The translations under genes were made by a program, and so were the position numbers. This document shows positions 1 through 64,000 of a DNA stretch of 64,000 nt, one piece after another. This DNA comes from Methanotrichaceae archaeon (GTDB lineage Archaea > Halobacteriota > Methanosarcinia > Methanotrichales > Methanotrichaceae). The notes beneath the pieces are model-generated. The model did not search any database, was not told the DNA's origin, and saw only the letters and a list, made by a program, of their open reading frames with translations. The stretch lies in contig CAVVKN010000004.1 of NCBI GenBank assembly GCA_963748825.1, positions 32,001-96,000 of the forward strand, read 5' to 3'. Each line of letters begins with the position of its first letter. Position 1 is the stretch's first letter.

Positions 1-1
1 G

Positions 2-304
2 GTGAACGGGCCGTCCTATATTCAGGTCAATGCGCCCTGCATCACCGGCTGGACCTTCGAAGCCGGCACCATGATTGAGCTGGCGCGCCTGGCTGTGGAG
101 ACTGGCCTATGGCCACTCACGGAATACGAAAACGGAGAGCTGACTGGAGTCAAGAAGGTTCGCCGGCCCAAGCTAACACAAGAGTATCTCAAGCTGCAAG
201 GCCGCTACAAGCACCTATTCAAGAAAGCGGAATGTGCAGATATGCTGGGCCAGATCCAGGCCATGGCAAATGCGAATATCGCCAAGTACAAGCTGGTTGA
301 CTAA
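2..304 (+). CDS. porB: 2-oxoacid (pyruvate):ferredoxin oxidoreductase beta subunit, C-terminal part (5'-truncated by the window)
   Basis: GPSYIQVNAPCITGW...LAVETGLWPL...YLKLQGRYKHL is typical of the PorB C-terminus. Confidence 0.8.
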   Translation: MNGPSYIQVNAPCITGWTFEAGTMIELARLAVETGLWPLTEYENGELTGVKKVRRPKLTQEYLKLQGRYKHLFKKAECADMLGQIQAMANANIAKYKLVD

Positions 305-306
305 AC

Positions 307-918
307 ATGTATGTGGGCCGAATAGTCATAGTAGGCCGCAGCCAGGGAAGGAGCTTTGTCGCCTACAGAGTCTCCTCCCGCTCTTTTCCCAATCGCAGGG
401 CAGAGGTGCGCGGCAAGAGCATTCTCGTCTCGCCCCTTGATCCCGCCGACCTGGCCCGGAATCCTTACATCGCCTACAACTGCATCCGCGTCGCCGGCGA
501 CGTTGCCGTTGTAAGCAATGGCACTCATACCGACATGATTCTGGAGAGGATCCAGGATGGCCAGCGGCCAATGGACGCCATCGCCCTGAGTCTTGTGGCT
601 TATGGCTATGAGAGGGACGAGCTTGACACCCCGCGAATAGCAGGCGTGGTGCGAGGAGATCGAGGGTGGCTAGGCATAGCTAAGCGGGATGAGTTTCGAG
701 TTAGGGAGTTGCATCTGGAGGACGGTCAGGCCTTTTTGGTTGCGACTTATGAGAAGACCGACTTTGAGGCCACAGCCTTGGGCGAAGGCAGTGCCGGCGA
801 GATTGCCCGCATGGCGTTTGATCTGCCTTTAGAGAGACCGGTCTGCGCGGCAGCGGCCTGTGCCCTGCCAGAGGAGCAAAGCAGCGGATATGATCTGGCA
901 GTTTACAATCCGTTGTAG
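307..918 (+). CDS. purO: Archaeal IMP cyclohydrolase
   Basis: MYVGR start; YRVSSRSFPNR, NPYIAYNC, SNGTHTD and DTPRIAG motifs. Confidence 0.93.
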   Translation: MYVGRIVIVGRSQGRSFVAYRVSSRSFPNRRAEVRGKSILVSPLDPADLARNPYIAYNCIRVAGDVAVVSNGTHTDMILERIQDGQRPMDAIALSLVAYGYERDELDTPRIAGVVRGDRGWLGIAKRDEFRVRELHLEDGQAFLVATYEKTDFEATALGEGSAGEIARMAFDLPLERPVCAAAACALPEEQSSGYDLAVYNPL

Positions 919-940
919 AGAGATGTAGTAGAGGGATATT

Positions 941-1831
941 ATGGAGATCAATGGTGTTCAGATCGAAGAGACCTTTGCCGAAGGCTTTCCCATAAAGATG
1001 GCAAGGGTGCTGATTACCGCCGTAACGGAGCGTTGGGCTCTGGAGGCGGCACGTGAAGCCACAGGATTTGGAACGTCCGTGATAGGATGCTCAGCAGAGG
1101 CGGGCATCGAATGCATTGTGGATGGAAGTCAAACACCGGACGGCAGGCCGGGTGTCAATATCCTGATCTGCAATATGGGCTACAAGAACCTGGAGAACTC
1201 ATTGCTCTACCGCCTGGGCCAGTGTGTTATGACTGCGCCTACCACAGCCGCATTCAGTGGCATGCCCGAGGCTGAGAAGCAGTTTGATACCGGCAAGAAG
1301 GAGAGCTGGTATGGCGATGGCTACCAAAAGCAAGTAGAGATGTTTGGCCGGAATGTCTGGAAGATCCCCCTCATGTCCGGAGACTTCATCATAGAGCAGA
1401 ACTTTGGAGCAATGGATGGAATTGCCGGAGGGAACTTCCTGATTCTCGGCCAAAACCAGATGGCTGCTCTAACGGCTGCCGAGGCGGCGGTAAATGCTAT
1501 CAGTAAGCTACCGGGGTCCATTACGCCTTTTCCAGGAGGCGTTGTGGCCAGCGGCTCCAAGGTGGGCTCCAAGTACAAGTTCCTGAAAGCCTCCACCAAC
1601 ACAGCTTTCTGCACGTCGCTACGCGAGGATGGGGTCTGCACTCTGGCGGAGGACGTCACCAGCGTCTTTGAGATAGTAATAAATGGCGTCAGTAAGGAGG
1701 CCATTTCCGCAGCCATGAAGGTGGGCATCAATGCCGCCTGCCATGTGCCCGGCGTCTTAAAGATCAGCGCCGCCAACTACGAAGGCAAGCTTGGCATTCA
1801 CCAGTTCCCGCTGCGTGAGGTGCTGGAGTAG
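941..1831 (+). CDS. ftr: Formylmethanofuran:tetrahydromethanopterin formyltransferase
   Basis: MEINGVQIEETFAE, ATGFGTSVIGC, TPDGRPG, PFPGGVVASGSKVGS, ISAANYEGKLG. Confidence 0.95.
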   Translation: MEINGVQIEETFAEGFPIKMARVLITAVTERWALEAAREATGFGTSVIGCSAEAGIECIVDGSQTPDGRPGVNILICNMGYKNLENSLLYRLGQCVMTAPTTAAFSGMPEAEKQFDTGKKESWYGDGYQKQVEMFGRNVWKIPLMSGDFIIEQNFGAMDGIAGGNFLILGQNQMAALTAAEAAVNAISKLPGSITPFPGGVVASGSKVGSKYKFLKASTNTAFCTSLREDGVCTLAEDVTSVFEIVINGVSKEAISAAMKVGINAACHVPGVLKISAANYEGKLGIHQFPLREVLE

Positions 1832-1843
1832 ATGAGATAAGCG

Positions 1844-2353
1844 ATGGCAATCCAAGAGGTCATTGATACCCAGGAAAAGATAAAGACCTGGCTGGTCCAA
1901 GAAGGGTTATTCAAGGAGGAGGGCCAGGTCGAGAATCTTTACTTTCAGCTGGCAGCAGAATTTCCCGCACAGTCCGGCCGGCATTTATCCATCATTCAGC
2001 CCAAAAACCATGAGGACATGATAGTGGTATTCAGCCGGATAAGGCTGGCCGACACTCACCAAAAGGCGCTTTCCGCTATGCCTCCCAAAGAGAAGGAGCG
2101 ATTGCTCTGGCAGATGCGCTATGATCTGCTCTTCCAGGATTCCAGCTTCGAGATCGAGCCTGTAGGAAGCGATCTGCAGAGCATCCGTTTTACGCGAGAG
2201 ATATACTATGACGGCCTGACCAAGAACAAGCTGATGGAAGCCATCCGGGAGAACTTCAAATGCGAGCTTTATGTGGTCTGGAAGTTCCAGGAGATCTTTG
2301 GCGAAGGACCTACAAACAAGATCGCAGACCCTCCAGAGCCGATGTACTGCTAA
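1844..2353 (+). CDS. Conserved archaeal protein, DUF2299-like
   Basis: IKTWLVQEG...IYYDGLTKNKLM pattern; lies in line after ftr. Confidence 0.6.
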   Translation: MAIQEVIDTQEKIKTWLVQEGLFKEEGQVENLYFQLAAEFPAQSGRHLSIIQPKNHEDMIVVFSRIRLADTHQKALSAMPPKEKERLLWQMRYDLLFQDSSFEIEPVGSDLQSIRFTREIYYDGLTKNKLMEAIRENFKCELYVVWKFQEIFGEGPTNKIADPPEPMYC

Positions 2354-2429
2354 GGCGGTAAAGGGTAGCAAGCAAAGGGAAGTTGGCAGCAAAAAAGCCA
2401 GGAAGAAAAAAGAGAAAGCCTGTCAATCT

Positions 2430-3128
2430 TCAGGATATCTCGTAGGTCATGGTCACGCTGGCTGTGATCTCCATCCTCCCCGGCTGAATGGGTGTGGCGA
2501 ATTCGGCAAAATTCACGCTCCTGGATGCGGCAGCAACATATCCGTAGCCCTCCGAGATCTCCAGCACCCTTCCCAGCTTCACGCCTGCTGCCTTGGCGGC
2601 AATCTCTGCTTTCCTCCGGGCGTCCTCAATGGCCAGAGTTAAGGCCAGATCTTTTTGCGGCTGGGGATTCAACAGGTCGAAGCTGACCTCCTGGATGCGG
2701 TTTGAGCCTGCCGCGACTGCTGTATCCAGTACCTTTCCCACATCTGTGGTATTGTTCAGGTTCACGGTTACAGTGTTCGAAGCTACAAACAGCGGGGCTT
2801 TTTGCTTCTCTCCGGCCATGACAGGCACATCCTGAGACTCCGTGCCCAGGCTGTAGCCGCTGGTCTGAATTTCACTCTCGGCAATTCCTGCCGCCAGCAA
2901 TGCAACTAAAGTCTCATTCATCAGCCGGGCATTTTCCACCGCAGCAATGGCAGCGCTGGCGTCTCGCGTCTGCACGCCCAGCACAACAGTCGCCTTGTCC
3001 GGAGCGGCGCTCGCTTTGCCTTCACCCTGCACTATCAGCTTGGACATATTATTCTCCACGGCAGTAGCAAACGGGGCGACCAGCAACAAGAGCATTATCG
3101 CCAAAAACACTATGCGTATAATTTTCAT
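2430..3128 (-). CDS. SIMPL (DUF541) domain secreted protein
   Basis: Signal peptide; VQGEGKASAAPD, AIEDARRKAEIAAKAAGVKLG, ITASVTMTYEI. Confidence 0.9.
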   Translation of the reverse strand: MKIIRIVFLAIMLLLLVAPFATAVENNMSKLIVQGEGKASAAPDKATVVLGVQTRDASAAIAAVENARLMNETLVALLAAGIAESEIQTSGYSLGTESQDVPVMAGEKQKAPLFVASNTVTVNLNNTTDVGKVLDTAVAAGSNRIQEVSFDLLNPQPQKDLALTLAIEDARRKAEIAAKAAGVKLGRVLEISEGYGYVAAASRSVNFAEFATPIQPGRMEITASVTMTYEIS

Positions 3129-3250
3129 GATAATCCCCTTTGTTTAATCGGTCTAAAAAGCTTTATAGATTATGCTTGCCAGATGTCCGACGACCAATGC
3201 AACCAGATTAATGATTGAAAAATATTAGATGAAAAAATATTTTTAATTAA

Positions 3251-3952
3251 TCAAATTATTTCAAACTCATAGGTTACTATTACGTAGGAAGTGACATCTA
3301 CAGTGCCAGGCTGCGCCGAGCTGCCGTAGTAATCGTTAAGCGCAACAGGATACCCATAATCAGAAATATCCTGCACCGCCCCCAAACGCACACCCTCCGC
3401 GGCAGCCATCTCTGCGGCATTCTCTTTGGCATTGGCCATTGCTTTCTGGCGAGCTTCAGATGCAGCCTTACTGGCATCGCTCAGACCGTATCCCGCTACA
3501 TAAGCCTGGGCCCCGGCGGAGCGGGCTGCATCCAGCACACGATTTATCCGGGACTCGTCGGTGCTCCTGAGCCGGATGACAGTCGACCGCTCTAAGGAAG
3601 AGGCCTGTTGAGTGCTATTCTCACATACCGTGCTATTGTTCACTCTCTTGCAGACCTTGCTGGTGGACTGAAAACTGGAAACTCCGCTGGACTGACCGGG
3701 CAGGATCTCCTCATCTTTGACGCCTGCTCTCTTCAGGGCATCGATCACCTGGCTCATCTTCCCTTGCACAGCCGCCTGGGCGTCTGTCATATTTTCGTTG
3801 CCACTCTCTACGGAGACGGAGATCGTCGCTGTATCCGCAGATACTGTCACGGTTCCCTCGCCCACAACGGTCAGAGTGGGGTTCATGCCCACGGCCATGG
3901 CAGGGAGGATCGCAGCGATCATAATGCCGAATAATATTGCTAACCACTTCAT
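3251..3952 (-). CDS. SIMPL (DUF541) domain secreted protein, tandem paralog
   Basis: Start placed at MKWLAILF (signal peptide); VVGEGTVTVSAD, AMANAKENAAEMA, VDVTSYVIVTYE. Confidence 0.85.
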   Translation of the reverse strand: MKWLAILFGIMIAAILPAMAVGMNPTLTVVGEGTVTVSADTATISVSVESGNENMTDAQAAVQGKMSQVIDALKRAGVKDEEILPGQSSGVSSFQSTSKVCKRVNNSTVCENSTQQASSLERSTVIRLRSTDESRINRVLDAARSAGAQAYVAGYGLSDASKAASEARQKAMANAKENAAEMAAAEGVRLGAVQDISDYGYPVALNDYYGSSAQPGTVDVTSYVIVTYEFEII

Positions 3953-4123
3953 TTTTAATCCCCTAAAGAGAGATGTCGCCAAAGATATTAAAAAGTTCGC
4001 TTGAGGAATGCGGACTTCGATGGATCGTTTTTGGATAAGGAACTTTTTGCCGTTGATTCTGCAAAATTTTATATAGATTCGAAACATGAGCAGAAAGCAT
4101 GAAAATTATTTAAATTAAAGAAG

Positions 4124-4927
4124 GTGACTTTCATGAATTCAGATTCCGATCAGCTAGATCCTCAATCCGATCCAAAGCCCAATGTTCTTGCCCCAATCAC
4201 AAAAGAGGCAAAAGCCGAAAGGCCGAAAAAAAGAGCGCTAGGCGAGATCTTCTCGCGTGCCTTCCAGATTTACAGGGACAATCCAATCATGATTGTGCCG
4301 TCACTCATTCCCATAGCTGCACTCGTCTTGGTTATGGTTATCTTCGCAGGCTATATGGGGCTGGTAGCAGTCTTCGGTGAAGGAGAACTCATCGCGTTCT
4401 CTGCCCTGGCAGGACTTTTCCTGTTCCTAATACTGATGATAGTACTTTTCTTCCTGGCAGAAGGGATGACAATAGAGATGATCAGAGAGGCATCCTCAGG
4501 CAACAAGGCGGACCTATCCTACGCCTGGCAGGCCACTTTAGCCAAGATGGAGCCGCTCGTCCTCACCTCCCTCCTGGCCGGCATAATTGTAGCTTTTGGA
4601 TATGTTCTTTTCTTGATACCGGGAGTGATCTTGAGCTTTGCCTTCTGGTTCGTCGCCCAAACGGTTATGATTGACGGCAAATCCGGCATAGAGGCCATGA
4701 AAGCAAGCTATCGTTTCGTAGAGGCCAACTTATCCGACGCTCTGATAATAGTCCTCGCCTCCCTGGCCATCGGCGCAGTGCTTCCCACCATTCCTTTCAT
4801 CGGTGCCTTGGCGAGCCTGCTCTCTCTGCCCTACATCTACGGCCTGGCCACATTGCTCTATCTGGACGGCAACGAGGCGCAAGAGGATCAATCGAAAACG
4901 CCGAAGACGACGGTGGAGGTATCCTGA
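4124..4927 (+). CDS. Multi-pass membrane protein of unknown function
   Basis: About 5-6 hydrophobic segments; FLIPGVIL...AMKASYRFV pattern. Confidence 0.75.
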   Translation: MTFMNSDSDQLDPQSDPKPNVLAPITKEAKAERPKKRALGEIFSRAFQIYRDNPIMIVPSLIPIAALVLVMVIFAGYMGLVAVFGEGELIAFSALAGLFLFLILMIVLFFLAEGMTIEMIREASSGNKADLSYAWQATLAKMEPLVLTSLLAGIIVAFGYVLFLIPGVILSFAFWFVAQTVMIDGKSGIEAMKASYRFVEANLSDALIIVLASLAIGAVLPTIPFIGALASLLSLPYIYGLATLLYLDGNEAQEDQSKTPKTTVEVS

Positions 4928-5008
4928 TAGACAAGGGATAGAGTCAGCAGGTCATTTGCCCGTCCTCGACCATCATCTTTAATTTTAGTATTCGCATGTG
5001 CTACTGTC

Positions 5009-5806
5009 ATGAGCAAGATCGGAAAGGCGATAAGACTGGAGCGCATTCTGGATCGCAAAACTCGCAGAACGGTCATTGTACCCATGGATCACGGCATCTC
5101 CGTAGGCCCCATCGCCGGTCTGACGAACATGCCCGCCACTGTGGACAAGGTAGCTGAGGGTGGCGCCAATGCTGTTTTAGGACACATGGGACTGCCGCTG
5201 CACGGCCACCGGGGCTATGGACACGATATCGGATTGATTATCCATCTCTCGGCATCCAGTTCTCTTGGTCCTGATCCCAATCACAAGGTTCTTGTGACTG
5301 AAGTGGAGGATGCCATAAGAATTGGCGCTGACGCGGTAAGCATTCACGTCAATGTGGGAGCGGATGATGAAGCAGAAATGCTGCATGATTTGGGCAGAGT
5401 AGCCCGAACCTGCGATCTGTGGGGCATGCCGCTCATTGCCATGATGTATCCCCGCGGACCGAAGGTCAAGTCCGAGCACGATGTGGAGTATGTCAAGCTT
5501 GCCGCCCGAATCGGTTCCGAGCTGGGGGCAGATATTGTCAAGACCAACTACACCGGCTCTCCTGATACCTTCCGAGAGGTTGTCGAGGGCTGCAGCGTGC
5601 CTGTAGTTATCGCGGGAGGACCCAAGATGGACACGGAAAAGGATCTCCTGCAAATGGTCTACGACGCAATAAGGGTTGGGGGAGCGGGCGTTGCCTTTGG
5701 CAGAAACATCTTCCAGGCGAAAAACCCCACGCTTTTGGTCAAGAAATTGTGCACGGTCGTTCATAAGGGCTATACTGCAGAGGATGCGGAAAAGGTCGTC
5801 CTCTAA
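5009..5806 (+). CDS. 2-amino-3,7-dideoxy-D-threo-hept-6-ulosonate synthase / class I aldolase (DhnA family)
   Basis: [34 protein letters not shown] (Schiff-base Lys), GRNIFQ. Confidence 0.88.
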
Positions 5807-5898
5807 GCGGCCTTTACTCTTTTTTTAATTTAATATTAGCATAATAGTGATGAATTCGACCACAAGCTATATCCACTTCCTCGAATACATTAGGGAGC

Positions 5899-6669
5899 AT
5901 GAAGCCCATAGCTTTCCTTCTCCTGGCCTTTTTCCTGGTAGCCATTCCGCCCGCCTTGAGCCAGGATGCCAATTATTGGCTTATTCAGACCCATAGCGAC
6001 TACAACAATGGATCTTACTCCCTGGCCTTGCAGGACATCGACGAATATCTGGATTTGAACTCCAGCGATACCTGGGCCTGGAGCTTTAAAGCCAATATTC
6101 TCCGAATTATGAAGAGATACAGTGAAGCCGCAGATAGCTTTGACCAGCTCATCCTCCTGGACGGCTCCAATGCTCAAGCCTACAACGACCGGGCCTTGAT
6201 CCTTTCTGGTGGCATGAGACAGCATGAGGAGGCCTTAAATTCCCTGGAGACTGCCTTGCGGATCAACCCCAATAATGCCAATTATTGGTTTAATAAAGGC
6301 ATGATCTTGGAGGAAACGAAACGATATGCAGAGGCATTGGAGGCCTACAGTCAGGCTGCAGCCTTAAACCCGTCTCTTGATAGAGCCTGGTACAGGCAAG
6401 GTTGGATCTCGGCAACAGAGGGCAACTACAATGAGTCTCTTCCTCTCCTGGACAAGGCGATCAAGCTCAATTCCAAGAACGCTGATGCCTGGAACACCAA
6501 AGGATTGGTCTTAATGAAGCTAAATTCCACAGAGGAGGCACAAAACTGCTTCGAGAAGGCAACCGCTCTGCAACCGTCCAACAGAGATTTCCAGCAGAAT
6601 CGACAAAAGGCGCTAGAGGGAATGGAAAAGGAGCCAGAGAAGACTATAGAGTTTAAAAGTTTGCAGTGA
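5899..6669 (+). CDS. Secreted tetratricopeptide repeat protein
   Basis: Signal peptide plus about six 34-aa TPRs (AW..KG..L.....Y.EA). Confidence 0.88.
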   Translation: MKPIAFLLLAFFLVAIPPALSQDANYWLIQTHSDYNNGSYSLALQDIDEYLDLNSSDTWAWSFKANILRIMKRYSEAADSFDQLILLDGSNAQAYNDRALILSGGMRQHEEALNSLETALRINPNNANYWFNKGMILEETKRYAEALEAYSQAAALNPSLDRAWYRQGWISATEGNYNESLPLLDKAIKLNSKNADAWNTKGLVLMKLNSTEEAQNCFEKATALQPSNRDFQQNRQKALEGMEKEPEKTIEFKSLQ

Positions 6670-6765
6670 GATTCAAAATTTTTTTGCGGAAATATTTTCT
6701 TAATAAAATTCTTGTTTTAAAATGAATGCCCAGGAGCTTGCTGAATGGGTACACCACCCACCGTT

Positions 6766-6867
6766 TCACTCTTTGAACAGACCTCTCAGGCCAGAGATTA
6801 TCCAAAATGCCATGCCCCATAAGACCAAGACTGTTAAGGTCATTAGCTCCATACTCAAATCCCTCAT
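6766..6867 (-). CDS. Putative 33-aa small membrane protein (MRDLSMELMTLTVLVLWGMAFWIISGLRGLFKE)
   Basis: Read by hand; one TM-like segment; TTTATG TATA-like box about 25 nt upstream of the ATG. Confidence 0.45.
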   Translation of the reverse strand: MRDLSMELMTLTVLVLWGMAFWIISGLRGLFKE

Positions 6868-6934
6868 GATTAAAAGTGAACTATTAACATAAATAGTTTG
6901 CTCTTGGGGACCATGAGATCAAGGTCAGTTCGAG

Positions 6935-7008
6935 AAAATGGGAGGGCGGGCAAAGTCTATGATGAACCATTTAGGAGGAAACAATGGTCTTGGTCGACTT
7001 TTGCCCGT
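6935..7008 (-). ncRNA. Candidate anti-SD hairpin sRNA, copy A
   Basis: TATA TTTATAT at 7035-7029; stem CGGGCAAAAGUC/GACUUUGCCCG; inner stem ACCAUU/AAUGGU with loop GUUUCCUCCUA; tail CCCUCCCAUUUU. Confidence 0.65.
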
Positions 7009-7052
7009 TTTGTGATCGTCACATGGCGATATAAAGATGTGGTACAGACTCG

Positions 7053-7170
7053 GTGAACTACCGCGTCCTGAGGATAGGACTTACCAATGTTTCGACTTCT
7101 CGTCGAAACTCTCGCTGAACCGCGGTCAGCGATATTCATCTCCCCTAGTCGTAACCCTGGGAGAATGCAA
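7053..7170 (-). mobile_element. Isolated IS200/IS605 right-end-like palindrome (possible PATE/remnant)
   Basis: 19 nt (GTGAACTACCGCGTCCTGA) identical to the tnpB element end at 47400; followed by several hairpins. Confidence 0.5.
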
Positions 7171-7215
7171 CTAAATAAAAAAATTTCCTAAATACAAAGG
7201 GATAGGCGCGGGGCC

Positions 7216-9609
7216 TCAGGTAATCCTGGCCACCGCTGACACCTCGTCCCCTGGCTTGACATTCATGATGCGCACGCCCTGCGTGGAGCGGCCCTGCACC
7301 CGGATCTCGCTGGTCGGAATTCTGATCACCACTCCGTCCTTGGTGGTAACCAGCAGCTCGTCATCCTCAGAGACGGTGGTGGTGCAGCATACGAAGCCCT
7401 TTCTGGCATCGATATTCTTGACGCCCTTGCCACCGCGCCTCTGCTGGGGATACTCCTCAAGCTCCGTCCTCTTTCCGTAGCCCTGATTGGTGATGGTGAG
7501 CAATGTGAAATTGGCGCTCGGCCGGATCACATCCATGCTGATAAGCTCGTCTCCCATGTTCAGGCTGATGGCCTTCACGCCCATGGTGCCTCGGTTGGAT
7601 GCGCGCACGTCATCCTCCTTGAAGCGTATGGCTTTGCCAAACCTGGTGGCCACCAATAGCTCCTTACTTCCGTCTGTGAGCTTGGCCGAGACCAGGCTGT
7701 CGCCCTTGAGATTTACGGCCTTGATGCCGCCTTTCCTGGGATTGGAAAAAGCCTGCAAGGGCATCTTGACAATGCTGCCGGCTCGGGTTACCAGGATTAT
7801 GAAGCCCGACTCGAAGCTCTTCACAGGTATGGCGCCCGTGATCTTCTCATCAGGCTCGAGCTGCAGAAGATTGACAATGGACTTTCCCCGAGTTGCCCGG
7901 CCCAGAGAGGGAACCTCGTAGACCTTGAGCCAGTGGGCCTTGCCCTTGTCCGTGAAGAAGAGCAGATAATCCTTGGTGGAGGCAGTAAAGACGTCGGTTA
8001 CAAACTCCTCACTCTTGGTCTCAGCACCAATGACTCCCCTCCCGCCACGCCTCTGCATGCGGTATGCCGTAAGCGGCTGGCGTTTGATGTACCCGGAAGA
8101 GGTGATGGTCACTGCCACCTCTTCATCCTGGATGAGATCCTCCCGGGAAACCTCGCCCTCCGCTTCGATGATCTGGGTTCTCCGCTCATCCCCGTAGGTA
8201 TTAATGAGATATGTCAGCTCATCTTTGATGATGCTCAAAATCTCCAGGTTGCTGGAGAGGATTTTCCTCAATTTAGCGATGAGCTTTTCCAGCTCTGCCG
8301 CCTCAGAGACGATCTTCTCCTGTTCGAGACCTGTGAGCCGCTGCAGCCTCATGTCCAAAATAGCCTTGGCCTGCTCTTCGCTGAGTGAAAAAGCCTGCAT
8401 CAGGGCATCTCTGGCCTCGACTGGAGACTGCGCCGCCTTGATTATTCTTATTACCTCATCGATGTTCTTGAGGGCGATGAGCAGACCCGCAAGGATGTGG
8501 GCCCTCTTCTCGGCAGCATCAAGCTCGAACCTGGTGCGCCTTTCTACCACTATTGAGCGGTAGTGGATGTACTGCTCAAGAGTGTCCTTCAAAGAGACTA
8601 TCTTGGGCAGGCCGTCCACCAAAACCATATTGTTGATGCCGTAGCTGGTCTGAAGAGCCGTGTGCTTATACAGTTGATTTAAGACCACATGAACATTAAA
8701 TCCACTCTTGACCTCCACCACCATGCGAATGCCGTCTCTATCCGACTCATCCCGCAGATCGGATATGCCCTCCAGACGGCCGCCTTTGACCATCTCTGCC
8801 ATATCCTCAATCAGCTTGGCCTTATTGACCTGGTAGGGAAGCTCAGTGAAGATGATCTTAGTGCTTCTCGTCCCTTCCTCAATCTCCGACTTGGCCTTCA
8901 TCAGAATGCTACCCTTGCCGGTTTGATAGGCGGCCTCAATGCCGACCCGGCCTACGATGTAGGCGCCGGTGGGAAAGTCGGGCCCGGGGAGAATGTGCAT
9001 CAGCTCGGAGAGCGTGGCCTGGGGCTCGTCGATGAGATGAATAATGGCCCCGCATAGCTCCGTCAGGTTATGGGGCGGAATATTGGTGGCCATTCCCACG
9101 GCAATGCCGGTAGAGCCGTTGAGCAGAAGGTTGGGCAGCTTTGCCGGTAGAACAGTGGGCTCTTTCATCGAGCCGTCGTAATTAGGGGTAAAGTCCACTG
9201 TGTTCTTCTCAATGTCCGCCAGCATCTCCTCAGCGATTTTGGAGAGGCGCACCTCAGTGTAACGCATAGCTGCAGCCGGGTCTCCATCAACGGAGCCAAA
9301 GTTGCCCTGGCCGTCGATGAGAGGATAACGCATGGAGAAGGTCTGGGCCATGCGCACCATGGTCTCATAGATGGCCGCATCCCCGTGGGGATGGTACTTA
9401 CCCATGACATCTCCCACCACACGTGCTGATTTCTTGTAGGGCTGGTCGTGGGTCATGCCCTGCTCATACATGGCATAGAGTATGCGACGATGAACGGGCT
9501 TGAGGCCATCCCGCACGTCGGGCAAAGCTCGACTTACGATCACACTCATAGCATAATCAATGTAGGAGGATTTCATCTCCTCAGTGATGTTAACCAATAC
9601 TTCTGTCAA
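7216..9609 (-). CDS. gyrA: DNA gyrase subunit A
   Basis: [35 protein letters not shown] catalytic Tyr, GyrA box QRRGGRG; TTG start after GAGGTG. Confidence 0.97.
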
Positions 9610-9631
9610 TAGCCACCTCAAATATCAGACA

Positions 9632-11530
<1,899 letters not shown>

Positions 11531-11754
11531 TTAAGCCTCCTGAATAATTAGGACTGTAACGAAATAACCTGAGACGATATAAGCTTTTCCCCAAAATATA
11601 TCTTAATTTTTATTTAAAAGTTTGATGCAATGCTTCATCCTGAATGATGAGGATAGTACTGAGGAACTGTACCTGTCGCATCGAGGACGAATGAATTGGC
11701 TCATGGGAGAAGACCTTCGAAAAATCTTGAGTGAGGATCTCATCAAATTATAAA

Positions 11755-11826
11755 AGCCAAGGTCCGGATTCGAACCGGAGTGGTAATGCTCTGCAGGCAT
11801 TTGCGTAGCCGCTCCGCCACCTTGGC
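11755..11826 (-). tRNA. tRNA-Cys(GCA)
   Basis: GCCAAGG acceptor stem; anticodon arm AATGC-CTGCAGA-GCATT; T-loop GGTTCGAATCC; no encoded CCA. Confidence 0.96.
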
Positions 11827-12121
11827 AAGGGGTATTGGCGTCCGACTTCTGTGTCGATCTGATTTAAACCTTTATCGGTTGGAGGCGCCCCTTGCGCCGC
11901 AACCTTGGGAGAGATGTCATCCCCTATAAAGATTGCCTTCGCGGCAAAAGATCTTGGGCAGAGTCAGGCCAGCACTTTTGTGACCTGCCAACCAGGGGGG
12001 CGCTGTGGATTCGGTGCAATCCCGCCCAGAACTCGATCATTCTGTTTTCGGGTTTACTTTTTCGAAGATTAAGCACTATTTTTTAGGGCGAAAACTATAT
12101 ATCGACAAAAGACTATATTAC

Positions 12122-12191
12122 GATCGGCAAAAGTCGAAGTAACTCTTTTCTCTCCCTCTGATCCCTGAGACTTTTGCCTCCCTCCTATTTT
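12122..12191 (+). ncRNA. Candidate anti-SD hairpin sRNA, copy B
   Basis: BRE/TATA CGAAAA-CTATATAT at 12089-12102; perfect 10-bp stem GGCAAAAGTC (12126-35)/GACTTTTGCC (12169-78); CU-rich loop; tail TCCCTCCT-ATTTT. Confidence 0.7.
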
Positions 12192-12269
12192 CATCTAGCT
12201 TTTTCCTTCATATTCCCCAGCAAGGAACATTTTTATATGGTTTGCCAGCCTCCTCGTGCCTGAAGCATT

Positions 12270-13616
12270 ATGGTCCTGGAAAACTTAGGCGGATCGCTGC
12301 GCAGTGCTCTAAAGAAGATTGCGTCGGCGAATAAGATCGACAAGGCTTTAGTAGACGATGCCGTGCGGGAGATTCAGCGGGCACTTTTGCAGGCAGATGT
12401 GAATGTGAAGCTAGTGATGCAGCTCTCCAACACCATCAAAGAGAGGGCGCTCAATGAAAAGCCGGCAGCGGGCATGAACCCACGCGAGCATGTCATCAAC
12501 ATCGTCTATAAGGAGCTGATCAACCTGGTAGGCCGTGGCTCGGACATTCCCCTGAAAAAGCAGAACATCATGCTCGTGGGCCTGCAAGGATCAGGAAAGA
12601 CCACCACTGCGGCGAAGCTTGCCACCTTCTTTCAACGAAAGGGGCTGCGAACGGCAGTCATCTGCGCAGATACCTTTCGAGCCGGTGCCTATGACCAGCT
12701 AAAAGCGCTCTGTGAAAAGCAGGGCATCTTTTTTTACGGAGACAGGGGCAATCCCGATGCGGCTGCTGTGGCGAAAGCCGGCCTGGAGGCCGCTAAGAAG
12801 TACGACGTTCGGATCGTCGATACCGCAGGAAGGCATGCCCTGGAAGGCGATCTGATCCAGGAGATGAAGGACATACATGCCGTGGTCAATGCCGAGCAAA
12901 AATTGCTGGTGATGGACGCCGCATTGGGCCAGCAGGCTTCCGAACAGGCGCGCGCCTTCAACGAAGCGGTGCAGATCACGGGCGTCATCATCACCAAGCT
13001 GGACGGCACAGCCAAGGGCGGCGGAGCACTCTCGGCCGTGGCGGAGACCAAGACCTCCGTGGCCTTCATTGGCATGGGCGAGACGCCGGCCGACCTGGAG
13101 AAGTTCGAGGCGGACCGCTTCATCTCCCGCATGCTGGGCATGGGCGATATCAAGACGCTCATCGAGAGGGCCCAGGAGGTGCAGACCGACAGCCAGGTGG
13201 ACGTTGAATCGCTCATGCGGGGCAAGTTCACCCTGAAAGATATGTACCAGCAGATGGAGGCCATGAACAAGCTGGGACCCTTAAAGCAGATCATGCAGAT
13301 GCTGCCCATGGGTGGCCTGGGGCTGGATCTTTCCGACAAAGAGTACCAGATGACCAAAGATCGCCTGGACAAGTACCGGGTGGTCATGGACTCCATGACG
13401 GCGAAAGAGCTTGAGGACCCCAAGATAATAACCGCATCGCGTATCAAGCGCATTTCCCGGGGCAGCGGCGCAACTCCGGATGTGGTTCGCGAGCTTCTCA
13501 AATCCCATCAGGCCATGCAAAAGGCAATCAAAGGCATGAGAGGCGGGGCCGGCAAGATGAATATGAAGCGCCTCATGAAGAGATTTTCTCCGGGAACGAA
13601 GACCGGAGAAATGTAA
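12270..13616 (+). CDS. srp54: Signal recognition particle protein SRP54
   Basis: [27 protein letters not shown], Met-rich M domain, [11 protein letters not shown]. Confidence 0.97.
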
Positions 13617-13628
13617 ATGAAAAGGCGC

Positions 13629-14120
13629 TCAGATCTCCCACTTACCTTCCGCAGTTCCGTTCAATCTTTCTCCATCTGGCATCGCCAAGCTGTAGTCTCC
13701 CAGAACAGTGCTGCCTTCCGTCGCCAGGCTAAATTTGTATACCTCTCCGCCAAAGGCAGTTACATCAAGAGACAGTTTGTTTGCTTGAAGCATTCCTACA
13801 GCCTCTACCGGCCCAGTAACATTTCCCCGGGTTACATTTCCCTGGCCAAAAATGCGTCCTTCTGTCTGAGTGAGAAGAAGATAAATGCGGCTATTATCCA
13901 ACAGATTCAGGCGGATCTGGCTCGTTGCCGCTTTTTTCACATCAGGAGCGGCCACAACGCTGGTTGGAGCATTCTCGCGGACGAACTCATCGTAGCTATC
14001 CATACTGATGTCCATGGCTGAGTCCCCCAGAAAGTTGTAGGAGGCTCCCCCACCCAATGAACAACACTTAGCCGCTGCCGGAGAGCCGACAGCAAGCACT
14101 ACTATCAGTAATGCAATCAT
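13629..14120 (-). CDS. Hypothetical secreted protein
   Basis: Signal peptide followed by a beta-rich domain. Confidence 0.7.
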   Translation of the reverse strand: MIALLIVVLAVGSPAAAKCCSLGGGASYNFLGDSAMDISMDSYDEFVRENAPTSVVAAPDVKKAATSQIRLNLLDNSRIYLLLTQTEGRIFGQGNVTRGNVTGPVEAVGMLQANKLSLDVTAFGGEVYKFSLATEGSTVLGDYSLAMPDGERLNGTAEGKWEI

Positions 14121-14640
14121 GCCTCTCGTCTTAGATCCCTCCTGTGTCCGTTTCCGCTCAAGGGCATTAATCTTGCCCCTGGAATTTGTGGCTCATGCAT
14201 AACTGCTCTGCGTGGCCCTTCCCACCCATGCCCCGCGCTCGCAATGAGATTGACACTTCTGCCAAGCGTTGTTGCAGGACTCTTCTTGGCCGCGAAAGTT
14301 ATTCGGCCAGTCACCGTTCCCGACTCGCGCGATCGCGTCGGGTAAATGGAATCAGATTATTCTGAAAGTGAGGCTCCCGATAAAGAGAGCTTGAGCCGGA
14401 CCTGGCTCTCAATCAATCAAGGAGATGAATATAGTTGGCCTGTCCCCGGCCACAGAACCGATCGCATTCACGGCCAGGCCGCTTTGCTCGGCGGACAACT
14501 GGCCCGTTCCCAAAACGAGGGTCGCCTTCCGGATATATCTGCAAGTCAAAATGCATGATCTGGGTCCCCTTCAGATCAAGAGCCCAGCTTCCCGTGAGGT
14601 CACCAAGAAACAACGAAAAATCCTGGATGCGCTTCATATG
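14117..14640 (-). pseudogene. Degraded paralog of the adjacent secreted protein
   Basis: Joining frames across two frameshifts and a TAA gives LVLGTGQL..VNAIGSVAGDRPTIFISLID/ESQVRLKLSLSGASLSE*...ESGTVTGRITF, which aligns with the C-terminal half of 13629-14120; ends in an ATGA overlap. Confidence 0.6.
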
Positions 14641-14645
14641 TGTGT

Positions 14646-14954
14646 TTAAACTTTGGGGATGTCAGGCTGAAGAGAATCCAATTTTTCATTCCTTGCTAAA
14701 ACGCCCTCTAGATTATCATTTATTGCAGAATTAATATTATTGAGACTCTGCAGCAGCTCATGGCCAGAAGACGTGGTCTTGTATAGCCGTTCTTCTTTTA
14801 CCAGATAACCGTGCGAAGTTAACCATTCGAGGTATAATCCTGCATTTTTAAAATTGAGGTTTACCTGGTAGACGATTTTGGTCTTGCTTGAGCCATCCGT
14901 TTTGCAGATATTGAGAATGCAGCCCAGTATCTCCAGCTTATTTCTTCGCGTCAT
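14646..14954 (-). CDS. Winged-helix DNA-binding protein (HTH_45/ArnR1-like)
   Basis: RRNKLEILGCIL...KTKIVYQVNLNF...YLEWL...YKTTSSG. Confidence 0.85.
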   Translation of the reverse strand: MTRRNKLEILGCILNICKTDGSSKTKIVYQVNLNFKNAGLYLEWLTSHGYLVKEERLYKTTSSGHELLQSLNNINSAINDNLEGVLARNEKLDSLQPDIPKV

Positions 14955-15324
14955 CTCATTTTCCCCTCTCTTTGTCGACCTCTGTTTACTATAGTACATT
15001 AGATACGGATAAAACTTTCGTAACTTTGATATTATGTATTCTTCGACAATTTAAGAAATATAATGCACAGAATACGCAATACTGCAAAAATAATTCCGAA
15101 AAAGTGTTTTTTAATCTTTGAAAATTTTAGTATATGGCCCACAGAGGAGGGACGTTTCCATCTTAAAGCAAAGGCTGCTGACCAGAAAAAAATAATAATG
15201 CTAACTGCTCAAAATCAATTTTGCGCAAAGTCCGACCTGGAAGGCGCGAAGAGATTTAGAGGCAAAATGAGACTTAACTTGTTTGCCCTCGCTCATACAA
15301 AGAGCAAAATCCAGCCGCAAAGAA

Positions 15325-15780
15325 TCATTCGCGAACAATCGATGCAATCGCCATATCCAGTTCTTCTGCATCCCGGCGCAGCGGTCCGTCTCCCCGGCTC
15401 TTGAGCTTTGCCAGATCCCGCCGCAAGGGTCCCAGGCGCAAAACCGCGTTTTGTCCTCCTGCCGAGGATGCTATCTGCCGCAGCCTCTCCAGCCTCTGCC
15501 TCATGGCATCCGGCCTCTGCAGCAGTTCCGACAGCTCTTGCAGAGCCTTGACGACGCTTTTGCCGCGCGCTGTTAGCTCCAGGTAATTGATCCTTCCCTC
15601 CGGCCGGGATTTAACCAGTCCCTGCGCTTCCAGCTCATTGAAGATGCTGCAGGTATGGGGAAAGGTAGAGTCTATGCGCTTGGCAACCTGCGCGGCGTAG
15701 GCGTGCTCCATCTCGCCCACTGCCAAAATAGCTAAAACGGGCTTTTCCCGGAGGAAAAGCCGCTCTAGTGGTTCACGCAT
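15325..15780 (-). CDS. MarR-like winged-helix transcriptional regulator
   Basis: LFLREKPV, YAAQVAKRIDSTFPH, EGRINYLELTARG. Confidence 0.8.
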   Translation of the reverse strand: MREPLERLFLREKPVLAILAVGEMEHAYAAQVAKRIDSTFPHTCSIFNELEAQGLVKSRPEGRINYLELTARGKSVVKALQELSELLQRPDAMRQRLERLRQIASSAGGQNAVLRLGPLRRDLAKLKSRGDGPLRRDAEELDMAIASIVRE

Positions 15781-15795
15781 GCATTCTCAGACATT

Positions 15796-16758
15796 TCAGG
15801 CTTGCACTGCAGCTTGTGTTTGGATCTGGGTGGGAGTGACGACCGGGGCGGAAAGCGCCTGCTCCGGCGGGGTTATGTCTGCCGGCTTGTCGAAGTCATA
15901 ATACAGATCAGTGGTCTCTATGCTGACAGAGATTTCTCCCAGCCGAATCGATTGATTGAACATCTTCATCTGGCTGGTATTGAGATCTAATGCACCTATG
16001 ATCTCCGGCGTCATGGAAAAGCTCATGAGGCTTTGGTATTTCACAGGCAAGTAGGACTTCTTGGAGATCCAGATCGTCTTTTCTATCTTGCCAGTCTCAT
16101 TCAGCTCGGTTCTGTTGACGGATGGCAAATACATGGGATACTGGGTCACCTTGGCAGCTATGGAAAAAGCGGCATTGTGGAGATTAATGTTATCCTCGCT
16201 CCCAGTTACTATCAACAATTTGTAGGCATCCTCTCCATTGATAGCCTCCGAGCCGAGATCCTCTGTTGTAGACAGATTAAACGTCTGTGCTATGGCCTTT
16301 ACCTGATTATTTTTGTCCTGGCCCCAAACCTCTTGCTTAGATCGCGGGTCCACAAGATGGGTCCAATTGCCACTCTCATCATTTACATAAGTTGAGTTTC
16401 CTATCTGATAAACATCGGCACTTGTGGTGCTGGTGTTCGCAGGCTGGTCCGGCATCTCCATCTGGTTCTTGGTCGAGCCGCTGGCATGGGCCTCTAAGCT
16501 CGACAGGTTTACAACGGCAACATTCTCAGCACTTTCCGTGACTGTGGTTAACTTCTCAGAAGCTGCATCGGCCCCAGAATTGAGCTTTAGCGTCTGAGTC
16601 ACTGAACTCTTGATGCTGTAGCTGGTCAGGTTTTCGGCTGCTGCAATGGACAGAGTCTTGAGCTCTCCTGCACTCTTATCCGCAACGCTTGGGCCTTTCT
16701 CCGTGCAGCCTGAGATGGCCACGGCAATCAATATAAGGACTAGTAATAATCTCTTCAT
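15796..16758 (-). CDS. Lipoprotein (LppX/DUF6612-like)
   Basis: Lipobox AISGC; TIWISKKSYLPVK; YYDFDKPADITPP. Confidence 0.7.
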   Translation of the reverse strand: MKRLLLVLILIAVAISGCTEKGPSVADKSAGELKTLSIAAAENLTSYSIKSSVTQTLKLNSGADAASEKLTTVTESAENVAVVNLSSLEAHASGSTKNQMEMPDQPANTSTTSADVYQIGNSTYVNDESGNWTHLVDPRSKQEVWGQDKNNQVKAIAQTFNLSTTEDLGSEAINGEDAYKLLIVTGSEDNINLHNAAFSIAAKVTQYPMYLPSVNRTELNETGKIEKTIWISKKSYLPVKYQSLMSFSMTPEIIGALDLNTSQMKMFNQSIRLGEISVSIETTDLYYDFDKPADITPPEQALSAPVVTPTQIQTQAAVQA

Positions 16759-16788
16759 ATTTTAAGCTCCAATCTTAGTCATTCAAGC

Positions 16789-17709
16789 CTAATTTTGCCC
16801 GGCGGGCAAAAACTTTTCGCCTGTTATCATCTCGAAGAGTTTGATGTAGATCCGGCTCGTCTCTTGCACCACAACAGGTGGCAGAGCTGGGATGGGCGGC
16901 TCATTTTGGCCGGCGTCTCGGGCTTTATACAGCTGGTCTTTGTAGCCCGTCTGGCGGTAGTACTGGCGCACATACTCCTTGGATAGGTCCACGAACTCAC
17001 CCTGCTCATAGCGGGCTTTGTCCCAGAAGCGGTCCTCGTCTGCGGTTCCGTAGACATCGATCACCATGACCTGTCTATCTTCGTCAAAAGCCAGCTCTTT
17101 TTTGCCGTCCACGTGAATCAGGCCTCGCGAGGCTACGCTCTTGCCGATGTCCTCATCGATCTTGAGCACAACCTCCCGGGCATCCTCATATTCCTGAGAG
17201 GAAAGACCGGAGATCCGAAGCGCTTCTGCCTTTTCCAGCAACCTATCGGTCTTCTCAAGCTTGGTGGAGACCTCCAGGAAGGGCTCGGGAAGAATCTCAC
17301 CATAAACGACCTTGTGACCGGAAGGAAAGCCCAGGGACTGTGCCGAGACTCTTCCCTCTTCTACACGATCGTAAAGGGACCCTGCCACATACCAGCGGCA
17401 GATCCACTCCAGAGGAATGAGGTAGTTCTTGGACTGGCTGGTGATCTGCTGCGGCTGGAGTATGTCCACCTTTTTGCAGAGCATACCGGCAGGGGCCTGG
17501 TACTCCAAAAAGTGGGTCTTGATGCCCATTCTGGCAGCTCTCTCAAACCAATAAACACCCTCCCTGCTGAGGGTTTCACCCTTAAAGGGAATCAGGCTGG
17601 GAATGACCTTGTCGAAGACGGAGATGTTGTCTGTAAAGAGAAACTCAAGTCGGTCCCCGAGGTCGTAGGCCTCTTTGACCTTGCCCTTTATCAAAAGCTT
17701 GCGCTGCAT
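16789..17709 (-). CDS. purC: Phosphoribosylaminoimidazole-succinocarboxamide (SAICAR) synthase
   Basis: KGKVKEAY, TDNISVFD, IPLEWICR, VDGKKE, GTADEDRFW, SKEYVRQ. Confidence 0.93.
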   Translation of the reverse strand: MQRKLLIKGKVKEAYDLGDRLEFLFTDNISVFDKVIPSLIPFKGETLSREGVYWFERAARMGIKTHFLEYQAPAGMLCKKVDILQPQQITSQSKNYLIPLEWICRWYVAGSLYDRVEEGRVSAQSLGFPSGHKVVYGEILPEPFLEVSTKLEKTDRLLEKAEALRISGLSSQEYEDAREVVLKIDEDIGKSVASRGLIHVDGKKELAFDEDRQVMVIDVYGTADEDRFWDKARYEQGEFVDLSKEYVRQYYRQTGYKDQLYKARDAGQNEPPIPALPPVVVQETSRIYIKLFEMITGEKFLPAGQN

Positions 17710-17778
17710 CGGAGCATATCTGACCGGGAAAGATGATAACACTTTTGGTTTTGAAGCAAAAAAGAGGATAAGAGAGGC

Positions 17779-19431
17779 TTATTCCTCCCCCATGCCGCCC
17801 ATACCGCCCATGCCACCGGGCATGCCACCCATGCCGCCAGGCATGCCGCCCTGTCCACCGGACTTGGAGGCGATGACATCGTCGATCCTGAGAATCATGA
17901 CTGCGGCCTCTGTAGCACTGTTGATGGCCTGGGTCTTGACCCGCAGGGGTTCGACTACGCCTAGCTTTAGCATGTCCACCGGCTCGCCTGTGTCCATGTC
18001 CAGGCCGGCGCTCTTATTGCCTTTCTCATGCTGGCTTCTCAGAGACACCAGGGAATCGATCTGATCCAGACCGGCGTTCTCGGCCAGGGTCTTGGGAATG
18101 ACTTCCATGGAGTCTGCAAAGGCCTCAATGGCCAGCTGCTCGCGGCCGCCCACTGTTGCGGCATACTCGCGCAGACGCAGAGCCAACTCGACCTCAGGGG
18201 CACCGCCACCGGGCACAATCTGTTTGTCTTCTACGACTACGCCCACAACGCGCAGCGCATCTTCCATGGCCCGGCTCAGCTCATCGACTACGTGCTCGGT
18301 TCCGCCACGCAGGATGATGGAAACTGACTTGGGGTTCTCGCACTCTACCACGAAGGTCATCTTCTCGTCGCCGATCTTCCTCTCCTCGACCAGGCCTGCT
18401 TTGCCCAGGTCGTTCTTGGTCAGATCGTGGATGCTGGTGACAACTCTTCCGCCTGTAGCACGGCCCAGCTTCTCCATGTCGCTCTTCTTGACACGGCGCA
18501 CGGTGTAGATGCCGGCCTTGGCCAGGAAGTGCTGGGCCAGGTCATCGATGCCTTTCTGGCAGAAGACGACGTTGGCGCCGGTGGCCATGATGTCATCCAC
18601 CATGCCCTTGAGCATGGTCTCTTCCTGGTCCAGGAAGGCCTGCAGTTGGTCGGGTGAGGTGATCTCGATCTTGGCATCGACCTCAGTCTTCTCAATCTCG
18701 ATGGCGGCATTGAGCAGAGCAATCTTTGCGCCTGTAACCTTCTTGGGCATATTGGGATGCAGCCGGTCCTTGTCGATGACCATGCCGTGTACCAGCTCGG
18801 AATCGGTAATTCCGCCGCCCACCTTCTTCTCCACGGTGATGTTGTCGGTGTCGACAGACCCGTCCTCATCCACTACGGCCTTGACAGCCTCAACGGCCAG
18901 GTTGGCCAGCTCGTCTCTAGCTGTGCCAGATCCCTTGCCGGTCATGGCGGTGACGGCGATCTTCTTTAAAAACTCAGTATCTTTAACAGAGACATCAACG
19001 GCAATGGCCTTGAGAATCTCCAGGGACTTGTCTGCCGCAGCCCTGTAGCCGGCAGCGATAACCGTGGGATGAATCTCCTGATCCAGCAGAGCCTCGGCCT
19101 GCTTGAGAAGTTCCCCAGCAAGCACAACGGCGGTAGTGGTTCCGTCTCCAACCTCGGCATCCTGGGTCTTGGCGATCTCCACCATCATCTTGGCGGCGGG
19201 GTGCTCGATGTCCATCTCCTTGAGAATAGTAACACCATCGTTGGTTATTACTACGTCTCCCATGGTGTCGACCATCATCTTGTCCATGCCCTTGGGGCCG
19301 AGTGTGGTTCTGACGGCTCCTGCCACGGCCTTGGCGGCCATGATGTTCGACCTCTGTGCTTCCCGGCCAGCCGTTCTTTGGCTGCCTTCCTTGAGAATAA
19401 GTACTTGCGCTCCACCAAATTGTCCTGCCAT
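17779..19431 (-). CDS. ths: Thermosome (group II chaperonin) subunit
   Basis: [33 protein letters not shown]-repeat tail. Confidence 0.97.
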
Positions 19432-19707
19432 TTAATACCTCCAAAGCGATTTAGATCGAATTAAGTCATCGGATGTTTGAACGTCTATATGAAGGTTACG
19501 AGAAGGGGTTCTGTTGAATCTTGTGGTGGCGGCCAGGCATAACCAATATCAATCAACTGCGCTTAATTCCATAACACCATGGGATGCAACAGAACTCCAC
19601 AAGATGAGCAAGAGAATGCCTTTTTTTAAAAGAGCGACTTAGGGATTATTAGATGCCGATCGAATCTGCCGAAATAACTTAGAGCTTCAATTCAACCCAG
19701 ACCAAGG

Positions 19708-20796
19708 TCACGAGGCGCAGATGCCATTGGCCGCCTTCTCCTGTCGGATCATGTAATAGAGCACGAAAAGAACGCAGATGTTGCCCGCCAATCCCAGGAT
19801 AGCGAGAAACTGAATCCTGTAAAAGAGGAATACCTGCACCAGAAAGATCTGCACCAGGACGGCGTCCTTGAAGAGCAAGTAGGACTGCAACCTACTGCTT
19901 TTTATCTTTATGGCGGCGGCGACCACCAGGGCTGCTGCCAGTGTGGCCGAGAGAAGGCCGCCCAGATCGAAGAGAGAGAGTGAGGGGAAGATGGTATGCA
20001 GATCCACCATCCATTCCAGCTTAACATAGAGCAAAAAGAAGTCCAGACCCAGGGCGAAGAGCGATTGCAGGATGAAGAAAACAATCACTGCCTTCACAAA
20101 CCAGGTTTTTTGCACCAGCTTCCGGTAAATCCTTCTGACGCGATACTTGGCTGCCGTGTAGATGTCGGGCCCTGGGACGGGCACCGACTGCGTAGCGTAA
20201 AGCAGCTCTCGGAGGGCTTTTGTCACCGGATAGGAGGGAGAGCATTCTTTGAGCAGGTCCAGCGCCCGTCTTCTCTCCCGGTGATCCAGGTCTTCCAGGA
20301 CCACCTCTTTGGCGATCTCCAGAACATTGATCAGCTTCTCCTGCTCGCTGAGACTGGGCTTATTGAAAAAGTTCTCTATGACCAGGTAAAGCAGAATGAA
20401 TACTACATAAATTAGGGAAACGGTGGGCTGGTAGAAGTAGTCGTTGTCGCCTGTGATGAACTTACCCAGCTCGTCTATGAAAGCTCCAAATCCAAAGCCA
20501 CCCAAGACGGCCACCAGATAATAGGCAGATTTGTTGATGTAAGCGAGAGCAATGACCAGGGCGATCATCATGAACACCCCACCCAAAAGGACATGGGCGA
20601 TGTGCAAATTGCCAGGGTGGAGGCTAGGATAGCCGGTTAAGGCCAAAAAGAAGCGGATGCCTAAAACGGAAAAGACGGCTATTACAAAGAAAAGCTCCAG
20701 CAGGCTCGTGGCTTCCAGGTTGCGCATTAAGTGGCGGTTGAGTAGCTTCATCCGAGATCTCCCAATCCCGTCCAGGTTGCAGATGCAATCGGCCAA
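19708..20796 (-). CDS. Conserved integral membrane protein
   Basis: HIAHVLLGG and GAFIDELGKFIT..NDYF motifs; about 8 TM segments; start may be further downstream. Confidence 0.7.
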   Translation of the reverse strand: MADCICNLDGIGRSRMKLLNRHLMRNLEATSLLELFFVIAVFSVLGIRFFLALTGYPSLHPGNLHIAHVLLGGVFMMIALVIALAYINKSAYYLVAVLGGFGFGAFIDELGKFITGDNDYFYQPTVSLIYVVFILLYLVIENFFNKPSLSEQEKLINVLEIAKEVVLEDLDHRERRRALDLLKECSPSYPVTKALRELLYATQSVPVPGPDIYTAAKYRVRRIYRKLVQKTWFVKAVIVFFILQSLFALGLDFFLLYVKLEWMVDLHTIFPSLSLFDLGGLLSATLAAALVVAAAIKIKSSRLQSYLLFKDAVLVQIFLVQVFLFYRIQFLAILGLAGNICVLFVLYYMIRQEKAANGICAS

Positions 20797-20879
20797 GCCG
20801 CTTGAGCATCTAAACGTATTGCTACCTGCGAGTCGGATCTGTCCAACAGTTATGACCTGGAGATTATAAAAAATATCTT

Positions 20880-22640
20880 CTAAGCTTCCTCTACAGGATA
20901 GTAGTACTCGCCCTGCTCCTTTTGCGTTCTGTCCAGCCTTGACTCCGGCTTGTTGACCCGAGGACGACGGGTCTCCTCATCGCGCCGGAAGGTGATGTTG
21001 ATAGCTTTGAGAAAGGCGTTCATGCCCTCGCGCATCTCCAGAGGAGTATGAGCAATGCCCAATGTGCCGGGCGTGCCCTCAAAGACCATCAGCCTCTCTG
21101 CGAGCAGATCGATGAGATAGATGTCATGGTCCACAACCAGCACCGTCTTCTCCGAGGACTCGGCAAAGCGCCTCATGACCTTGGCCGCCAGCATCCTCTG
21201 CTCGACATCCAGATGGGCAGAGGGCTCATCCAGAAGATAGAGGTCCGCCTCGCGACTGAGGCAGGCGGTAATGGCCACGCGTTGCAGCTCCCCACCGGAT
21301 AGCTCTGTCAAGGCCTGATCCATTAACGGCCCCAGGCCCATGGGCTTTAAAATCTCTGTCTGATAGAAGCTAGTGTCAAAGTCATGAGTCACGCTACGCA
21401 GAAGGCCCTGCACAGTTACATCGGATTCGGCTTTCAGGTACTGGGGCTTGTAGGATACTTTGAGCCGGCTGTCGAAGCTTCCAGCGGTCGGCTTTTCCAC
21501 GCCCGCCAGGACCTTGATGTAGGTACTCTTGCCGATGCCGTTCGGACCCAGGATGCCTACCACTTCACCGCGACGAATGATGCCTGGCTCCGCCACCAAT
21601 CGGAAGGAGGAATACTGCACGTCAAAGGCCCCGTAGGCGATGAGCGAGGGAATCTCCTTGTCGATCCGAGGAGCATGCACATCAAAACGGATGGATGTAT
21701 CCCTGAAGCGCACATTCTCCTCCGGAAGATTGCCACGCAGGTATTGGTTGATGCCCACCCTCACCCCTTTGGGCCGAGTTATGACGCCATAGGCTCCAGG
21801 CAAGCCGTAAATGAGATGAACGTTTTCTGCCAGAAGGTCAAGCAGGGCCAGGTCATGTTCCACCACCATGACCGCCTTATCCTTGGCCAGGTTCTGCAAG
21901 ATGCGAGCCACGTTGATGCGCTGGTAAATATCCAGAAAGGGGCTGATCTCATCGAAGAAATAGAAATTCGCGTCGCGCGCGACCGTTGCCGCGATGGCCA
22001 CTCTCTGCAGCTCTCCACCGGAGAGACTTGATATCTCCCGGTCCATGAACTTGCCTATGGAGAGCTTCTCCACCAGATCGGCGAGAACACCACGTTCGTC
22101 CGTTTTTTCCAAGAGACCGCTAACAGGCCCTGAATAACTATTGGGGATGCGATCCACATACTGAGGCTTGTAGGATGTCTTGACGCCCTTCTCAGCTACC
22201 CTTTTCAGGTAATCTCCCAGGGCGCTGCCGGCAAACCTCTGAAAAACATCTTCCCAGGAGGCATTCTTTCCTAAATTAGGTCGTAGGATGCCAGAGAGTA
22301 TGGATACGGCTGTACTCTTTCCTATGCCGTTGGGGCCCAACAGGCCGGTGACCCGGCCTTCAACCGGCACTGGCAGGCCATAAAGCGCAAAGCCGTTCTG
22401 ACCGTATCTGTGCACCGGGTCCTCCATCTCTTCCGGCAGGTTGGTGATGGTAATAGCCCCAAAGGGGCATTTGCGCACACAAATACCGCAGCCCACGCAG
22501 AGGTTCTCGGTGATGAGGGGCTTGCTGTCCACAAAGACTATGGTCTCGTCGCCCGTGCGCACAGGCGGGCAGAAGTACTCGCATTCCTTGGAACACTTGC
22601 GGGGCTGGCAGCGATCGCGGTTGATGATGGCTATTCTCAT
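20880..22640 (-). CDS. rli: Ribosome recycling ATPase ABCE1/RLI
   Basis: N-terminal 2x[4Fe-4S] Cys cluster; two ABC domains (GPNGIGKS, LSGGELQR). Confidence 0.96.
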   Translation of the reverse strand: MRIAIINRDRCQPRKCSKECEYFCPPVRTGDETIVFVDSKPLITENLCVGCGICVRKCPFGAITITNLPEEMEDPVHRYGQNGFALYGLPVPVEGRVTGLLGPNGIGKSTAVSILSGILRPNLGKNASWEDVFQRFAGSALGDYLKRVAEKGVKTSYKPQYVDRIPNSYSGPVSGLLEKTDERGVLADLVEKLSIGKFMDREISSLSGGELQRVAIAATVARDANFYFFDEISPFLDIYQRINVARILQNLAKDKAVMVVEHDLALLDLLAENVHLIYGLPGAYGVITRPKGVRVGINQYLRGNLPEENVRFRDTSIRFDVHAPRIDKEIPSLIAYGAFDVQYSSFRLVAEPGIIRRGEVVGILGPNGIGKSTYIKVLAGVEKPTAGSFDSRLKVSYKPQYLKAESDVTVQGLLRSVTHDFDTSFYQTEILKPMGLGPLMDQALTELSGGELQRVAITACLSREADLYLLDEPSAHLDVEQRMLAAKVMRRFAESSEKTVLVVDHDIYLIDLLAERLMVFEGTPGTLGIAHTPLEMREGMNAFLKAINITFRRDEETRRPRVNKPESRLDRTQKEQGEYYYPVEEA

Positions 22641-22649
22641 AGGTATACC

Positions 22650-23069
22650 TCAGTTGAGAAGAAGCGTCCAGGTAACCAGCCAGAAGTCGACTACCATGAA
22701 CTCCACATAGAACCAATCTTTGGTCTTAAAGCTTGCTGCATCTATATTCAGGAATGTATAGGTATACTTTTGAATGATGTAGGTAAGCAGTATTACAGAC
22801 AGCATCACGAAATGCCAGGGATAAGGAGCGATTGCCTCGCCGGCATAATAACAGGCAAAGCCAGCCACGGTTCCCAGGATGGAAGGATACACGGTCTTGA
22901 TTATTCCATCAATGCGATCCTTTCTGCGTTCGGCTGCGCTCTTGGGCAAGACTCTTGGCGGTAGCTTGGCTACCTTTTCGCCCGGTTTTTCCTGGGTAGT
23001 CGCGAGCCTTTGGTTTTCCTTATTGCCAGCCTTTTTTTCTTTCTTGGCCATCCAACTCTTGGATTTCAT
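22650..23069 (-). CDS. Archaeal EMC6-like membrane protein
   Basis: Three TM segments; C-terminal KDWFYVEFM..FWLVTWTLLLN; directly upstream of ABCE1. Confidence 0.7.
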   Translation of the reverse strand: MKSKSWMAKKEKKAGNKENQRLATTQEKPGEKVAKLPPRVLPKSAAERRKDRIDGIIKTVYPSILGTVAGFACYYAGEAIAPYPWHFVMLSVILLTYIIQKYTYTFLNIDAASFKTKDWFYVEFMVVDFWLVTWTLLLN

Positions 23070-23134
23070 TATATGATAATAGCGTTTTGGTCCGGGAAAA
23101 GTCCAAGTACTATAACTTTCAAGAGCCTCTGCAT

Positions 23135-23590
23135 GTGTATGTCGTAGCGGACGCCTCGGTATTCATATGGGGCAAAAGGCCAGCGGGAGAGTTGATCACC
23201 GTCCCGGCAGTTGAAGCGGAGCTCAAAGATATAAGGACAAAGTCCCTGCTTCACATCTTCGAGGCACGGGTGGAAAGCCCCTCCCCCCAAGCGCGAAAGG
23301 CAGCTCAGAATGCCGCGGCGGAGACCGGCGACCTCAAAGCACTGTCTTCCGCTGATCTGGATGTCCTGGCAAAAGCCCTGGAATATAGAGCAGTTCTCGC
23401 GACCGATGATTACGCTCTGCAAAATGTCGCTCTTCACCTCGGCCTGAAGATCGAGCCCATCGGACAGCCCAGGATAAAGAGATTGCTAAAACATGTCCAG
23501 AAATGCCAGGGCTGCGGCAGCAGATTCGAGGGAGAAGCATGTGCTGATTGCGGAACTCCTGCCCGAAAGAAAAAGAGGTGCATAAGATGA
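23135..23590 (+). CDS. nob1: Nob1-family PIN endonuclease (rRNA maturation)
   Basis: VVADASVFI, LSSADLDVLA, TDDYALQN, C-terminal CxxC..CxxC; GTG start inferred. Confidence 0.85.
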   Translation: MYVVADASVFIWGKRPAGELITVPAVEAELKDIRTKSLLHIFEARVESPSPQARKAAQNAAAETGDLKALSSADLDVLAKALEYRAVLATDDYALQNVALHLGLKIEPIGQPRIKRLLKHVQKCQGCGSRFEGEACADCGTPARKKKRCIR

Positions 23591-24204
23591 AGAATATTGA
23601 AACTCTGATTAAGAAAGCAACGGAACTGAAGGCAGAAGGGCTGGTGGAAGGCCAGATCTCAGAGGAGCTGAATGTCTCCAGCGAGACGGTGACCTGGCTG
23701 CTTACTCATGCTGAGAAGACGAGCACGTCGCCAGGTCCCAAAGATATCTCCGTAGACTGGTCGATGATCGGCAAGAGCGCCTTTAGGCTGAGCCAGGTCT
23801 CTGAAGCCCTCTCAGATATCATTTATGAGACTTTGGACGACAACGACTGCGGCGTTGATGTCGTGGTGGGCATAGCCTTAAGCGGCCTGCCTCTGGCCAG
23901 CATGGTCGCCAATAGCCTGGCGGCTGAGCTTGCCGTCTACACACCCAGCAAGCAAATGCTCACCAAAGAGAGCGGCAAGGCGCGCGGCAACCTGAGCGCC
24001 AACTTTGCCGGTGTTATGGACAAGGAATGCATCATCATCGACGATGTGATTACATCCGGCAGCACTTTGGAGGAGACTGTCGAGTATCTGGACGAGCACG
24101 GGGCCAAGATCAATGCAGTCGCCGTCCTGATAGACAAGAAGGGCACGGACGAGATCGCTGGAGTGCCCGTAGTCTCGCTCTTAAAGGTCTTAAGAGTAAA
24201 TTAG
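23587..24204 (+). CDS. gfcR: Orotate phosphoribosyltransferase-like protein with N-terminal HTH (GfcR family)
   Basis: ISEELNVSSETVTWL HTH, PKDISVDWS, PRT loop IIDDVITSGST. Confidence 0.8.
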   Translation: MKNIETLIKKATELKAEGLVEGQISEELNVSSETVTWLLTHAEKTSTSPGPKDISVDWSMIGKSAFRLSQVSEALSDIIYETLDDNDCGVDVVVGIALSGLPLASMVANSLAAELAVYTPSKQMLTKESGKARGNLSANFAGVMDKECIIIDDVITSGSTLEETVEYLDEHGAKINAVAVLIDKKGTDEIAGVPVVSLLKVLRVN

Positions 24205-24326
24205 ATCAAGCCGATTATGGGATGGCCGGCAAAGACGGCCATTTATATATTTTCGTATGGATGTTTTCGACCTTTGGAAAGCCTTTTAGCATTCCTGATC
24301 ATCTTCCGCTCACAAGCTGATCAACT

Positions 24327-27053
24327 ATGTTCTCCGAGGATGAGTATCGATTAGACTTCTTCGTGGATGAGGGATTCCAGCGCAAGAAGTGCGACAAATG
24401 CGGCAAATTCTTCTGGACCAGGAACGGCGAGAGGAAGACCTGCGGGGACCCGCCCTGCGATCCCTATACCTTCATAGGCTCGCCCATATTCAAGCGCGAG
24501 CACACATTAGATGAGATGCGCGAGCACTACCTCAGCTTCTTTGAGGCCAGAGGGCACGCCCGTATCAATAGGTATCCGGTGGTGGCCCGCTGGCGAGACG
24601 ACATTTACCTCACCATCGCCTCCATCGCCGACTTCCAGCCCTTTGTGACCTCCGGGCAGGTGCCGCCGCCCGCCAATCCACTTACCATCAGCCAGCCCTG
24701 CATCCGGCTGGACGATCTCGATTCGGTAGGGCGCAGCGGAAGGCATCTCACCACCTTCGAGATGATGGCCCACCACGTCTTCAACACCAGGGAGAAAGAG
24801 CACTACTGGAAGGACCACACGGTGCGGCTCTGCGATGAGCTGCTGGTCGGCCTGGGCATGGACCCCCTGGCTGTGACCTATAAGGAGAATCCCTGGGCAG
24901 GCGGCGGGAACGCCGGACCCAGCGTGGAGGTCATGGTCGGCGGCCTGGAGCTGGCAACGCTTGTCTTCATGGACCTGAAAACCGCGCCCGGAGGGCCCAT
25001 CCAGATAAAGGACGAGTCTTACGAGAAGATGGACAACTACATCGTGGACACCGGCTACGGTCTGGAGAGGTTCGTCTGGGCCTCCAAGGGCTCCCCTACC
25101 ATTTACGATGCCATTTTTCCCGATCTGGTCAGAAAGGTGGCCGACCTTGCGGGCGTCGAGCACAACCTGCAAGATCCCGAGTACGCCGAGATCTTCGCCC
25201 AGAATGCCCGGCTGGCAGGCATGGTGGACCTGGACGAGTACAGCATGTCGGATCTGCGAGCTAGAATTGCGGGCAGCATCGGCATTTCGCCAGAGAAGCT
25301 GGAGAAGACCATTGAGCCCATGGAGCGCATCTATGCTGTGGTGGACCACACCCGCTGTCTGGCCTACATGCTGGGCGACGGGATCATCCCCTCCAATGTC
25401 AAAGCGGGCTACCTGGCAAGGCTGGTCATCCGTCGCACATTGCGCCTGATGAAGGAGCTGGGCCTGTCTCTGCCGCTGGCGGAATTGGTGGAGATGCAGA
25501 TCCAGCGGCTGGACTATTCGGATTGGCCGGAGCGCTTTGTCACCATCAAGGAGATCCTCGACCAGGAGGAGCAGAAGTACGCCGAGACCCTGGAGAAGGG
25601 CAAGCGTCTGGTCAAGAAGACGGCCGAGCACTTCAAAAAGATGGGCCAGCCCATTCCCCTGGTGGAGATGATCTCCCTTTACGACACGCACGGCATTCCC
25701 CCTGAGATCGCTCGCGAGTCGGCAGAAGAGATGGGAGCGACCGTGGAGCTGCCGGACAATTTCTACTCACTGGTCGCCAAGAAACGCATCCGGGCCGAAA
25801 AAGAAGAGGCCAAAGCCACCCTACCCGGCAAGACGGATCTGCTCTTTTACGAGCATCCCTTCGAACAGGTCTTCGAGGCCCAGGTTCTGGATGTTACGAA
25901 GGACGGCAGTGTCATTTTGGACAGGACGCTTCTCTACCCCGAGGGCGGAGGCCAGCCGACCGATCACGGCACTTTGGAGAGGGGTGGCCGGGTCTTTGCG
26001 GTAGTGGATGTGCAAAAGTCGGGAGACGTGGTGCTGCATAAGCTGGCAACGCCGGGCCTGGAGAAGGGCGACCACGTTACCGGCAAGGTCGACATGCGCA
26101 GGAGGCTGGCACACGCCCGTCATCACACGGCCACCCACCTGGTGCACGACTCGGCAAAGCGCGTTTTGGGCAAGCACGTCTGGCAGGCCGGTGCCCAGAA
26201 GAGCGAGGACCGGGCCCGTCTGGACATATCCCACTACAAACGCATCACCGACCAAGAGCTGAAGGCGATAGAGCTAGAGGCCAATCGGCGGGTGATGGAG
26301 ATGGAGCCGGTGGACACCCAATTCTTGCCCCGCACCGAGGCGGAAAAGCTCTTCGGATTTGAGCTGTACCAGGGAGGCGTGCCGCCTGGAAAGATGATTC
26401 GCGTGGTGCGGGTGGGCACAGATATCGAGGCCTGCGCAGGAACGCACGTCACCAACACGGGCATGATCGGGGCCATCAAGATCCTGCGCGCCGAGCGTAT
26501 CCAGGACGGCGTGGAGAGGATCGAGTTTGCGGCAGGTGAAGCAGCCGTGCGGGCCGGCCAGGAGCGCGATGATCTGCTCTCTGGAGCCGCAGACGTCCTG
26601 CGCGTGCCGAACGAACAGCTGCCCAAGACCGCATCGCGCTTCTTTGAAGAGTGGAAAGGCCAGCAGAAGGAGATCGAGCGGCTGAAAGAAGACTTGGCCA
26701 AGGCGCGGCTCAAGACCTTGATTGCTGAGGCCGAGATCATGGACGGCCTGAAGGTCGTGGTGCAAAAGATGGGCAGCGCCGACATCGATGAGCTTCTCAA
26801 AGCGGCGGCACTTTTGGCGGCGCAGGACTGCGTCGCGCTGCTGGGCAGCGAGACGGGCAAGCTGGTGGCGGCGGTGGGCCAGTCGGGCCTGGTGAATGGC
26901 ATCAAGGCGGGCAGCATCATCCGGGCTGCGGCCAAAGCCCTGGGCGGGGGCGGTGGAGGCAAGCCGGACCTGGCTCAGGGCGGAGGGCCCAACGTCGAGA
27001 AGCTGGACGAGGCCTTGAAGGCGGGAAGAGAGGCGATGAGGGCCGGGTTCTAG
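24327..27053 (+). CDS. alaS: Alanyl-tRNA synthetase (archaeal type)
   Basis: N-terminal Zn motif; RHLTTFEMMAHH; DTGYGLER; editing HHTATH and CAGTH; C-terminal DHHA1 GGGGG. Confidence 0.98.
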   Translation: MFSEDEYRLDFFVDEGFQRKKCDKCGKFFWTRNGERKTCGDPPCDPYTFIGSPIFKREHTLDEMREHYLSFFEARGHARINRYPVVARWRDDIYLTIASIADFQPFVTSGQVPPPANPLTISQPCIRLDDLDSVGRSGRHLTTFEMMAHHVFNTREKEHYWKDHTVRLCDELLVGLGMDPLAVTYKENPWAGGGNAGPSVEVMVGGLELATLVFMDLKTAPGGPIQIKDESYEKMDNYIVDTGYGLERFVWASKGSPTIYDAIFPDLVRKVADLAGVEHNLQDPEYAEIFAQNARLAGMVDLDEYSMSDLRARIAGSIGISPEKLEKTIEPMERIYAVVDHTRCLAYMLGDGIIPSNVKAGYLARLVIRRTLRLMKELGLSLPLAELVEMQIQRLDYSDWPERFVTIKEILDQEEQKYAETLEKGKRLVKKTAEHFKKMGQPIPLVEMISLYDTHGIPPEIARESAEEMGATVELPDNFYSLVAKKRIRAEKEEAKATLPGKTDLLFYEHPFEQVFEAQVLDVTKDGSVILDRTLLYPEGGGQPTDHGTLERGGRVFAVVDVQKSGDVVLHKLATPGLEKGDHVTGKVDMRRRLAHARHHTATHLVHDSAKRVLGKHVWQAGAQKSEDRARLDISHYKRITDQELKAIELEANRRVMEMEPVDTQFLPRTEAEKLFGFELYQGGVPPGKMIRVVRVGTDIEACAGTHVTNTGMIGAIKILRAERIQDGVERIEFAAGEAAVRAGQERDDLLSGAADVLRVPNEQLPKTASRFFEEWKGQQKEIERLKEDLAKARLKTLIAEAEIMDGLKVVVQKMGSADIDELLKAAALLAAQDCVALLGSETGKLVAAVGQSGLVNGIKAGSIIRAAAKALGGGGGGKPDLAQGGGPNVEKLDEALKAGREAMRAGF

Positions 27054-27164
27054 CCCACACCTCCTTTTAAGTTAGTTGTCAGTATTAATTTGCGTGCCTA
27101 GCTTCATAGTCGATCTTATTTTTGCCATGGAGGATATTAAAAAAAAAGGGCACATACTTGCCCC

Positions 27165-28112
27165 CTATTGGCCGTTAAGGTTTTCTGAGATCTGCATTAC
27201 ACTAGAAATTGTTCCCAAATCTAGATCACTGCCTCGAAACGCATTCTTGAAATGGATTTCGATCAATGTTACGTTTTTCGAATTTCCAATATCCTTCTTG
27301 TAGCGATAGATTTTGTCTTCCACGGTGGGGTTGTCTTTGGAAGGTGACACGATCTTAGAGTCAACAACCTTGTCATCTTTCAGGAGGTCAAGATATACCT
27401 TGTTTCCATCTATGTCGATGTGGTTGATCTGTAAAACGTAACCTTCAGCTAATTTCAAAGGACGGTTCGTTGTTATGGTTTGTTCTTTCCTATCATCAAT
27501 GATGATCATAACGGGCTGCACTGCGTCTTTGATATTTGTTTTTGTTTCATTTGTTTCATTATATGTTTCTTCTTTTTTTGTATCAATTATCTGTATCAAC
27601 TTAAATGAATCGAGCGTTTCAGTTGCATTATTACCAACGAAATAAAGAGTTCCGACCAATTCCCGATACTTATCCAATTTAAACCAAAACTGCGTCATGT
27701 CTCTAAGCTCACCATCTTTATCTGTAGCCATGACTACAGATGCGTCCTTTCCAGCAATTTGACGACGAATAGGCTTGATATCCGTCCAACCGCGTACTTT
27801 CATGTACTCCTGAGTTTCCCTAAGCATAGACTCGCGATCGGAAATGGCGGTTACAATTTCATGTTTTATTATTGTGACTGTTCCCATAACATTATTCTTT
27901 TCGAGATCTACAGTTATAATCTCCATATTATCCTCATATTTCCCGGAATATGAGGTATCAAAGTCAAAATTCTGTGTTTCCTTATCCGCGAGTGAATCAT
28001 TTATATTAAAACTAACATTATAATATGCTATGGGGATTTCCACTTGCATTCCTGCCACTAACGAAGGAATCAGTGCTAGTAAAATAGCTATCCAATATTT
28101 CATGTATATCAC
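27165..28112 (-). CDS. AT-rich secreted protein with a C-terminal S-layer-family domain
   Basis: Signal peptide; C-terminal PLKLAEGYVLQINHIDIDGNKVYLDLLKDDKVVD resembles the Methanosarcinales S-layer repeat. Confidence 0.7.
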   Translation of the reverse strand: MIYMKYWIAILLALIPSLVAGMQVEIPIAYYNVSFNINDSLADKETQNFDFDTSYSGKYEDNMEIITVDLEKNNVMGTVTIIKHEIVTAISDRESMLRETQEYMKVRGWTDIKPIRRQIAGKDASVVMATDKDGELRDMTQFWFKLDKYRELVGTLYFVGNNATETLDSFKLIQIIDTKKEETYNETNETKTNIKDAVQPVMIIIDDRKEQTITTNRPLKLAEGYVLQINHIDIDGNKVYLDLLKDDKVVDSKIVSPSKDNPTVEDKIYRYKKDIGNSKNVTLIEIHFKNAFRGSDLDLGTISSVMQISENLNGQ

Positions 28113-28380
28113 TAAAGGCCAATAGGAACTGATCCCTCAAAACCTTTTTCGTCAGAAGCTAAAAGCAAACCACCTGCCGGTTGGAAAAGATCTTGCAAGG
28201 CCATCCATCTGGTTGGCGCTCTCTTCTGCAAGGTCGCGAAAGGCCTATTCCTGCAAGAATGAATTTCTGGATGATCTCAAACGTTGTAGATTCTTTTGCC
28301 GGACTCACGAAAAGCATATCAAACCAAATCGCACATTTCATATCCTTTGAAGCCCGAATAGAATCCTGATATGTTCGCGG

Positions 28381-29833
28381 GTATGTGTTTAGCTGGCCAG
28401 CTTCTCGGTTAGCATTTGGAGGCGATTCAATCCTCTCTGTCCCCATGTTGCCAGTGTCGTCATGATTCGCTCATGAATCGAAGTTCCTTTGTCATTGCGC
28501 AGTGTGCCCAAGATCTTTCTTAAAACCACATGGGGTCGCAACGCTCTCTGCTCGATTATTGGTCGGCTCTACACCAGGATTAATGGTAAACGTGAACCAG
28601 TAGTCAAACCCGTTGTTGATTTTCCCGATGAATTTCCGGACTTTCTCGGCAGAGTACTCTTTCCTGATCCAGTTCCTGAGTGCTTCTCGCGCCAAGTAGC
28701 ATAGATATCTCCGGACTTCTGGCGGTGGATCGCTTTCCAGAGCTTTGGTTAGTGAATCATAAAGCTCCTTAAGCGCGTTATGCAAAGGAACAGCCTCCGC
28801 GAACTTCTTGGAAAGTTCTTTCGATTCTCGAAGTAGATGTGCCCAACATCGCTGAATGCGATTTGTGAACCTGACATAAGGTTTCCACCCGTCGCATACG
28901 ATTATTCCCTTGAATCTCCGAGTTAAGACTTCCGTCAGAACCTTCATGCCTCGGCTCTTCCGAATCACGAAAAAAGACTCCGATGGTGTGGAAAAGGTCC
29001 AGATCCAATGTCTTTCTCCCTGGACATGAATTGACGTTTCATCCACATACAGAATCGGAGCACCTCGAATCTTGTTTAAGATCGCATCATATTCCAACTG
29101 AACCGCATCAGCAGCGCGACGGGTTAAATCGAGTATCGTAGCAGGACTTATTTTCAGACCGAAGAGTCTCATCATTGCGTCTTGGATTATACGATGAGGC
29201 ATCCTACCATCATATTTTAACAATGTAGCCTGCGCAATTACATTGTTTCCGAATTTGCCTTCATGTGGACAATCTGGATTGCTTGCAATAACTTCTTTCC
29301 GGCAGCAAGGGCATATGTAATGTCCAATTTTGTATTCAGTTACAATGATCGGCTGAGGCTCAGGAATCTCTTCAATAATCTTCGAGTCTATTCGAAAAGG
29401 GGCGCCAAGATCAGCCCCGCAATCTGGGCAGAGATCCATTGTGACTTCTACCTGCCTATCCGGAGCAGCATAAGGTCTTGTTACACCTTTGTGGCCGATT
29501 TTTTGTCCTGGTTTTCCCTTGTCTTTCTTGTCCGGATCTTTTTTGCGATTGCGGCCACGTCTTAGACTTGGTGGGGTATGCGCATTCTCATATTGAGCTA
29601 ACCGGGCTTCAAGCTCGCAAATCTTTGCCTTAAGCGGCTCAATTTCACCTACTCTTGCCTTAAGCAACTCATTATCATGCTTTAATTGCTCATTCTCTTT
29701 GATAAGTTGCTCAATAATTTTTCCTTCGTTCATGCTCCCACTAAAAGATTTGTGCTATTATATTACTTAATTTTTCTGGTCTAATATATTCTATGTAAAT
29801 TTAGTTGAATCTACAAGAGAGCTAAACACATAC
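28381..29833 (-). mobile_element. IS66-family insertion sequence (single-ORF, ISBst12-like), 1453 bp
   Basis: 14-bp TIRs GTATGTGTTTAGCT/AGCTAAACACATAC; 8-bp TSD GTTCGCGG at 28373-80 and 29834-41. Confidence 0.93.
28389..29733 (-). pseudogene. IS66 TnpC-type DDE transposase with a C-terminal frameshift
   Basis: Coiled coil, NAHTPPS, CPDC/CPCC, YVDETS, VCDGW, QRCWAHLLR, PTNNRAE; shift at about 28545; span is 3n+1. Confidence 0.85.
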
Positions 29834-30148
29834 GTTCGCGGAATACATCAAGACGGCCCTGGAAAAGGCACAGTACAAAATCATCGATAATGGCGACGAG
29901 CCATATTTTGTGGATGTTCCAGAATTGGATGGTGTGTGGGCGACAGGCTGCACTGTTGAGGATTCACGCCGCAATTTCATCGAGGCCCTTGAGGATTGGA
30001 TCGCGGCTCACTTGCTATGGAATTTGGCCCTTCCGTCGATGGGGAATCAGGCCGCAAGCATGCCCCTTCGGCAAAGCAAAAGAGAACCCATCTCCTCTTT
30101 TTGATCTATCCTCACATTTATATCAAAAGAGCATCCAATATCATCTTC

Positions 30149-30397
30149 GTGAATAATGAAGATCTGCTGCAAAGGATAACCATAAATCCCAAAGTAATGG
30201 TAGGCAAACCCGTCATCCAGGGCACAAGGCTAACTGTCGAGTACATCCTGGGACTCCTGGCCCATGGCACTACCATGGAGGAGATCCTGGAGGAGTATCC
30301 CGGCCTGGTGAAGGACGACGTCTATGCCTGTCTTCTGTTTGCCTCTAAGACCCTTCAAGATGCCTCCTTCGTTCCCGTTGCGGCCGAGGCCGTTTAG
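30149..30397 (+). CDS. DUF433 antitoxin
   Basis: RITINPKVMVGKPVIQGTRLTVE..EEILEEYPGL..DVYACL; GTG start about 25 nt after TTTATA. Confidence 0.9.
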   Translation: MNNEDLLQRITINPKVMVGKPVIQGTRLTVEYILGLLAHGTTMEEILEEYPGLVKDDVYACLLFASKTLQDASFVPVAAEAV

Positions 30398-30757
30398 ATG
30401 CGATTTCTGGTTGACGAGTGCGTAGGCCCTTCTGTCGTGCGCTGGCTGCGTGAGAATAATCATGATGCTACCTCTGCTTATGAGGATTGCCGGGGTTGGG
30501 AAGACGAAAGCATACTTGAAAAAGCCTACTCGGAAGGGCGCATAGTAGTAACCATGGACAAGGATTTTGGAGATATGGTCTTTCGAATGAAAATGCCTCA
30601 TTGCGGCATTATTTTGCTTCGCAGTGCATACTGCGGTCCATCTAAAAAGATCGCGATGATGAAAAAGATCCTATCACTCCCGGAATCGGATATCTCTGGC
30701 CGCTTTGTCGTGGTGACAGAGAATGCAATCAGGATCTCGGGAGCTATCACGAATTAG
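30398..30757 (+). CDS. DUF5615 PIN-like toxin
   Basis: MRFLVDECVG, DESILEKA..EGRIVVTMDKDFG, HCGIILLR; abuts the DUF433 gene. Confidence 0.9.
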   Translation: MRFLVDECVGPSVVRWLRENNHDATSAYEDCRGWEDESILEKAYSEGRIVVTMDKDFGDMVFRMKMPHCGIILLRSAYCGPSKKIAMMKKILSLPESDISGRFVVVTENAIRISGAITN

Positions 30758-30805
30758 ACTATTCTTTACGGATTAGAAACGCCCGCCGAGGGAGATCAAG
30801 CAGCA

Positions 30806-31148
30806 CAAGACCTTGATCGCTGAGGCCGAGATCGTGGAGGGCCTGAAGATAGTGGTGCAGAGGAGGAGCAGCGCGGACATAGATGAGCTTCTCAAGGCGG
30901 CGGCCCTTCTGGCGGAGCAGGACTTCGTCGCACTTTTGGGCAGCAAGACGGGCAAGCTCGTGGCCGCAGTGGGCCAGTCGGGCCTGTCGAAGGGCGTCAA
31001 GGCGGGGAGCATCATCCGGGCCGCGGCCAAGGCCTTAGACGGAGGCCGAGGAGGCAAGCCGGACCTGGCTCAGGGCGGAGGGCCGAACGTCGAGAAGCTG
31101 GACGAGACCTTGCAGGCAGGAAGAGAGGCGATGAAGGCTGGTTTATAG
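30806..31148 (+). pseudogene. Duplicated 3' end of alaS (DHHA1/C-Ala domain)
   Basis: Colinear 343-bp copy of 26711-27053; about 18 of 110 aa differ, including GGGGGG to DGGRGG. Confidence 0.9.
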
Positions 31149-31577
31149 CCCAATTACCTTTTCCCCGAGGCAAGAAAACTGTTCAAGCAGTCTGCACCAA
31201 ATCAATTTACCCGACCGAAATAGGCTTCGCCTGAAGCCTGTCGGCACGATATTTCTCCATGATCGCGTCAATCTGTCGGGAGGTCTCCGGCGAGAGGGAC
31301 GCGGCCTTATCTTAAATCTGGACTAATCAGAGCCGAATCTCGTAAATATTGAATTTTAAGGTTAAATCATTGAAACAAAACTTTTATAGCATGATTTGTC
31401 TTTAGCGGAACTTTCCTGTACATTTTATTGGCATTCAGTTCGATATTCCAATGTTTTAGAACCGTTCGTTCGGTCACATCTTTTTCTATCGTTCCAGACA
31501 TGGTGGTGCTTAGAGAATGTCGCAAGCGATCGAATCGCAAGACTCTCTCGATGAAAAAAGTTGCGAGGTATAAATAT

Positions 31578-32081
31578 ATGAAAACAAAGATTGCGTTAGC
31601 GGTTATGGCACTGGCTGTTGTCTGCCTTTCCATGGCTCCGGCATTGTCCGCTGGATGGGATTCGAACAATAAAGATAGATGCAATGCTTCCTTCCAGAGA
31701 GGTGGTTTTGATGGACCACATAACTGGATGCTTCTGGTAGATGATGCCACAAGGGAAAATTTCGAAAACATGACCTTAAACCAAATCAAGCAGCTGCGTG
31801 AAGAGAAGAGTGCACAGCTTAACAACATGACCTTAGCTCAGATTGACGAGCTTCGCCAAAAGCAGATGGATAAGCTCAATAACATGACGCTGGCCCAGAT
31901 CAAGGAAATGAAAATGGGCTGGATGGGCGAAATGGGCCCAGGCATGATGGGCGATGGTATGATGAGCAGGGGTATGATGCATCATGGCGAGAATGGCCAG
32001 GGCCCGATGGACCAGGGAATGAACAAAGGCCTGGCGGAAAACGGACGCGGGTCCGGTAGCCAGCAGCGAGGCGGAAGATAA
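31578..32081 (+). CDS. Secreted protein with three NMTLxQI repeats and an M/G-rich tail
   Basis: GAGGT RBS; signal peptide; 19-aa repeats. Confidence 0.75.
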   Translation: MKTKIALAVMALAVVCLSMAPALSAGWDSNNKDRCNASFQRGGFDGPHNWMLLVDDATRENFENMTLNQIKQLREEKSAQLNNMTLAQIDELRQKQMDKLNNMTLAQIKEMKMGWMGEMGPGMMGDGMMSRGMMHHGENGQGPMDQGMNKGLAENGRGSGSQQRGGR

Positions 32082-32204
32082 GCAATAGCATTTGCCGAGT
32101 ATTGCAGCCTTCAGAAGAGATGCGAGTGGCCTGCCAGCAGCATAGCCATCTGCCAACATCTAATTTTTGGCAATATTGAATTGAAGATTAATGGAGTGAG
32201 GAAG

Positions 32205-32285
32205 ATGACAGACAATGCCGTATTCCTTGTATTTTCGGTGAGCTTAGGCTTTGGGATGCTTCTGGTCTTCTCAGCTGCTGGCTAG
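32205..32285 (+). CDS. Putative 26-aa hydrophobic small protein (MTDNAVFLVFSVSLGFGMLLVFSAAG)
   Basis: GGAGTGAGG RBS; single TM-like stretch. Confidence 0.45.
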   Translation: MTDNAVFLVFSVSLGFGMLLVFSAAG

Positions 32286-32621
32286 AAGCAAAGGAGAAAT
32301 GAAAATTCAGAGCGCCTACAACATAGATAGGGCCCGGAGATCTCCTGCGACTGTCCGGCTCCAGCTGTAATTCCTTTTTACCAACAGTGTTATGTTAATA
32401 TTGTTGTTTTTCTCAAGTTAGTGAAAAAATAAAAATTAATCATAATGAACTTTAAATCAGAATGATACATACGAATGAATCCATAATGATTCTTATGCTA
32501 ACGTTTATCCCCCGCATATGTACTCGAATGGAAATGATTGGTAGTCAAGCAGTGTTCAAAATTTCACCAATTAAGTTTATAATATAGGAGATCACACTTA
32601 TTAAAAAAAGAGGTAAAAAAC

Positions 32622-32714
32622 ATGAGTATAAAAACTATGGTGCTTATGCTGGCCCTGGCAATCGTGGCAATGCTGCCGGAAGTCTTGGCTCACGTCGTAG
32701 TAGTAAAGATGTAG
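32622..32714 (+). CDS. Putative 30-aa secreted peptide precursor (MSIKTMVLMLALAIVAMLPEVLA|HVVVVKM)
   Basis: TATA TTTATAATA at about 32576, GAGGT RBS, n/h/c signal-peptide structure. Confidence 0.6.
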   Translation: MSIKTMVLMLALAIVAMLPEVLAHVVVVKM

Positions 32715-32809
32715 AATCTCGATCTTCCAGGATTGTTTTCCTCATTTCTTCTTGCCAAAACAACCTATCTGGACAACCTATATCAATTCTCATAGCCTCA
32801 AACAAAGCC

Positions 32810-33754
32810 ATGCGCATTAGCGAAGAGCAGTATGGCGATCACATCGGCTCATACATAAATGTCCTCTACCTCTGCCACAGGAATGCCGATCCAGACGCCA
32901 TCGGTAGCAGCTTTGCCCTGAGCCAAGCCTTCGGTGGCACAATCGGCGCCGTGGATGATCTGAGCCGCACCGGCGTTTCCTTGACAAAGATCATTGGAGC
33001 CCGCGTCCTGATAAATCCGCGAGTTGAAGACTACGATCTGGTGGTAGTAGTAGACACCTCTGTTGGGACACAACTGGGCGACAGGCTGCCAGCCAAATAT
33101 GCCCTGGTGGACCACCATCTGGATGAAGGGCTGCTGGAGGACGCCCTCTTCTACATACAAAAGCCCGCCAAGTCCACGGCAGAGATCGTCTGGACGATTC
33201 TAAAAGAAAACGACAAGAAGGTCGACCGAAAAGCGGCCCTGGGACTTCTGGCAGGCATGATCGCCGACACCGGCCGCTTCAAGCGCGCTACACCTGGCGC
33301 TTTCCAGGCGGCAGCCGAGCTCTTAGATGCAGGAGGCTTTGCTTATGAAGAGGCACTGGAGGCCCTTTCTGTGCCCTCAGATATCTCTCAAAGAATTGCG
33401 GTCCTCAAAGCCGCCTCCCGGGCCGAGGTAGTGCGCCAGGGAGACTGGCTTGTCGCCTGCACAACTGTCAACTCCTTCGAGGGCTCCGCGGCCATGGCCT
33501 TGGTGGATTTAGGCGCCGACGTAGCCTTCGTGGCAGGACGGCATGGGAAGGGCGACACGGTCCGCATCAGCGCCAGGTCCAGCCGAGAGGCGGCCCGGAA
33601 GGGCTTGAACCTGGCAAAGCTCTTAGGAGAAGTGGGCAAAGCCTACGGGGGCGATGGAGGCGGCCACAGGTCGGCAGCCGCCCTGGAGGCAGTAGGCGAT
33701 CCTTCCGCTATCCTGGAAGCATGCCGAAAAAAAGTGGCCGAGAGCCTGCCCTGA
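32810..33754 (+). CDS. DHH/DHHA1 family phosphoesterase
   Basis: HRNADPDAIGS, VVVDT, VDHH, DTGRF, GGGHRSAA. Confidence 0.92.
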   Translation: MRISEEQYGDHIGSYINVLYLCHRNADPDAIGSSFALSQAFGGTIGAVDDLSRTGVSLTKIIGARVLINPRVEDYDLVVVVDTSVGTQLGDRLPAKYALVDHHLDEGLLEDALFYIQKPAKSTAEIVWTILKENDKKVDRKAALGLLAGMIADTGRFKRATPGAFQAAAELLDAGGFAYEEALEALSVPSDISQRIAVLKAASRAEVVRQGDWLVACTTVNSFEGSAAMALVDLGADVAFVAGRHGKGDTVRISARSSREAARKGLNLAKLLGEVGKAYGGDGGGHRSAAALEAVGDPSAILEACRKKVAESLP

Positions 33755-33801
33755 AAAGGCTTCCTCCCAGCCGGTGCAGGCCTAAATACCGCTCTTATGG
33801 A

Positions 33802-33884
33802 TCAGTCAGGTCAGTGTAGATCTGTAGGGACCAGTCTAGGTCTGTACGGGTCAGTCTGAGTCGGTCAGGATCTGTCCGGGTCAA
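33802..33884. repeat. Degenerate 10-bp tandem repeat (about 8 units, TCWGTNNRGR)
   Basis: tcagtcagg/tcagtgtaga/tctgtaggga/ccagtctagg/tctgtacggg/tcagtctgag/tcggtcagga/tctgtccggg. Confidence 0.7.
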
Positions 33885-35101
33885 CTCTTGCGCGCCCGAA
33901 GAGCCGCCTTCTTGAGGGCTTCAATACCTGGCAGTGGCTCGCCCGAGAGATAGGTGATGGACGCGCCGCCCCCCATGCTCACATGAGTGAACTTGGACTC
34001 CAGGCCCAGCTGCTCAATGGCCGCCACGCTATGCCCTCCGCCGGCAATGGAATAGCCCGACTCTGTGGCCGCTTTCAAGAGCTCGGATGTGCCAAGCCGA
34101 AACTTCTCCTGCTCGAAGATCCCAGTCGGCCCATTGAGAACGCTAACCTTTGCCTCCCTCATATACTTGCAATAGCTTACAATTGTCTCCAGGCCGATAT
34201 CGGCTATGGGCAGATCTGTGGGGAGCTTGTCCACGGCAACTTCCACTCGCTCGCCATTCTGGTTCAAAGCTACATCCACGGGCAGTGCGATCTTACCCGG
34301 ATAATCATGCAAAAGCTTTGCCGCAATGGGAATTTGGTCCAGATACTCCTGATCCTCCACGAACTTGCGATTGGCCTCACCAACGTCAATGCCTGCCGCC
34401 ATCATGAAGACAGTGGCTACGACTCCCGAGGTCAGGATCTTATCTGCACCGCCGCGACTCAGAACGTTTTGAGTGACTTTAATGGAATCGTCCGCCTTCG
34501 TGCCGCCCAAAGAGAAGACAGTCGGATGCTCATTTCCCTTCAAGCCCTTATCCAGTGCCGTGATCTCCTTGTCCATGAGAATCCCGGCGTAGCTAGGCAG
34601 CACCTCGGTAAAGCCCACCACGGAACAGTGAGAGCGATGGGAAACTGCAAAAGCGTCATTTATGAAAAGATCAAACAACGGCGCCAGCTTCCTCACCATG
34701 TGGCTTTTGGCATGATCGGCAGGGCTTCGGTTCATGTTCTCTTCTGCATAAAAGCGGGTATTTTCCAGAAGAAGAACCTCACCAGGCGCCAGAGATTTTA
34801 TGGCGGTCTGGGCATTAGATCCGAAGATATCATCAATGTAGGCGACATCGCGGCGCAAGAGCCGCGTTGCCAGGCGGGCATGAGCCTCTAGCGTGGTATA
34901 ATCCTTCTTTCCGGCCCGGCTCTGATGCGCCATGAGAACCACCCGACAGTCCTCTAGAGCACGCAGAGTGTCTAAGTGGCTTTTTATGCGCTTATCATCA
35001 AGGATATTTCCGTTGGGGTCCATGGGAGAGTTGAAGTCCACTCTTACCAGGACCCTTTTATTATCAAGTATGGCGTCATTCATTGTGAGATAATCCTTCA
35101 A
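33881..35101 (-). CDS. pgk: Phosphoglycerate kinase
   Basis: RVDFNSP, AHQSR, LLENTRF, NDAFAVSHR, AGGGHS, HVSMGGGA. Confidence 0.96.
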   Translation of the reverse strand: MKDYLTMNDAILDNKRVLVRVDFNSPMDPNGNILDDKRIKSHLDTLRALEDCRVVLMAHQSRAGKKDYTTLEAHARLATRLLRRDVAYIDDIFGSNAQTAIKSLAPGEVLLLENTRFYAEENMNRSPADHAKSHMVRKLAPLFDLFINDAFAVSHRSHCSVVGFTEVLPSYAGILMDKEITALDKGLKGNEHPTVFSLGGTKADDSIKVTQNVLSRGGADKILTSGVVATVFMMAAGIDVGEANRKFVEDQEYLDQIPIAAKLLHDYPGKIALPVDVALNQNGERVEVAVDKLPTDLPIADIGLETIVSYCKYMREAKVSVLNGPTGIFEQEKFRLGTSELLKAATESGYSIAGGGHSVAAIEQLGLESKFTHVSMGGGASITYLSGEPLPGIEALKKAALRARKS

Positions 35102-35538
35102 CTCAGTTCCTCCCGGTGTGGTTAGGGGGTTAACACAACAGATATATAGGCGTTGCTGATTTGATCCAGGCGATGGAGCAAATCTGCAGCCACAAGGCCA
35201 CAGAGAGATCTTTTTTGACTATCATGCCGCACCGTGAACACATCTGAGTGAAGTGAACTTGGGATCAATTGGCAACTAGCCTGATTGGAGAAATCGGTTC
35301 TTTTGTCTCCGATTCTTTCATGAATTCGAACCATGATTCGTTAACCTTAAGACCATCCTAAAACCCTTTTGTCATCAGAAGCGATTGTTATTCTTTTTGT
35401 GATCAATGACTCTTGGAAGTATCCTTTTTGTATGGATAACGACAAACGTCGAGAAAAGTCCTTATATGGGTTCGCCAAAAGCACCCCGAGAGATATCACA
35501 AAAGGAAAAACATCGTAGATCGGTCACAGAGTGATAAG

Positions 35539-38500
35539 ATGCAGAAGGCAATCTTCATTATGATCATAACGGCAGCACTTCTCTATGTGGGCGCTGCCGG
35601 CGGGGCAGAATATGGAAAAGAGCGCCCCATAGCCATCTTGGTGGGCTCGGAGCAGATGCAGCCTGCCATAGACGGACATATCGTAACATGGTCGGACAAC
35701 AGGAGTGGAAACTTTGACATATTCATGTACGACCTGGAGATCGGCCTGGAGAAATGGGTATGCATTAATCCGTTCTTCCAGATCAATCCAGCCGTATCTG
35801 TCGAGCGCATCGTCTGGCAGGACATGCGAGCCGGCAACGGGGACATTTACATGTACGATGCTGTCAACCGCACAGAATCAGCGGTAATTGCTGCCGAAGG
35901 CAACCAGACCCAACCCGACATTAGCAAAGAGAGAGTGGTCTGGGCCGATGACCGCGACGGCACCTATAACATCCGTCTCTACGACCTAACCACCAGGAAG
36001 GAGAGCATCGTTTCCACAGGGAAAGGAGAGCAGATTGAGCCCAAGATCAATGACGATAAGGTAGTCTGGATGGATAAGCGCTCTGGCGACTTTGATGTTT
36101 ACCTATATGATATTGCCAGCGGCAAAGAGTCAGCAGTCTCCACAGGACCGGGAGACCAATCATTTCCTTCCGTTTACGGAAACATCGTGGCATGGGCCGA
36201 TAATCGTACCGGCGAGTCCGATATAGCATTTATGGACTTGGCAACTCGAAAGACGACCACACTCACAAAACCAGGTATGCAGACCGATCCCAGAGTTTTC
36301 GGCAACTTTATTGCCTACCTCAACAACCGCACCGACATCAATCTTTATGACATCAAGAGCGGCGATGATTTCCCCTTGGCACCGGGAACCATGAAGATGG
36401 AGCCTGACATCAGCGACCGTGGCATCGTCTGGACGGAGTACAGGCAAGGTCCCAATGATCCGGATGTCCGGATGTACGACTTAAAGATTTTAGCCGATGT
36501 ATCAATAACCAACGGGCCTTTCAACCATACCAATCCCTCTCTCGCCGGGGACAACATCGTCTGGACGGATAACCGAAACGAATACTTCAACGTTTATCTG
36601 TTCAACATCACAACTAACAAGGAACAGAGCATTACCAATAGCGATTTTGATCACAGCAGCCCTGACACCAGCGGCGAAAATGTGATCTGGACGGATAAAA
36701 GCAAGGGAAACCTCAACATTTTCCTCTACAACCTTTTAACGAAAAAGATTACACAGGTGACCAATGGTTCATCCGACAACCGCTATGCAATGATCGACGG
36801 CAATAATATCATCTGGATCGATAAACGCTCGGGCAACGAAGAGATTTATCTCTACGACATCGCTAAAGGAAAGGAGAAGCAGATCACTACTGTAAAATCT
36901 CTGAAACTTTCGCCTGTGATAAACGGCGACAATATCGTTTGGATCGATTCCCGTAGTGGTGAAGATAAATGGGATGTTTATCTCTACAACTTGACCACTG
37001 GAGAGGAGACCGCTATCTGCACTAATCCTGCCAGGCAGGCTCAACCCTGGATCTGGGGCAATACCGTGGTCTGGGCCGACGGCAGAAACAAGAATTGGGA
37101 CATTTACACCTACGACCTCTCCACCAAAACAGAAAGAGCAGTAACAATCAACTCCGCCAACCAGGGCTATCCGACGGTATTCAATAACTATGTAGCCTGG
37201 CTGGATGTTAGAGGAGGAGATTCGGATATCTATCTCAATGATCTGGAAAAAGGAGTGGAAATACCAGTTGCAACACTTCCTATGCAGCAGACGCCCAATG
37301 ACGGCAAGGGCGATCCAGATCAAGTGAAGCCATACCTATCTTCCAAGGTCATATCCGATAACAAGATTGTATGGATGGATAACAATAATGGCTTTTCCCA
37401 GATCAAGATGAGGTACATCAACTCCGATCCGCTGCTTCTGCTCTCCACCGATTTCCCCAGCACCAACGGCAGCCTTCTGGTATGGAGCGACAACCGGAGA
37501 GGCAACTGGAATATCTTTGGCTTTGATTTCTTCACACGGGCGGAAAAGCCTATCTCCACAGGAGATTGGGATCAACTCTATCCCAAAGCTTCGGGGAATA
37601 CTGTAGTCTGGACGGATTATAGAAATAAGAACGCAGACATCTACATGAAGGATCTGACCACAGGCATCGAATCGGCCATAGTGACAGGCAAAGGAGATCA
37701 GACCTGGCCTTCCATCTCTGAAGATAAGGTCGTCTGGATGGACAACTCCAGCGGCAACTGGGATGTATACATGCAGGATCTGGCGAATGGCGAAAGCGTT
37801 GCCGTCTACAAGGGACAGGGCCAGCAGATGTATCCCATCATCAGCGGCAATCTGGTCGTCTGGCAGGACAACCGAAACGGCGACTTTGATGTCTATGTAA
37901 AAGACCTAATAACCGGAAATGAGACCAGACTAACAGAAGGCGGAGACCAGCTCTATCCCGACATATCCGGAAACACCATAGCCTGGGAAGACGCCAAGAG
38001 CAAAGATATTGCCTATTACTTCTGGGACAAAAAGTGGGGCAAGACCTATCCCCGGCCAGGAGAGCAGACGAATCCCGTAGTATCGGGAAAATATATTTCC
38101 TATGTTGATGGAACCGATCCGGACACATCCATTCGCAAGTTGGACATCTCCAACTGGAAGGATGAGCTGGTCCAGGTAGGGCCGGGCCAGGTAAAACCCA
38201 GCATGGATGAAAAGCTGGTTTGGCTCAACACCCATAGCGGCAGGCCGAGGACTGTGCCCGTGACCGCGGGTCAGAAGAGCATCATATGCAACGCACCCGG
38301 AGACCAGAGCTACCCTGTCGTGGGCGGCAACGACCAGGTAGGATACTACGTGGCCTGGATGGACAATCGCACCGGAAAACCGGATATCTATGTTTACAGC
38401 CTGGCTCAGGAACTGGAGCTACCCATAGCAGCCGGCCCGTATGAGGATATGTATCCGGATATCGATGGAAGCATCATCGCCTGGATGTCCAGAAATCCCA

Positions 38501-39183
38501 TGAACCAGTATAAAATCGAGGACTACTGGTCCATCCGGACCTTTGATATATCCATTGTCAATTCCACAGAGCTGGTCTACGGTTTGGAGAATGCCACAAC
38601 CATTTCCCTCAGTGCGGATAACCTGGCATATCTAAGAAAGAACTATTTCGGCTGGATGGTCTATGTGAGACCGCTCTATGAGAAAGAGGTCACCCCCGAC
38701 TATCCGCCCAATGGCATCAATCCGCGGACTGGAGGAGACTATGTAGTCTACCAGGACAACAAGAAGGGCAGCTGGGATATCTGGATGTGGAAGCTGGGGA
38801 AGAGTCCAGTGGCACTGGCAAGCGATGCCAGCGACCAGACGAATCCGGCTACGGACGGACATACTGTGGTCTGGCAGGACAATCGTAACGGCAATTGGGA
38901 TATCTTTGCCTACGACCTGAACACCAGCAAGGAAACACAGATAACCAACGATCTGGCGGATCAGACTAATCCCGATGTCGAAAACGGCGTCATTGTCTGG
39001 CAGGACAATCGTAACGGCAATTGGGATATCTATGTCTACGACCGTAATGTGCAAAAAGAGAAAGCTATTTGCACAGATGCAGGAAACCAGACACAACCTC
39101 GCATAAAGACGGGGCGAATCGTATGGACAGATGATCGCAGTGGAGACAAAGACATCTATCTTTACGAAAACTACATGCCATGA
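35539..39183 (+). CDS. Large cell-surface protein of about 42-aa beta-propeller repeats (Methanosarcinales type)
   Basis: Signal peptide; more than 20 repeats of Q..P.I.G..IVW.D.R.GN.DIY.YDL. Confidence 0.9.
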   Translation: MQKAIFIMIITAALLYVGAAGGAEYGKERPIAILVGSEQMQPAIDGHIVTWSDNRSGNFDIFMYDLEIGLEKWVCINPFFQINPAVSVERIVWQDMRAGNGDIYMYDAVNRTESAVIAAEGNQTQPDISKERVVWADDRDGTYNIRLYDLTTRKESIVSTGKGEQIEPKINDDKVVWMDKRSGDFDVYLYDIASGKESAVSTGPGDQSFPSVYGNIVAWADNRTGESDIAFMDLATRKTTTLTKPGMQTDPRVFGNFIAYLNNRTDINLYDIKSGDDFPLAPGTMKMEPDISDRGIVWTEYRQGPNDPDVRMYDLKILADVSITNGPFNHTNPSLAGDNIVWTDNRNEYFNVYLFNITTNKEQSITNSDFDHSSPDTSGENVIWTDKSKGNLNIFLYNLLTKKITQVTNGSSDNRYAMIDGNNIIWIDKRSGNEEIYLYDIAKGKEKQITTVKSLKLSPVINGDNIVWIDSRSGEDKWDVYLYNLTTGEETAICTNPARQAQPWIWGNTVVWADGRNKNWDIYTYDLSTKTERAVTINSANQGYPTVFNNYVAWLDVRGGDSDIYLNDLEKGVEIPVATLPMQQTPNDGKGDPDQVKPYLSSKVISDNKIVWMDNNNGFSQIKMRYINSDPLLLLSTDFPSTNGSLLVWSDNRRGNWNIFGFDFFTRAEKPISTGDWDQLYPKASGNTVVWTDYRNKNADIYMKDLTTGIESAIVTGKGDQTWPSISEDKVVWMDNSSGNWDVYMQDLANGESVAVYKGQGQQMYPIISGNLVVWQDNRNGDFDVYVKDLITGNETRLTEGGDQLYPDISGNTIAWEDAKSKDIAYYFWDKKWGKTYPRPGEQTNPVVSGKYISYVDGTDPDTSIRKLDISNWKDELVQVGPGQVKPSMDEKLVWLNTHSGRPRTVPVTAGQKSIICNAPGDQSYPVVGGNDQVGYYVAWMDNRTGKPDIYVYSLAQELELPIAAGPYEDMYPDIDGSIIAWMSRNPMNQYKIEDYWSIRTFDISIVNSTELVYGLENATTISLSADNLAYLRKNYFGWMVYVRPLYEKEVTPDYPPNGINPRTGGDYVVYQDNKKGSWDIWMWKLGKSPVALASDASDQTNPATDGHTVVWQDNRNGNWDIFAYDLNTSKETQITNDLADQTNPDVENGVIVWQDNRNGNWDIYVYDRNVQKEKAICTDAGNQTQPRIKTGRIVWTDDRSGDKDIYLYENYMP

Positions 39184-39328
39184 GTGGTAATGGGGCAGGC
39201 CGCCTGCCTGCCCATACACATTTTTTATAATTATACGAATTTTTTAGACGGAGATCGAAGTCCGCCGGGGCAAAGTTTATTTATCCTCACTGCATTAGCC
39301 TTGCACTTAAGAACATTTGGGGCAATTC

Positions 39329-40222
39329 ATGGAGCTTGAAAATCTTCGATTTGGTACGGAACTGCTCAAGCGCGGTTTCGCAAAGATGCAGAAGGGCGGC
39401 GTCATCATGGACGTCACAACCCCAGAGCAGGCGGTTATTGCAGAAGAGGCGGGTGCTGTGGCCGTAATGGCCCTGCATGCCGTGCCTGCCGACATCAGAA
39501 AGATGGGTGGCGTGGCCAGGATGGCCCATCCTGAAATCATCGAGGCGATCATCGAGGCGGTGACTATTCCCGTCATGGCCAAGGCCAGGATCGGCCACTT
39601 TGTGGAGGCCCAAATTTTAGAGGCGCTGGGTGTGGATATGGTGGACGAGTCCGAGGTGCTCACTCCCGCGGATGAATTTCATATTGAGAAGACCAAATTC
39701 ACCATTCCCTTCGTCTGCGGCGCTCGAAACCTGGGAGAAGCTTGCCGGCGCATCAAGGAAGGCGCAGCCATGATCAGGACCAAAGGCGAAGCGGGAACGG
39801 GAGACGTGAGCCAGGCAGTTTTGCACATGAGGATGATCCATGGCCAGATAAGGAGCCTGAAGGGCATGGACGATCTGCAGCTTTTGAAGGTGGCACGGGA
39901 GATTGAGGCGGACCTGGATCTGGTCAGAGAGTGCGCCAGCATGCAGCGCCTGCCTGTGGTCAACTTTGCAGCGGGCGGAGTGGCTACACCAGCCGATGCG
40001 GCCCTGATGATGCAGCTTGGGGCGGATGGGGTCTTCGTGGGCTCAGGCATATTCAAGTCCGAAAATCCGCAGGCCATGGCAGGGGCCATCGTTGAGGCGG
40101 TACACCATTACGATGATGCGGCTCTTTTGGCCAGAGTATCCAAGGGTTTGGGTGCGGCCATGAAAGGGCTGGATGCTTCTACGATTCCCGAAGCGGAAGT
40201 TTTGCAGAATAGGGGCTGGTAA
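39329..40222 (+). CDS. pdxS: Pyridoxal 5'-phosphate synthase lyase subunit
   Basis: [44 protein letters not shown]. Confidence 0.97.
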
Positions 40223-40804
40223 GTGGCAAGGATTGGCGTTCTGGCTTTGCAGGGGGACGTCTCGGAGCACGTCCTGGCCCTGGAGAGGGCAGGGCAGGGA
40301 AAAATCCAGGTAGTGGAAGTCAGAAAGAGCGGCCAGATCGAAGAGTGCCAGGCCCTGGTGCTGCCAGGCGGAGAGAGCACAACCATCTGCCGCCAGTTAA
40401 AAAGCAGTGGCCTCATTGAAGAGCTAAAGGCTGCGGCCTTATCCGGCAAGCCCATCATGGCCACCTGTGCTGGCCTGGTGCTGGTCTCCCAGGAGGTAGA
40501 GGGCGAGGGCCGCGTCAAACCTTTAGGCCTCATGGACATCAAGATCAACCGAAACGCCTTCGGGCCGCAGAGGGAGTCCTTTGAGGCGGATCTGCAAATA
40601 AAAGGTCTGGACAAGCCTTACCGGGCCGTTTTCATCCGCGCCCCGGCGATAGCCCAGGTGGGCAGCGGCGTAGAGGTGCTGGCGCGCGTGGGGGACGCGG
40701 TGGTGGCAGCGCGCCAGAAGAATCTGCTGGCTTTAGCCTTTCATCCTGAACTTACGAAAGACACACGGATTCATCAAATATTCCTAAAGATGTTGGAGGC
40801 ATAA
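40223..40804 (+). CDS. pdxT: PLP synthase glutaminase subunit
   Basis: GVLALQGDVSEH, LPGGESTT, TCAG, RNAFG.Q.ESFE, FIRAP, FHPEL. Confidence 0.96.
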   Translation: MARIGVLALQGDVSEHVLALERAGQGKIQVVEVRKSGQIEECQALVLPGGESTTICRQLKSSGLIEELKAAALSGKPIMATCAGLVLVSQEVEGEGRVKPLGLMDIKINRNAFGPQRESFEADLQIKGLDKPYRAVFIRAPAIAQVGSGVEVLARVGDAVVAARQKNLLALAFHPELTKDTRIHQIFLKMLEA

Positions 40805-40805
40805 G

Positions 40806-41162
40806 ATGTTCTCAGAGACAGATCTGGTAGCCAGAAGCAAAGAGGATATGACCCGCGAGGTTGAAGAGCTGCAGGCCGATGCCAAGCGCTTGAAAGAGGA
40901 GCATGATGCTGCCTTACAAAAAGAGATGGAGCTTCGGGCCAAGTCCGTGGAGACCAGGACGGGCGATGCCGCGCTGGCGGAAAAGCTCTGGCAGGAGGCG
41001 GAAGAGCTGCGGGACAGCTCCAAGGAGATGCTGAGCATTTCCATGGAGAAGAGGCTGCGGGCGGCCGAAGTGCAGCACCGCATCGATATTCACGACCAGA
41101 TCGAATCCATAGATAATAGCGACGAGGTCTGGCGGAAGGCGGCGAGAGCGGGAAGGAGCTGA
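40806..41162 (+). CDS. Hypothetical coiled-coil protein
   Basis: Charged helical sequence; GGAGG RBS; follows pdxT directly. Confidence 0.7.
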   Translation: MFSETDLVARSKEDMTREVEELQADAKRLKEEHDAALQKEMELRAKSVETRTGDAALAEKLWQEAEELRDSSKEMLSISMEKRLRAAEVQHRIDIHDQIESIDNSDEVWRKAARAGRS

Positions 41163-41203
41163 AAAAAAGGCAATCCTTTTTTCTCTAACATCTATTCATA
41201 TTT

Positions 41204-44200
41204 CTATTTCTGTCCCGCATCCGAGAACTCGATATCCTTCTGGGTCTGGAAGGAGCCTGTGTACTTCTGATCGGCCTTGATCTTTTTGTAGAACTTGGCA
41301 TACTTGGTCTGAATGTTCCAGGTTCCATCGAAGGCCTGATCTGTTTTGAAGGCCAGGGTATTGTTGGCAAAATTGTTGCTGCATACACTAGAGGTCTCGC
41401 TCTTGTCCACATGGCTTAAGTTAAACCTCTCGGTTACTGAGGCTCCCATGCCCCCTTGGAAGTTGGGAGAGGCCAGCGTCTTATGGCCTTTGAGATTGCC
41501 GCCGGTAAAGACCAGATCCTTCTTCTCGGTGAAGCTATCCACCGATCCCGTGCGATCAATGGAGCGAAGAGTCTCCAGGCTGATGGAACCGTTGCCCATT
41601 ATCTTCTCATTGAACTGCATCGTCGATCCCATGATGGTATCCTTGATGGAGACCTCGCCACTGCCTTTTACGGATGATGACTCAATGAAGAGCATGCCAT
41701 TTCCGCCAGAAGAGGGGGCTACGACCGTCCGCTCCTTGGCAGAGTTGACTGTGCTCCAGTGGATCAAATAAGGCCCGCCTTCGGCAGTGCTCGATCCGCC
41801 CGTTATAAAGACGGAAAGAGGCATGTAGGTGCCTGCACCCCGGCCGGGAATGGTGCCGCTCCAGTACCCATCTTCGAGGCTGCCTGATTCCAGACTGAGG
41901 GCGCTGTCATAGACCCGATCCACGCTGAGCATATCCTGCCTGGTGAGGGGCAGTTCGGACAGGCCGTATTTCACCGAGGCGGACCTTATTCCATCCGGAC
42001 TCTGCAGGTGCACGGTTACCTTGACCGGCTCATTGGCGGCAGGCTGGGAGGGCAAGGCATTGACATCCAGAATGCTGATAGCCCCGTGCTCTGAGTCTTT
42101 CACTCCCACTATGGATAACTCGTAATTTTTAGATCCGGGCAGGCTATCTTTTCCCTGCGGAGCATACTCCAGGGCGGCATGCGATTGGGATTCATTCGTA
42201 ACTTGGGACTCATTCTCGCCTTGAGGCTCACTTTGACCATTATTCAATCCCAAAAGCTTTTCCACATAGTGTAGCAGGTTGGCAATTCCATCCAATACCA
42301 CATTGTTTTGCCTTGTTGCCGAGCGGTCCACATCGCGGGCCATAGTCCTCGATACCTCGGAGGACGCCTCCTCCTGGGAAGGCAGGTTGAAGGGCAGGCT
42401 GACATTGCCGAAGCTGATGTTGGCCGAAGCCATCTTCACGGCAGACGACTGCAATGGCCGAGATGCTTGACTTTCGGAGGCCTCCAATACCTGGCCAGGA
42501 GAACTGAGAAGCTTCAGGCTCAAGCTGAAAGTGCCGCGCACCGGCTTCTTGTCTTGAGTGAAGCCTTCTGCGGTTATGGTGTCATCGATAGCTTCGCTCA
42601 CCGTCTTTTCGGAAGCGACCGTCGTCTGGCGCTTGGGTGAAAGATAATCGATATTGCCCAGAGGCCCCAGTTTTTTGCTGATAACGAATATGCTGTAGAG
42701 AGGAACACTTCCTGTGTTGGCCACGGTGCAGGTAAGAAGGCTCTTCTCTCCCGGTACTATAGCTGGCGGCGAAGAGCTGACGAATATCTTGAGAGCGGCA
42801 ACTACTGTCGCGACCTTGACACTTGCTCTGTCCGACAGGGTGCTGCCGCGCGAGTCTCTTCCCGTGGCCTCAAATTGGATTGTGCAATTGTCAGATATCA
42901 CAGTTTTAGAATTTATCACTCTGAACTCACCCGGCTGCAGCCCACCGAGGGTGGCGAGCGTGGAGCCGTTCAAGGTTAAAGCTACGTCCTCCAGGCGATC
43001 GTCTCCGGAATTGGTGATAAGGACACTAATCTCTGCCGCCTCATCCGGACAGACCTCAATCTCAGAGGGCATGGCCTTCAAGGTAATGCCGGGCGAAGCG
43101 GACTTTAAAAGCACGCCTGCCGTGCTGACGGCCTCAAAACCGTTGCCATCAAAGCCCTTCGCCGTGACGTTTATCCAGGTGGTTGAGTTCTTGGTGTAAA
43201 TGGCTGCCATCTTTATCGATTGGCTGGGGGCCAGTTCCTTGAGAATGCGTCTCTTTCCGTCCCCCTCTAAGGTAATATTTTGCAATAGCTCCTCTCCACT
43301 GTTGCTCAAGACCCAGGTCACCTCGGCGGGCTCTCCCGGATAAATCCCGACCTCGGAAGGATCGCCCTGTATCAAGAGCGAGGAATTTAGTACCTGAAGG
43401 CCGAACTTCTCACTGGCAAAGACCTCTGTCCCTTCCAGATCATGGGCGATAACCGAAAACATATCCTGTAGGCTCTGGGAGACTGTCATCTCCTTTTGCA
43501 GCACCTGAAAATCGCCGGCAGGAAGTTGAGCTATCCGCTCGATCTCCCCAAAACTATCCCGGACAAGAATATCGGTGAGGTTTTCCGTCCCCTTATTTCC
43601 AATGCGAATTTGTAGGGAAACGCTCTCACCGCGGTGCACCCGCTGGGGGGCAGTAACCTCCAGCTTGAGTGAAGGAGAGATCTTCCAGATGTCGAAAGAC
43701 GTATTGTTGGTGTAGATCCTGTCCCGGGCATCCAACGCTCGCACGCTGGCCGATAGCCTGGTATTATTCTCAATCTGCATGGCTCCATCCAGGAAAAGCT
43801 CTTTGCCAGCAGGGAGATACTTTGTAGAGGCCACCTTTCCGGCGCAAGAGATCTGGATGTCGGACAGTTCGGCTTCTCCCCGGTTTTTCGCCAGGCATCT
43901 GTAGCCCACTACCTCGCCAGCTCTGCCTTCCGACTTATTGGCAGTTATGGTCAGCAGAAGTGCAGATATTTCTGGCGTCTCAACCCCTGTTAGATCAATA
44001 GGAGAAGGAGCCGCGGCGTCGGCACCTGCCGTCCCGGAAAAGGTGGGCTTAGCGGCAGGTGCTGCTTTGGTGCTCAGCACCTCTTCCCTGGAAGCGTGGC
44101 CTGTGGGAGTCTCGCTTGTGGTCGGCGAGATGTACTGGATGCGAGCCAAGACCTCTCCGTCGGTTGGATCGAGAGCTGATACCTGCAGCTCCTCCGGGGA

Positions 44201-44695
44201 GCCGCTGACGGCCAGCACCTTCTTCTCGCCACAAATAAGCTCAGAGAGTATGCCGAGAGATCTTCCCCCGCCTACGATCTTCACCTGATGAAGCTCCAAA
44301 GAGCCTGTGTTCTCCAGGTAGACCTGAGACATTTCAGGCAGCAAATGGACCGTGGCCAAAAGAGAGGCACTCTTGGAGGCAACATTTTGCATAGTTTCAT
44401 ATGCATTTCCATTTTTTGTCTCTGCCGCGACAAATCCGCCTGCGAGATTCCCGTTCGTTTCGTTGTCTGAACTGGGATTGTCTGGGAAGGAGGGAGGACT
44501 TGATTTCAATTCAAGACGGGATAACAGATCAGGAGAATATGATTGAGGAGAGCTGCTATCAGGGACCTGCGGAAATAGATAGAATAGAGATGGAACTAGA
44601 ATAACTAAAAACATAGCTACGCCCAGGAGTGCCGGACTTACCTTGTGGTCAAGCCTCCCCCGAGGTAGTTTACGCCCAAAGCTACCTCTTCTCAT
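41204..44695 (-). CDS. Large membrane-anchored surface protein with repeated Ig-like (CARDB/DUF11-type) domains
   Basis: N-terminal TM; repeated N.G...L..I.V motifs (NRGEAELSDI, NKGTENLTDI, NSGEELLQNI, NTGSVPLYSI). Confidence 0.75.
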   Translation of the reverse strand: MRRGSFGRKLPRGRLDHKVSPALLGVAMFLVILVPSLFYLFPQVPDSSSPQSYSPDLLSRLELKSSPPSFPDNPSSDNETNGNLAGGFVAAETKNGNAYETMQNVASKSASLLATVHLLPEMSQVYLENTGSLELHQVKIVGGGRSLGILSELICGEKKVLAVSGSPEELQVSALDPTDGEVLARIQYISPTTSETPTGHASREEVLSTKAAPAAKPTFSGTAGADAAAPSPIDLTGVETPEISALLLTITANKSEGRAGEVVGYRCLAKNRGEAELSDIQISCAGKVASTKYLPAGKELFLDGAMQIENNTRLSASVRALDARDRIYTNNTSFDIWKISPSLKLEVTAPQRVHRGESVSLQIRIGNKGTENLTDILVRDSFGEIERIAQLPAGDFQVLQKEMTVSQSLQDMFSVIAHDLEGTEVFASEKFGLQVLNSSLLIQGDPSEVGIYPGEPAEVTWVLSNSGEELLQNITLEGDGKRRILKELAPSQSIKMAAIYTKNSTTWINVTAKGFDGNGFEAVSTAGVLLKSASPGITLKAMPSEIEVCPDEAAEISVLITNSGDDRLEDVALTLNGSTLATLGGLQPGEFRVINSKTVISDNCTIQFEATGRDSRGSTLSDRASVKVATVVAALKIFVSSSPPAIVPGEKSLLTCTVANTGSVPLYSIFVISKKLGPLGNIDYLSPKRQTTVASEKTVSEAIDDTITAEGFTQDKKPVRGTFSLSLKLLSSPGQVLEASESQASRPLQSSAVKMASANISFGNVSLPFNLPSQEEASSEVSRTMARDVDRSATRQNNVVLDGIANLLHYVEKLLGLNNGQSEPQGENESQVTNESQSHAALEYAPQGKDSLPGSKNYELSIVGVKDSEHGAISILDVNALPSQPAANEPVKVTVHLQSPDGIRSASVKYGLSELPLTRQDMLSVDRVYDSALSLESGSLEDGYWSGTIPGRGAGTYMPLSVFITGGSSTAEGGPYLIHWSTVNSAKERTVVAPSSGGNGMLFIESSSVKGSGEVSIKDTIMGSTMQFNEKIMGNGSISLETLRSIDRTGSVDSFTEKKDLVFTGGNLKGHKTLASPNFQGGMGASVTERFNLSHVDKSETSSVCSNNFANNTLAFKTDQAFDGTWNIQTKYAKFYKKIKADQKYTGSFQTQKDIEFSDAGQK

Positions 44696-44894
44696 GCAAC
44701 TACTCCCTTTCTTCCCCTGCTAAACTATCCCTTGCCAGGATCGCGATTCACGATCCGGACTGATTTAAATAAGACTAAATCCCTTCTCTGCCTTTTTTTA
44801 TATTTCTATCTATAAATGCGTTTCGGATGTTTAGGAAAAGAATCCATCGCAGACATAATTATTGTTTTATAGCTCAATAGATATACTTGACAGT

Positions 44895-46103
44895 ATGGAC
44901 CCGTTCCTCGCCTTTCTGGCAGCGGTAATTTTCGTCAGTCTGATCATACCCAGGCTCGGGCCGTTCTTGAGTTTAGTCATCTCCGCTATCGCCTTTGGCC
45001 TCCTGGTGGGCATGGGTGAAGAGGTGCTTGGATATGTGTCCACGGGCCTATCCCGGATCTTTTCCACCCTGGCCATAGTAGTATTCAGCGGTGCCCTGCT
45101 AGCAGAGTATCTGCGCAGAACGGAGAGCTTAGAGCGAATCGTTGCCGACCTGGGGCGACTGGCCGACAAAAGCCTGCTCATCGGGGGAGCGGCCGGTTAC
45201 CTCATCTCGCTGCCCGTGATGTGCAGCATCACCGCCTACATGATTTTGCAGCCGGTGGTAAGCGGCCTGGCCGGAAAAGACGGCGAGAACGGCAAACGGG
45301 CCCTTTTCATGACGGCAGCCTGCTCCATAATTTCTTTCAACCTCATCTATCCCTCCCCCGTCATGATCACACTCTCCACAGGTCTAGGGGCGGAACCACG
45401 CGATCTGCTCATGCGCGGCATTCCTATCTCGCTGGTTTTGTTCGCCCTGGCCTACATCCTTATGAAGCATTTTTTCCCAGCGAAAACAGAATCAAGAGAG
45501 ATCAGAGCCCCTGCTAAAATGAGCCGATCACGTGCCTGGGCCCCTCTGCTTGTACCAATAGCCCTGATCTTATTTGGCGGCCTGCAGGAGCAGACGCGCA
45601 TTTTGGCAGATCCAGGCGTAGCACTGCTCCTGGGAGCCATGCTCTGTTTGGCACTGGAGAGAAAGAAGATGCAAGAGCTGATTCATGTAGCCTCGCGAAG
45701 ATCCGGCGTGATATTGCTGGACCTATGCGGAGCGGGTGCTTTCGGCTATGTGGTAGCGCAAAGCGGCCTATCTCAGGAGATCTTCCGCCTGGGCCATTTT
45801 CTGCCCGCTCTGCTCCTGCCCTTCCTGGTATCTGCCGCCCTGCAGCTCGCCCAGGGCTCAAGAGTTGTGACGGCAACAGTAGCCACTCAGATCATGGCAA
45901 GCTATCCCCTGCCTGCGGTAACTTTAGCCCTGCTCATCGCGTCAGGAGCGTTCATGTTCTCCTATGTCACCGATCCTTACTTCTGGCTCATCAAGAGCTC
46001 CACAGGGGCGAGCATGAAGCAGACGGTTCTGGGATACACTCTGCCCCTCAGCCTGCTGGGCCTGGCCGCCTTCGCGCTAGCTGCAATATCGTCGATATTA
46101 TGA
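44895..46103 (+). CDS. GntP-family permease
   Basis: About 12 TM segments; LIYPSPV, AQGSRVVT, FSYVTDPYFWL. Confidence 0.85.
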   Translation: MDPFLAFLAAVIFVSLIIPRLGPFLSLVISAIAFGLLVGMGEEVLGYVSTGLSRIFSTLAIVVFSGALLAEYLRRTESLERIVADLGRLADKSLLIGGAAGYLISLPVMCSITAYMILQPVVSGLAGKDGENGKRALFMTAACSIISFNLIYPSPVMITLSTGLGAEPRDLLMRGIPISLVLFALAYILMKHFFPAKTESREIRAPAKMSRSRAWAPLLVPIALILFGGLQEQTRILADPGVALLLGAMLCLALERKKMQELIHVASRRSGVILLDLCGAGAFGYVVAQSGLSQEIFRLGHFLPALLLPFLVSAALQLAQGSRVVTATVATQIMASYPLPAVTLALLIASGAFMFSYVTDPYFWLIKSSTGASMKQTVLGYTLPLSLLGLAAFALAAISSIL

Positions 46104-46194
46104 GGAGATACTATGGGCAGGGGTCTGAGATGAAAGCAGCTGCAGAGGATGGCAGCATTTCCAAGAGAGAAGGTGCAAGTCACAAAATTGTGTA

Positions 46195-46261
46195 ATTAGG
46201 AGGGAGGCAAAAGTCCTGAAACATAGGAGGGAAAGAAATGAGTCTTCGACCTTTGCCAATC
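46195..46261 (-). ncRNA. Candidate anti-SD hairpin sRNA, copy C
   Basis: BRE/TATA CGAAAT-CCTTAAATA at 46296-46282; stem GGCAAAGGUC/GACUUUUGCC (one G-U); loop CAUUUCUUUCCCUCCUAUG; tail UCCCUCCU. Confidence 0.7.
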
Positions 46262-46373
46262 TAACTATACGTCAATCGCCGTATTTAAGGATTTCGTTCA
46301 CTCCGGTTAAAGAGTCAGGATTTAGAATTCTGTATCTGGCATGCATTTGGGAGTCCTCATCTGTGTTTTGCAT

Positions 46374-47174
46374 TCAGGATTTCGCCAGATCAAAGACCCA
46401 ACGGCAGACTCCGGGGGCAACATTGCCGCAGCTGCGAGCTTGCATAACCACCAGGCCCAGATCTTCGTAGCTCTTCTTGAGCGGCTCGATCTGGTGGCGC
46501 TTCTTGAAGGTATAAAAGTGCAAGCTTCCCTTGGATTTCACCAGGGGCAATACTGTTTCCAAAATCCCGTCTGCTCCGTAGGGCGCAGGAATGACGGCCC
46601 TGTGGAAATCCTTCCGGAGCAGCTTTGCCATATGAAAGGCATCGGCGTTTATTATCGCTATCCTCCTTTCCACTCGATTTCGCCGGGCGTTCTCCGCCAG
46701 ATAAAGGCATGCTTCGCGACTTTTCTCCAGTGCCAGGACATGGGCGCCCCGAGCGGCCAGGGGAATGGCAAATGGTCCCACGCCCGAGAAAGGAAGCAAC
46801 ACATCCTCACCGGCCACGACCGCTGCCGCCACCCTCATTCTCTCGTAACCGAGATGGCTGTTAAAGAAGACATTTGCTACATCCAGACGGTAGAGAAAGC
46901 CGAATTCCTTATGAATGGTGATGGTATCACCGACACCGGCCAGTAGCTCGAAGCCGGCCACCCTTCTCTCACCTTGCAGCTTGGAGGTCTTATTCAGCAC
47001 GGTATGAATGCTCTTGCCAGAAGAGAGCACAGCCCCAGCAATCTCCTTCTTGTAAGATGCCAGCTCCGGGGCAAGGGAGAGTATGGCAATATTCCCAATG
47101 ACATGAAAGCGATCCGATAGCCTGCTCAAGCACTCCTGTGGCACAACTCCTTGCAGCTTCTCTTTGAGGCGCAT
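46374..47174 (-). CDS. Trm5/TYW2-family SAM-dependent tRNA methyltransferase
   Basis: FHVIGNIA, HKEFG..YRLDV..VFFN, FSGVGPFAIP, ENARRN. Confidence 0.82.
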   Translation of the reverse strand: MRLKEKLQGVVPQECLSRLSDRFHVIGNIAILSLAPELASYKKEIAGAVLSSGKSIHTVLNKTSKLQGERRVAGFELLAGVGDTITIHKEFGFLYRLDVANVFFNSHLGYERMRVAAAVVAGEDVLLPFSGVGPFAIPLAARGAHVLALEKSREACLYLAENARRNRVERRIAIINADAFHMAKLLRKDFHRAVIPAPYGADGILETVLPLVKSKGSLHFYTFKKRHQIEPLKKSYEDLGLVVMQARSCGNVAPGVCRWVFDLAKS

Positions 47175-47399
47175 TATATTTAGTCCGTTAGGCTTTGCTT
47201 TGTCATTTCGTTGGGCCTTTGGGCCCTGATCTATCCATTTATTTTGGCAATATCTTGGTTTTGCAGCCTTATCTACATGCCCTCATGGGCAAAGCCGGCA
47301 TATCCATCCGTGGGAAGGGCTTTTCTCACCAACTTGGACAGGGCATGGATAAACCCATTTTTAGTTCAGGATAAACAGCCAAATGATCCCATCATCTAT

Positions 47400-48725
47400 G
47401 TGAACTACCGCGTCCTGAAGGGCGCGGCTTCCCACTTCATCGCCAATACTTGCATCACAGATATGCGATGTAGTGGTTTTGGCTCTATGGGCGCTACGGG
47501 CTGTTCCATCCCTGCGAAGAATATGTTCCTGGATGCATTGTAGTCTCGATCACATGAGAATCCGCAATAAGGACACTCATGTACTCGGACTGATAGGTCT
47601 TTTTTCACGATGCTTCCACAAACAGAACACTTTTGTGTGGTGTTCCTGGGATCTACTCTTATCAGCTTTCGACCAGCACTTTGAGCCTTGTACGAAAGCA
47701 TGAATATGAACTTAGACCAGGATGCATCATGAATGCTGCGATGCATGCCAGTGTTATGGCCTTTCTCTTTCAGGCCTTTGACATCAAGATCTTCAACACA
47801 AATGAGATCAAAGTTATTGATATAGGTCCGAGATAACTTATGCAGGAAATCATCACGTTGGCAATTGATTCTCTTATGCAGCTTCGCGATCTTATCCTTG
47901 ATTGCTTCGCGATTATTTGATCCCATCTTGGCTCTGGCTAGCTTTCTTTGTAGCTTTGCCAGTTTATCAGCAGATTGCTCGGCACATCTTGGATTCTCTA
48001 TATTATTGCCTTCGGAGTCAACCACGAAGGAAGTCAAACCGACATCCAGACCTACCGCTTCCTCGGTTCCTGGTAACGGCTGTGGTTCCCGATCGGCCTG
48101 GACTATGGCAAACCATCTCTCGCCTTCTCTCTTGATTATGACGGCTTTGATGCAACCTTCAATCTTTCGATAGATTTTGATCCGCATATCTCCTATCTTG
48201 GATAAATGCAATAGGCTGCGATCTTGATCAACCTTGAAACCAGATTGGTTGTAATTCAGGGTGTTGTACCAACCATATCCCTTGAAGCGAATATGTCCGA
48301 TCTTTCGGCCATTCTTTTGGGAAGCCGAGAGTCCTTTGATATTAGACCAAATAGTATAATTCACCATCTGAAGAACTTTTGTGTAGACCAGATTCAGCTT
48401 CGGATTTGTGAGCTTCAAAGAAGGAATCATGTTCTGAGTATCGTAAGTCTTGAGTTTGATGCCATTCTTCTTAGCATCATTCAGGTCTTGGAGGAGTCGA
48501 TTATAGAGCCACCTGCAAGCATCCAAATTCTCCGCTAACTTCCATTGGGTGATCTTGTTAGGAAAGATAGGATACTTGTAGCAGATCATCAAACGAATAT
48601 AGACATGCAAAACTAATATTTATATCAGTTGAGCGCGGCGTGAAAGTAATCATGGCAAAGGACTCCGCTTTCATCCCCACCCTAAAGGATGGGGACTTCC
48701 CGCTTCGTCCTTCGCAATCCTACAA
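47400..48725 (-). mobile_element. IS200/IS605-family (IS1341-type, tnpB-only) element
   Basis: Right end TCAC with hairpin CCGCGTCC-TGAA-GGGCGCGG; left-end hairpin CCCCACCCTAAAGGATGGGG at about 48675; left boundary approximate. Confidence 0.85.
47405..48610 (-). CDS. tnpB: RNA-guided endonuclease TnpB
   Basis: N-terminal HTH (CRWLYN); RuvC residues GLDVG, VEDL, DRDYNAS; Zn finger CSVC/CPYC. Confidence 0.95.
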   Translation of the reverse strand: MHVYIRLMICYKYPIFPNKITQWKLAENLDACRWLYNRLLQDLNDAKKNGIKLKTYDTQNMIPSLKLTNPKLNLVYTKVLQMVNYTIWSNIKGLSASQKNGRKIGHIRFKGYGWYNTLNYNQSGFKVDQDRSLLHLSKIGDMRIKIYRKIEGCIKAVIIKREGERWFAIVQADREPQPLPGTEEAVGLDVGLTSFVVDSEGNNIENPRCAEQSADKLAKLQRKLARAKMGSNNREAIKDKIAKLHKRINCQRDDFLHKLSRTYINNFDLICVEDLDVKGLKEKGHNTGMHRSIHDASWSKFIFMLSYKAQSAGRKLIRVDPRNTTQKCSVCGSIVKKDLSVRVHECPYCGFSCDRDYNASRNIFFAGMEQPVAPIEPKPLHRISVMQVLAMKWEAAPFRTR

Positions 48726-48758
48726 GTTAAAAATCCGTTTTCAAGGAACAAGACGTTG

Positions 48759-49184
48759 ATGGAAATGGGTTATCTAAGAGAAATCCGCAGGAGAGGAAGG
48801 GATGCCAACCCCTTCTTCCAATTGATGGAAATTGAGATCGGCACTTACGGCAACGGCGAAGCAGAGCTCTTCATGCCGGTGCGGCCCGATATGCACAACG
48901 ACGTAGGCTGGCTGCAGGGCGGCCTTTTTACCGCCCTTTGTGATGAAGCCATGGCCCTGGCCCTTTTCACAGTCCTGGAAGAGGATGCGGCCATCGCCAC
49001 CATATCGGAGAGCACCTCCTTTCTGCAAGGAGTTCGGAGCGGAAGAATCGCGGCCACGGGCAAGGTAGTCAAGAAAGGCAGAAACGTAGCTTTTATGGAA
49101 GGGTATGTCAAGTCCGAGGACGGCACAACCCTCACCGAGACCAGGGCCTCCTTTGCCATCATGCCCAAACGGAAGAACGCCTGA
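48759..49184 (+). CDS. PaaI-family thioesterase
   Basis: NPFF, HNDVGWLQGG..LCDEAM hot-dog fold motif. Confidence 0.88.
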   Translation: MEMGYLREIRRRGRDANPFFQLMEIEIGTYGNGEAELFMPVRPDMHNDVGWLQGGLFTALCDEAMALALFTVLEEDAAIATISESTSFLQGVRSGRIAATGKVVKKGRNVAFMEGYVKSEDGTTLTETRASFAIMPKRKNA

Positions 49185-49213
49185 GAGGCGTTGTGGTCGA
49201 TAATGATAAAAAA

Positions 49214-49423
49214 TTATTGCCCGGCCGGCTTGAATCCAGTCATGCCGTGCCCCCCAAGCTGCAGCGTTCTCACTATCTCGCCGGCAGCATAAGCGTCCTC
49301 CGCCTGGGCTAAAACCCTCACCTTACTAAGAAGAGTTCTCTTTCCACAGGGGCATGTCCTGGTCTTGGCGTCCTTCGGGGCGTAGAGGTGGCGACCACAA
49401 CTACACCGGAAGACGACGAACAT
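49214..49423 (-). CDS. DUF1922-like small Zn-ribbon protein
   Basis: FRCSCGRHLYA...TRTCPCG. Confidence 0.75.
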   Translation of the reverse strand: MFVVFRCSCGRHLYAPKDAKTRTCPCGKRTLLSKVRVLAQAEDAYAAGEIVRTLQLGGHGMTGFKPAGQ

Positions 49424-49440
49424 CTAAAAGAGAAGGGATT

Positions 49441-49824
49441 TTACGCGGCAGGCAGCAGTATGGCATTGATGACGCCATCCTGGCCGGGCCGGTTGGTTAT
49501 CCTGGCATCTCCCATTTCCGTCTTGATGACAGCACCCTTGGTGAGAATGTTCCTTCTCATGTAGTGCAAATTAGCCTTGTTTTCCTTTACGGTCTCAATC
49601 TTGACCATCTTGGACTTGCCAGTCACTGGATCGGCAATTGTGGCCATATTGCCCCGCAGCATGCGCATCTTTATGTTTCCGCCTTTTGTCTCGATCTTTT
49701 TAACTCTGACCGCGGCAATGGTGGTATCGCTCTGCTCTCTGCCTATCTCATACTTTCTCTTGCCCCTGGCGAGAATCAATTTTCCCCCGGTGGGCTTCCT
49801 TCCAAATTTGCCTTGCCAACGCAT
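49441..49824 (-). CDS. rps8e: 30S ribosomal protein S8e
   Basis: WQG..RKPTGG, KRKYEIGR, RRNILTKGAVI, RPGQDGVINA. Confidence 0.97.
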   Translation of the reverse strand: MRWQGKFGRKPTGGKLILARGKRKYEIGREQSDTTIAAVRVKKIETKGGNIKMRMLRGNMATIADPVTGKSKMVKIETVKENKANLHYMRRNILTKGAVIKTEMGDARITNRPGQDGVINAILLPAA

Positions 49825-49928
49825 ATTATAATTCCTCAGATCGCAAATCCTCTTTGGTGCACGGTATTTAATGGTTGTGGTGCTTTTGATCCCCGCCCCA
49901 TTCTTTTCAAATCCATTTCAAACCTATA

Positions 49929-51516
49929 TCAAACCTGTTTCAATCGCTTGGTCATGTAAGGCCCGCAGAGCTCATATCCCAGCCGCCGGTAGTAGCCTCG
50001 GGCACCAATGCCGCTGGTAATTTCCAGGGAGCTGTAGCCCGCTTCTTCTGCCAGGGTCTCTGCCTCATGCACCAGTCTTTCTCCGTAACCACGGTGCTGC
50101 CACCCTTCAGCTCTGCTGCCGATAGGAAGCATGGGCCCGTAGACATGCAGCTCCCTCACCCGGGCACGGGCAGAAAGTCGCAGGCGCAGGAATCCGACTA
50201 TTGTCTCGTCTTCTCCCTCAAAGGACAAAAAGTGCTCGGCACCGCCGCATGCCTCATAAGCCTCATGCATAAGCCGCACTTCCCCGCCCAAGAACCGGCG
50301 CAGTCCCGCTTCTCGACAACGAATGCAGCGGCAATGGCGGTCACGTGCCGACAGCAGCTGCTGGGCAAGCTGACGCAGATTGGATTTCTTGACCCCCGCC
50401 ACGATGAGCTGGGCGGGAATGTCTCGCTGCACACGCTGTAGCCGAACGTAGCCGGGCAGAATCTCTTTTATGCAAGAGACCAGCTCTGCCGCAGCGGCGT
50501 CGCCCAGTGGGACGTACTCGCCACTCAGGTACTGCCGGTAAAGCTCGGTTCCCTCCACCACTAAAGTGGGATATATTTTGAGGTAGTCCGGGCGAAAGCG
50601 GCTATCCGAAAAGAGCTCTTTGAAGACCTCCAGATCCACCTTTGGAGAGGAGCCGGGCAGTCCCGGCATCATGTGAAAGCCCACCTTCAGGCCCACCTCC
50701 CGCAGAGCACGATTGGCAGAGACTGTATCTTCGACCGTATGGCCACGCTTCATATTCTCTAAGAGATCATCACGAGTACTCTGCACGCCAAGCTCCACCT
50801 TGGTGGCTCCAAGAAGGAGCATGTTCATTGTCTCCTTGGGACCGCAGAAGTCCGGCCGGGTCTCGAAGGTGGTGCCGATGTTTCTAACCGATGCCGTCTC
50901 ATTGGCCGCAGCCACATCGACAAATGACTGGTACTCTGTGGAGAGCGCTTTTGCCGCAGGATAATCATTCATGGCCTGAAGACAGCGCTTGACAAACCAG
51001 TGCTGATAGCCCAATGGACGCGCTGTGATCGTTCCACCCATGATGATCAGCTCTGACTTATCCAGGGGATGGCCAATCTCATCCAGCTGAGCCAACCGCG
51101 CCCTTACTTGGCGGTAGGGGTCGTAGCCGTGCTGCGCAGCCCGAAGTGCCGCCGGCTCGCGACCGGTGTAGCTTTGCGCTGAGGAGCAAAGAATGCCGCC
51201 CGGACAGGGAACGCAGGTGCCGTGCGGGCAGCGGGCCGGAGAGGTCATGGCTGCAATGACGGCCACGCCGGAGAGGGTTCGTGTGGGCTTACGCACCAGC
51301 ATCTTGAGCCGGGCGCCGCTCCTGGGGCGTGGCATTGCTGAGTATATCGGCATTGCTAGGGAGCGATGAGAGGGCTAGCCGAGATGAGGCGTCCTTCTTA
51401 TGCGACTCCAGATCCGCCTGCGTCTTGATAACGCCGGCCAGTATGGCATCGACTATGCTTCTAAGCTCAATTGCCAGAGCCTTGCCATCCCGACATGCCG
51501 AAAGCGACTCATTCAT
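49929..51516 (-). pseudogene. elp3: Elp3 tRNA uridine(34) acetyltransferase (radical SAM + GNAT) with a +1 frameshift near 51315
   Basis: KPTRTLSGVA, CPHGTCVPC, ETRPD, KIYPTLV, RELHVYG, QHRGYG; N-terminus is in another frame; span 1588 = 3n+1; may be a sequencing error. Confidence 0.85.
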
Positions 51517-51540
51517 AGCGAAAAGGATGCAAAGGGACCA

Positions 51541-51870
51541 TCAATCACAACCACAATCAGGCTCAATTTTTCCTTCTGCCTTCGCTTGCAGATACTGCTG
51601 CTCAACCTGCTGGGCAAGATTGCAGCGAAGCAAGCCCGAGACGAACATGCCTGCCATCAAGACCTGCTCTTTGGACATCTCTTTTAACGCCTCCTTGAGC
51701 TTTGCCACCGCTTCCTGCTCGCTGCCGGTCTGGGGATCGAAGAGCAGCATTTTGAATTGATCGCCGATCTTCATCATCTCCTCTGATGGAATGTCAAAGA
51801 AGCCGCGAACTATCTCCAGGACCAGGGATTCCTCGTTTGGTTCGAACATGTTTTGACCTAGAGGATACAT
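51541..51870 (-). CDS. Hypothetical protein
   Basis: 109-aa ORF co-oriented in the elp3 cluster. Confidence 0.6.
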   Translation of the reverse strand: MYPLGQNMFEPNEESLVLEIVRGFFDIPSEEMMKIGDQFKMLLFDPQTGSEQEAVAKLKEALKEMSKEQVLMAGMFVSGLLRCNLAQQVEQQYLQAKAEGKIEPDCGCD

Positions 51871-51889
51871 GATGAAATAGGTTTGGCAT

Positions 51890-52831
51890 CTAGAGAAGCT
51901 CGCACAAAAAGAGAGGCCTTTTCCGGCCCAACTGCCTTATGGCCAGTCCTCCCTCATCCAGAAGCATATAGGTATCGGGTGTCTCAAGGCAGGTGCGATT
52001 TTTCTGCTCGCGCGTAAAGCTGCCCGCGTTCACGGCCAGAGGGCCACCCTTTCTCTGAAATATGCCAGGACGGTGCGTATCCCCATAAATGAAGCAGTCT
52101 ATTTTGCCGAGGCTCCTCTCGCGAATGAACTTCAATATGGCCTCATATTGCCCCTCTACAGAAGCCTGGCGCTGGTTGGGAAAAACACCAGCGTTAAACC
52201 TCAGCAGAAGACTGGAGGCCTTCCAGATAGAGTTCTCGAAAGAGACCATCTCTCCGATGCAGGCAGAACGGTAGATGCTCTCGTAGGCGTAAGTCATCAT
52301 CATCTCCAGGTCTGCAGGAAGAAACTCCTCCCCAGAGAGTCTGCGCAGCTTCTCCACCAACTGCAAAGTGAAAGTTTGGATGCCGTCCAGATGATGACCA
52401 TGCGTGAAGAGGAAGGTCCTATGACAGCATCGGGCCCGGTAAGTAGGATAGAGCATATCGATATCAACGCCGCAAAAAGTCCGGCGCCAGCGAATTGTTG
52501 GAATATAAATGGGATATAGATCGCCGCGACTTGCCCTCTCCATGAACTCGGCCTCCTGCTTTTGTACCACCAGGTGATGATCGTGATTTCCTACAACGTA
52601 GCGAATCTTCAGATTCTCCTGAGAGAGCCGTTTTAAGAAAGGAATTGAGCCCTTCACAGCATTCTCTGGGCGTACCCTCCAAAAATCGAAGATATCTCCC
52701 AAAAGCACAACCTCATCGAAGCCGCCCTCAAATTCCGATATCTCTTGCATCAACTGGTCTACCTTTACCGGATTACTGAGAGTCGATGAATCCAGGCCGA
52801 AATGCGTATCAGAGATTATCAGAGATGCCAT
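51890..52831 (-). CDS. Calcineurin-like metallophosphoesterase
   Basis: ISDTH, LGDIFD, GNHD, THGH, YGDTH (usual GHTH motif has D in place of the first H). Confidence 0.85.
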   Translation of the reverse strand: MASLIISDTHFGLDSSTLSNPVKVDQLMQEISEFEGGFDEVVLLGDIFDFWRVRPENAVKGSIPFLKRLSQENLKIRYVVGNHDHHLVVQKQEAEFMERASRGDLYPIYIPTIRWRRTFCGVDIDMLYPTYRARCCHRTFLFTHGHHLDGIQTFTLQLVEKLRRLSGEEFLPADLEMMMTYAYESIYRSACIGEMVSFENSIWKASSLLLRFNAGVFPNQRQASVEGQYEAILKFIRERSLGKIDCFIYGDTHRPGIFQRKGGPLAVNAGSFTREQKNRTCLETPDTYMLLDEGGLAIRQLGRKRPLFLCELL

Positions 52832-52993
52832 GCTTACCTTCCCCCTTCCCACAACTGTTTATTACTGTTGTTATTTATAAATATTGTGAGTCATGAACAC
52901 CTGGAAAACGGCAAGTGAAACATAGTTCCTAGACAGATTCACCCCCCTCGAGCAAAAGACAAAAATATGTTCTAAAAAAAGCAAAACATCAGA

Positions 52994-53866
52994 ATGATCG
53001 ACATCGCCATTCCCAAGGGCAGCCTGCAAAATCAGACACTGCAGCTCTTCGAGCAAGCCGGGCTGGAGGTTAAGAGAACCGAGCGGGAGTACAATGCCCG
53101 CATACAAGATCCTCGCATCGGCAAGGTGAAGATCCTCCGTCCCCAGGAGATACCAGGATATGTAGCCAAAGGCTATTTCGACCTGGGCATCTCCGGAACG
53201 GACTGGATAATGGAGTCCGGTTCCGTCGTGGCCCATGTGGCTGAGCTCAACTACGGCAAACTGGGACCGGGCATTGTAAAGCTGGTGGTTGCCGTGCCCG
53301 AGAGCCTGGATATTCACTCCGCCCGTGAGATAAAACCGGGCAGCCGCGTATCCACGGAATATCCGAGCCTCACCCAGGCCTTCTTCTTGAGCCTGGGAAT
53401 ACCGGTGGACATCCAGTTCTCTTTTGGAGCGACCGAAGCCAAGGTTCCGGAGCTGACCGATGTGGTCGTCGATCTCACCGAGACCGGTTCCACCCTGAAG
53501 AAGAACGGCCTGAAGATCATTGATGTCATGCTCAAGTCCACCTCGGAGCTGATTGCCAACAAAAAGAGCTGGGCTGACCCGGAGAAGCGCGAGGAGATCA
53601 TCGCCGTGGAGACGCTTCTATCCGCAGTCATAAAGGCGAGAGGAAAGGTCCTGCTCAAGATGAATGTGCCCGAAGATGCCATTAAGGATGTCATCTCCAT
53701 GCTGCCCAGCATGAAGAATCCCACCATCTCCAAGCTCTACAACTCCGGCTACTACGCCGTGGAGACTGTGGTGGACAAATCCACCGTCAACCTGCTCATT
53801 CCCCAGTTGAAAAAGTCGGGAGCAGAGGATATCCTGGAGCTGGCCATCTCCAAGATCGTACCCTAA
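52994..53866 (+). CDS. hisG: ATP phosphoribosyltransferase (long form)
   Basis: AIPKGSL, RPQEIP, DLGISG, SFGATEAK, DLTETGSTL, C-terminal regulatory domain. Confidence 0.95.
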   Translation: MIDIAIPKGSLQNQTLQLFEQAGLEVKRTEREYNARIQDPRIGKVKILRPQEIPGYVAKGYFDLGISGTDWIMESGSVVAHVAELNYGKLGPGIVKLVVAVPESLDIHSAREIKPGSRVSTEYPSLTQAFFLSLGIPVDIQFSFGATEAKVPELTDVVVDLTETGSTLKKNGLKIIDVMLKSTSELIANKKSWADPEKREEIIAVETLLSAVIKARGKVLLKMNVPEDAIKDVISMLPSMKNPTISKLYNSGYYAVETVVDKSTVNLLIPQLKKSGAEDILELAISKIVP

Positions 53867-53935
53867 ATCTATAATTCATCCTTTTTCCAAAGCAAGTAGC
53901 AGCAAAACAATAATATGTTTTTTAAAAAAAGCAAG

Positions 53936-54010
53936 CGGGCGCGGGGGGATTCGAACCCCCGATCTACAGCTTAGGAGGCTGCCGCCTTATCCGGACTAGG
54001 CCACGCGCCC
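53936..54010 (-). tRNA. tRNA-Arg(CCT)
   Basis: GGGCGCG acceptor stem; anticodon arm GCAGC-CTCCTAA-GCTGT; GGTTCGAATCC. Confidence 0.96.
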
Positions 54011-54200
54011 TTTTCAGGCTTTTCCGTATAACCAACACGTATATCAACCTTTCCGGATTGGCACGCTCCTTTATTCCGATTGGCGATATTCTTTGCATCG
54101 CAAAATCCATCCGGAGAGTGAGATCGTTCCAACCGCGATATCTCGCTCTTAGCGAGGTCTCTCCTTTCAGCGATGTCTCTTCTTTGGCGCTATCGCTCCT

Positions 54201-55724
54201 TCATCGAATGAGCACTGCGCTCAGAACAACCACGAAGAGGCCCAGGAAGAACCAGCCCAATATCCCTTCTGCCATGGCCAGATGCCTGTAAACGCCTACA
54301 GGATAGGTATTGACTGGCGCCTGGGAGGTAGTGAACATGGCAATGCTGAAATAGAGGGCATCGGTGAAAGATACGCGCTTGCTGGGCTTTAGCCTGGGAT
54401 CTCCAGGAAGCTCCACGCCCTCGATCTCGAACTTGTCCATGCCCTTTCCTGCCCAAAATATAACTCCAAAGATGAGAATGGTAAAGAGACACCAGAAGGC
54501 AGTGTAGCTTACCCGAACACCATAGCCGCAGGAGAGCCAGGAGATGATGTCCGAGATTTTGCCCCAGCCCCAGGGCGCCTGGTCCTGACCGATTCTGCGG
54601 TATTGATAGTAACATTCATCGGCCTCATCAAACCACTCCAGGCTCTTGTAGTTCTTCACCAGTGCCAGGTAGGCGGCCCCATTGTACACCATGCGGTCCC
54701 GTATGGTGCTCCAGTGGACCACGAACTTGGAAAAGTCCGTGCTGTTAAGGTTAATTTTAGAGTTCTCACTGAATGTGACATTATCCAATTGCATGCTGTA
54801 TAGCCTGGCCCCCTCCAAGATCAAATCCTCACCAAACCTGGAATTGACGAAATAGGCCAGGTCTGCCAACTTCACTCCCCCAAAGAAGGCCGTCTTTTTG
54901 AAGTCAACATTGCCAAAGTCCGCGAGACCACCAAAACTAGACAGGCCAAAAGTGCTGCCTCTCCAGAAGCGGGCATCACGAAAGACCACATCGCTCTCGA
55001 AACGAGTGGCGGCAAAAGTTGCATTGCCTCGAAACTGGGCAGATCGAAATGTGACCTGTCCGGCAAACTGAGTCTCAAAGAAGCTTACATCTTCGAAGTT
55101 AGCATTCCAGAAAGATCCGGAACGTAGGAACTTGGCATAATTAAAGTCGACATCACTGGCGAAACCGGAATCAAGGAAGACGGCATCACCATCGAACTGA
55201 ACGTTGCCAAAGCTGCTATCGCTCTGAAAAAGCGCGCTGATGAAGGAGGCTAGCGTACCAAAATAGGTGTCGGCAAAATCGGCCTGCTTTTGGAATCTTG
55301 CACCGGAAAACTTGGCGTCTCCCAGAAACCTGGACTTGACAAAGCTGACATTCTCTTGAAAGATGCATCCCCGCAAATCCAGGACCTCAGCGAAAATCAC
55401 TGCCTCTATTCTTACAGTTCCCAGGAAGCGGGAGTTGGTAATTCTTATCGATTGCTTGACAGGTCCATCCAAAAGCCCCAGATCCAGTTGACCGGCGATG
55501 GTTACATTGTTATAGTTCAGCGGCTCGCCCGATCTTATTTGGTCCAGGATATCCTGGGCGGCTATGGTAGGAGGAGCCAAACCCTGCGGCAAAGAGGCAT
55601 TAAGCCCAGGCTCTTCTGCCAAGGCATCGCTAAGCAGGAGGAACAGTAATAATGCCAAGAGCAGCATGTGCCATCTGGGAACTCGAATCACTGAGCAATT
55701 TGAAGATGGCCCAGGATTTATCAC
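54201..55724 (-). CDS. Pentapeptide-repeat protein with a C-terminal 2TM channel-like domain
   Basis: Signal peptide; A.F..A.F repeats; CGYGVR; TM, DALYFSIAMFTT, TM. Confidence 0.85.
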   Translation of the reverse strand: MINPGPSSNCSVIRVPRWHMLLLALLLFLLLSDALAEEPGLNASLPQGLAPPTIAAQDILDQIRSGEPLNYNNVTIAGQLDLGLLDGPVKQSIRITNSRFLGTVRIEAVIFAEVLDLRGCIFQENVSFVKSRFLGDAKFSGARFQKQADFADTYFGTLASFISALFQSDSSFGNVQFDGDAVFLDSGFASDVDFNYAKFLRSGSFWNANFEDVSFFETQFAGQVTFRSAQFRGNATFAATRFESDVVFRDARFWRGSTFGLSSFGGLADFGNVDFKKTAFFGGVKLADLAYFVNSRFGEDLILEGARLYSMQLDNVTFSENSKINLNSTDFSKFVVHWSTIRDRMVYNGAAYLALVKNYKSLEWFDEADECYYQYRRIGQDQAPWGWGKISDIISWLSCGYGVRVSYTAFWCLFTILIFGVIFWAGKGMDKFEIEGVELPGDPRLKPSKRVSFTDALYFSIAMFTTSQAPVNTYPVGVYRHLAMAEGILGWFFLGLFVVVLSAVLIR

Positions 55725-55737
55725 TTTTGTATTTACA

Positions 55738-57276
55738 TTACCGGATCATAACCCGGCCCAAGGTCACCAGGAAGAGTGCCAGCAGCAGCCAGCCTAAAAT
55801 TCCTTCCAGGATGACATAATATCTGTTTTTGCCTACCGGCAGAAATTCATTGGGCCCCCGGGAGATGAAGATCATGGTGCTGAAAAAGAGGGCGTTACGT
55901 AAGGTAACGTGTCCGGGCACGGCATACTTTTCCGCCGGCTCATGCAGGGGCTTGGCTGACTTTCGAATGCCGTCCCCACTCCAGAAAACCAGGGCGAAGA
56001 TGAAGATTGTCAGAAGCGACCATATCCCTGCATAGCCGGGACGCACGCCATAGCCGCAAGAGAGCCAGGCCAAAATATCGATGACCTTAGACCAGCCCCA
56101 TCCCTTATGATCTTGATCAATCTTTCGATATTGATAGTAGCAGTCATCCTGATCACCAGACCAGCCCAGGCGGCGGTAGTTTTCCACCAGCGCAAGATAA
56201 GCTCCCGGCTCCCAGACCACATGCCCAGCGATCTCATTCCAATGAGCCTTGAAGCGGGCAAAATCGGTGTCGTTCAGGATAATTCGAGAATTCTTGCCGA
56301 ATTTTGCCTTATCCAAAAGGATGGTGGAGATCGATCCGCCCTTGAAGTTGAGATCACCATCGAACAGGGCGCTCTGGAAGCTGGCGATGTCCTGGAACTT
56401 GGTCAGGCCAAAGAAGGCATCCTTCTGAAACTTTGCTCCCGAGAAGTAGGCGGCATCAGAAAAGCGAGCCAGGCTGAAGACCGCCTCCCCGGAAAAGAGC
56501 GCGCCGCCAAAGGAAGAGAGGCCGGAGAAGCTGGCCAGGCCGAACTGGGTGGGGCCGGAAAAGACGGCATCGCTGAAGAGGGGACTGTTAAAACGAGACT
56601 GGAAGAAGTTGGCTTTACCGGAAAAGGAAGCGGCGGAAAAGTCTGGCGCCCCCAAGAAATCGACATCCGAAAAGAGGGCGTCTCCTAGGAACTGCGCGGA
56701 CGCGAAGTAGGAATATGAGTCGAAATTGGAGTAATTGAAGTAAGCATTGGCCATGAACCGGGCCTCATTGAAAAAGGCATCCATGCCAAACGTGGCATCC
56801 TCGAAGCTCACGTTATCGCGAAAGAGGGCGCCATCGAAGACTGCTGGCTGGGAGAAGGAGGCGGCGGAAAAGCTCGCGTTGCCAAAGGCGGTGTTGGCGA
56901 AATCGGCCTGGCCCCGAAAGCTGGCCCGCTCAAAGCTGGCATTGCCAAAGGTGGTGCCCCAGAAGACGGCGTCCTTCGCGAAGGTGACGCCGGAGAAAGA
57001 AGCGTTGGCAATGGAGGAGTTGGTAAGCGCGAAAGTGGCGGAATCCTGGGCCTCTGGAAGGGAGCTGAGATCCAGGTCGCCAGAGATGCGGACACCATCG
57101 TAGTAAACGGGCTCGTTCTCTGCGATTTTGGCCAATATCTCCTGGGCGGGGACGACCTGTTGTGCACCGGAAGTGACGACTAACGCCAACGCCAAGACGG
57201 TTATCAGTGCAAGAGATCGCCTGAGCATCCAGAAGCACTTTGGGATTTCCGGGTCATATTCTTTGCGTACTGGCAT
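55738..57276 (-). CDS. Pentapeptide-repeat protein with a C-terminal 2TM channel-like domain (paralog)
   Basis: Same architecture; NALFFSTMIFIS pore-helix-like segment; EGILGW. Confidence 0.85.
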   Translation of the reverse strand: MPVRKEYDPEIPKCFWMLRRSLALITVLALALVVTSGAQQVVPAQEILAKIAENEPVYYDGVRISGDLDLSSLPEAQDSATFALTNSSIANASFSGVTFAKDAVFWGTTFGNASFERASFRGQADFANTAFGNASFSAASFSQPAVFDGALFRDNVSFEDATFGMDAFFNEARFMANAYFNYSNFDSYSYFASAQFLGDALFSDVDFLGAPDFSAASFSGKANFFQSRFNSPLFSDAVFSGPTQFGLASFSGLSSFGGALFSGEAVFSLARFSDAAYFSGAKFQKDAFFGLTKFQDIASFQSALFDGDLNFKGGSISTILLDKAKFGKNSRIILNDTDFARFKAHWNEIAGHVVWEPGAYLALVENYRRLGWSGDQDDCYYQYRKIDQDHKGWGWSKVIDILAWLSCGYGVRPGYAGIWSLLTIFIFALVFWSGDGIRKSAKPLHEPAEKYAVPGHVTLRNALFFSTMIFISRGPNEFLPVGKNRYYVILEGILGWLLLALFLVTLGRVMIR

Positions 57277-57981
57277 TTTCGCTGCGACGTCCCGAAACCT
57301 TTGACTTTTATATACCCATCAATGGGGCATGGGAAAGAATCCATTCTTGCTGGTGGCCGGAGATTGCAGAGGATGATACGGAATGGCTGTATGGAATAAA
57401 GTCATTCAAAAGCTACAAAATGCGGCATTGGCGTCTAGAAGAACGGAAATTTATCAGAATTTTGTACTTTAGTCGCTATCCCTCCGCAAGCTTTTTCGTG
57501 TGCGCGAGGGATTGAGCACCAGAGAGATGAGATTTGGCGGCATCTAACGAGATCGCTGATCTAGGTGAGAAGTATTGGCATGATGGTAGACTCGCACAAC
57601 GCATTTCACACGTCCGAAGAGGTCCTTCTCCATGCCTGAGCCTGGTCGCAGTGTCCCATCAACCTCATCCGAACTCGCAAATGGCGCTTCAGATACCACT
57701 ACTGCAAAAATCAAACCTAACGTTATCGCCCATGACCTGGTCTTCCCCGAGCCAGTGCAAGTCGCAGGTCACCTACGATTATGTCCCCTTGAGGGCGGGT
57801 CCGCGTGTTTCTGCCTAGGTATCCTAAAGAGGAACGCCCGAGAGATATCCATAAATGCCAAAGCCCTGCAAAGGGCCAGTAAGATGAAAGACAAAGCAAT
57901 TCATGTCTATGGATGCGCGCGTCTTGAGGTTAATACTTACTAATACTCTGATTAAGTAATTATAGCGAGAGGAAGTGGAAA

Positions 57982-58647
57982 ATGTTTGTTTCGATAATAA
58001 TACCGATAAAAGATGAGCCTGCCATTCAAGAGCTTATTGAGGATCTAAATAAGGCAATAAAACAAAATCATGAAATAATTATTGTTGATAAAAGCAAGGT
58101 TACGCCTAATATTCAGGATGCAAGAATCATATCTCAGAGATCTGATGGCCTTGGCAATGCCTTCGTTGAAGGTTTGAGCAAAGCAAATGGCGATGTAATA
58201 GCACTAATGGATGGCGACGGTTCACACAGACCGGAAGATTTGAATAATTTGTTAAGCAAAATTGGAGAATATGATATAGCACTTGGCTCCAAGCTTATAG
58301 AAGGTGGGCAAAGTCATGATTCAATAGGTAGAAAGACTGTCACACTTGTTTTTTCTCTGTTAACCCGATTGATTTTATGGGTAGACATAAAAGATCCGAT
58401 GACTGGGTTTATGGCTGCAAAAAGGAGCGTGTTTAGGGATCTAACGCTCAAACCCAGGGGTTTCAAAATAGTAATTGAAATTGTATATAAATCTCAGGCA
58501 AATACTACAGAAGTTCCTATCCTATTCCGAGAGAGACAAGGTGGGGCTTCAAAAGCAGGCTTCAATGCAAATGGTCTTAAAGAGGTTTTCTTGATAATTA
58601 AGACCCTATTCGGGCTAAGAATGGGGCGATTGAGGGGATACTGGTAA
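57982..58647 (+). CDS. GT2 polyprenol-phosphate glycosyltransferase (Dpm1/GtrB-like)
   Basis: SIIIPIKDE, IIVD, GLGNA, MDGDGSH, DPMTGF, RGFKI, EVPILFRER. Confidence 0.88.
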   Translation: MFVSIIIPIKDEPAIQELIEDLNKAIKQNHEIIIVDKSKVTPNIQDARIISQRSDGLGNAFVEGLSKANGDVIALMDGDGSHRPEDLNNLLSKIGEYDIALGSKLIEGGQSHDSIGRKTVTLVFSLLTRLILWVDIKDPMTGFMAAKRSVFRDLTLKPRGFKIVIEIVYKSQANTTEVPILFRERQGGASKAGFNANGLKEVFLIIKTLFGLRMGRLRGYW

Positions 58648-58741
58648 ATCGTTGATTAGAGGACACTCATAACTTTAGTTGTTTATCACTCCAGTATTTT
58701 CTTAGCGAGGGGTTATATAGCGATGTTTGAGAAGAGGATCA

Positions 58742-59179
58742 ATGGACTTGAGGGGGGATCAATTAATTGGTGCTAAGATTAGTGGTCACCGGAAAACCAT
58801 ATCCAAATTTGCCTTTGTTGGGGCAATTGGGGCTATTATTAATCTGTCTTTGTTGTGGTTTTTAACAAGTGTTGGCTTATTATACTACATTTTTTCGGCA
58901 ATTATCGCGATTGAGGTGAGCATATTTTGTAATTTTTATTTAAATTCTAAGATAACATTTGATTATCAGTTCTTGAATAGATCGGACATTGTTTCGGCAA
59001 TTTTTAGATATCATTTAGCATCCTTGCTTGGGATATTAGTTAATATTTTAACGCTGATTATCTTAACTGAATATTTTAAAATATTTTATTTGGTTTCAGA
59101 GATTATAGCAATTTTCTCAGCCTTTGGATTAAATTATTTTATTAGTATAAATTGGGTATGGAACAAACCGGGCGGATGA
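58742..59179 (+). CDS. GtrA-family flippase-like membrane protein
   Basis: KFAFVGAIGAIIN, NFYLNSKITF, NYFISINWVW; four TM segments. Confidence 0.88.
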   Translation: MDLRGDQLIGAKISGHRKTISKFAFVGAIGAIINLSLLWFLTSVGLLYYIFSAIIAIEVSIFCNFYLNSKITFDYQFLNRSDIVSAIFRYHLASLLGILVNILTLIILTEYFKIFYLVSEIIAIFSAFGLNYFISINWVWNKPGG

Positions 59180-59381
59180 AAACGTCATTCACTAGTCAAA
59201 TTGCGGCGGCACGCCACTGTCAAGTACTTTCCTCTAATTTTTATGTACTAGATAAAAAAAGGAAAGCGTATTTACATCTTTTGTTAAAGTTAGAGTACTG
59301 AGGGTAACTTTTATAACTGAACGAAGAGTCGAACCACTGAAGTGCTGACGCACTTGAGGTAAGAAGGAGGGAGGTAGAAGG

Positions 59382-61202
59382 ATGGAGCAATCATCGCAGA
59401 AAGCTCGTATCAAAGTCATCAGCGAGCATATCACTAATATTTTCTCAAATGAGAAAAATGTTCTGATTGCATTGATGCTCTTTGGCCTACTCTGTCGCCT
59501 TTTCAACCTGGCCACTCCTCTTCTGGATTATCATAGTTGGCGGCAAACTGACACAGCAGCCATAGCCAGAAATTTTTATTACAATGGATTTAATATTTTT
59601 TATCCGCAAATAGACTGGGGAGGGGCCGGCCCGGGATATGTTGAAGCAGAATTTCAATTAGTTCCATTTATAATTGCTATATTTTATAAAATATTTGGAG
59701 TTCATGAATATGTAGCCCGGCTTGTAATCATAGCTTTTTCAGTAGGTTCTATTTATCTTCTTTATAAAATGGTGCGCATTTACTACAGCAGAAGGGTAGC
59801 TATCTTCAGCGCAATTTTCTTTATTATATCTCCTATGGAGCTATATTTTGGCAGGACCGTTATGCCAGATTCAGCCATGATTTTCTTTTCGATTGGTTCA
59901 CTATATTTTTTTAATAAATGGACCAATGACGAAAAAAATGGCTCATTGATTTTGGCGATAATCTGCACAACCCTTGCCTTCCTTGTAAAGATATCCACGC
60001 TATATTTGGGATTGCCTTTGCTCTGGTTGGCATACACTAAGTACGGAAAGAGGTTTTTATTCGAACCAAAGCTCTACATCTTCACTATACTTATATTAAT
60101 TCCCCCAGTTATGTGGTATTATTTTGCCCATTCAGTTCTTGCCCAGTACAATACATTTGATTTTTGGAACCTTGGCAGCGGGAGCAAATTTGCCAGCCTC
60201 GAAACGCTTACTGATCCGTGGATTTACACAACTCTCGCCACAAGGTTGGTAATCTACATATTCACGCCAGTCGGGTTGCTGCTATTTATCTACGCACTAT
60301 CTTTGAAGACGAAGCTCAAGGATTACGTATTTCATTTCTGGGTCCTAGCCGTAATCATCTTTTTTTTGCTGGTTCCTCTTGGCAACATTGGCAATGACTA
60401 CTACCAACGAGCATTGATTCCTGCCGTAGCAGTCTTTGTGGGAAGAGCTCTCTCTGAGGTGTATGAAAAAAAGAAGATATTACCATTCATTCTTGTTGCT
60501 TTCATATCGATATCATCCGTTTACTATATGGCCCCCGCATATGATCAAGGTTATGTAATCCTTGATGCAGGGACTATGGTAGATAAGGTAACCAGCCAGA
60601 ATGACCTAATAATAACAACCTCATGGATAGGCTCGAGTCCAAATATATTATATTATTCAAATAGAAAAGGCTGGGTAGTTCCAGCGGAAAGATGGTCAGA
60701 GGAGACCATTGAGCAGATGAAAGTACAGGGTGCAAAATTCTTGGTGATTGCTCCACAGTCATTGCTTTCAGATAATCCCCAATTTGCCAATCAAATCTTC
60801 AGTAATTATAGGTCGCTCATTGGTAGTAATTTCGTGATATTTGATTTGTCTCTGCCAAGCGATATAAACCGCTCACCAAATCAGACTGATATAGCCTTCA
60901 AAGGCAGTGGTGCACTCGTCGGTGGAAATATGGAAGAAAGCACCTCAGGTCTCCTGAATATAACCTGTTATTATAATAGATCTGATGTAAATATTAATAC
61001 AAATAGAATAAATGGAAAATATTACGTTCTTGGGGTTGATTTTATGGATAAAGACGGTCAAATAGTACGTGAGAATCGATTCTTCACCAGCGAACTATCC
61101 CCCAGTGGCATCACAAAGAATAACTATGTGACTTCATTGTCTTCAGATGAGAAAGCGAAGATATATGATGCTCAAGTAAAACTTGGCGAAATAGAATTCT
61201 AA
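59382..61202 (+). CDS. GT-C fold (ArnT/PMT-like) membrane glycosyltransferase
   Basis: HSWRQTDTAAIARNF, EFQL, GRTVMPD, LVK, YYQ, LYYSNRKGW; about 11 TM segments. Confidence 0.88.
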   Translation: MEQSSQKARIKVISEHITNIFSNEKNVLIALMLFGLLCRLFNLATPLLDYHSWRQTDTAAIARNFYYNGFNIFYPQIDWGGAGPGYVEAEFQLVPFIIAIFYKIFGVHEYVARLVIIAFSVGSIYLLYKMVRIYYSRRVAIFSAIFFIISPMELYFGRTVMPDSAMIFFSIGSLYFFNKWTNDEKNGSLILAIICTTLAFLVKISTLYLGLPLLWLAYTKYGKRFLFEPKLYIFTILILIPPVMWYYFAHSVLAQYNTFDFWNLGSGSKFASLETLTDPWIYTTLATRLVIYIFTPVGLLLFIYALSLKTKLKDYVFHFWVLAVIIFFLLVPLGNIGNDYYQRALIPAVAVFVGRALSEVYEKKKILPFILVAFISISSVYYMAPAYDQGYVILDAGTMVDKVTSQNDLIITTSWIGSSPNILYYSNRKGWVVPAERWSEETIEQMKVQGAKFLVIAPQSLLSDNPQFANQIFSNYRSLIGSNFVIFDLSLPSDINRSPNQTDIAFKGSGALVGGNMEESTSGLLNITCYYNRSDVNINTNRINGKYYVLGVDFMDKDGQIVRENRFFTSELSPSGITKNNYVTSLSSDEKAKIYDAQVKLGEIEF

Positions 61203-61361
61203 TTCATACATGTAATTTGAGCCATTAACTATTTTTGGTCGCCTGCGTGAGCTATTAAAAAGCGCTAATTATAATTCTACATCCAGCAAGGGTCCAATCT
61301 ACCCAAATTGGAAAACATCAAGCGTAGCTATATATGCCGATCTATTCTTTCACCTCATGCC

Positions 61362-62285
61362 ATGCCACCACAAAATCAAGCTACACAGACCCTCACCAAG
61401 CAGGGCTACCACCTGGTGGGCTCGGGCGCAGTCAAGCCCTGCCTGTGGCTCAACCGCTCCCTGCGAGGCGGGGACCAGTGCTACAAGCATCACTTCTACG
61501 GCATCTCCAGCCACCGCTGCGTGCAGATGACGCCCACCTTGGAGTGCAACCACCACTGCCTGCACTGCTGGAGGCCGATAGACGATCCTGTGCCGGGAAT
61601 TGCCCCTCAGGAGCCTGCGGAGCTATTGGACGGCATCCTGCGCGGCCAGCAGAAGTTTATTTCCGGCTATGGCGGAGCCAAGACCACGGATCTGGAGAGG
61701 TTGGCCGAGGCGCGCGAGCCAAAGCATGTGGCTCTCTCCCTCATGGGCGAGCCCACACTCTATCCATATCTAAAGGAGCTTATCGATCTGATACGTAAAA
61801 GAGGCATGACCTCTTTTGTGGTGAGCAACGCCACAAATCCCGATGTCCTGGCCGAGCTGCAGCCGACGCAGCTCTACCTCAGCCTCAATGCTCCCGACGA
61901 GGAGTTGTACCGGCGCGTCTGCCGTCCCACCGGAGAACTCTGGCAAAGGATCCTGGAGAGCCTGGAGATCATCAAGCAGCACCGCTGCCGAAGCGTGATC
62001 CGCCTGACTCTGGTCCGCGGCCTGAACATGGAAAGGCCGGAGGACTACGCCCGCCTCATCGCGAAGGCCGAGCCGGACTTTGTGGAGGTCAAGGCATACA
62101 TGCACCTGGGCCGCTCCCGAGACCGTCTGACCCGCGAGGCCATGCCGCAGCACTCCGAGATCATGGAATTCACTCGCACCTTAGGCAGGGCCCTGGGCTA
62201 CGAGCTGGAGGCAGACGTGCCCCTGAGCCGGGTTGCCCTTCTCTCCAGCCGGCGTGTGGAGAGAAGCCTGGTGGATAAGAATTAA
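61362..62285 (+). CDS. taw1: 4-demethylwyosine synthase Taw1 (radical SAM)
   Basis: AVKPCLW, CYKHHFYGISSHRC, CNHHCLHCWR, LSLMGEPTLY, EVKAYMHLG. Confidence 0.93.
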   Translation: MPPQNQATQTLTKQGYHLVGSGAVKPCLWLNRSLRGGDQCYKHHFYGISSHRCVQMTPTLECNHHCLHCWRPIDDPVPGIAPQEPAELLDGILRGQQKFISGYGGAKTTDLERLAEAREPKHVALSLMGEPTLYPYLKELIDLIRKRGMTSFVVSNATNPDVLAELQPTQLYLSLNAPDEELYRRVCRPTGELWQRILESLEIIKQHRCRSVIRLTLVRGLNMERPEDYARLIAKAEPDFVEVKAYMHLGRSRDRLTREAMPQHSEIMEFTRTLGRALGYELEADVPLSRVALLSSRRVERSLVDKN

Positions 62286-62409
62286 AAAGGCAAAATTGGA
62301 GAGAAGCGGAGAACGATTCGTCTCACTCAAGGTGAAACGACGGCGGCGCACCCGCGCGGCAAGCTGCGGGGCATTACGTTTAAAAAAAAGGATAAATATG
62401 CACGATGAT

Positions 62410-62528
62410 CACACCGGATTAAAGACACACTCCGGATTAAAAATCAGTACTTACTCAGACATTTTATAGTTATGAACTCATGAAATGGAAAATTTAGGTG
62501 CAAAGATGGTTACGCACCCAGGATTAAG
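62410..62528 (+). repeat. Three direct repeats CAC-N-C-N-GGATTAA upstream of a response regulator
   Basis: cacaccggattaaa at 62410, cactccggattaaa at 62428, cacccaggattaag at 62515. Confidence 0.5.
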
Positions 62529-62670
62529 ATACAAGGTTAATCTAAGAGAGAGCATTTAAGAGAAGATATGTTCCGCTCAGTGGGAAAACTATTTTTGTGG
62601 GTAGTTGCAACAACTCCTTTGGCCTTAATGATTTAAGGAGAAGAGTGGGCGTAAAGCTTCAGGTGAATCT

Positions 62671-63069
62671 ATGGACTTAGAAATAAAGATCCTGCTGGTG
62701 GAGGACAATTTAGAGGACGCAGCCGTAACAAAGCGCGTGTTAAAGCATAATAAGCTGAATAATGGTCTGGTTATTGCCACCAGCGGCAAAGAGGCCCTGG
62801 CAGCGCTGCAAAATAAGACTAAGGCAGATCTGCCCCAGCTAATCTTGCTGGATATCAACCTGCCCGATATCAGCGGCATAGATCTTCTCACCTGCATAAA
62901 AAAAGATGAAAATCTTCGCAACATACCCGTGGTCATTCTTACCGGATCCAATGTGGATCAAGATATTCAGAAGAGCTACGATCTGGGAGCGGGCAGCTAC
63001 CTGGTCAAGCCCATCTCCAATGATGCCTTGATGCTGGTCATCGAGAAGCTATTTTATCCCAGAGGCTAG
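62671..63069 (+). CDS. Single-domain response regulator (CheY/Rcp1-like)
   Basis: ILLVEDN, LILLDINLP, IPVVILT, YLVKP. Confidence 0.92.
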   Translation: MDLEIKILLVEDNLEDAAVTKRVLKHNKLNNGLVIATSGKEALAALQNKTKADLPQLILLDINLPDISGIDLLTCIKKDENLRNIPVVILTGSNVDQDIQKSYDLGAGSYLVKPISNDALMLVIEKLFYPRG

Positions 63070-63903
63070 ACGCCTCGCTACATCAAGATTCCCTCTATCA
63101 TCCCGGCGAGCATCCACCGGCGTCTCCAGGATCATAGCCAGGTCGGCAAGAGCGGGATGAACAAGAATTGCGCGAAAGCCCTCCTCGCCTATCTGCCCCA
63201 GGCCAATATGCTCATGCCGGTCCAGATGCGACCCGATGGCTCCCTTGCAATCGTTGAGATGGATGAGCATAAGCAACTCTAGTCCGATGCGATCCTGAAA
63301 CTGATCCAGCGTCGTCTGCAATGCACGAGAGGATCGCAGGTCGTATCCTGCGGCATGAAGATGACATGTATCCAGGCAAACGCCCAACCGCTCGCGTTCG
63401 GCTGGCAGGGATTGCAGGATGGCAGCTATATCGGAAAACGTGCTACCCATGCTGTTCTTTGTGCCGGCGCTGTTCTCCAGAAGCAAGACGGTATCGCTAT
63501 CGCACTCAGAAAAGACAGTCTGCAAAGCAGCTACAATCCTCGCGAGCCCACTCTCCCGGCCCCCGCCCAGGTGACTTCCCAGATGAGTTACAAGATAAGG
63601 TATGCCTAAAGCCTGGCAGCGCTCCAGCTCCCTCGCGAGAGCCTCTACCGATTTGGCATAAACCTCTTCCTTTGACGAGGCAAGGTTGGGCAAGTAAGGC
63701 ATATGGTCAACGACAGGAGAGAGGCCGGACTGCCTTTGCAGAGCGAGAAAGCGCTCCACAGATTCATCTGGGATGGGATTTGAGCTCCATTTGCGAGGAT
63801 TGGAAGAGAAGATCTGAAAGGCATCACAACCTTTTTCGCGAGCACGAGAAACGGCCCTGTCCACGCCACCAGCAACTGAAACGTGCACGCCTAATCGCAC
63901 CAT
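63049..63903 (-). CDS. nfo: Endonuclease IV (AP endonuclease)
   Basis: GVHVS, QIF..NPR, HMPYLPNL, LLENSAG, DTCH, HLND, DRHEHIG, ILETP. Confidence 0.95.
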   Translation of the reverse strand: MVRLGVHVSVAGGVDRAVSRAREKGCDAFQIFSSNPRKWSSNPIPDESVERFLALQRQSGLSPVVDHMPYLPNLASSKEEVYAKSVEALARELERCQALGIPYLVTHLGSHLGGGRESGLARIVAALQTVFSECDSDTVLLLENSAGTKNSMGSTFSDIAAILQSLPAERERLGVCLDTCHLHAAGYDLRSSRALQTTLDQFQDRIGLELLMLIHLNDCKGAIGSHLDRHEHIGLGQIGEEGFRAILVHPALADLAMILETPVDARRDDRGNLDVARRLASGIK

Positions 63904-64000
63904 GTTCCAGGTCTCAAGAGTGCTTCTCAGATCAAACTTGCCCTGAGACCAGGCCCATGGATAAATTGATTATGGCATATATCGTTGTTAGGGCACAGGG

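Follow-up and report, generated by a model that had tools for sequence, protein, structure and literature searches.

LhrC1-5 of Listeria and the UCCC-motif small RNAs (sRNAs) of Staphylococcus are groups of siblings with several C-rich motifs, placed in a loop and also in a single-stranded segment, which pair with Shine-Dalgarno (SD) regions. These RNAs are bacterial, unrelated in sequence to the family described here and depend on bacterial terminator hairpins. To our knowledge, very few archaeal sRNAs have a known target. In Methanosarcina mazei, sRNA41 and sRNA154 have been reported to occlude ribosome-binding sites (RBSs), and the published descriptions state that they mask the RBSs of several genes or RBSs located within polycistronic mRNAs (PMC5867862, PMC6560208). 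The cuckoo RNAs of the Alphaproteobacteria (CcsR/RSs0680, SmelA075/SmelA099 and their relatives) occur as sibling copies and in tandem clusters of up to 9. They are described as 2-4 adjacent hairpins with CCUCCUCCC in every loop, the stems being variable and rich in compensatory changes (PMC4615179).

Here we describe a locus, copy A, in a 64-kb stretch of a Methanotrichaceae genome (hereafter the window). A first-pass annotation had proposed that this locus encodes one of several related RNAs that mask RBSs in trans. Judged from sequence comparisons, copy A belongs to a real multi-copy gene family as one of its divergent members ('A-type'), and it very probably represents a functional sRNA gene. 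The sRNA41 and sRNA154 (loop 2) of M. mazei, which belongs to the same class, are likewise intergenic, have their own promoters and carry their anti-RBS sequences in unpaired regions (PMC5867862, PMC6560208). However, in the published accounts, with which we compared our family by description only, they do not appear as families of 2-17 copies; moreover, the M. mazei sRNAs are described to repress by RBS masking, whereas the present family is known from sequence alone. With the cuckoo RNAs, as described, the family shares the existence of siblings, the tandem clusters, a C-rich anti-SD-like loop motif and a genomic context that is conserved only in part (PMC4615179). Unlike the cuckoo RNAs of that account, its members have one hairpin, a near-invariant stem, a second motif in the 3' tail and an archaeal promoter. 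With its single outer hairpin and its CCUCC or CCCUCC motif, the family of copy A is, by its sequence features, not a member of the cuckoo family as the latter has been described.

The elements of copy A all lie on the minus strand and at the positions that the first-pass annotation had assigned to them, from the TATA box over a spacing of about 20 nt to the stem and the final CCCUCCC-AUUUU (Table 1). In copy A, as in the A-type in general, CCACA is found instead of a CGAAA BRE-like element, and the BRE/TATA is located about 22-23 nt 5' of the first base of the stem. Archaeal transcription usually starts about 26-27 nt from the TATA centre, and because of this usual spacing the transcription start of copy A is predicted at approximately 7006-7008. 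The outer stem, GGGCAAA(A)GUC/GACUUUGCCC with one bulged A, is common to all A-type orthologs; in copy A its arms are separated by a loop region of 38 nt. The RNA from 7012 to 6930 folds with -23 kcal/mol compared to -12.0 +/- 2.5 kcal/mol for shuffled sequences (z -4.34), and none of the 200 dinucleotide shuffles used as a control folded as well as copy A.

Table 1. Features of copy A, its neighbourhood and the related loci discussed in the text. Positions are those of the window unless genome and contig handles are given.
Feature	Position	Strand	Basis or remark
Copy A	6932-7008	minus	match to model R1
Stretch GTACCACA(T/C)C	7036-7046	minus	5' of the TATA box; conserved among A-type orthologs
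TATA box TTTATAT	7035-7029	minus	sequence read; followed by a 22-nt spacer to G7006
Outer stem, 5' arm C-GGGCAAAAGUC	7007-6996 (GGGCAAAAGUC = 7006-6996)	minus	fold
Inner hairpin	6989-6965	minus	helix of 6989-6983 (G6989-U6983) with 6971-6965 (A6971-U6965)
String CAUUGUUUCCUCCU	6986-6973	minus	complement is AGGAGGAAACAAUG
CAU	6986-6984	minus	paired inside the inner helix, minimum-energy fold
Apical loop GUUUCCUCCUA	6982-6972	minus	11 nt, minimum-energy fold
Anti-SD CCUCC	6978-6974	minus	within the apical loop, unpaired in the minimum-energy fold
Outer stem, 3' arm GACUUUGCCC-G	6957-6947 (GACUUUGCCC = 6957-6948)	minus	fold, stem alignment
3' tail motif CCCUCCC	6946-6940	minus	single-stranded; sequence and minimum-energy fold
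AUUUU	6939-6935	minus	likely termination region
16-codon ORF, peptide MVLVDFCPFCDRHMAI	6984-7034	plus	opened by AGGAGGAAACAAUG
gyrA	7216-9621	minus	Pfam DNA_topoisoIV and DNA_gyraseA_C; upstream of copy A, same strand
TPR-repeat gene	5899-6669	plus	convergent with copy A
Copy B	12123-12194	plus	model match, 66.6 bits; 92 nt upstream of the SRP54 gene
Copy C	46190-46260	minus	model match, 68.3 bits
Candidate target site TAAGAAGGAGGGAGG	59360-59374	plus	covers the SD of the PMT_2 glycosyltransferase gene (59382-61202)
Site AGGAGGGAAAGAAAUGAG	G000:C9:270516-270533		SD, spacer, AUG and two more bases
Candidate target gene of copy C	G000:C9:270529-271257		242-aa signal-peptide protein
Tandem cluster of four copies	G000:C14:28298-28771		

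Copies were sought with a regular expression for both stem arms and subsequently with a covariance model, R1, derived from an alignment (A1) of 15 copies, copy A itself being one of these 15 seed sequences. In the genome (2.88 Mb, 25 contigs) the model detects 16 copies at E <= 6e-5. The first-pass annotation was right in speaking of further copies: two more are present in the window, which thus holds 3, and 13 are found elsewhere, including four in a tandem cluster. Copy A scores 50.3 bits (E 6e-10, whole genome) and ranks 14th of 16, so that its earlier description as the most diverged copy is nearly but not entirely correct. Orthologs of copy A that were not among the seed sequences score 43.5-48.3 bits with R1.

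The 5' part of the family plan consists of (C)GAAA-NN-CTTTTATAT or CTTAAATA, followed by a spacer of about 22-23 nt, often with CGGCAATTGACGTATAG; the 3' part comprises GGC(A/G)AA(A/G)GUC, a loop of 20-38 nt with (U)UUCCCUCCUAC, then GACUUUUGCC, UCCCUCCU and a U-rich stretch. A stem of 10-11 bp, GGCAAAAGUC/GACUUUUGCC, closes the large loop, and this is also the case in copy A. The C-rich motif of the loop is CCUCC in copy A and CCCUCC in most copies. Copy A has both C-rich motifs of the family, one unpaired in the loop and the other directly 3' of the stem. As the model and the alignment of 49 copies show, the stem, the anti-SD loop, the tail and the promoter spacing have all been retained in copy A, as had been claimed for it.

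All 14 loci examined are intergenic, and the genes flanking them have no common function; they include gyrB and SRP54, a GntP permease and Trm5/Tyw2, TPR proteins, a P-type ATPase, transposases and a cation-efflux protein. At 6 loci, accounting for 7 of the 16 copies, the first gene called downstream is in convergent orientation, the neighbours of the tandem cluster on C14 having been checked at its two ends only. Because of the intergenic positions, the heterogeneous flanks and the convergent downstream genes, we regard the element as neither a leader nor a 3' UTR. This bears on the view that copy A is a cis element of gyrA, such as a terminator or a 3'-UTR structure, for which its location on the gyrA strand, 209 nt past that gene, could be adduced, as could the genomes G016 and G001, where the A-type promoter directly follows the gyrA stop codon. 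However, a TATA box belongs to the element itself and is retained even in G016 and G001, 15 further copies are found at unrelated loci, and only 5 of the 30 gyrA 3' loci searched with the model, this genome counted, carry it. A role as a gyrA element is thus extremely improbable.

Among 49 aligned copies from the Methanotrichaceae, (C)GAAA..TTTATAT or TTAAATA is found at a fixed spacing. Stem statistics were obtained from an alignment of 55 sequences (A3) fitted to the model. In this alignment 96.4% of the 549 stem cells are standard pairs, compared to 56-60% when the partners are slid by one column, and in three of the 10 pairs both partners vary; 8 of 500 shuffles attained this number. The stem cells contain 34 G.U or U.G pairs versus 1 A.C or C.A pair. 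Since G.U pairs correspond to mismatches on the opposite strand, their excess, together with the orientation of the promoter, indicates that a structured transcript would be read from the minus strand of copy A. Copy A therefore presents itself, on the evidence of the conserved promoter and the G.U bias, as an independently promoted minus-strand sRNA gene, which agrees with the first-pass annotation. In minimum-energy folds, nearly all of the 55 sequences leave the C-motif of the loop fully unpaired, and the tail motif lies in a single-stranded segment. Metatranscriptome contigs of related strains (X2, X4, X5 and X7) cover gyrA, gyrB and their neighbours (window positions 6000-13000) with almost no cover at 6936-7169 and 11616-12283, an observation that is limited by their nature as contigs, by the shortness of the RNAs and by the 90-95% identity of these relatives.

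The family is widespread. With model R1, each of 24 genomes of the same genus contained 4-13 copies, and each of 64 other genomes of the same family, Methanotrichaceae, which came from a class-wide draw of 150 further genomes, contained 2-17. Three complete genomes had 13, 13 and 12 copies. In other families of the class the element is mostly single-copy and was detected in 30/76, 5/6, 3/3 and 0/1 genomes; two large-genome genera of the sister family gave no model match in 21 and 6 genomes, respectively. The signature pattern is present in at least 119 stretches of public species-representative genomes, and among the matches listed all 80 contigs are from Methanothrix, Methanosaeta, Methanotrichaceae or uncultured Methanosarcinales. 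The distant single-copy relatives have kept the TATA spacing and an identical stem (GGCAAAAGUCGA...GACUUUUGCC), with a longer AU-rich loop that includes AUCCCCUCU and without the C-rich tail. Relatives outside the Methanotrichaceae have CCCCUC instead of CCUCC. The neighbours of these single-copy relatives differ, as illustrated by two genomes with DUF2117 and a sodium:solute symporter in the one and a metallo-beta-lactamase and a histidine kinase in the other. Since the distant relatives keep the stem and the TATA spacing but lack the tail, we consider the element, by these sequence criteria, to be an old RNA of the class that was amplified in the Methanotrichaceae, where it gained its second C-rich motif.

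Orthologs of copy A are located behind gyrA in G001, G016, G024 and G071, and BLAST searches revealed further orthologs in G002 and G057; the A-type ortholog occupies one syntenic site in 7 genomes. A truncated remnant of a copy follows gyrA in G021. Multiplicity of this kind could also be expected from a DNA-level repeat or a decaying duplicate without function that is spread by recombination or mobile elements, and the loci on C3 and C6 that adjoin transposase genes, as well as the truncated G021 copy, would suit such an origin. Yet the element is present in 64 of 64 genomes of the family, the promoter spacing is fixed while the loops diverge, the bias of G.U over A.C is 34:1, the A-type is syntenic in 7 genomes, and the element lacks terminal inverted repeats. 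We therefore consider a non-functional repeat to be very unlikely.

At the gathering threshold of Rfam 15 the window yielded 2 tRNAs and nothing at the family copies, and a search of ten family loci at E <= 1 returned just a chance match to mir-266 (E 0.52). In the literature searched on sRNAs or non-coding RNAs of Methanothrix and Methanosaeta, the accounts available to us do not describe the family. As far as Rfam and this literature extend, the family is previously undescribed. C/D-box, H/ACA and tRNA-like identities were rejected, as there were no box motifs in register and no Rfam or ARAGORN hit.

In its most specific claim, the first-pass annotation treated copy A as the complement of an entire translation start, with the inner hairpin presenting this complement. 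The string CAUUGUUUCCUCCU is indeed present, and its complement AGGAGGAAACAAUG is a perfect AGGAGG-N5-AUG. The claimed display does not hold, however: the apical loop consists of GUUUCCUCCUA only and the CAU is paired. The idea that copy A as such is designed against a full start is not supported either, because the CAU is kept in none of 6 orthologs and is part of a helix, and the exact 14-mer AGGAGGAAACAAUG occurs in the genome only at copy A's own locus. A CAU positioned 3-7 nt 5' of a C-rich motif is expected in about 8% of sequences and is found in 6 of the 16 copies. The 'full start' in copy A is not beyond chance. In the 5' half of the loop, the CCAUUG of this genome corresponds to AAUCG, AAUAU (twice), CAGUG, AAUUG and AAAUG in the orthologs. 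The CC of GACCAUU pairs with the GG of AAUGGUU, and this GG is missing in the orthologs (AAUGUUU), for which reason the CAU seems to be a side effect of the inner helix formed here. By this comparison, the reading of copy A as the complement of an SD plus a start codon is a peculiarity of this genome.

The A-type orthologs share the stem, UUUCCUCCUAA(A/G)UG(U/G)UUCAUC(A/G)UC and the tail CGCCCUCCCAU, the tail motif being identical in the 4 aligned orthologs. The inner helix with CCUCC(U) in a loop of 6-11 nt is kept in G024, G071 and G016, and is weak in G001. What the A-type conserves, as judged by these alignments, is an anti-SD core in an apical loop of 6-11 nt and the tail. The first-pass annotation had itself named an alternative, namely that AGGAGG-N5-ATG serves a plus-strand micro-gene encoding the 16-codon peptide MVLVDFCPFCDRHMAI. 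In this genome the SD and the spacing are ideal for translation, and opposite-strand ATGs in the same register are found in a few paralogs (C14:28478, C25). However, all 6 orthologs lack the ATG, their lengths differ (76 versus 77 nt) so that the reading frame is broken, and the ORF extends into the TATA box that is conserved on the other strand. Furthermore, a CAU/ATG at this place is found in only 6 of the 16 copies, and the G.U bias favours a minus-strand RNA. We attach hardly any credence to the micro-gene.

The 3' end of the 16S rRNA is ...GGAUCACCUCCU (also given as ...GAUCACCUCCU), so that the SD of this organism is GGAGG. Accordingly, GGAGG has its peak at positions -15 to -11 relative to the ORF starts, where 146 of the 2616 starts crudely called carry it. 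The 16S 3' end and this peak together imply that both C-rich motifs have the polarity and the sequence of an anti-SD. At -9 kcal/mol the SD strength separates starts only weakly from an internal-codon control (36% versus 28%), and this crude estimate suggests that a minority of genes have strong SDs. In principle, the RNA might mimic the 3' end of the 16S rRNA and so be a decoy for some factor that binds specifically to the anti-SD end or cleaves it, as a hairpin precedes the tail ..CCCUCC(U) as well as the 16S end ..CACCUCCU. This resemblance is a formal one alone, though, the relatives outside the family lack the tail motif, and the loop seeds run into gene-specific sequence; we regard such a decoy as highly improbable.

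Searches for targets of copy A itself were negative. With up to 2 mismatches, AGGAGGAAACAAUG has 32 sites in the genome, none of which is a convincing gene start; a 43-codon ORF and the interior of three transposase copies account for the sites with one mismatch. In 5 A-type genomes, the search for conserved sites complementary to the A-type loop or tail returned the sRNA loci alone, everything else being at the level of the control. The start of the adenylate kinase gene, the best local candidate, was rejected, as its match of 13 nt in this genome is reduced to 10 nt in G016 and to less in G001, G071 and G002. When duplex energies (duplexfold) over 15,231 candidate starts were ranked, the sRNAs performed no better than sRNAs with shuffled flanks. 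For the majority-type copies, but not for copy A, TAAGAAGGAGGGAGG is complementary over 15 nt to the 3' tail GCCUCCCUCCUUCUUA. The PMT_2 gene following this site was found in 0 of 58 other genomes, which makes it a strain-specific candidate. The extended target of the majority loop, GAUGUAGGAGGG, has only 2 sites with TGTAGGAGGG, the better of which precedes an 18-codon ORF. The promoter-proximal element TCGGCAATTGACGTATA occurs with up to 3 mismatches at 7 sites, 5 of them at sRNA loci.

The strongest indication of a target comes from copy C. An exact antisense k-mer scan of the 16 sRNAs against the genome returned 283 sites of at least 12 nt, a total close to the 246 and 246 of the controls, but 35 of the 283 sites are placed just before an ORF start, compared to 11 and 18 in the two controls. 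The longest of these sites, with 18 nt, is a perfect antisense match between the loop of copy C (..GACUCAUUUCUUUCCCUCCU..) and AGGAGGGAAAGAAAUGAG at the candidate target gene listed in Table 1. Genome-wide, the 14-nt core of AGGAGGGAAAGAAAUGAG is present only at this gene and at two tandem paralogs. The encoded protein family matches no Pfam or NCBIfam model and has between 3 and 29 matches in every one of the 59 genomes of the genus; it may be a component of the cell envelope. On the RNA side, the 13-nt seed CUCAUUUCUUUCC, correctly spaced from the 3' stem arm, has exact matches in 28 of these 59 genomes (16 of the 30 high-quality ones), whereas the backwards control gave 0 hits. On the mRNA side, the start is strikingly well conserved, and the complement GGGAAAGAAATGAG is present in 34 of 52 translation starts of the target family, in 20 of 29 genomes. 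The conservation of the seed in the C-type copies exceeds that of the CCUCC located 3' of it. The match of copy C to a complete translation start thus reads as a conserved one, and the principle set out in the first-pass annotation, antisense to a full start, holds for copy C because of the 18-nt match and the genus-conserved seed. In at least two genomes (G013:C6, G017:C14) a C-type gene and a member of the target family share one strand, with the C-type gene 0.5-1 kb upstream.

Copy C thereby lends indirect support to the masking of RBSs in trans as the best reading of the family; for copy A the searches described above identified no conserved target. Taken in full, the mechanism that we favour, and hold to be more probable than not, is that copy A encodes a stand-alone sRNA of about 70 nt that acts in trans as an anti-RBS repressor. 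The RNA would be made from its own archaeal BRE/TATA promoter and would form a single hairpin, in which a near-invariant stem of 10-11 bp carries a large loop displaying the anti-SD motif, followed by the C-rich tail and a U-rich end. The loop, the tail or both would pair in trans with the purine-rich ribosome-binding region of mRNAs, and in some siblings the pairing would reach over the spacer and the start codon. Such pairing would block the binding of the 30S subunit and lower translation, and each sibling would owe a target of its own to its variable loop flanks. The production of the RNA, the position of its ends and its repression of translation by pairing are what we infer from these features.

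Across the families of the class the sequence of the stem is itself conserved, beyond what pairing demands. Regulation by base-pairing does not explain such invariance over class-level distances, which hints at a protein partner. This leads to the main alternative reading, to which we assign a rather low probability, in which the RNA is a protein-binding or scaffold RNA whose stem GGCAAAAGUC/GACUUUUGCC and/or C-motifs are recognised, so that it titrates or guides a protein. The same stem in the Methanotrichaceae and in the single-copy relatives, with only 3 of 10 pairs changing on both sides, is in keeping with this, and two identical C-motifs per RNA and many siblings would be reminiscent of bacterial titrating RNAs. 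On the other hand, neither a candidate protein nor a conserved neighbour gene was identified, and the 13-18-nt match of the C-type to a translation start, conserved in the genus, argues for base pairing. The two readings are compatible with each other.

Methanothrix species, methanogens that live on acetate, are among the most important methane producers on Earth; they grow slowly, there are no genetic tools for them and little is known about their post-transcriptional gene regulation. The family can be recognised from sequence and is present in every Methanotrichaceae genome searched. For annotation, it accounts for dozens of conserved 'empty' intergenic regions, for which a reusable covariance model is now available. 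With the C-type loop and the start of a multi-copy signal-peptide gene, it offers a concrete sRNA-target pair. The invariant stem provides a handle for finding an archaeal sRNA-binding protein, and we know of no dedicated chaperone for such RNAs in this lineage. The most far-reaching view, which is speculative and which we consider rather unlikely, is that of a modular, programmable system of translational repressors of the Methanosarcinia, with a constant, protein-bound stem as the 'handle' and a variable loop as the 'guide'. The handle would have been duplicated up to 17 times in the Methanotrichaceae, a second anti-SD seed would have been added and the siblings would have been retargeted to different translation starts. 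If true, this modular system would be an archaeal counterpart of chaperone-dependent sRNA networks.

Copies of the small RNA family also occur in tandem clusters. In the genome from which the window derives (G000), one such array comprises four copies (Table), and similar clusters are present in two other genomes, G005 (938463-938793) and G052 (3420784-3420973). One A-type copy located behind gyrA, at locus L182 of G021, lacks the 3' arm and the tail and is a truncated or disrupted ortholog. A promoter-like stretch in G000 was found without a recognisable stem, and this may be a degenerate family copy or a related RNA. Single-copy relatives belonging to another family of the class were identified at loci L232-L236 (genomes G032-G035 and G039). 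Their stem and TATA spacing are identical to those of the sRNA family, their loop is long and AU-rich with AUCCCCUCU, and the C-rich tail is absent; the genes neighbouring these relatives are not conserved.

Features associated with the sRNA family and other features of the window and its genome
Feature	Location	Strand	Details
Four tandem sRNA copies	G000:C14:28298-28771		own TATA box each; spacing 120-180 nt
A-type copy behind gyrA	L182, G021:C2:135950-136350		promoter, 5' arm and CCUCC loop kept
Promoter-like stretch	G000:C3:125408	plus	TATTTAT-TCGGCAATTGAAATATT, then ..UUGCAUCCUCCAC..; resembles family promoter and C-motif
~75-nt repeat	window 7067-7140	minus	between gyrA stop and sRNA promoter
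28-codon hydrophobic ORF	window 6766-6852	minus	MELMTLTVLVLWGMAFWIISGLRGLFKE; GAGGG SD; just downstream of copy-A sRNA
Low-GC block	window 57982-61202		GT2, GtrA-like and PMT_2 glycosyltransferase genes
242-aa signal-peptide protein genes	G000:C9:268210-271257 (three in tandem) and 274279-274989		multi-copy family

Copy A is flanked by two further elements. The repeat preceding its promoter is distinct from the sRNA and contains two hairpins (GCUGA..UCAGC and UUUCGAC..GUCGAAA). Five more copies were found in G000 (identity 83-98%) and numerous copies in other genomes of the genus (83-95%). The repeat may represent either a mobile element of small size or a second kind of small RNA. It is missing at the corresponding position in G016 and G001, where gyrA is followed directly by the sRNA promoter. 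The hydrophobic ORF on the other side may encode a small membrane protein; the stretch around it (6770-6903) shows 72-84% identity in several other genomes.

Elsewhere in the window, the glycosyltransferase block stands out by a GC content of 0.37 at 58-60 kb versus approximately 0.52 elsewhere. Since its PMT_2 gene was found in none of the 58 other genomes of the genus, this block is probably an acquired glycosylation island.

The 242-aa signal-peptide proteins form a family for which there is no Pfam or NCBIfam model, with 3-29 matches per genome in each of 59 genomes (identity 74-93%). The translation start of these genes is nearly invariant (AAGGAGGUGGGAAAGAAAUGAGAAA). This family, which may represent an abundant envelope protein, is the predicted target of the C-type sRNAs.

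Follow-up and report, generated by a model that had tools for sequence, protein, structure and literature searches.

A multicopy family of predicted anti-Shine-Dalgarno small RNA genes with a constant hairpin and variable loops in Methanotrichaceae

Three loci in a 64,000-nt stretch of a Methanotrichaceae genome (hereafter, the window) belong to a family of paralogous genes that has 14 strong matches in the whole genome. From sequence comparison, we consider it probable that the family encodes sibling small RNAs (sRNAs) with anti-Shine-Dalgarno (anti-SD) motifs, which would be expressed from promoter-driven independent genes and act in trans as translational repressors. Each locus would on its own encode a non-coding RNA of about 60-80 nt and be driven by an archaeal BRE/TATA promoter with a family-specific box. 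The RNA is predicted to form one long-loop hairpin, in which a near-invariant 10-bp stem (GGCAAARGUC/GACUUUUGCC) would hold open a CU-rich loop of 25-40 nt, and to continue into a single-stranded UCCCUCCU tail. Loop and tail carry the CCUCC core of the 16S rRNA 3' end and could therefore pair with Shine-Dalgarno (SD) sequences. Variable bases beside the loop motif would lengthen the duplex so that it also covers spacer and start codon in particular mRNAs; the pairing would block ribosome binding, and thereby repress rather than activate translation, and the 14 siblings would divide the targets among themselves. The family is apparently undescribed, while the mechanism that we propose for it has already been reported for sRNA41 and for loop 2 of sRNA154 of Methanosarcina mazei.

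Three Loci of the Window Share One Architecture

A first-pass annotation of the window had ascribed one architecture to three loci, copies A, B and C: a TATA promoter, a 10-bp stem, a CU-rich loop and a UCCCUCCU tail. Re-reading of the coordinates bore this out, with the following features (R1 is the covariance model described below).

Copy B
12089-12094, plus strand: BRE-like CGAAAA, from sequence reading
12095-12102, plus strand: TATA box CTATATAT; the same BRE/TATA lies 5' of all 14 genome copies
12103-12117, plus strand: promoter-proximal box CGACAAAAGACTATA, between the TATA box and the presumed start (family consensus CGGCAATTGnCGTAT)
12126-12135, plus strand: 5' stem arm GGCAAAAGUC (DNA GGCAAAAGTC), from an inverted repeat of 10 nt with 100% complementarity, the fold and the helix statistics; the start is presumed to lie a few bases 5' of 12126
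12136-12168, plus strand: loop of 33 nt, with a conserved GA at its 5' end and then CU-rich, with CUCUCCCUCU and CCCUGA
12169-12178, plus strand: 3' stem arm GACUUUUGCC (DNA GACTTTTGCC), forming 10 of 10 base pairs with the 5' arm
12179-12187, plus strand: anti-SD-like tail UCCCUCCUA (DNA TCCCTCCTA), which has CCUCCUA in common with the 16S rRNA 3' end region
12188-12191, plus strand: UUUU (TTTT), a possible terminator

Copy C
46296-46292, minus strand: CGAAA, from sequence reading
46290-46282, minus strand: TATA box CCTTAAATA
46281-46266, minus strand: promoter box CGGCGATTGACGTATA
46197-46257, minus strand: predicted RNA (R1 E = 1.0e-11)
46257-46248 and 46215-46206, minus strand: stem, with one G-U pair
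46247-46216, minus strand: loop
46225-46242, minus strand: anti-TIR segment CUCAUUUCUUUCCCUCCU, an 18-nt perfect complement of AGGAGGGAAAGAAAUGAG
46205-46197, minus strand: tail UCCCUCCUA, identical to the tail of copy B

Copy A
7029-7036, minus strand: TATA box CTTTATAT without CGAAA upstream; this promoter is kept in the A-type orthologues of five other genomes
6935-7005, minus strand: predicted RNA
7005-6996 and 6957-6949, minus strand: stem with one bulge, the 3' arm being one base shorter
6995-6958, minus strand: loop, with an inner hairpin presenting UUUCCUCCUA
6948-6935, minus strand: tail CGCCCUCCCAUUUU (DNA CGCCCTCCCATTTT)

The stem had been described as perfect in copy B, with one G-U pair in C and one bulge in A, and all three descriptions are correct; in addition, the stem of copy A can be extended by G-C pairs to 7007/6947. 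Equally, the BRE-like CGAAA is present in B and C and missing from A, as originally read, and the 19-mer GACTTTTGCCTCCCTCCTA is common to B and C. T-runs follow copies A and B on the 3' side. The flanking genes of the copies are unrelated to each other, and no flanking direct repeats (target site duplications, TSDs) were found at the three window loci, both in agreement with the first description. Two of its details need qualification. The spacing of 19-20 nt between TATA box and start had been counted to a start at 12122; measured from the end of the TATA box to the first G of the stem, the distance in copy B is 23 nt. Further, the copy B loop does contain the described CUCCCUC, as well as CCCUGA, but a perfect CCUCC is absent from it.

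Fourteen Genomic Copies Carry a Shared Promoter

We scanned all 25 contigs of the assembly (2.88 Mb) with a loose regular expression, which matched 31 times. Both strands of 11 loci with the full architecture account for 20 of these matches, and the other 11 were unrelated, mostly in coding sequence. We built the covariance model R1 from an alignment of the 11 full-architecture copies. In the whole genome, R1 yielded 19 matches at E <= 1, of which 14 reach E <= 7.5e-5, with values of 2.4e-10, 1.0e-11 and 9.2e-8 for the three window copies; two more matches are plausible degenerate copies (E = 0.02 and 0.10). The first-pass annotation had expected more copies genome-wide and had suggested such a covariance-model search, and the 14 strong matches agree with that expectation. 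Four copies form a tandem array at G000:C14:28296-28783, where G000 denotes this genome.

A BRE/TATA element stands at a fixed distance 5' of all 14 copies (copy A lacking the CGAAA) and is also present in the consensus of 103 distinct upstream regions, with all promoters oriented alike. Between the TATA box and the stem, every copy has a conserved box with the consensus CGGCAATTGnCGTAT. In a genome-wide search allowing up to two mismatches after a BRE/TATA element, matches to this box were confined to the sRNA promoters, with one TATA-like exception at C3:125409, and the box was not found at protein-gene promoters. It resembles the RNA's own 5' end (repeat D3 in our repeat analysis). Since the similarity between copies ends 5' of the BRE and after the tail, except in four recent duplicates, the repeated unit comprises about 105 bp, that is, promoter plus RNA.

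The RNA Helix Is Maintained on the CU-Rich Strand

RNA folding of the three window copies gave z-scores of -3.7, -2.6 and -4.1 for the CU-rich strand and of -1.0, -0.4 and -1.6 for the opposite strand. We derived helix statistics from 33 aligned matches that had been chosen without the exact-stem pattern, two rows of which are reverse-strand echoes. In this alignment, 97.6% of 327 cells were paired, and paired cells fell to 41-55% when the partner column was slid. Changes on both sides were seen at four of the ten stem pairs (8 cells), and G-U or U-G pairs, which on the other strand are A.C mismatches, in 21 cells. At the fourth stem pair, a series from A-U through G-U to G-C is visible among the rows. 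The G-U pairs, the compensatory stem changes and the promoter orientation all agree and point to an RNA made from the CU-rich strand.

Three of the ten stem pairs are without variation and distant genera have identical arms, indicating that the stem is constrained in sequence as well as in pairing. The conservation of the stem sequence from Methanotrichaceae to Methanolobus and ANME-2 is not explained by a purely structural scaffold.

We also searched metatranscriptome contigs from four runs, which represent relatives with 90-97% identity over SRP54. Positions 12018-12239 lie outside their coverage, and these data are evidence neither for nor against expression. Transcription and the RNA ends are accordingly inferred.

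The Family Is Conserved in Methanotrichaceae and Its Copies Turn Over

Every one of 24 further genomes from the genus was matched by R1 (4-13 times at E <= 0.001), as were all 74 other genomes of the same family (Methanothrix/Methanotrichaceae by public record names), which represent 15 genera, with 1-14 matches per genome and several hundred in total. Outside the family, matches were found in 7 of 67 genomes of family f3 (6 of 9 in genus g8 and 1 of 6 in g26) and in one of two genomes of f5, always one per genome. No R1 match was obtained in f2 (0 of 3 genomes), f4 (0 of 4) or genus g6 (0 of 18), and the best R1 values in five genomes from another three genera of the class did not improve on E = 0.2. 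When public genomes were scanned with an exact pattern, at least 119 stretches were returned. Among the 80 matches listed, most were titled Methanothrix, Methanosaeta, Methanotrichaceae or Methanosarcinales archaeon; there were also three from Methanolobus, three from ANME-2/Methanocomedens, one from a Methanobacteriota archaeon and five from bacteria, the last being about the number expected by chance by our own estimate.

The initial reader had not recognised the family as a named one. Indeed, in a search of the 64-kb window against Rfam 15, only two tRNAs reached the gathering threshold; the best match at the copy B locus was Ocean-VII, which lies on the opposite strand and scored 23.1 bits where 53.5 are required. 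Nothing in Rfam therefore qualifies as a family match, and we found no description of such a family in the literature.

Individual copies are conserved to different degrees. Matches to A-type copies were obtained in 24 of the 40 other genomes of the genus, and 27 of the 34 other g1 genomes have C-type loops. The position of copy B was compared in 30 family genomes. A copy upstream of SRP54 is present here only, G056 has a decayed copy without the 3' arm, and copy B was not found at the SRP54 position in 28 of the 30. Thus, copies are gained and lost.

Loops and Tails Carry the Anti-SD Core

The loops and tails of the family were compared in an alignment of 108 members, in which the stems are biased by the exact search pattern and the loops are not. 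CCTCC is present in 98 of the 108 members, twice (in loop and tail) in 82, and within 8 nt after the 3' arm in 75. The loop core U-C-C-C-U-C-C-U-A is 72-100% conserved per position, and the GA after the 5' arm 93-99%. The 3' end region of the 16S rRNA of this genome reads GGAUCACCUCCUAA and contains CACCUCCUAA. In the predicted folds, loop and tail are unpaired, which would leave the SD-complementary motif accessible. Loops differ between paralogues and are conserved across species within orthologous groups, and the idea of a paralogous sRNA gene family with a constant scaffold and variable loops is thereby supported.

In 43 of 118 distinct loops, a CAU lies 3-9 nt 5' of CCUCC, compared with 19.9 +/- 4.0 in shuffles of the flanks (maximum 33 in 1000), a contrast that is inflated by related sequences. 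CAU-N-CCUCC is the mirror image of GGAGG-N-AUG. SD use in this genome is moderate, with GGAGG located 3-12 nt before the start at 411 of 2623 crude starts. We had also considered UAGGAGGGA, the partner of the UCCCUCCUA tail, as a widespread target word, and rejected it since it has only six genomic sites outside the sRNA genes and occurs once among the 2623 crude start regions.

Copy C Is Complementary to the Start Region of a Conserved Secreted Protein

All 14 loops were searched against the 2623 start regions, which come from crude ORF calls. The segment CUCAUUUCUUUCCCUCCU of copy C is an 18-nt perfect complement of AGGAGGGAAAGAAAUGAG in the gene at G000:C9:270529-271257, and this target sequence comprises the SD, the spacer, the AUG and the first two bases of codon 2. 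The predicted duplex has an energy of -34 to -35 kcal/mol, compared to a median of -13. When the C-rich core was fixed and the flanks were shuffled, none of 500 shuffles reached 18 nt (maximum 15).

The candidate target is one of three tandem, near-identical genes, the other two sharing 14 nt of the complementarity. Its product is a protein of 242 aa with a signal peptide, for which there was no match in Pfam or NCBIfam and no usable hit in the ESM Atlas. We considered the sheath protein MspA as its identity and excluded it by size, since 60.9 kDa is reported for MspA (PMC6242892). All 41 family genomes searched contain relatives of the target, usually more than one each, and conservation of the start region GGAGGUGGGAA(A/C)GAAAUGAG extends across genera.

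The A/C position of the start region was compared with the corresponding sRNA position by counting sRNA and target words in the same 81 genomes:

sRNA word UCAUUUCUUUCC after GUCGA (U-type): 28 genomes, all of genus g1
Target word GGGAAAGAAAUG (GGGAAAGAARUGARRA, A-type): 29 genomes, all of genus g1; one of the two matches in G097 is the sRNA gene itself
sRNA word UCAUUUCGUUCC (G-type): 3 genomes, G145 and G167 (genus g17) and G166 (genus g19)
Target word GGGAACGAARUGARRA: 23 genomes, in g1 (3 of 34) and in 11 other genera, including G145, G167 and G166

Genus g1 is represented by 35 genomes including this one; the U-type sRNA and the A-type target occur together in 25 of them, the sRNA alone in three, the target alone in four, and neither in three. 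The target GGGAACGAAAUG is present in all three genomes with G-type sRNAs. These G-type sRNAs are full members of the family, and those of G145, G167 and G166 can pair over 15, 14 and 16 nt, respectively, with the start regions of their own genomes. In G167, a loop CCCAC is found opposite a target GUGGG, and in both G145 and G167 the generic loop CCUCC has been lost while the pairing to spacer and AUG is kept. Such co-variation is what base-pairing predicts; it may rest on one or two evolutionary events, given that related genomes do not count as independent cases.

For the other 13 copies, including B and A, no contiguous match to the 2623 crude start regions exceeded the shuffles. The longest match of copy B (10 nt) was reached by 486 of 500 shuffles, that of copy A was 11 nt, and those of the remaining copies were 10-13 nt, within the shuffle range. 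Three candidates from these searches were rejected. The genes for MC1 chromatin proteins, as targets of the CCUCCUACAC motif, pair well in this genome and the pairing is not conserved: in 81 genomes, the 14-mer of the start region was found twice in G000 and once in G126, the 26 other matches all being the sRNA genes themselves. A gene resembling A-type ATPase subunit H/G (C9:178329) reaches -37 kcal/mol with C2_92672, but with 11 contiguous nucleotides, a length attained by 391 of 500 shuffles. Finally, the 13-nt match of C14_28476 to C17:11113 falls in a spurious ORF opposite a real gene for a 4Fe-4S membrane protein. The earlier proposal that these RNAs mask ribosome-binding sites is therefore supported in silico for the copy C subfamily, by the 18-nt pairing to SD and AUG and the cross-genus co-variation; for copy B and 12 others, which would have targets of their own under the mechanism we favour, no target beyond chance emerged.

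Modular Control and Alternative Explanations

With a scaffold that hardly varies, a promoter box common to the siblings and the copy number observed, a more modular system is conceivable. Tentatively, and with a low probability in our estimation, we raise the possibility of a programmable system of translation control specific to Methanotrichaceae. A dedicated protein would sit on the invariant GGCAAARGUCGA/GACUUUUGCC hairpin, whose sequence would have been kept since the common ancestor with Methanolobus and ANME-2, and an interchangeable loop guide would read SD, spacer and AUG. New regulators would arise by duplication of the promoter and scaffold cassette of about 105 bp, followed by rewriting of the loop. 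The shared box, which is like the RNA 5' end, would place the siblings under common control, either by one transcription factor or by feedback from the same protein.

It is unlikely, in our view, that the RNAs are decoys and not guides. As such, hairpin and repeated CCUCC would titrate a stem-binding protein, or SD-rich mRNAs in bulk, and many abundant siblings would tune SD-dependent translation globally, in the way that CsrB/RsmZ-type RNAs sequester protein. A stem that is near-invariant across families, with three of ten pairs fixed and identical arms in the outgroups, would be expected of such RNAs, as would the conserved GA after the 5' arm (93-99%), and the high copy number and tandem clusters fit a dosage role; most copies, moreover, are without a specific target. 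However, the loops vary among paralogues and yet are kept within orthologous groups, and one loop group tracks the substitutions of its target. The sRNAs of G145 and G167 still pair with spacer and AUG without a loop CCUCC, which fits guiding and not bulk titration.

The copies could also be DNA-level repeats without an RNA function of their own, either remnants of mobile elements or a promoter/operator cassette with a protein-binding inverted repeat. The turnover of copy positions (B at SRP54 in this genome only among 30, decayed in G056) is in line with this reading, and so is the promoter box, which resembles the 5' stem arm such that the two could be direct half-sites about 22 bp apart. 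Nevertheless, the G-U pairs and both-side changes preserve an RNA helix on one strand only, and loop CCUCC, CAU and target co-variation would be meaningless at the DNA level. Most of the genus also retains A-type and C-type copies. The possibility that the copies are MITEs had been raised at the outset; the unit ends in BRE/TATA and CCUCCU, not in terminal inverted repeats, and has no TSDs at the window copies. We consider an explanation at the DNA level very improbable.

We attach equally little probability to the copies being cis-acting parts of neighbouring genes, either a 5' leader or attenuator of the downstream gene (for example, of SRP54 behind copy B) or a terminator of the upstream one. 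Copy B does lie 80 nt upstream of SRP54 on the same strand, 5 of 11 loci have a next ORF in the same orientation, and copies A and B are followed by T-runs. Against this, the downstream ORF is convergent at 6 of the 11 loci (from crude ORF calls), and where it is co-oriented, the distance is mostly 335-699 nt. A TATA box of its own precedes the ATG of SRP54 by about 30 nt; it is kept in four genomes with or without the sRNA, two of which have unrelated sequence upstream. The flanking genes are unrelated, and a plain terminator, the other possibility named in the first-pass annotation, is at odds with the promoter at every copy and with 5 of 11 loci at which the upstream ORF lies on the other strand (the C14 tandem cluster counted once).

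Modification guide RNAs (C/D-box or H/ACA) or another known class of structured RNA, hinted at by a CUGA just before the 3' arm of copy B and a weak SNORD12 match (13 bits, E = 8), are the least probable of all, as neither a C box (consensus RUGAUGA) nor a D box is conserved, the 11 aligned copies differ in the bases preceding the 3' arm, no ACA follows the stem, and no Rfam family reaches its threshold.

Relation to Known Small RNAs

Sibling CU-rich sRNAs are known from bacteria, with Listeria LhrC1-5/Rli22/Rli33-1, Staphylococcus RsaE and other sRNAs with UCCC motifs encoded by several paralogous genes per genome, some of them in tandem; C-rich motifs in their loops or single strands pair with SD regions and block translation. 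Compared with these, the family described here is archaeal, with BRE/TATA promoters, a single long-loop hairpin and an invariant stem, its motif is the full CCUCC anti-SD core extending to an anti-AUG, and its copy number is higher. Among archaeal sRNAs, sRNA41 and sRNA154 of M. mazei have CU-rich anti-SD content.

Relatives of the family are the predicted hairpin sRNAs of Methanolobus and ANME-2 (Methanocomedens), which have identical arms (GGCAAARGUCGA/GACUUUUGCC), a TATA box of their own at about 24 nt on the 5' side and the C-rich motif AUCCCCUC in the loop, and which match R1 with E values of 5e-8 to 4.5e-6 within the loci examined. They differ from the Methanotrichaceae family in being single-copy, with a longer AU-rich loop, no CCUCC tail and a U-rich sequence directly after the stem. 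This single-copy form is probably the ancestral one from which the Methanotrichaceae family expanded.

In a review (PMC5867862), sRNA41 of M. mazei and loop 2 of sRNA154 are reported to mask ribosome-binding sites and so to repress translation, sRNA41 within polycistronic mRNAs. As described there, these are likewise intergenic sRNAs of an archaeon, from a related methanogen order. Our family is distinguished from sRNA41 in that a genome may have as many as 14 siblings, all with the same hairpin scaffold and a common promoter. We found no homology to sRNA41 or sRNA162 in Rfam or with R1 (E > 0.2 in five genomes of three genera), sRNA41 itself being compared by description. Nine conserved, cold-induced sRNAs with a 'cold box' motif upstream of their promoters are reported from Methanolobus psychrophilus R15 (PMC5378194). 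By that description, they are also multicopy and conserved in a methanogen of the same class, while R1 finds at most one copy per genome outside Methanotrichaceae.

Significance for Methanotrichaceae

Methanothrix is among the main converters of acetate to methane on Earth, with almost no genetics, and we know of no regulatory RNAs described for it. If our interpretation is true, the family would constitute the first post-transcriptional regulon for Methanotrichaceae and one of the largest families of sibling sRNAs in archaea. Copy C and the start region of the conserved multicopy secreted protein provide a concrete, testable pair, for which a natural series of compensatory sRNA-target variants is on offer. 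Further, a near-invariant scaffold that is also present in Methanolobus and ANME-2 suggests a conserved partner, which would bear on the question of sRNA chaperones in archaea.

Neighbourhood of copy B

Copy B, the type example of the sRNA family, lies between a tRNA gene and SRP54. The Rfam search of the 64-kb window returned two tRNA genes as its only matches at threshold.

window 11755-11826, minus strand: tRNA gene (Rfam match at threshold), about 300 nt upstream of copy B
window 12270-13616, plus strand: SRP54, with its own TATA within 12228-12281
window 53936-54010, minus strand: tRNA gene (Rfam match at threshold)

The separate TATA of SRP54 is kept in four genomes. Between this TATA and the ATG, TTTGCCAGCCTCCT (window 12241-12254) was found to be similar to the 3' arm and tail of the sRNA, TTTGCCTCCCTCCT. 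Upstream of SRP54 in another genome (locus L204, G056), we observed a degenerate copy of sRNA B in which the promoter, the 5' arm and the loop CCUCCCUCC are retained and the 3' arm is lost; this decayed copy has the appearance of a family pseudogene.

Tandem copies and a predicted target

Outside the window, four family members are arranged head to tail at G000:C14:28296-28783, spaced by about 125-180 nt and each with a separate TATA. Comparable tandem clusters were observed in other genomes, at loci L109 (five copies) and L064 (four copies), and a cluster of three is located near 938.5 kb in genome G005.

The predicted target of copy C belongs to a group of genes encoding a 242-aa protein, which was without match in the protein family search.

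G000:C9:268210-271257 (L242): three tandem genes for a 242-aa signal-peptide protein, 99-100% identical

A fourth paralogue (82% identity) lies 3 kb beyond the trio, and each of the 41 Methanotrichaceae genomes searched has several copies of this protein family.

Divergent and bacterial look-alikes

At G000:C3:125409, a TATA-like stretch is followed by CGGCAATTGAAATAT and then by sequence that contains CCUCC and lacks a recognisable stem; this locus may represent the remains of a copy or a family member that has diverged strongly. The stem-arm word scan also gave bacterial matches, among those listed L068, L123, L066, L081 and L060, in which the perfect hairpins are longer (up to 15 bp among the matches listed). 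L068 and L123 both derive from one Thermoguttaceae MAG and are both preceded by the word agttaggaaaa. The bacterial matches may represent an unrelated repeat family, or contamination.

Promoter box and RNA 5' end

In copy B, a promoter box (ATCGACAAAAG) is located between the TATA and the presumed start, and the family-wide consensus of this box is tCGGCAATTGnCG. Unrelated to it is ACGGCAATTGGGATAT, present at window 38888-38903 and again, 126 nt apart, at 39014-39029, where the near-identical surroundings of both copies suggest coding sequence for a domain built of tandem repeats.

The promoter box resembles the 5' end of the RNA itself, ATCGGCAAAAG, about 22 bp downstream, both in copy B (window 12101-12133) and family-wide. 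Box and 5' end would together form an arrangement like two direct half-sites, and this might account for the sequence conservation of the stem.

Follow-up and report, generated by a model that had tools for sequence, protein, structure and literature searches.

Where the genes for a GntP permease and a TRM5/TYW2-type methyltransferase converge, within a 64,000 nt stretch of Methanotrichaceae DNA (hereafter the window), they leave a gap of 270 nt, and the element that occupies this gap raises the question of whether it is a small-RNA gene in its own right and, if so, which mRNA its product would act on. A first-pass annotation had placed here, on the minus strand, one copy (copy C) of a small-RNA family and had compared it with a copy B; the window holds two further copies, A and B. 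The element (46194–46296, minus strand, Table 1) comprises a BRE/TATA promoter, a 10-bp stem, a 32-nt loop with the sequence CCCUCCU, and a 3′ tail with a second CCCUCCU. Read from 46296 to 46194 the minus strand is CGAAATCCTTAAATA, followed by 20 nt and GATTGGCAAAGGTCGAAGACTCATTTCTTTCCCTCCTATGTTTCAGGACTTTTGCCTCCCTCCTAATT, as it had been described. The 16S rRNA of the organism ends in GGAUCACCUCCUAAC, and the CCUCCUA present in both loop and tail is thus a true mimic of the anti-Shine-Dalgarno (anti-SD) sequence. Transcription in archaea usually starts 20–25 nt past the TATA box and ends at oligo-T, and the copy C RNA would likely be about 75–80 nt long if the T4 run at 46184–46187 is its stop.

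Table 1. Coordinates of copy C, its parts, its neighbours and related features (window positions unless a genome and contig are given).
Feature	Position	Strand	Basis or remark
GntP permease ORF	44862-46103	+	PF02447, E 1.1e-29
T4 run, likely transcription stop	46184..46187	-	oligo-T position
3′ tail UCCCUCCUAAUU, second anti-SD-like motif	46194..46205	-	resembles 16S 3′ end CACCUCCUAAC
Stem 3′ arm GACUUUUGCC	46206..46215	-	consensus fold; unchanged among copy-C orthologues
32-nt loop GAAGACUCAUUUCUUUCCCUCCUAUGUUUCAG	46216..46247	-	unpaired or weakly paired in MFE and centroid folds
Seed CUCAUUUCUUUCCCUCCU (5′ half of loop), complementary to target SD, spacer, AUG and next two bases	46225..46242	-	exact complement in genome
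Stem 5′ arm GGCAAAGGUC	46248..46257	-	consensus fold of 11 copies in own genome
Predicted transcription start region, 20-25 nt past TATA box	46257..46262	-	inferred from usual archaeal TATA-to-start spacing
Spacer CGGCGATTGACGTA between TATA box and start; near-palindrome; possible operator or proximal promoter element	46268..46281	-	conserved among paralogues and copy-C orthologues
Archaeal promoter: BRE-like CGAAA, TCC, TATA box TTAAATA	46282..46296	-	conserved in copies
TRM5/TYW2-type methyltransferase ORF	46374-47174	-	PF02475, E 1.5e-29
Copy B	12123..12191 (first placed 12126-12185)	+	covariance model 67.5 bits; alignment with copy C
Copy A	6935..7008 (first placed 6941-7005)	-	covariance model 51 bits; fold -23 kcal/mol, z -3.84
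Metatranscriptome contig, run X4	46202-46297		over copy C
Metatranscriptome contig, run X1	46195-46428		over copy C
Metatranscriptome contig, run X2	46120-46467		over copy C
Metatranscriptome contig, run X3	46013-46244		over copy C
Predicted target genes	G000:C9:268210, 269435, 270529		tandem, near-identical

Strand, fold and promoter

The fold of copy C favours the minus strand, with a free energy of −16.0 kcal/mol (z −1.98) that was equalled or bettered by 4 of 200 shuffled sequences, whereas the plus strand had a z-score of +0.44 and 128 of 200 shuffles folded as well. The proposed strand also had the lower z-score for copy B (−3.18, against −1.18 for the other strand) and copy A (−3.84 against −1.52). 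The 5′ arm of the stem is GGCAAAGGUC in copy C and GGCAAAAGUC in copy B, while the 3′ arm GACUUUUGCC is identical in both, and the earlier observation that the A-to-G change between these copies preserves pairing (as G-U) on the minus strand only is correct, as the other strand would have A-C. Across 73 aligned family members 99.2% of the 729 stem cells are paired, and 43 of them are G-U or U-G wobbles (A-C on the other strand) versus 6 non-pairs, in an alignment that was itself fitted to the covariance model. This excess of wobbles over non-pairs gives good support to the minus-strand assignment, and the argument on strand in the first-pass annotation holds.

Pairing is not all that is conserved in the stem. 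A compensatory change (G-C to A-U, in 5 sequences) was seen in 1 of the 10 pairs only, with 2 pairs never varying and 6 varying on one side only among the 73 members. The family stem thus appears to be conserved mainly as sequence and could serve something other than folding; such conservation hints at a protein partner.

On the plus strand the loop segment CAUUUCUUUCCCUCCU becomes its reverse complement AGGAGGGAAAGAAAUG, which might be a real ribosome binding site (RBS) for an 8-codon ORF (MSLRPLPI) in the 3′ region of the GntP transcript, given the perfect SD sequence, the 6-nt spacer, the ATG and the short open frame (46223–46249). However, copy B has no ATG at this position, the plus-strand fold is no better than that of shuffled sequences, the G-U wobbles turn into A-C mismatches, and the promoter points the opposite way. 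A functional plus strand is therefore barely credible, and the SD/ATG frame is probably the mirror image of seed and stem.

All 11 copies of the first alignment, and further copies too, have the BRE-like CGAAA and the TATA box about 24 nt ahead of the stem, and this promoter layout recurs upstream of the two tRNA genes in the window (cGGAAAggTTGATATA and cGATAAAggTTTAAAT). The spacer downstream of the TATA box is a near-palindrome, which reads CGGCGATTGACG in copy C and CGGCAATTGCCG in copy C17 (G000:C17, upstream of 26019). It is conserved among paralogues as well as among copy-C orthologues, with the following ~10 nt varying freely, and it may constitute an operator through which a single regulator acts on all of the small-RNA family.

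Contigs from four metatranscriptome runs, representing relatives that are 90–99% alike, cover the copy C element together with its promoter and flanks (Table 1). Such contigs give no starts, ends or strand, the shares in the RNA sequencing runs were small (0.05–0.14), and read-through from the methyltransferase gene or carry-over of DNA would explain the contigs equally well. From the layout of the DNA we infer that the copy C RNA would be made from its own start.

Alternatively, copy C may be no more than the tail end (3′) of the transcript of the methyltransferase gene, or may terminate transcription of both converging genes, and the small RNA would then be a 3′-UTR fragment without a promoter of its own. 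The element does lie 113 nt downstream of the co-directional methyltransferase gene and faces a converging gene, the X1 contig stretches from within the methyltransferase gene to slightly beyond the tail (46195), the X4 contigs contain promoter bases, and there is a T-run at 46184–46187. Contig ends are not RNA ends, however, and 8 of 16 copies have a divergent, not a co-directional, ORF as their closest upstream neighbour (using crude calls of ORFs ≥110 aa), while four copies follow each other in tandem at G000:C14:28295-28784 (+) (locus L127), 120–180 nt apart and each with its own TATA box. Furthermore, copy-C orthologues share an invariant TATA box but show no conservation in the 71 nt that precede it, and the terminator explanation does not account for the invariant seed in the loop, nor for the co-variation of this seed with a distant gene described below. 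Action solely as a terminator of converging transcripts was the way in which the first-pass annotation had allowed that its own reading might fail, and the divergent and tandem copies make this quite unlikely.

Members and conservation of the family

Family members were gathered by a regular-expression scan and then with a covariance model built from 11 copies of the genome itself, which gave 14 matches at E ≤ 1.5e-5 in the 2.88-Mb genome. Copy C is thus confirmed as belonging to a small-RNA family, with at least 14 copies in this genome that each carry the BRE/TATA motif. All copies have a loop containing CCCUCC or a close variant (CCUCCU in two copies, CCCUCU in copy B), and in the copies of this genome a second CCCUCC directly follows the stem (CCCTCC in the 11 aligned, several of which then have C instead of T). 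The loop of copy A forms an inner hairpin that presents GUUUCCUCCUA. Two divergent, weak matches to the model (G000:C10:12374-12447 on the plus strand and C6:114453-114527 on the minus strand, E 0.03–0.05) have kept the TATA box and C-rich loops, and may represent decaying or fast-evolving members of the family.

The model matched all of the 61 Methanotrichaceae genomes searched, representing 16/16 genera, with 1–17 matches per genome. When applied to a class-wide sample it detected the family in 59/59 Methanotrichaceae genomes, with single weak matches in 12/54 genomes of family f3 and 2/2 genomes of f5, and none in the three genomes of f2 and the two of f4. Five of these outside matches were examined (loci L166–L170, in genomes G069, G068, G095, G118 and G129; E 4.5e-6 to 5.5e-4), and these resemble the family in having a TATA box ~24 nt upstream, the stem GGCAAAAGUCGA...GACUUUUGCC and the C-rich loop motif AUCCCCUC, but differ from it by occurring as one copy per genome, with longer A/U-rich loops and without the CCCUCC tail. 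These single-copy relatives are probably true homologues. An exact search with a 17-mer spanning the 3′ arm and tail found at least 122 stretches in the public genome collection; among the 80 matches listed, 74 were from Methanothrix, Methanotrichaceae, Methanosarcinales or an 'uncultured archaeon', and the 6 from bacterial metagenome-assembled genomes were taken for chance.

There was no match to the element in Rfam (release 15), where only the two tRNAs of the window reached the gathering score, and at E ≤ 10 the region 46100–46400 gave only a chance 9-bit match to sR28 on the opposite strand. Our literature search, with most subscription journals outside its reach, found no paper on small RNAs of Methanothrix/Methanosaeta, and the stem and tail sequence strings gave none either; the supplement of a Methanolobus dRNA-seq paper contained no relevant match, and a transcriptome paper on M. 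thermoacetophila does not mention the terms sRNA, noncoding or intergenic. The small-RNA family is apparently undescribed as far as this search reached.

The boundaries of the repeated unit are sharp, with BLAST outlining a block of ~100–108 nt (window ~46191–46299) that is present many times per genome at 77–86% identity, as might be expected from a dispersed repeat, either MITE-like or a mobile unit carrying a promoter, that has no function as RNA. This is highly improbable given that in 18/19 same-genus loci the copy C unit has kept its position between the genes for GntP and the TYW2-type methyltransferase, adjoining the 3′ end of the latter, that no family genome searched lacks the family, and that conservation is patterned (promoter, stem, seed and tail are kept and the rest is free) rather than uniform. 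Copy C would on this evidence be an old, fixed gene.

The window holds other repeats as well. Between 35682 and 39062 there are at least 11 copies of a 51–71-nt unit, spaced at multiples of 126 nt and 60–75% alike, which has the look of a protein module repeated within one large gene, and two 300-nt stretches located 4095 nt apart (26705–27004 and 30800–31099) are 87% identical.

An alignment of copy C with 19 counterparts (20 sequences) showed which parts of the element are fixed. The loop stretches UCAUUUCUUUCCC, which includes CAU, and TCATTTCTTTCCC, and the 13 nt at 46229–46241, were unchanged in 20/20 sequences, as was the TATA box TTAAATACG, and the GATTG.CG part of the spacer was likewise invariant. 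The 5′ arm is invariant except for one A/G position, which pairs as A-U or G-U, and the 3′ arm and tail consist of CTTTTGCC, one variable base and CCCTCCTA, without further variation. At the predicted start ~10 nt vary, as does the 3′ half of the loop, where indels occur too, and a run of 4–5 T residues is found downstream at the same distance in most, not all, orthologues. The CCUCCU of the loop beyond CCC has been lost in 6/20 sequences, hence masking of the SD sequence proper may be partial in these. An RNA contig of a relative (run X4) is without 7 nt at 46215–46221, in the variable 3′ half of the loop, and has stem and seed intact.

A candidate target and its co-variation with the seed

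The 13-mer GGGAAAGAAATGA, complementary to the invariant stretch, is found at four places in the 2.88-Mb genome (G000), namely in the small-RNA gene itself and at the starts of three tandem genes on contig C9 (Table 1). The search for targets with the loop sequence, as had been suggested together with the claim that this loop complements an SD sequence and start codon, thus led to three genes that are matched across SD, spacer and AUG. An 18-nt exact complement, AGGAGGGAAAGAAATGAG, is located at G000:C9:270516-270533, at the start of a gene encoding 242 aa, where it spans SD, spacer and AUG plus two bases more, while the other two tandem paralogues can pair with the copy C seed over 14 nt. A match of 18 nt was reached by 1 of 300 shuffles of the query, and the duplex ranked first of 2088 seed-filtered windows, at −34.8 kcal/mol versus a mean of −17.3 (sd 4.6) when energies were computed with the copy C loop only; the second-best duplex (C11:40046, −34.4 kcal/mol) is rich in G-U pairs and not at a gene start. 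For the other 15 paralogues the longest stretches of complementarity measured 12–16 nt, and were mostly not at gene starts. An outlier target was thus found for copy C only, with the other paralogues giving matches of background length. The description of the loop as combining anti-SD and anti-AUG sequences stands for copy C, where CAU is invariant and the complement falls on the initiation regions of the three genes, but does not extend to the family, since other paralogues are without CAU. The seed is fixed among orthologues and different between paralogues, as a specific antisense function predicts.

The predicted target protein has 242 aa and an N-terminal helix resembling a signal peptide. 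It had no significant Pfam match (two sub-threshold matches being due to chance), and sequence searches of NCBIfam and the PDB were empty. Of 2462 homologues the best 120 were inspected, and among these every named protein was 'hypothetical' and the named organisms were Methanothrix or Methanotrichaceae. Using tblastn the protein was found in 61/61 family genomes with 2–22 matches each, at 70–92% identity among the matches listed, and an AlphaFold2 model made from a 16-row alignment had a mean pLDDT of 30.9. Identity with the sheath protein MspA was ruled out by size, as the accessible text of the source gives 60.9 kDa for MspA (PMC6242892).

The target genes are part of a cluster of genes for secreted proteins (G000:C9:268210-274989, locus L201), which holds the three near-identical 242-aa genes and two further genes, all without a known family; the fourth gene has 82% identity to the 242-aa genes and a TTG start, and a 264-aa gene has a similar signal peptide and C-terminal cysteines, and is 21% identical. 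At three places a family member lies 0.3–1.6 kb from a paralogue of the target protein (G017:C31:19358-19387 and 18090-18878; G049:C1:869982-870047 and 870364-871137; G000:C13:27060-27123 and 25028-25435), and this proximity could be chance, both having many copies.

Two patterns were sought in 101 family genomes, one being the seed with the 3′ arm after it and the other the start region of the target. In the 34 same-genus genomes that had both patterns the seed had U in all, and the target had A, with the exception of one of three target rows in genome G036 and one of two in G017. In other genera one position of the target spacer is C or U, and small RNAs there carry the matching G or A. Seed G was found together with target C in G003, G018, G028 (genus g3), G029 (g4), G026, G015 (g15); the seed contexts of G028 are full family members, and G015 also contains an A-seed small RNA with a U-type target, its C-type target starting with GUG. 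A looser pattern detected two small RNAs in G014 and six in G016, both with UUCGUUCCC and C-type targets, as well as one small RNA with UUCGUUCCC in G023. The reversed-pattern control gave 0 matches in one scan and 1 in the other. A small RNA with a matching seed was not found by the patterns used in G039, G019, G002 and G010 (C-type target) and G011 (U-type), and genera g5, g6, g8 and others had neither the seed nor the target pattern in the scan. As the genomes and genera are related, perhaps about two of the compensatory events can be counted as independent. The matched changes suggest that the pairing of seed and target has been maintained in evolution.

The constant parts of the RNA allow for another explanation, in which the RNA binds a protein or associates with the ribosome, and the stem and the two CCUCCUA sequences mimic the 16S 3′ end in order to titrate a factor, with no antisense action on specific mRNAs. 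This would fit with the stem being kept as sequence and not merely as pairing, with GGCAAAAGUCGA...GACUUUUGCC being kept even in other families, with the similarity of the tail to the 16S 3′ end, and with 15/16 paralogues being without an outstanding target. It offers no reason for the copy-C seed to be fixed among orthologues outside CCUCC and different between paralogues, nor for the 18-nt match to a start site and the matched base changes across genera, and is rather unlikely as the full account. A protein-binding or 16S-mimicking role of the constant parts may coexist with an antisense role.

Proposed mechanism and comparison with known systems

Our best explanation, to which we assign a probability of roughly 0.65, is that copy C encodes a trans-acting small RNA that masks a ribosome binding site. 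The region 46184–46296 (minus strand) would be a small-RNA gene with its own archaeal promoter, and one paralogue of a multicopy family confined to the Methanotrichaceae and a few relatives. The 10-bp stem would hold open the 32-nt loop, with a single-stranded 3′ tail following, and the 5′ half of the loop, CUCAUUUCUUUCCCUCCU, would pair with the translation initiation regions of the three tandem genes on contig C9. Such pairing would extend from the SD across the spacer to the AUG and two bases beyond, and would repress translation by denying the small ribosomal subunit its binding site. The pairing would take place in the cell, and its outcome would be repression and not stabilisation. As for the invariant stem and the second CCCUCCU, in the tail, our guess is that they probably form a common scaffold, serving as a protein-binding site or as a generic contact with SD sequences.

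A more far-reaching version, which we regard as tentative and on the whole doubtful, is a modular guide system where the promoter with its operator-like palindrome, the stem and the anti-SD tail form a constant scaffold read by a dedicated protein, with the variable seed aiming each paralogue at a different mRNA, and with copy C and its relatives co-evolving with multicopy secreted proteins that are restricted to the Methanotrichaceae. If so, the system would control the building of the envelope or filaments in a main producer of methane.

To our knowledge, few archaeal small RNAs have a known target. New in this study are the specific target, the co-variation of seed and target, the synteny and the relatives outside the family Methanotrichaceae. 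The predicted pair of small RNA and mRNA, with exact complementarity at SD and AUG that matched changes preserve from genus to genus, is directly testable, and its target belongs to an unstudied protein family that is highly conserved, multicopy and equipped with a signal peptide. The size of the RNA family and its presence in every family genome searched suggest broad translational control that annotation has missed. Methanothrix is an acetate-consuming methanogen that ranks as a major source of methane of biological origin and does not lend itself easily to genetic manipulation, which makes regulatory links derived from sequence valuable.

Masking of ribosome binding sites has been described for small RNAs of Methanosarcina mazei, where the available part of the source reports that sRNA41 and loop 2 of sRNA154 cover such sites, with translational repression as proposed outcome (PMC5867862). 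For sRNA162 of the same organism, an anti-RBS part and translational repression are likewise proposed in the part consulted. Going by those parts, these RNAs resemble copy C in being intergenic small RNAs of methanogens of the same class with proposed RBS masking. They are, however, single genes with experimental support, whereas the Methanotrichaceae RNAs occur as 1–17 matches per genome with a common promoter, stem and second anti-SD tail, and are known from sequence alone; the likeness lies in the proposed mechanism. The family covariance model had no match in 13 genomes of genus g21 (2.9–4.1 Mb), presumed to be Methanosarcina.

Multicopy small-RNA families with C/U-rich anti-SD motifs are also found in bacteria, where they include the csRNAs of Streptococcus (anti-SD plus anti-AUG), LhrC1-5 of Listeria and RsaE of Staphylococcus. 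In these families sibling RNAs share a scaffold, and motifs of the CCUCC or UCCC type, placed in loops or single strands, pair with the SD sequence and start codon of mRNAs that often encode envelope or secreted proteins. The bacterial RNAs belong to another domain of life, have bacterial promoters and Rho-independent terminators and share no homology with the Methanotrichaceae family, yet are alike in the way they would work.
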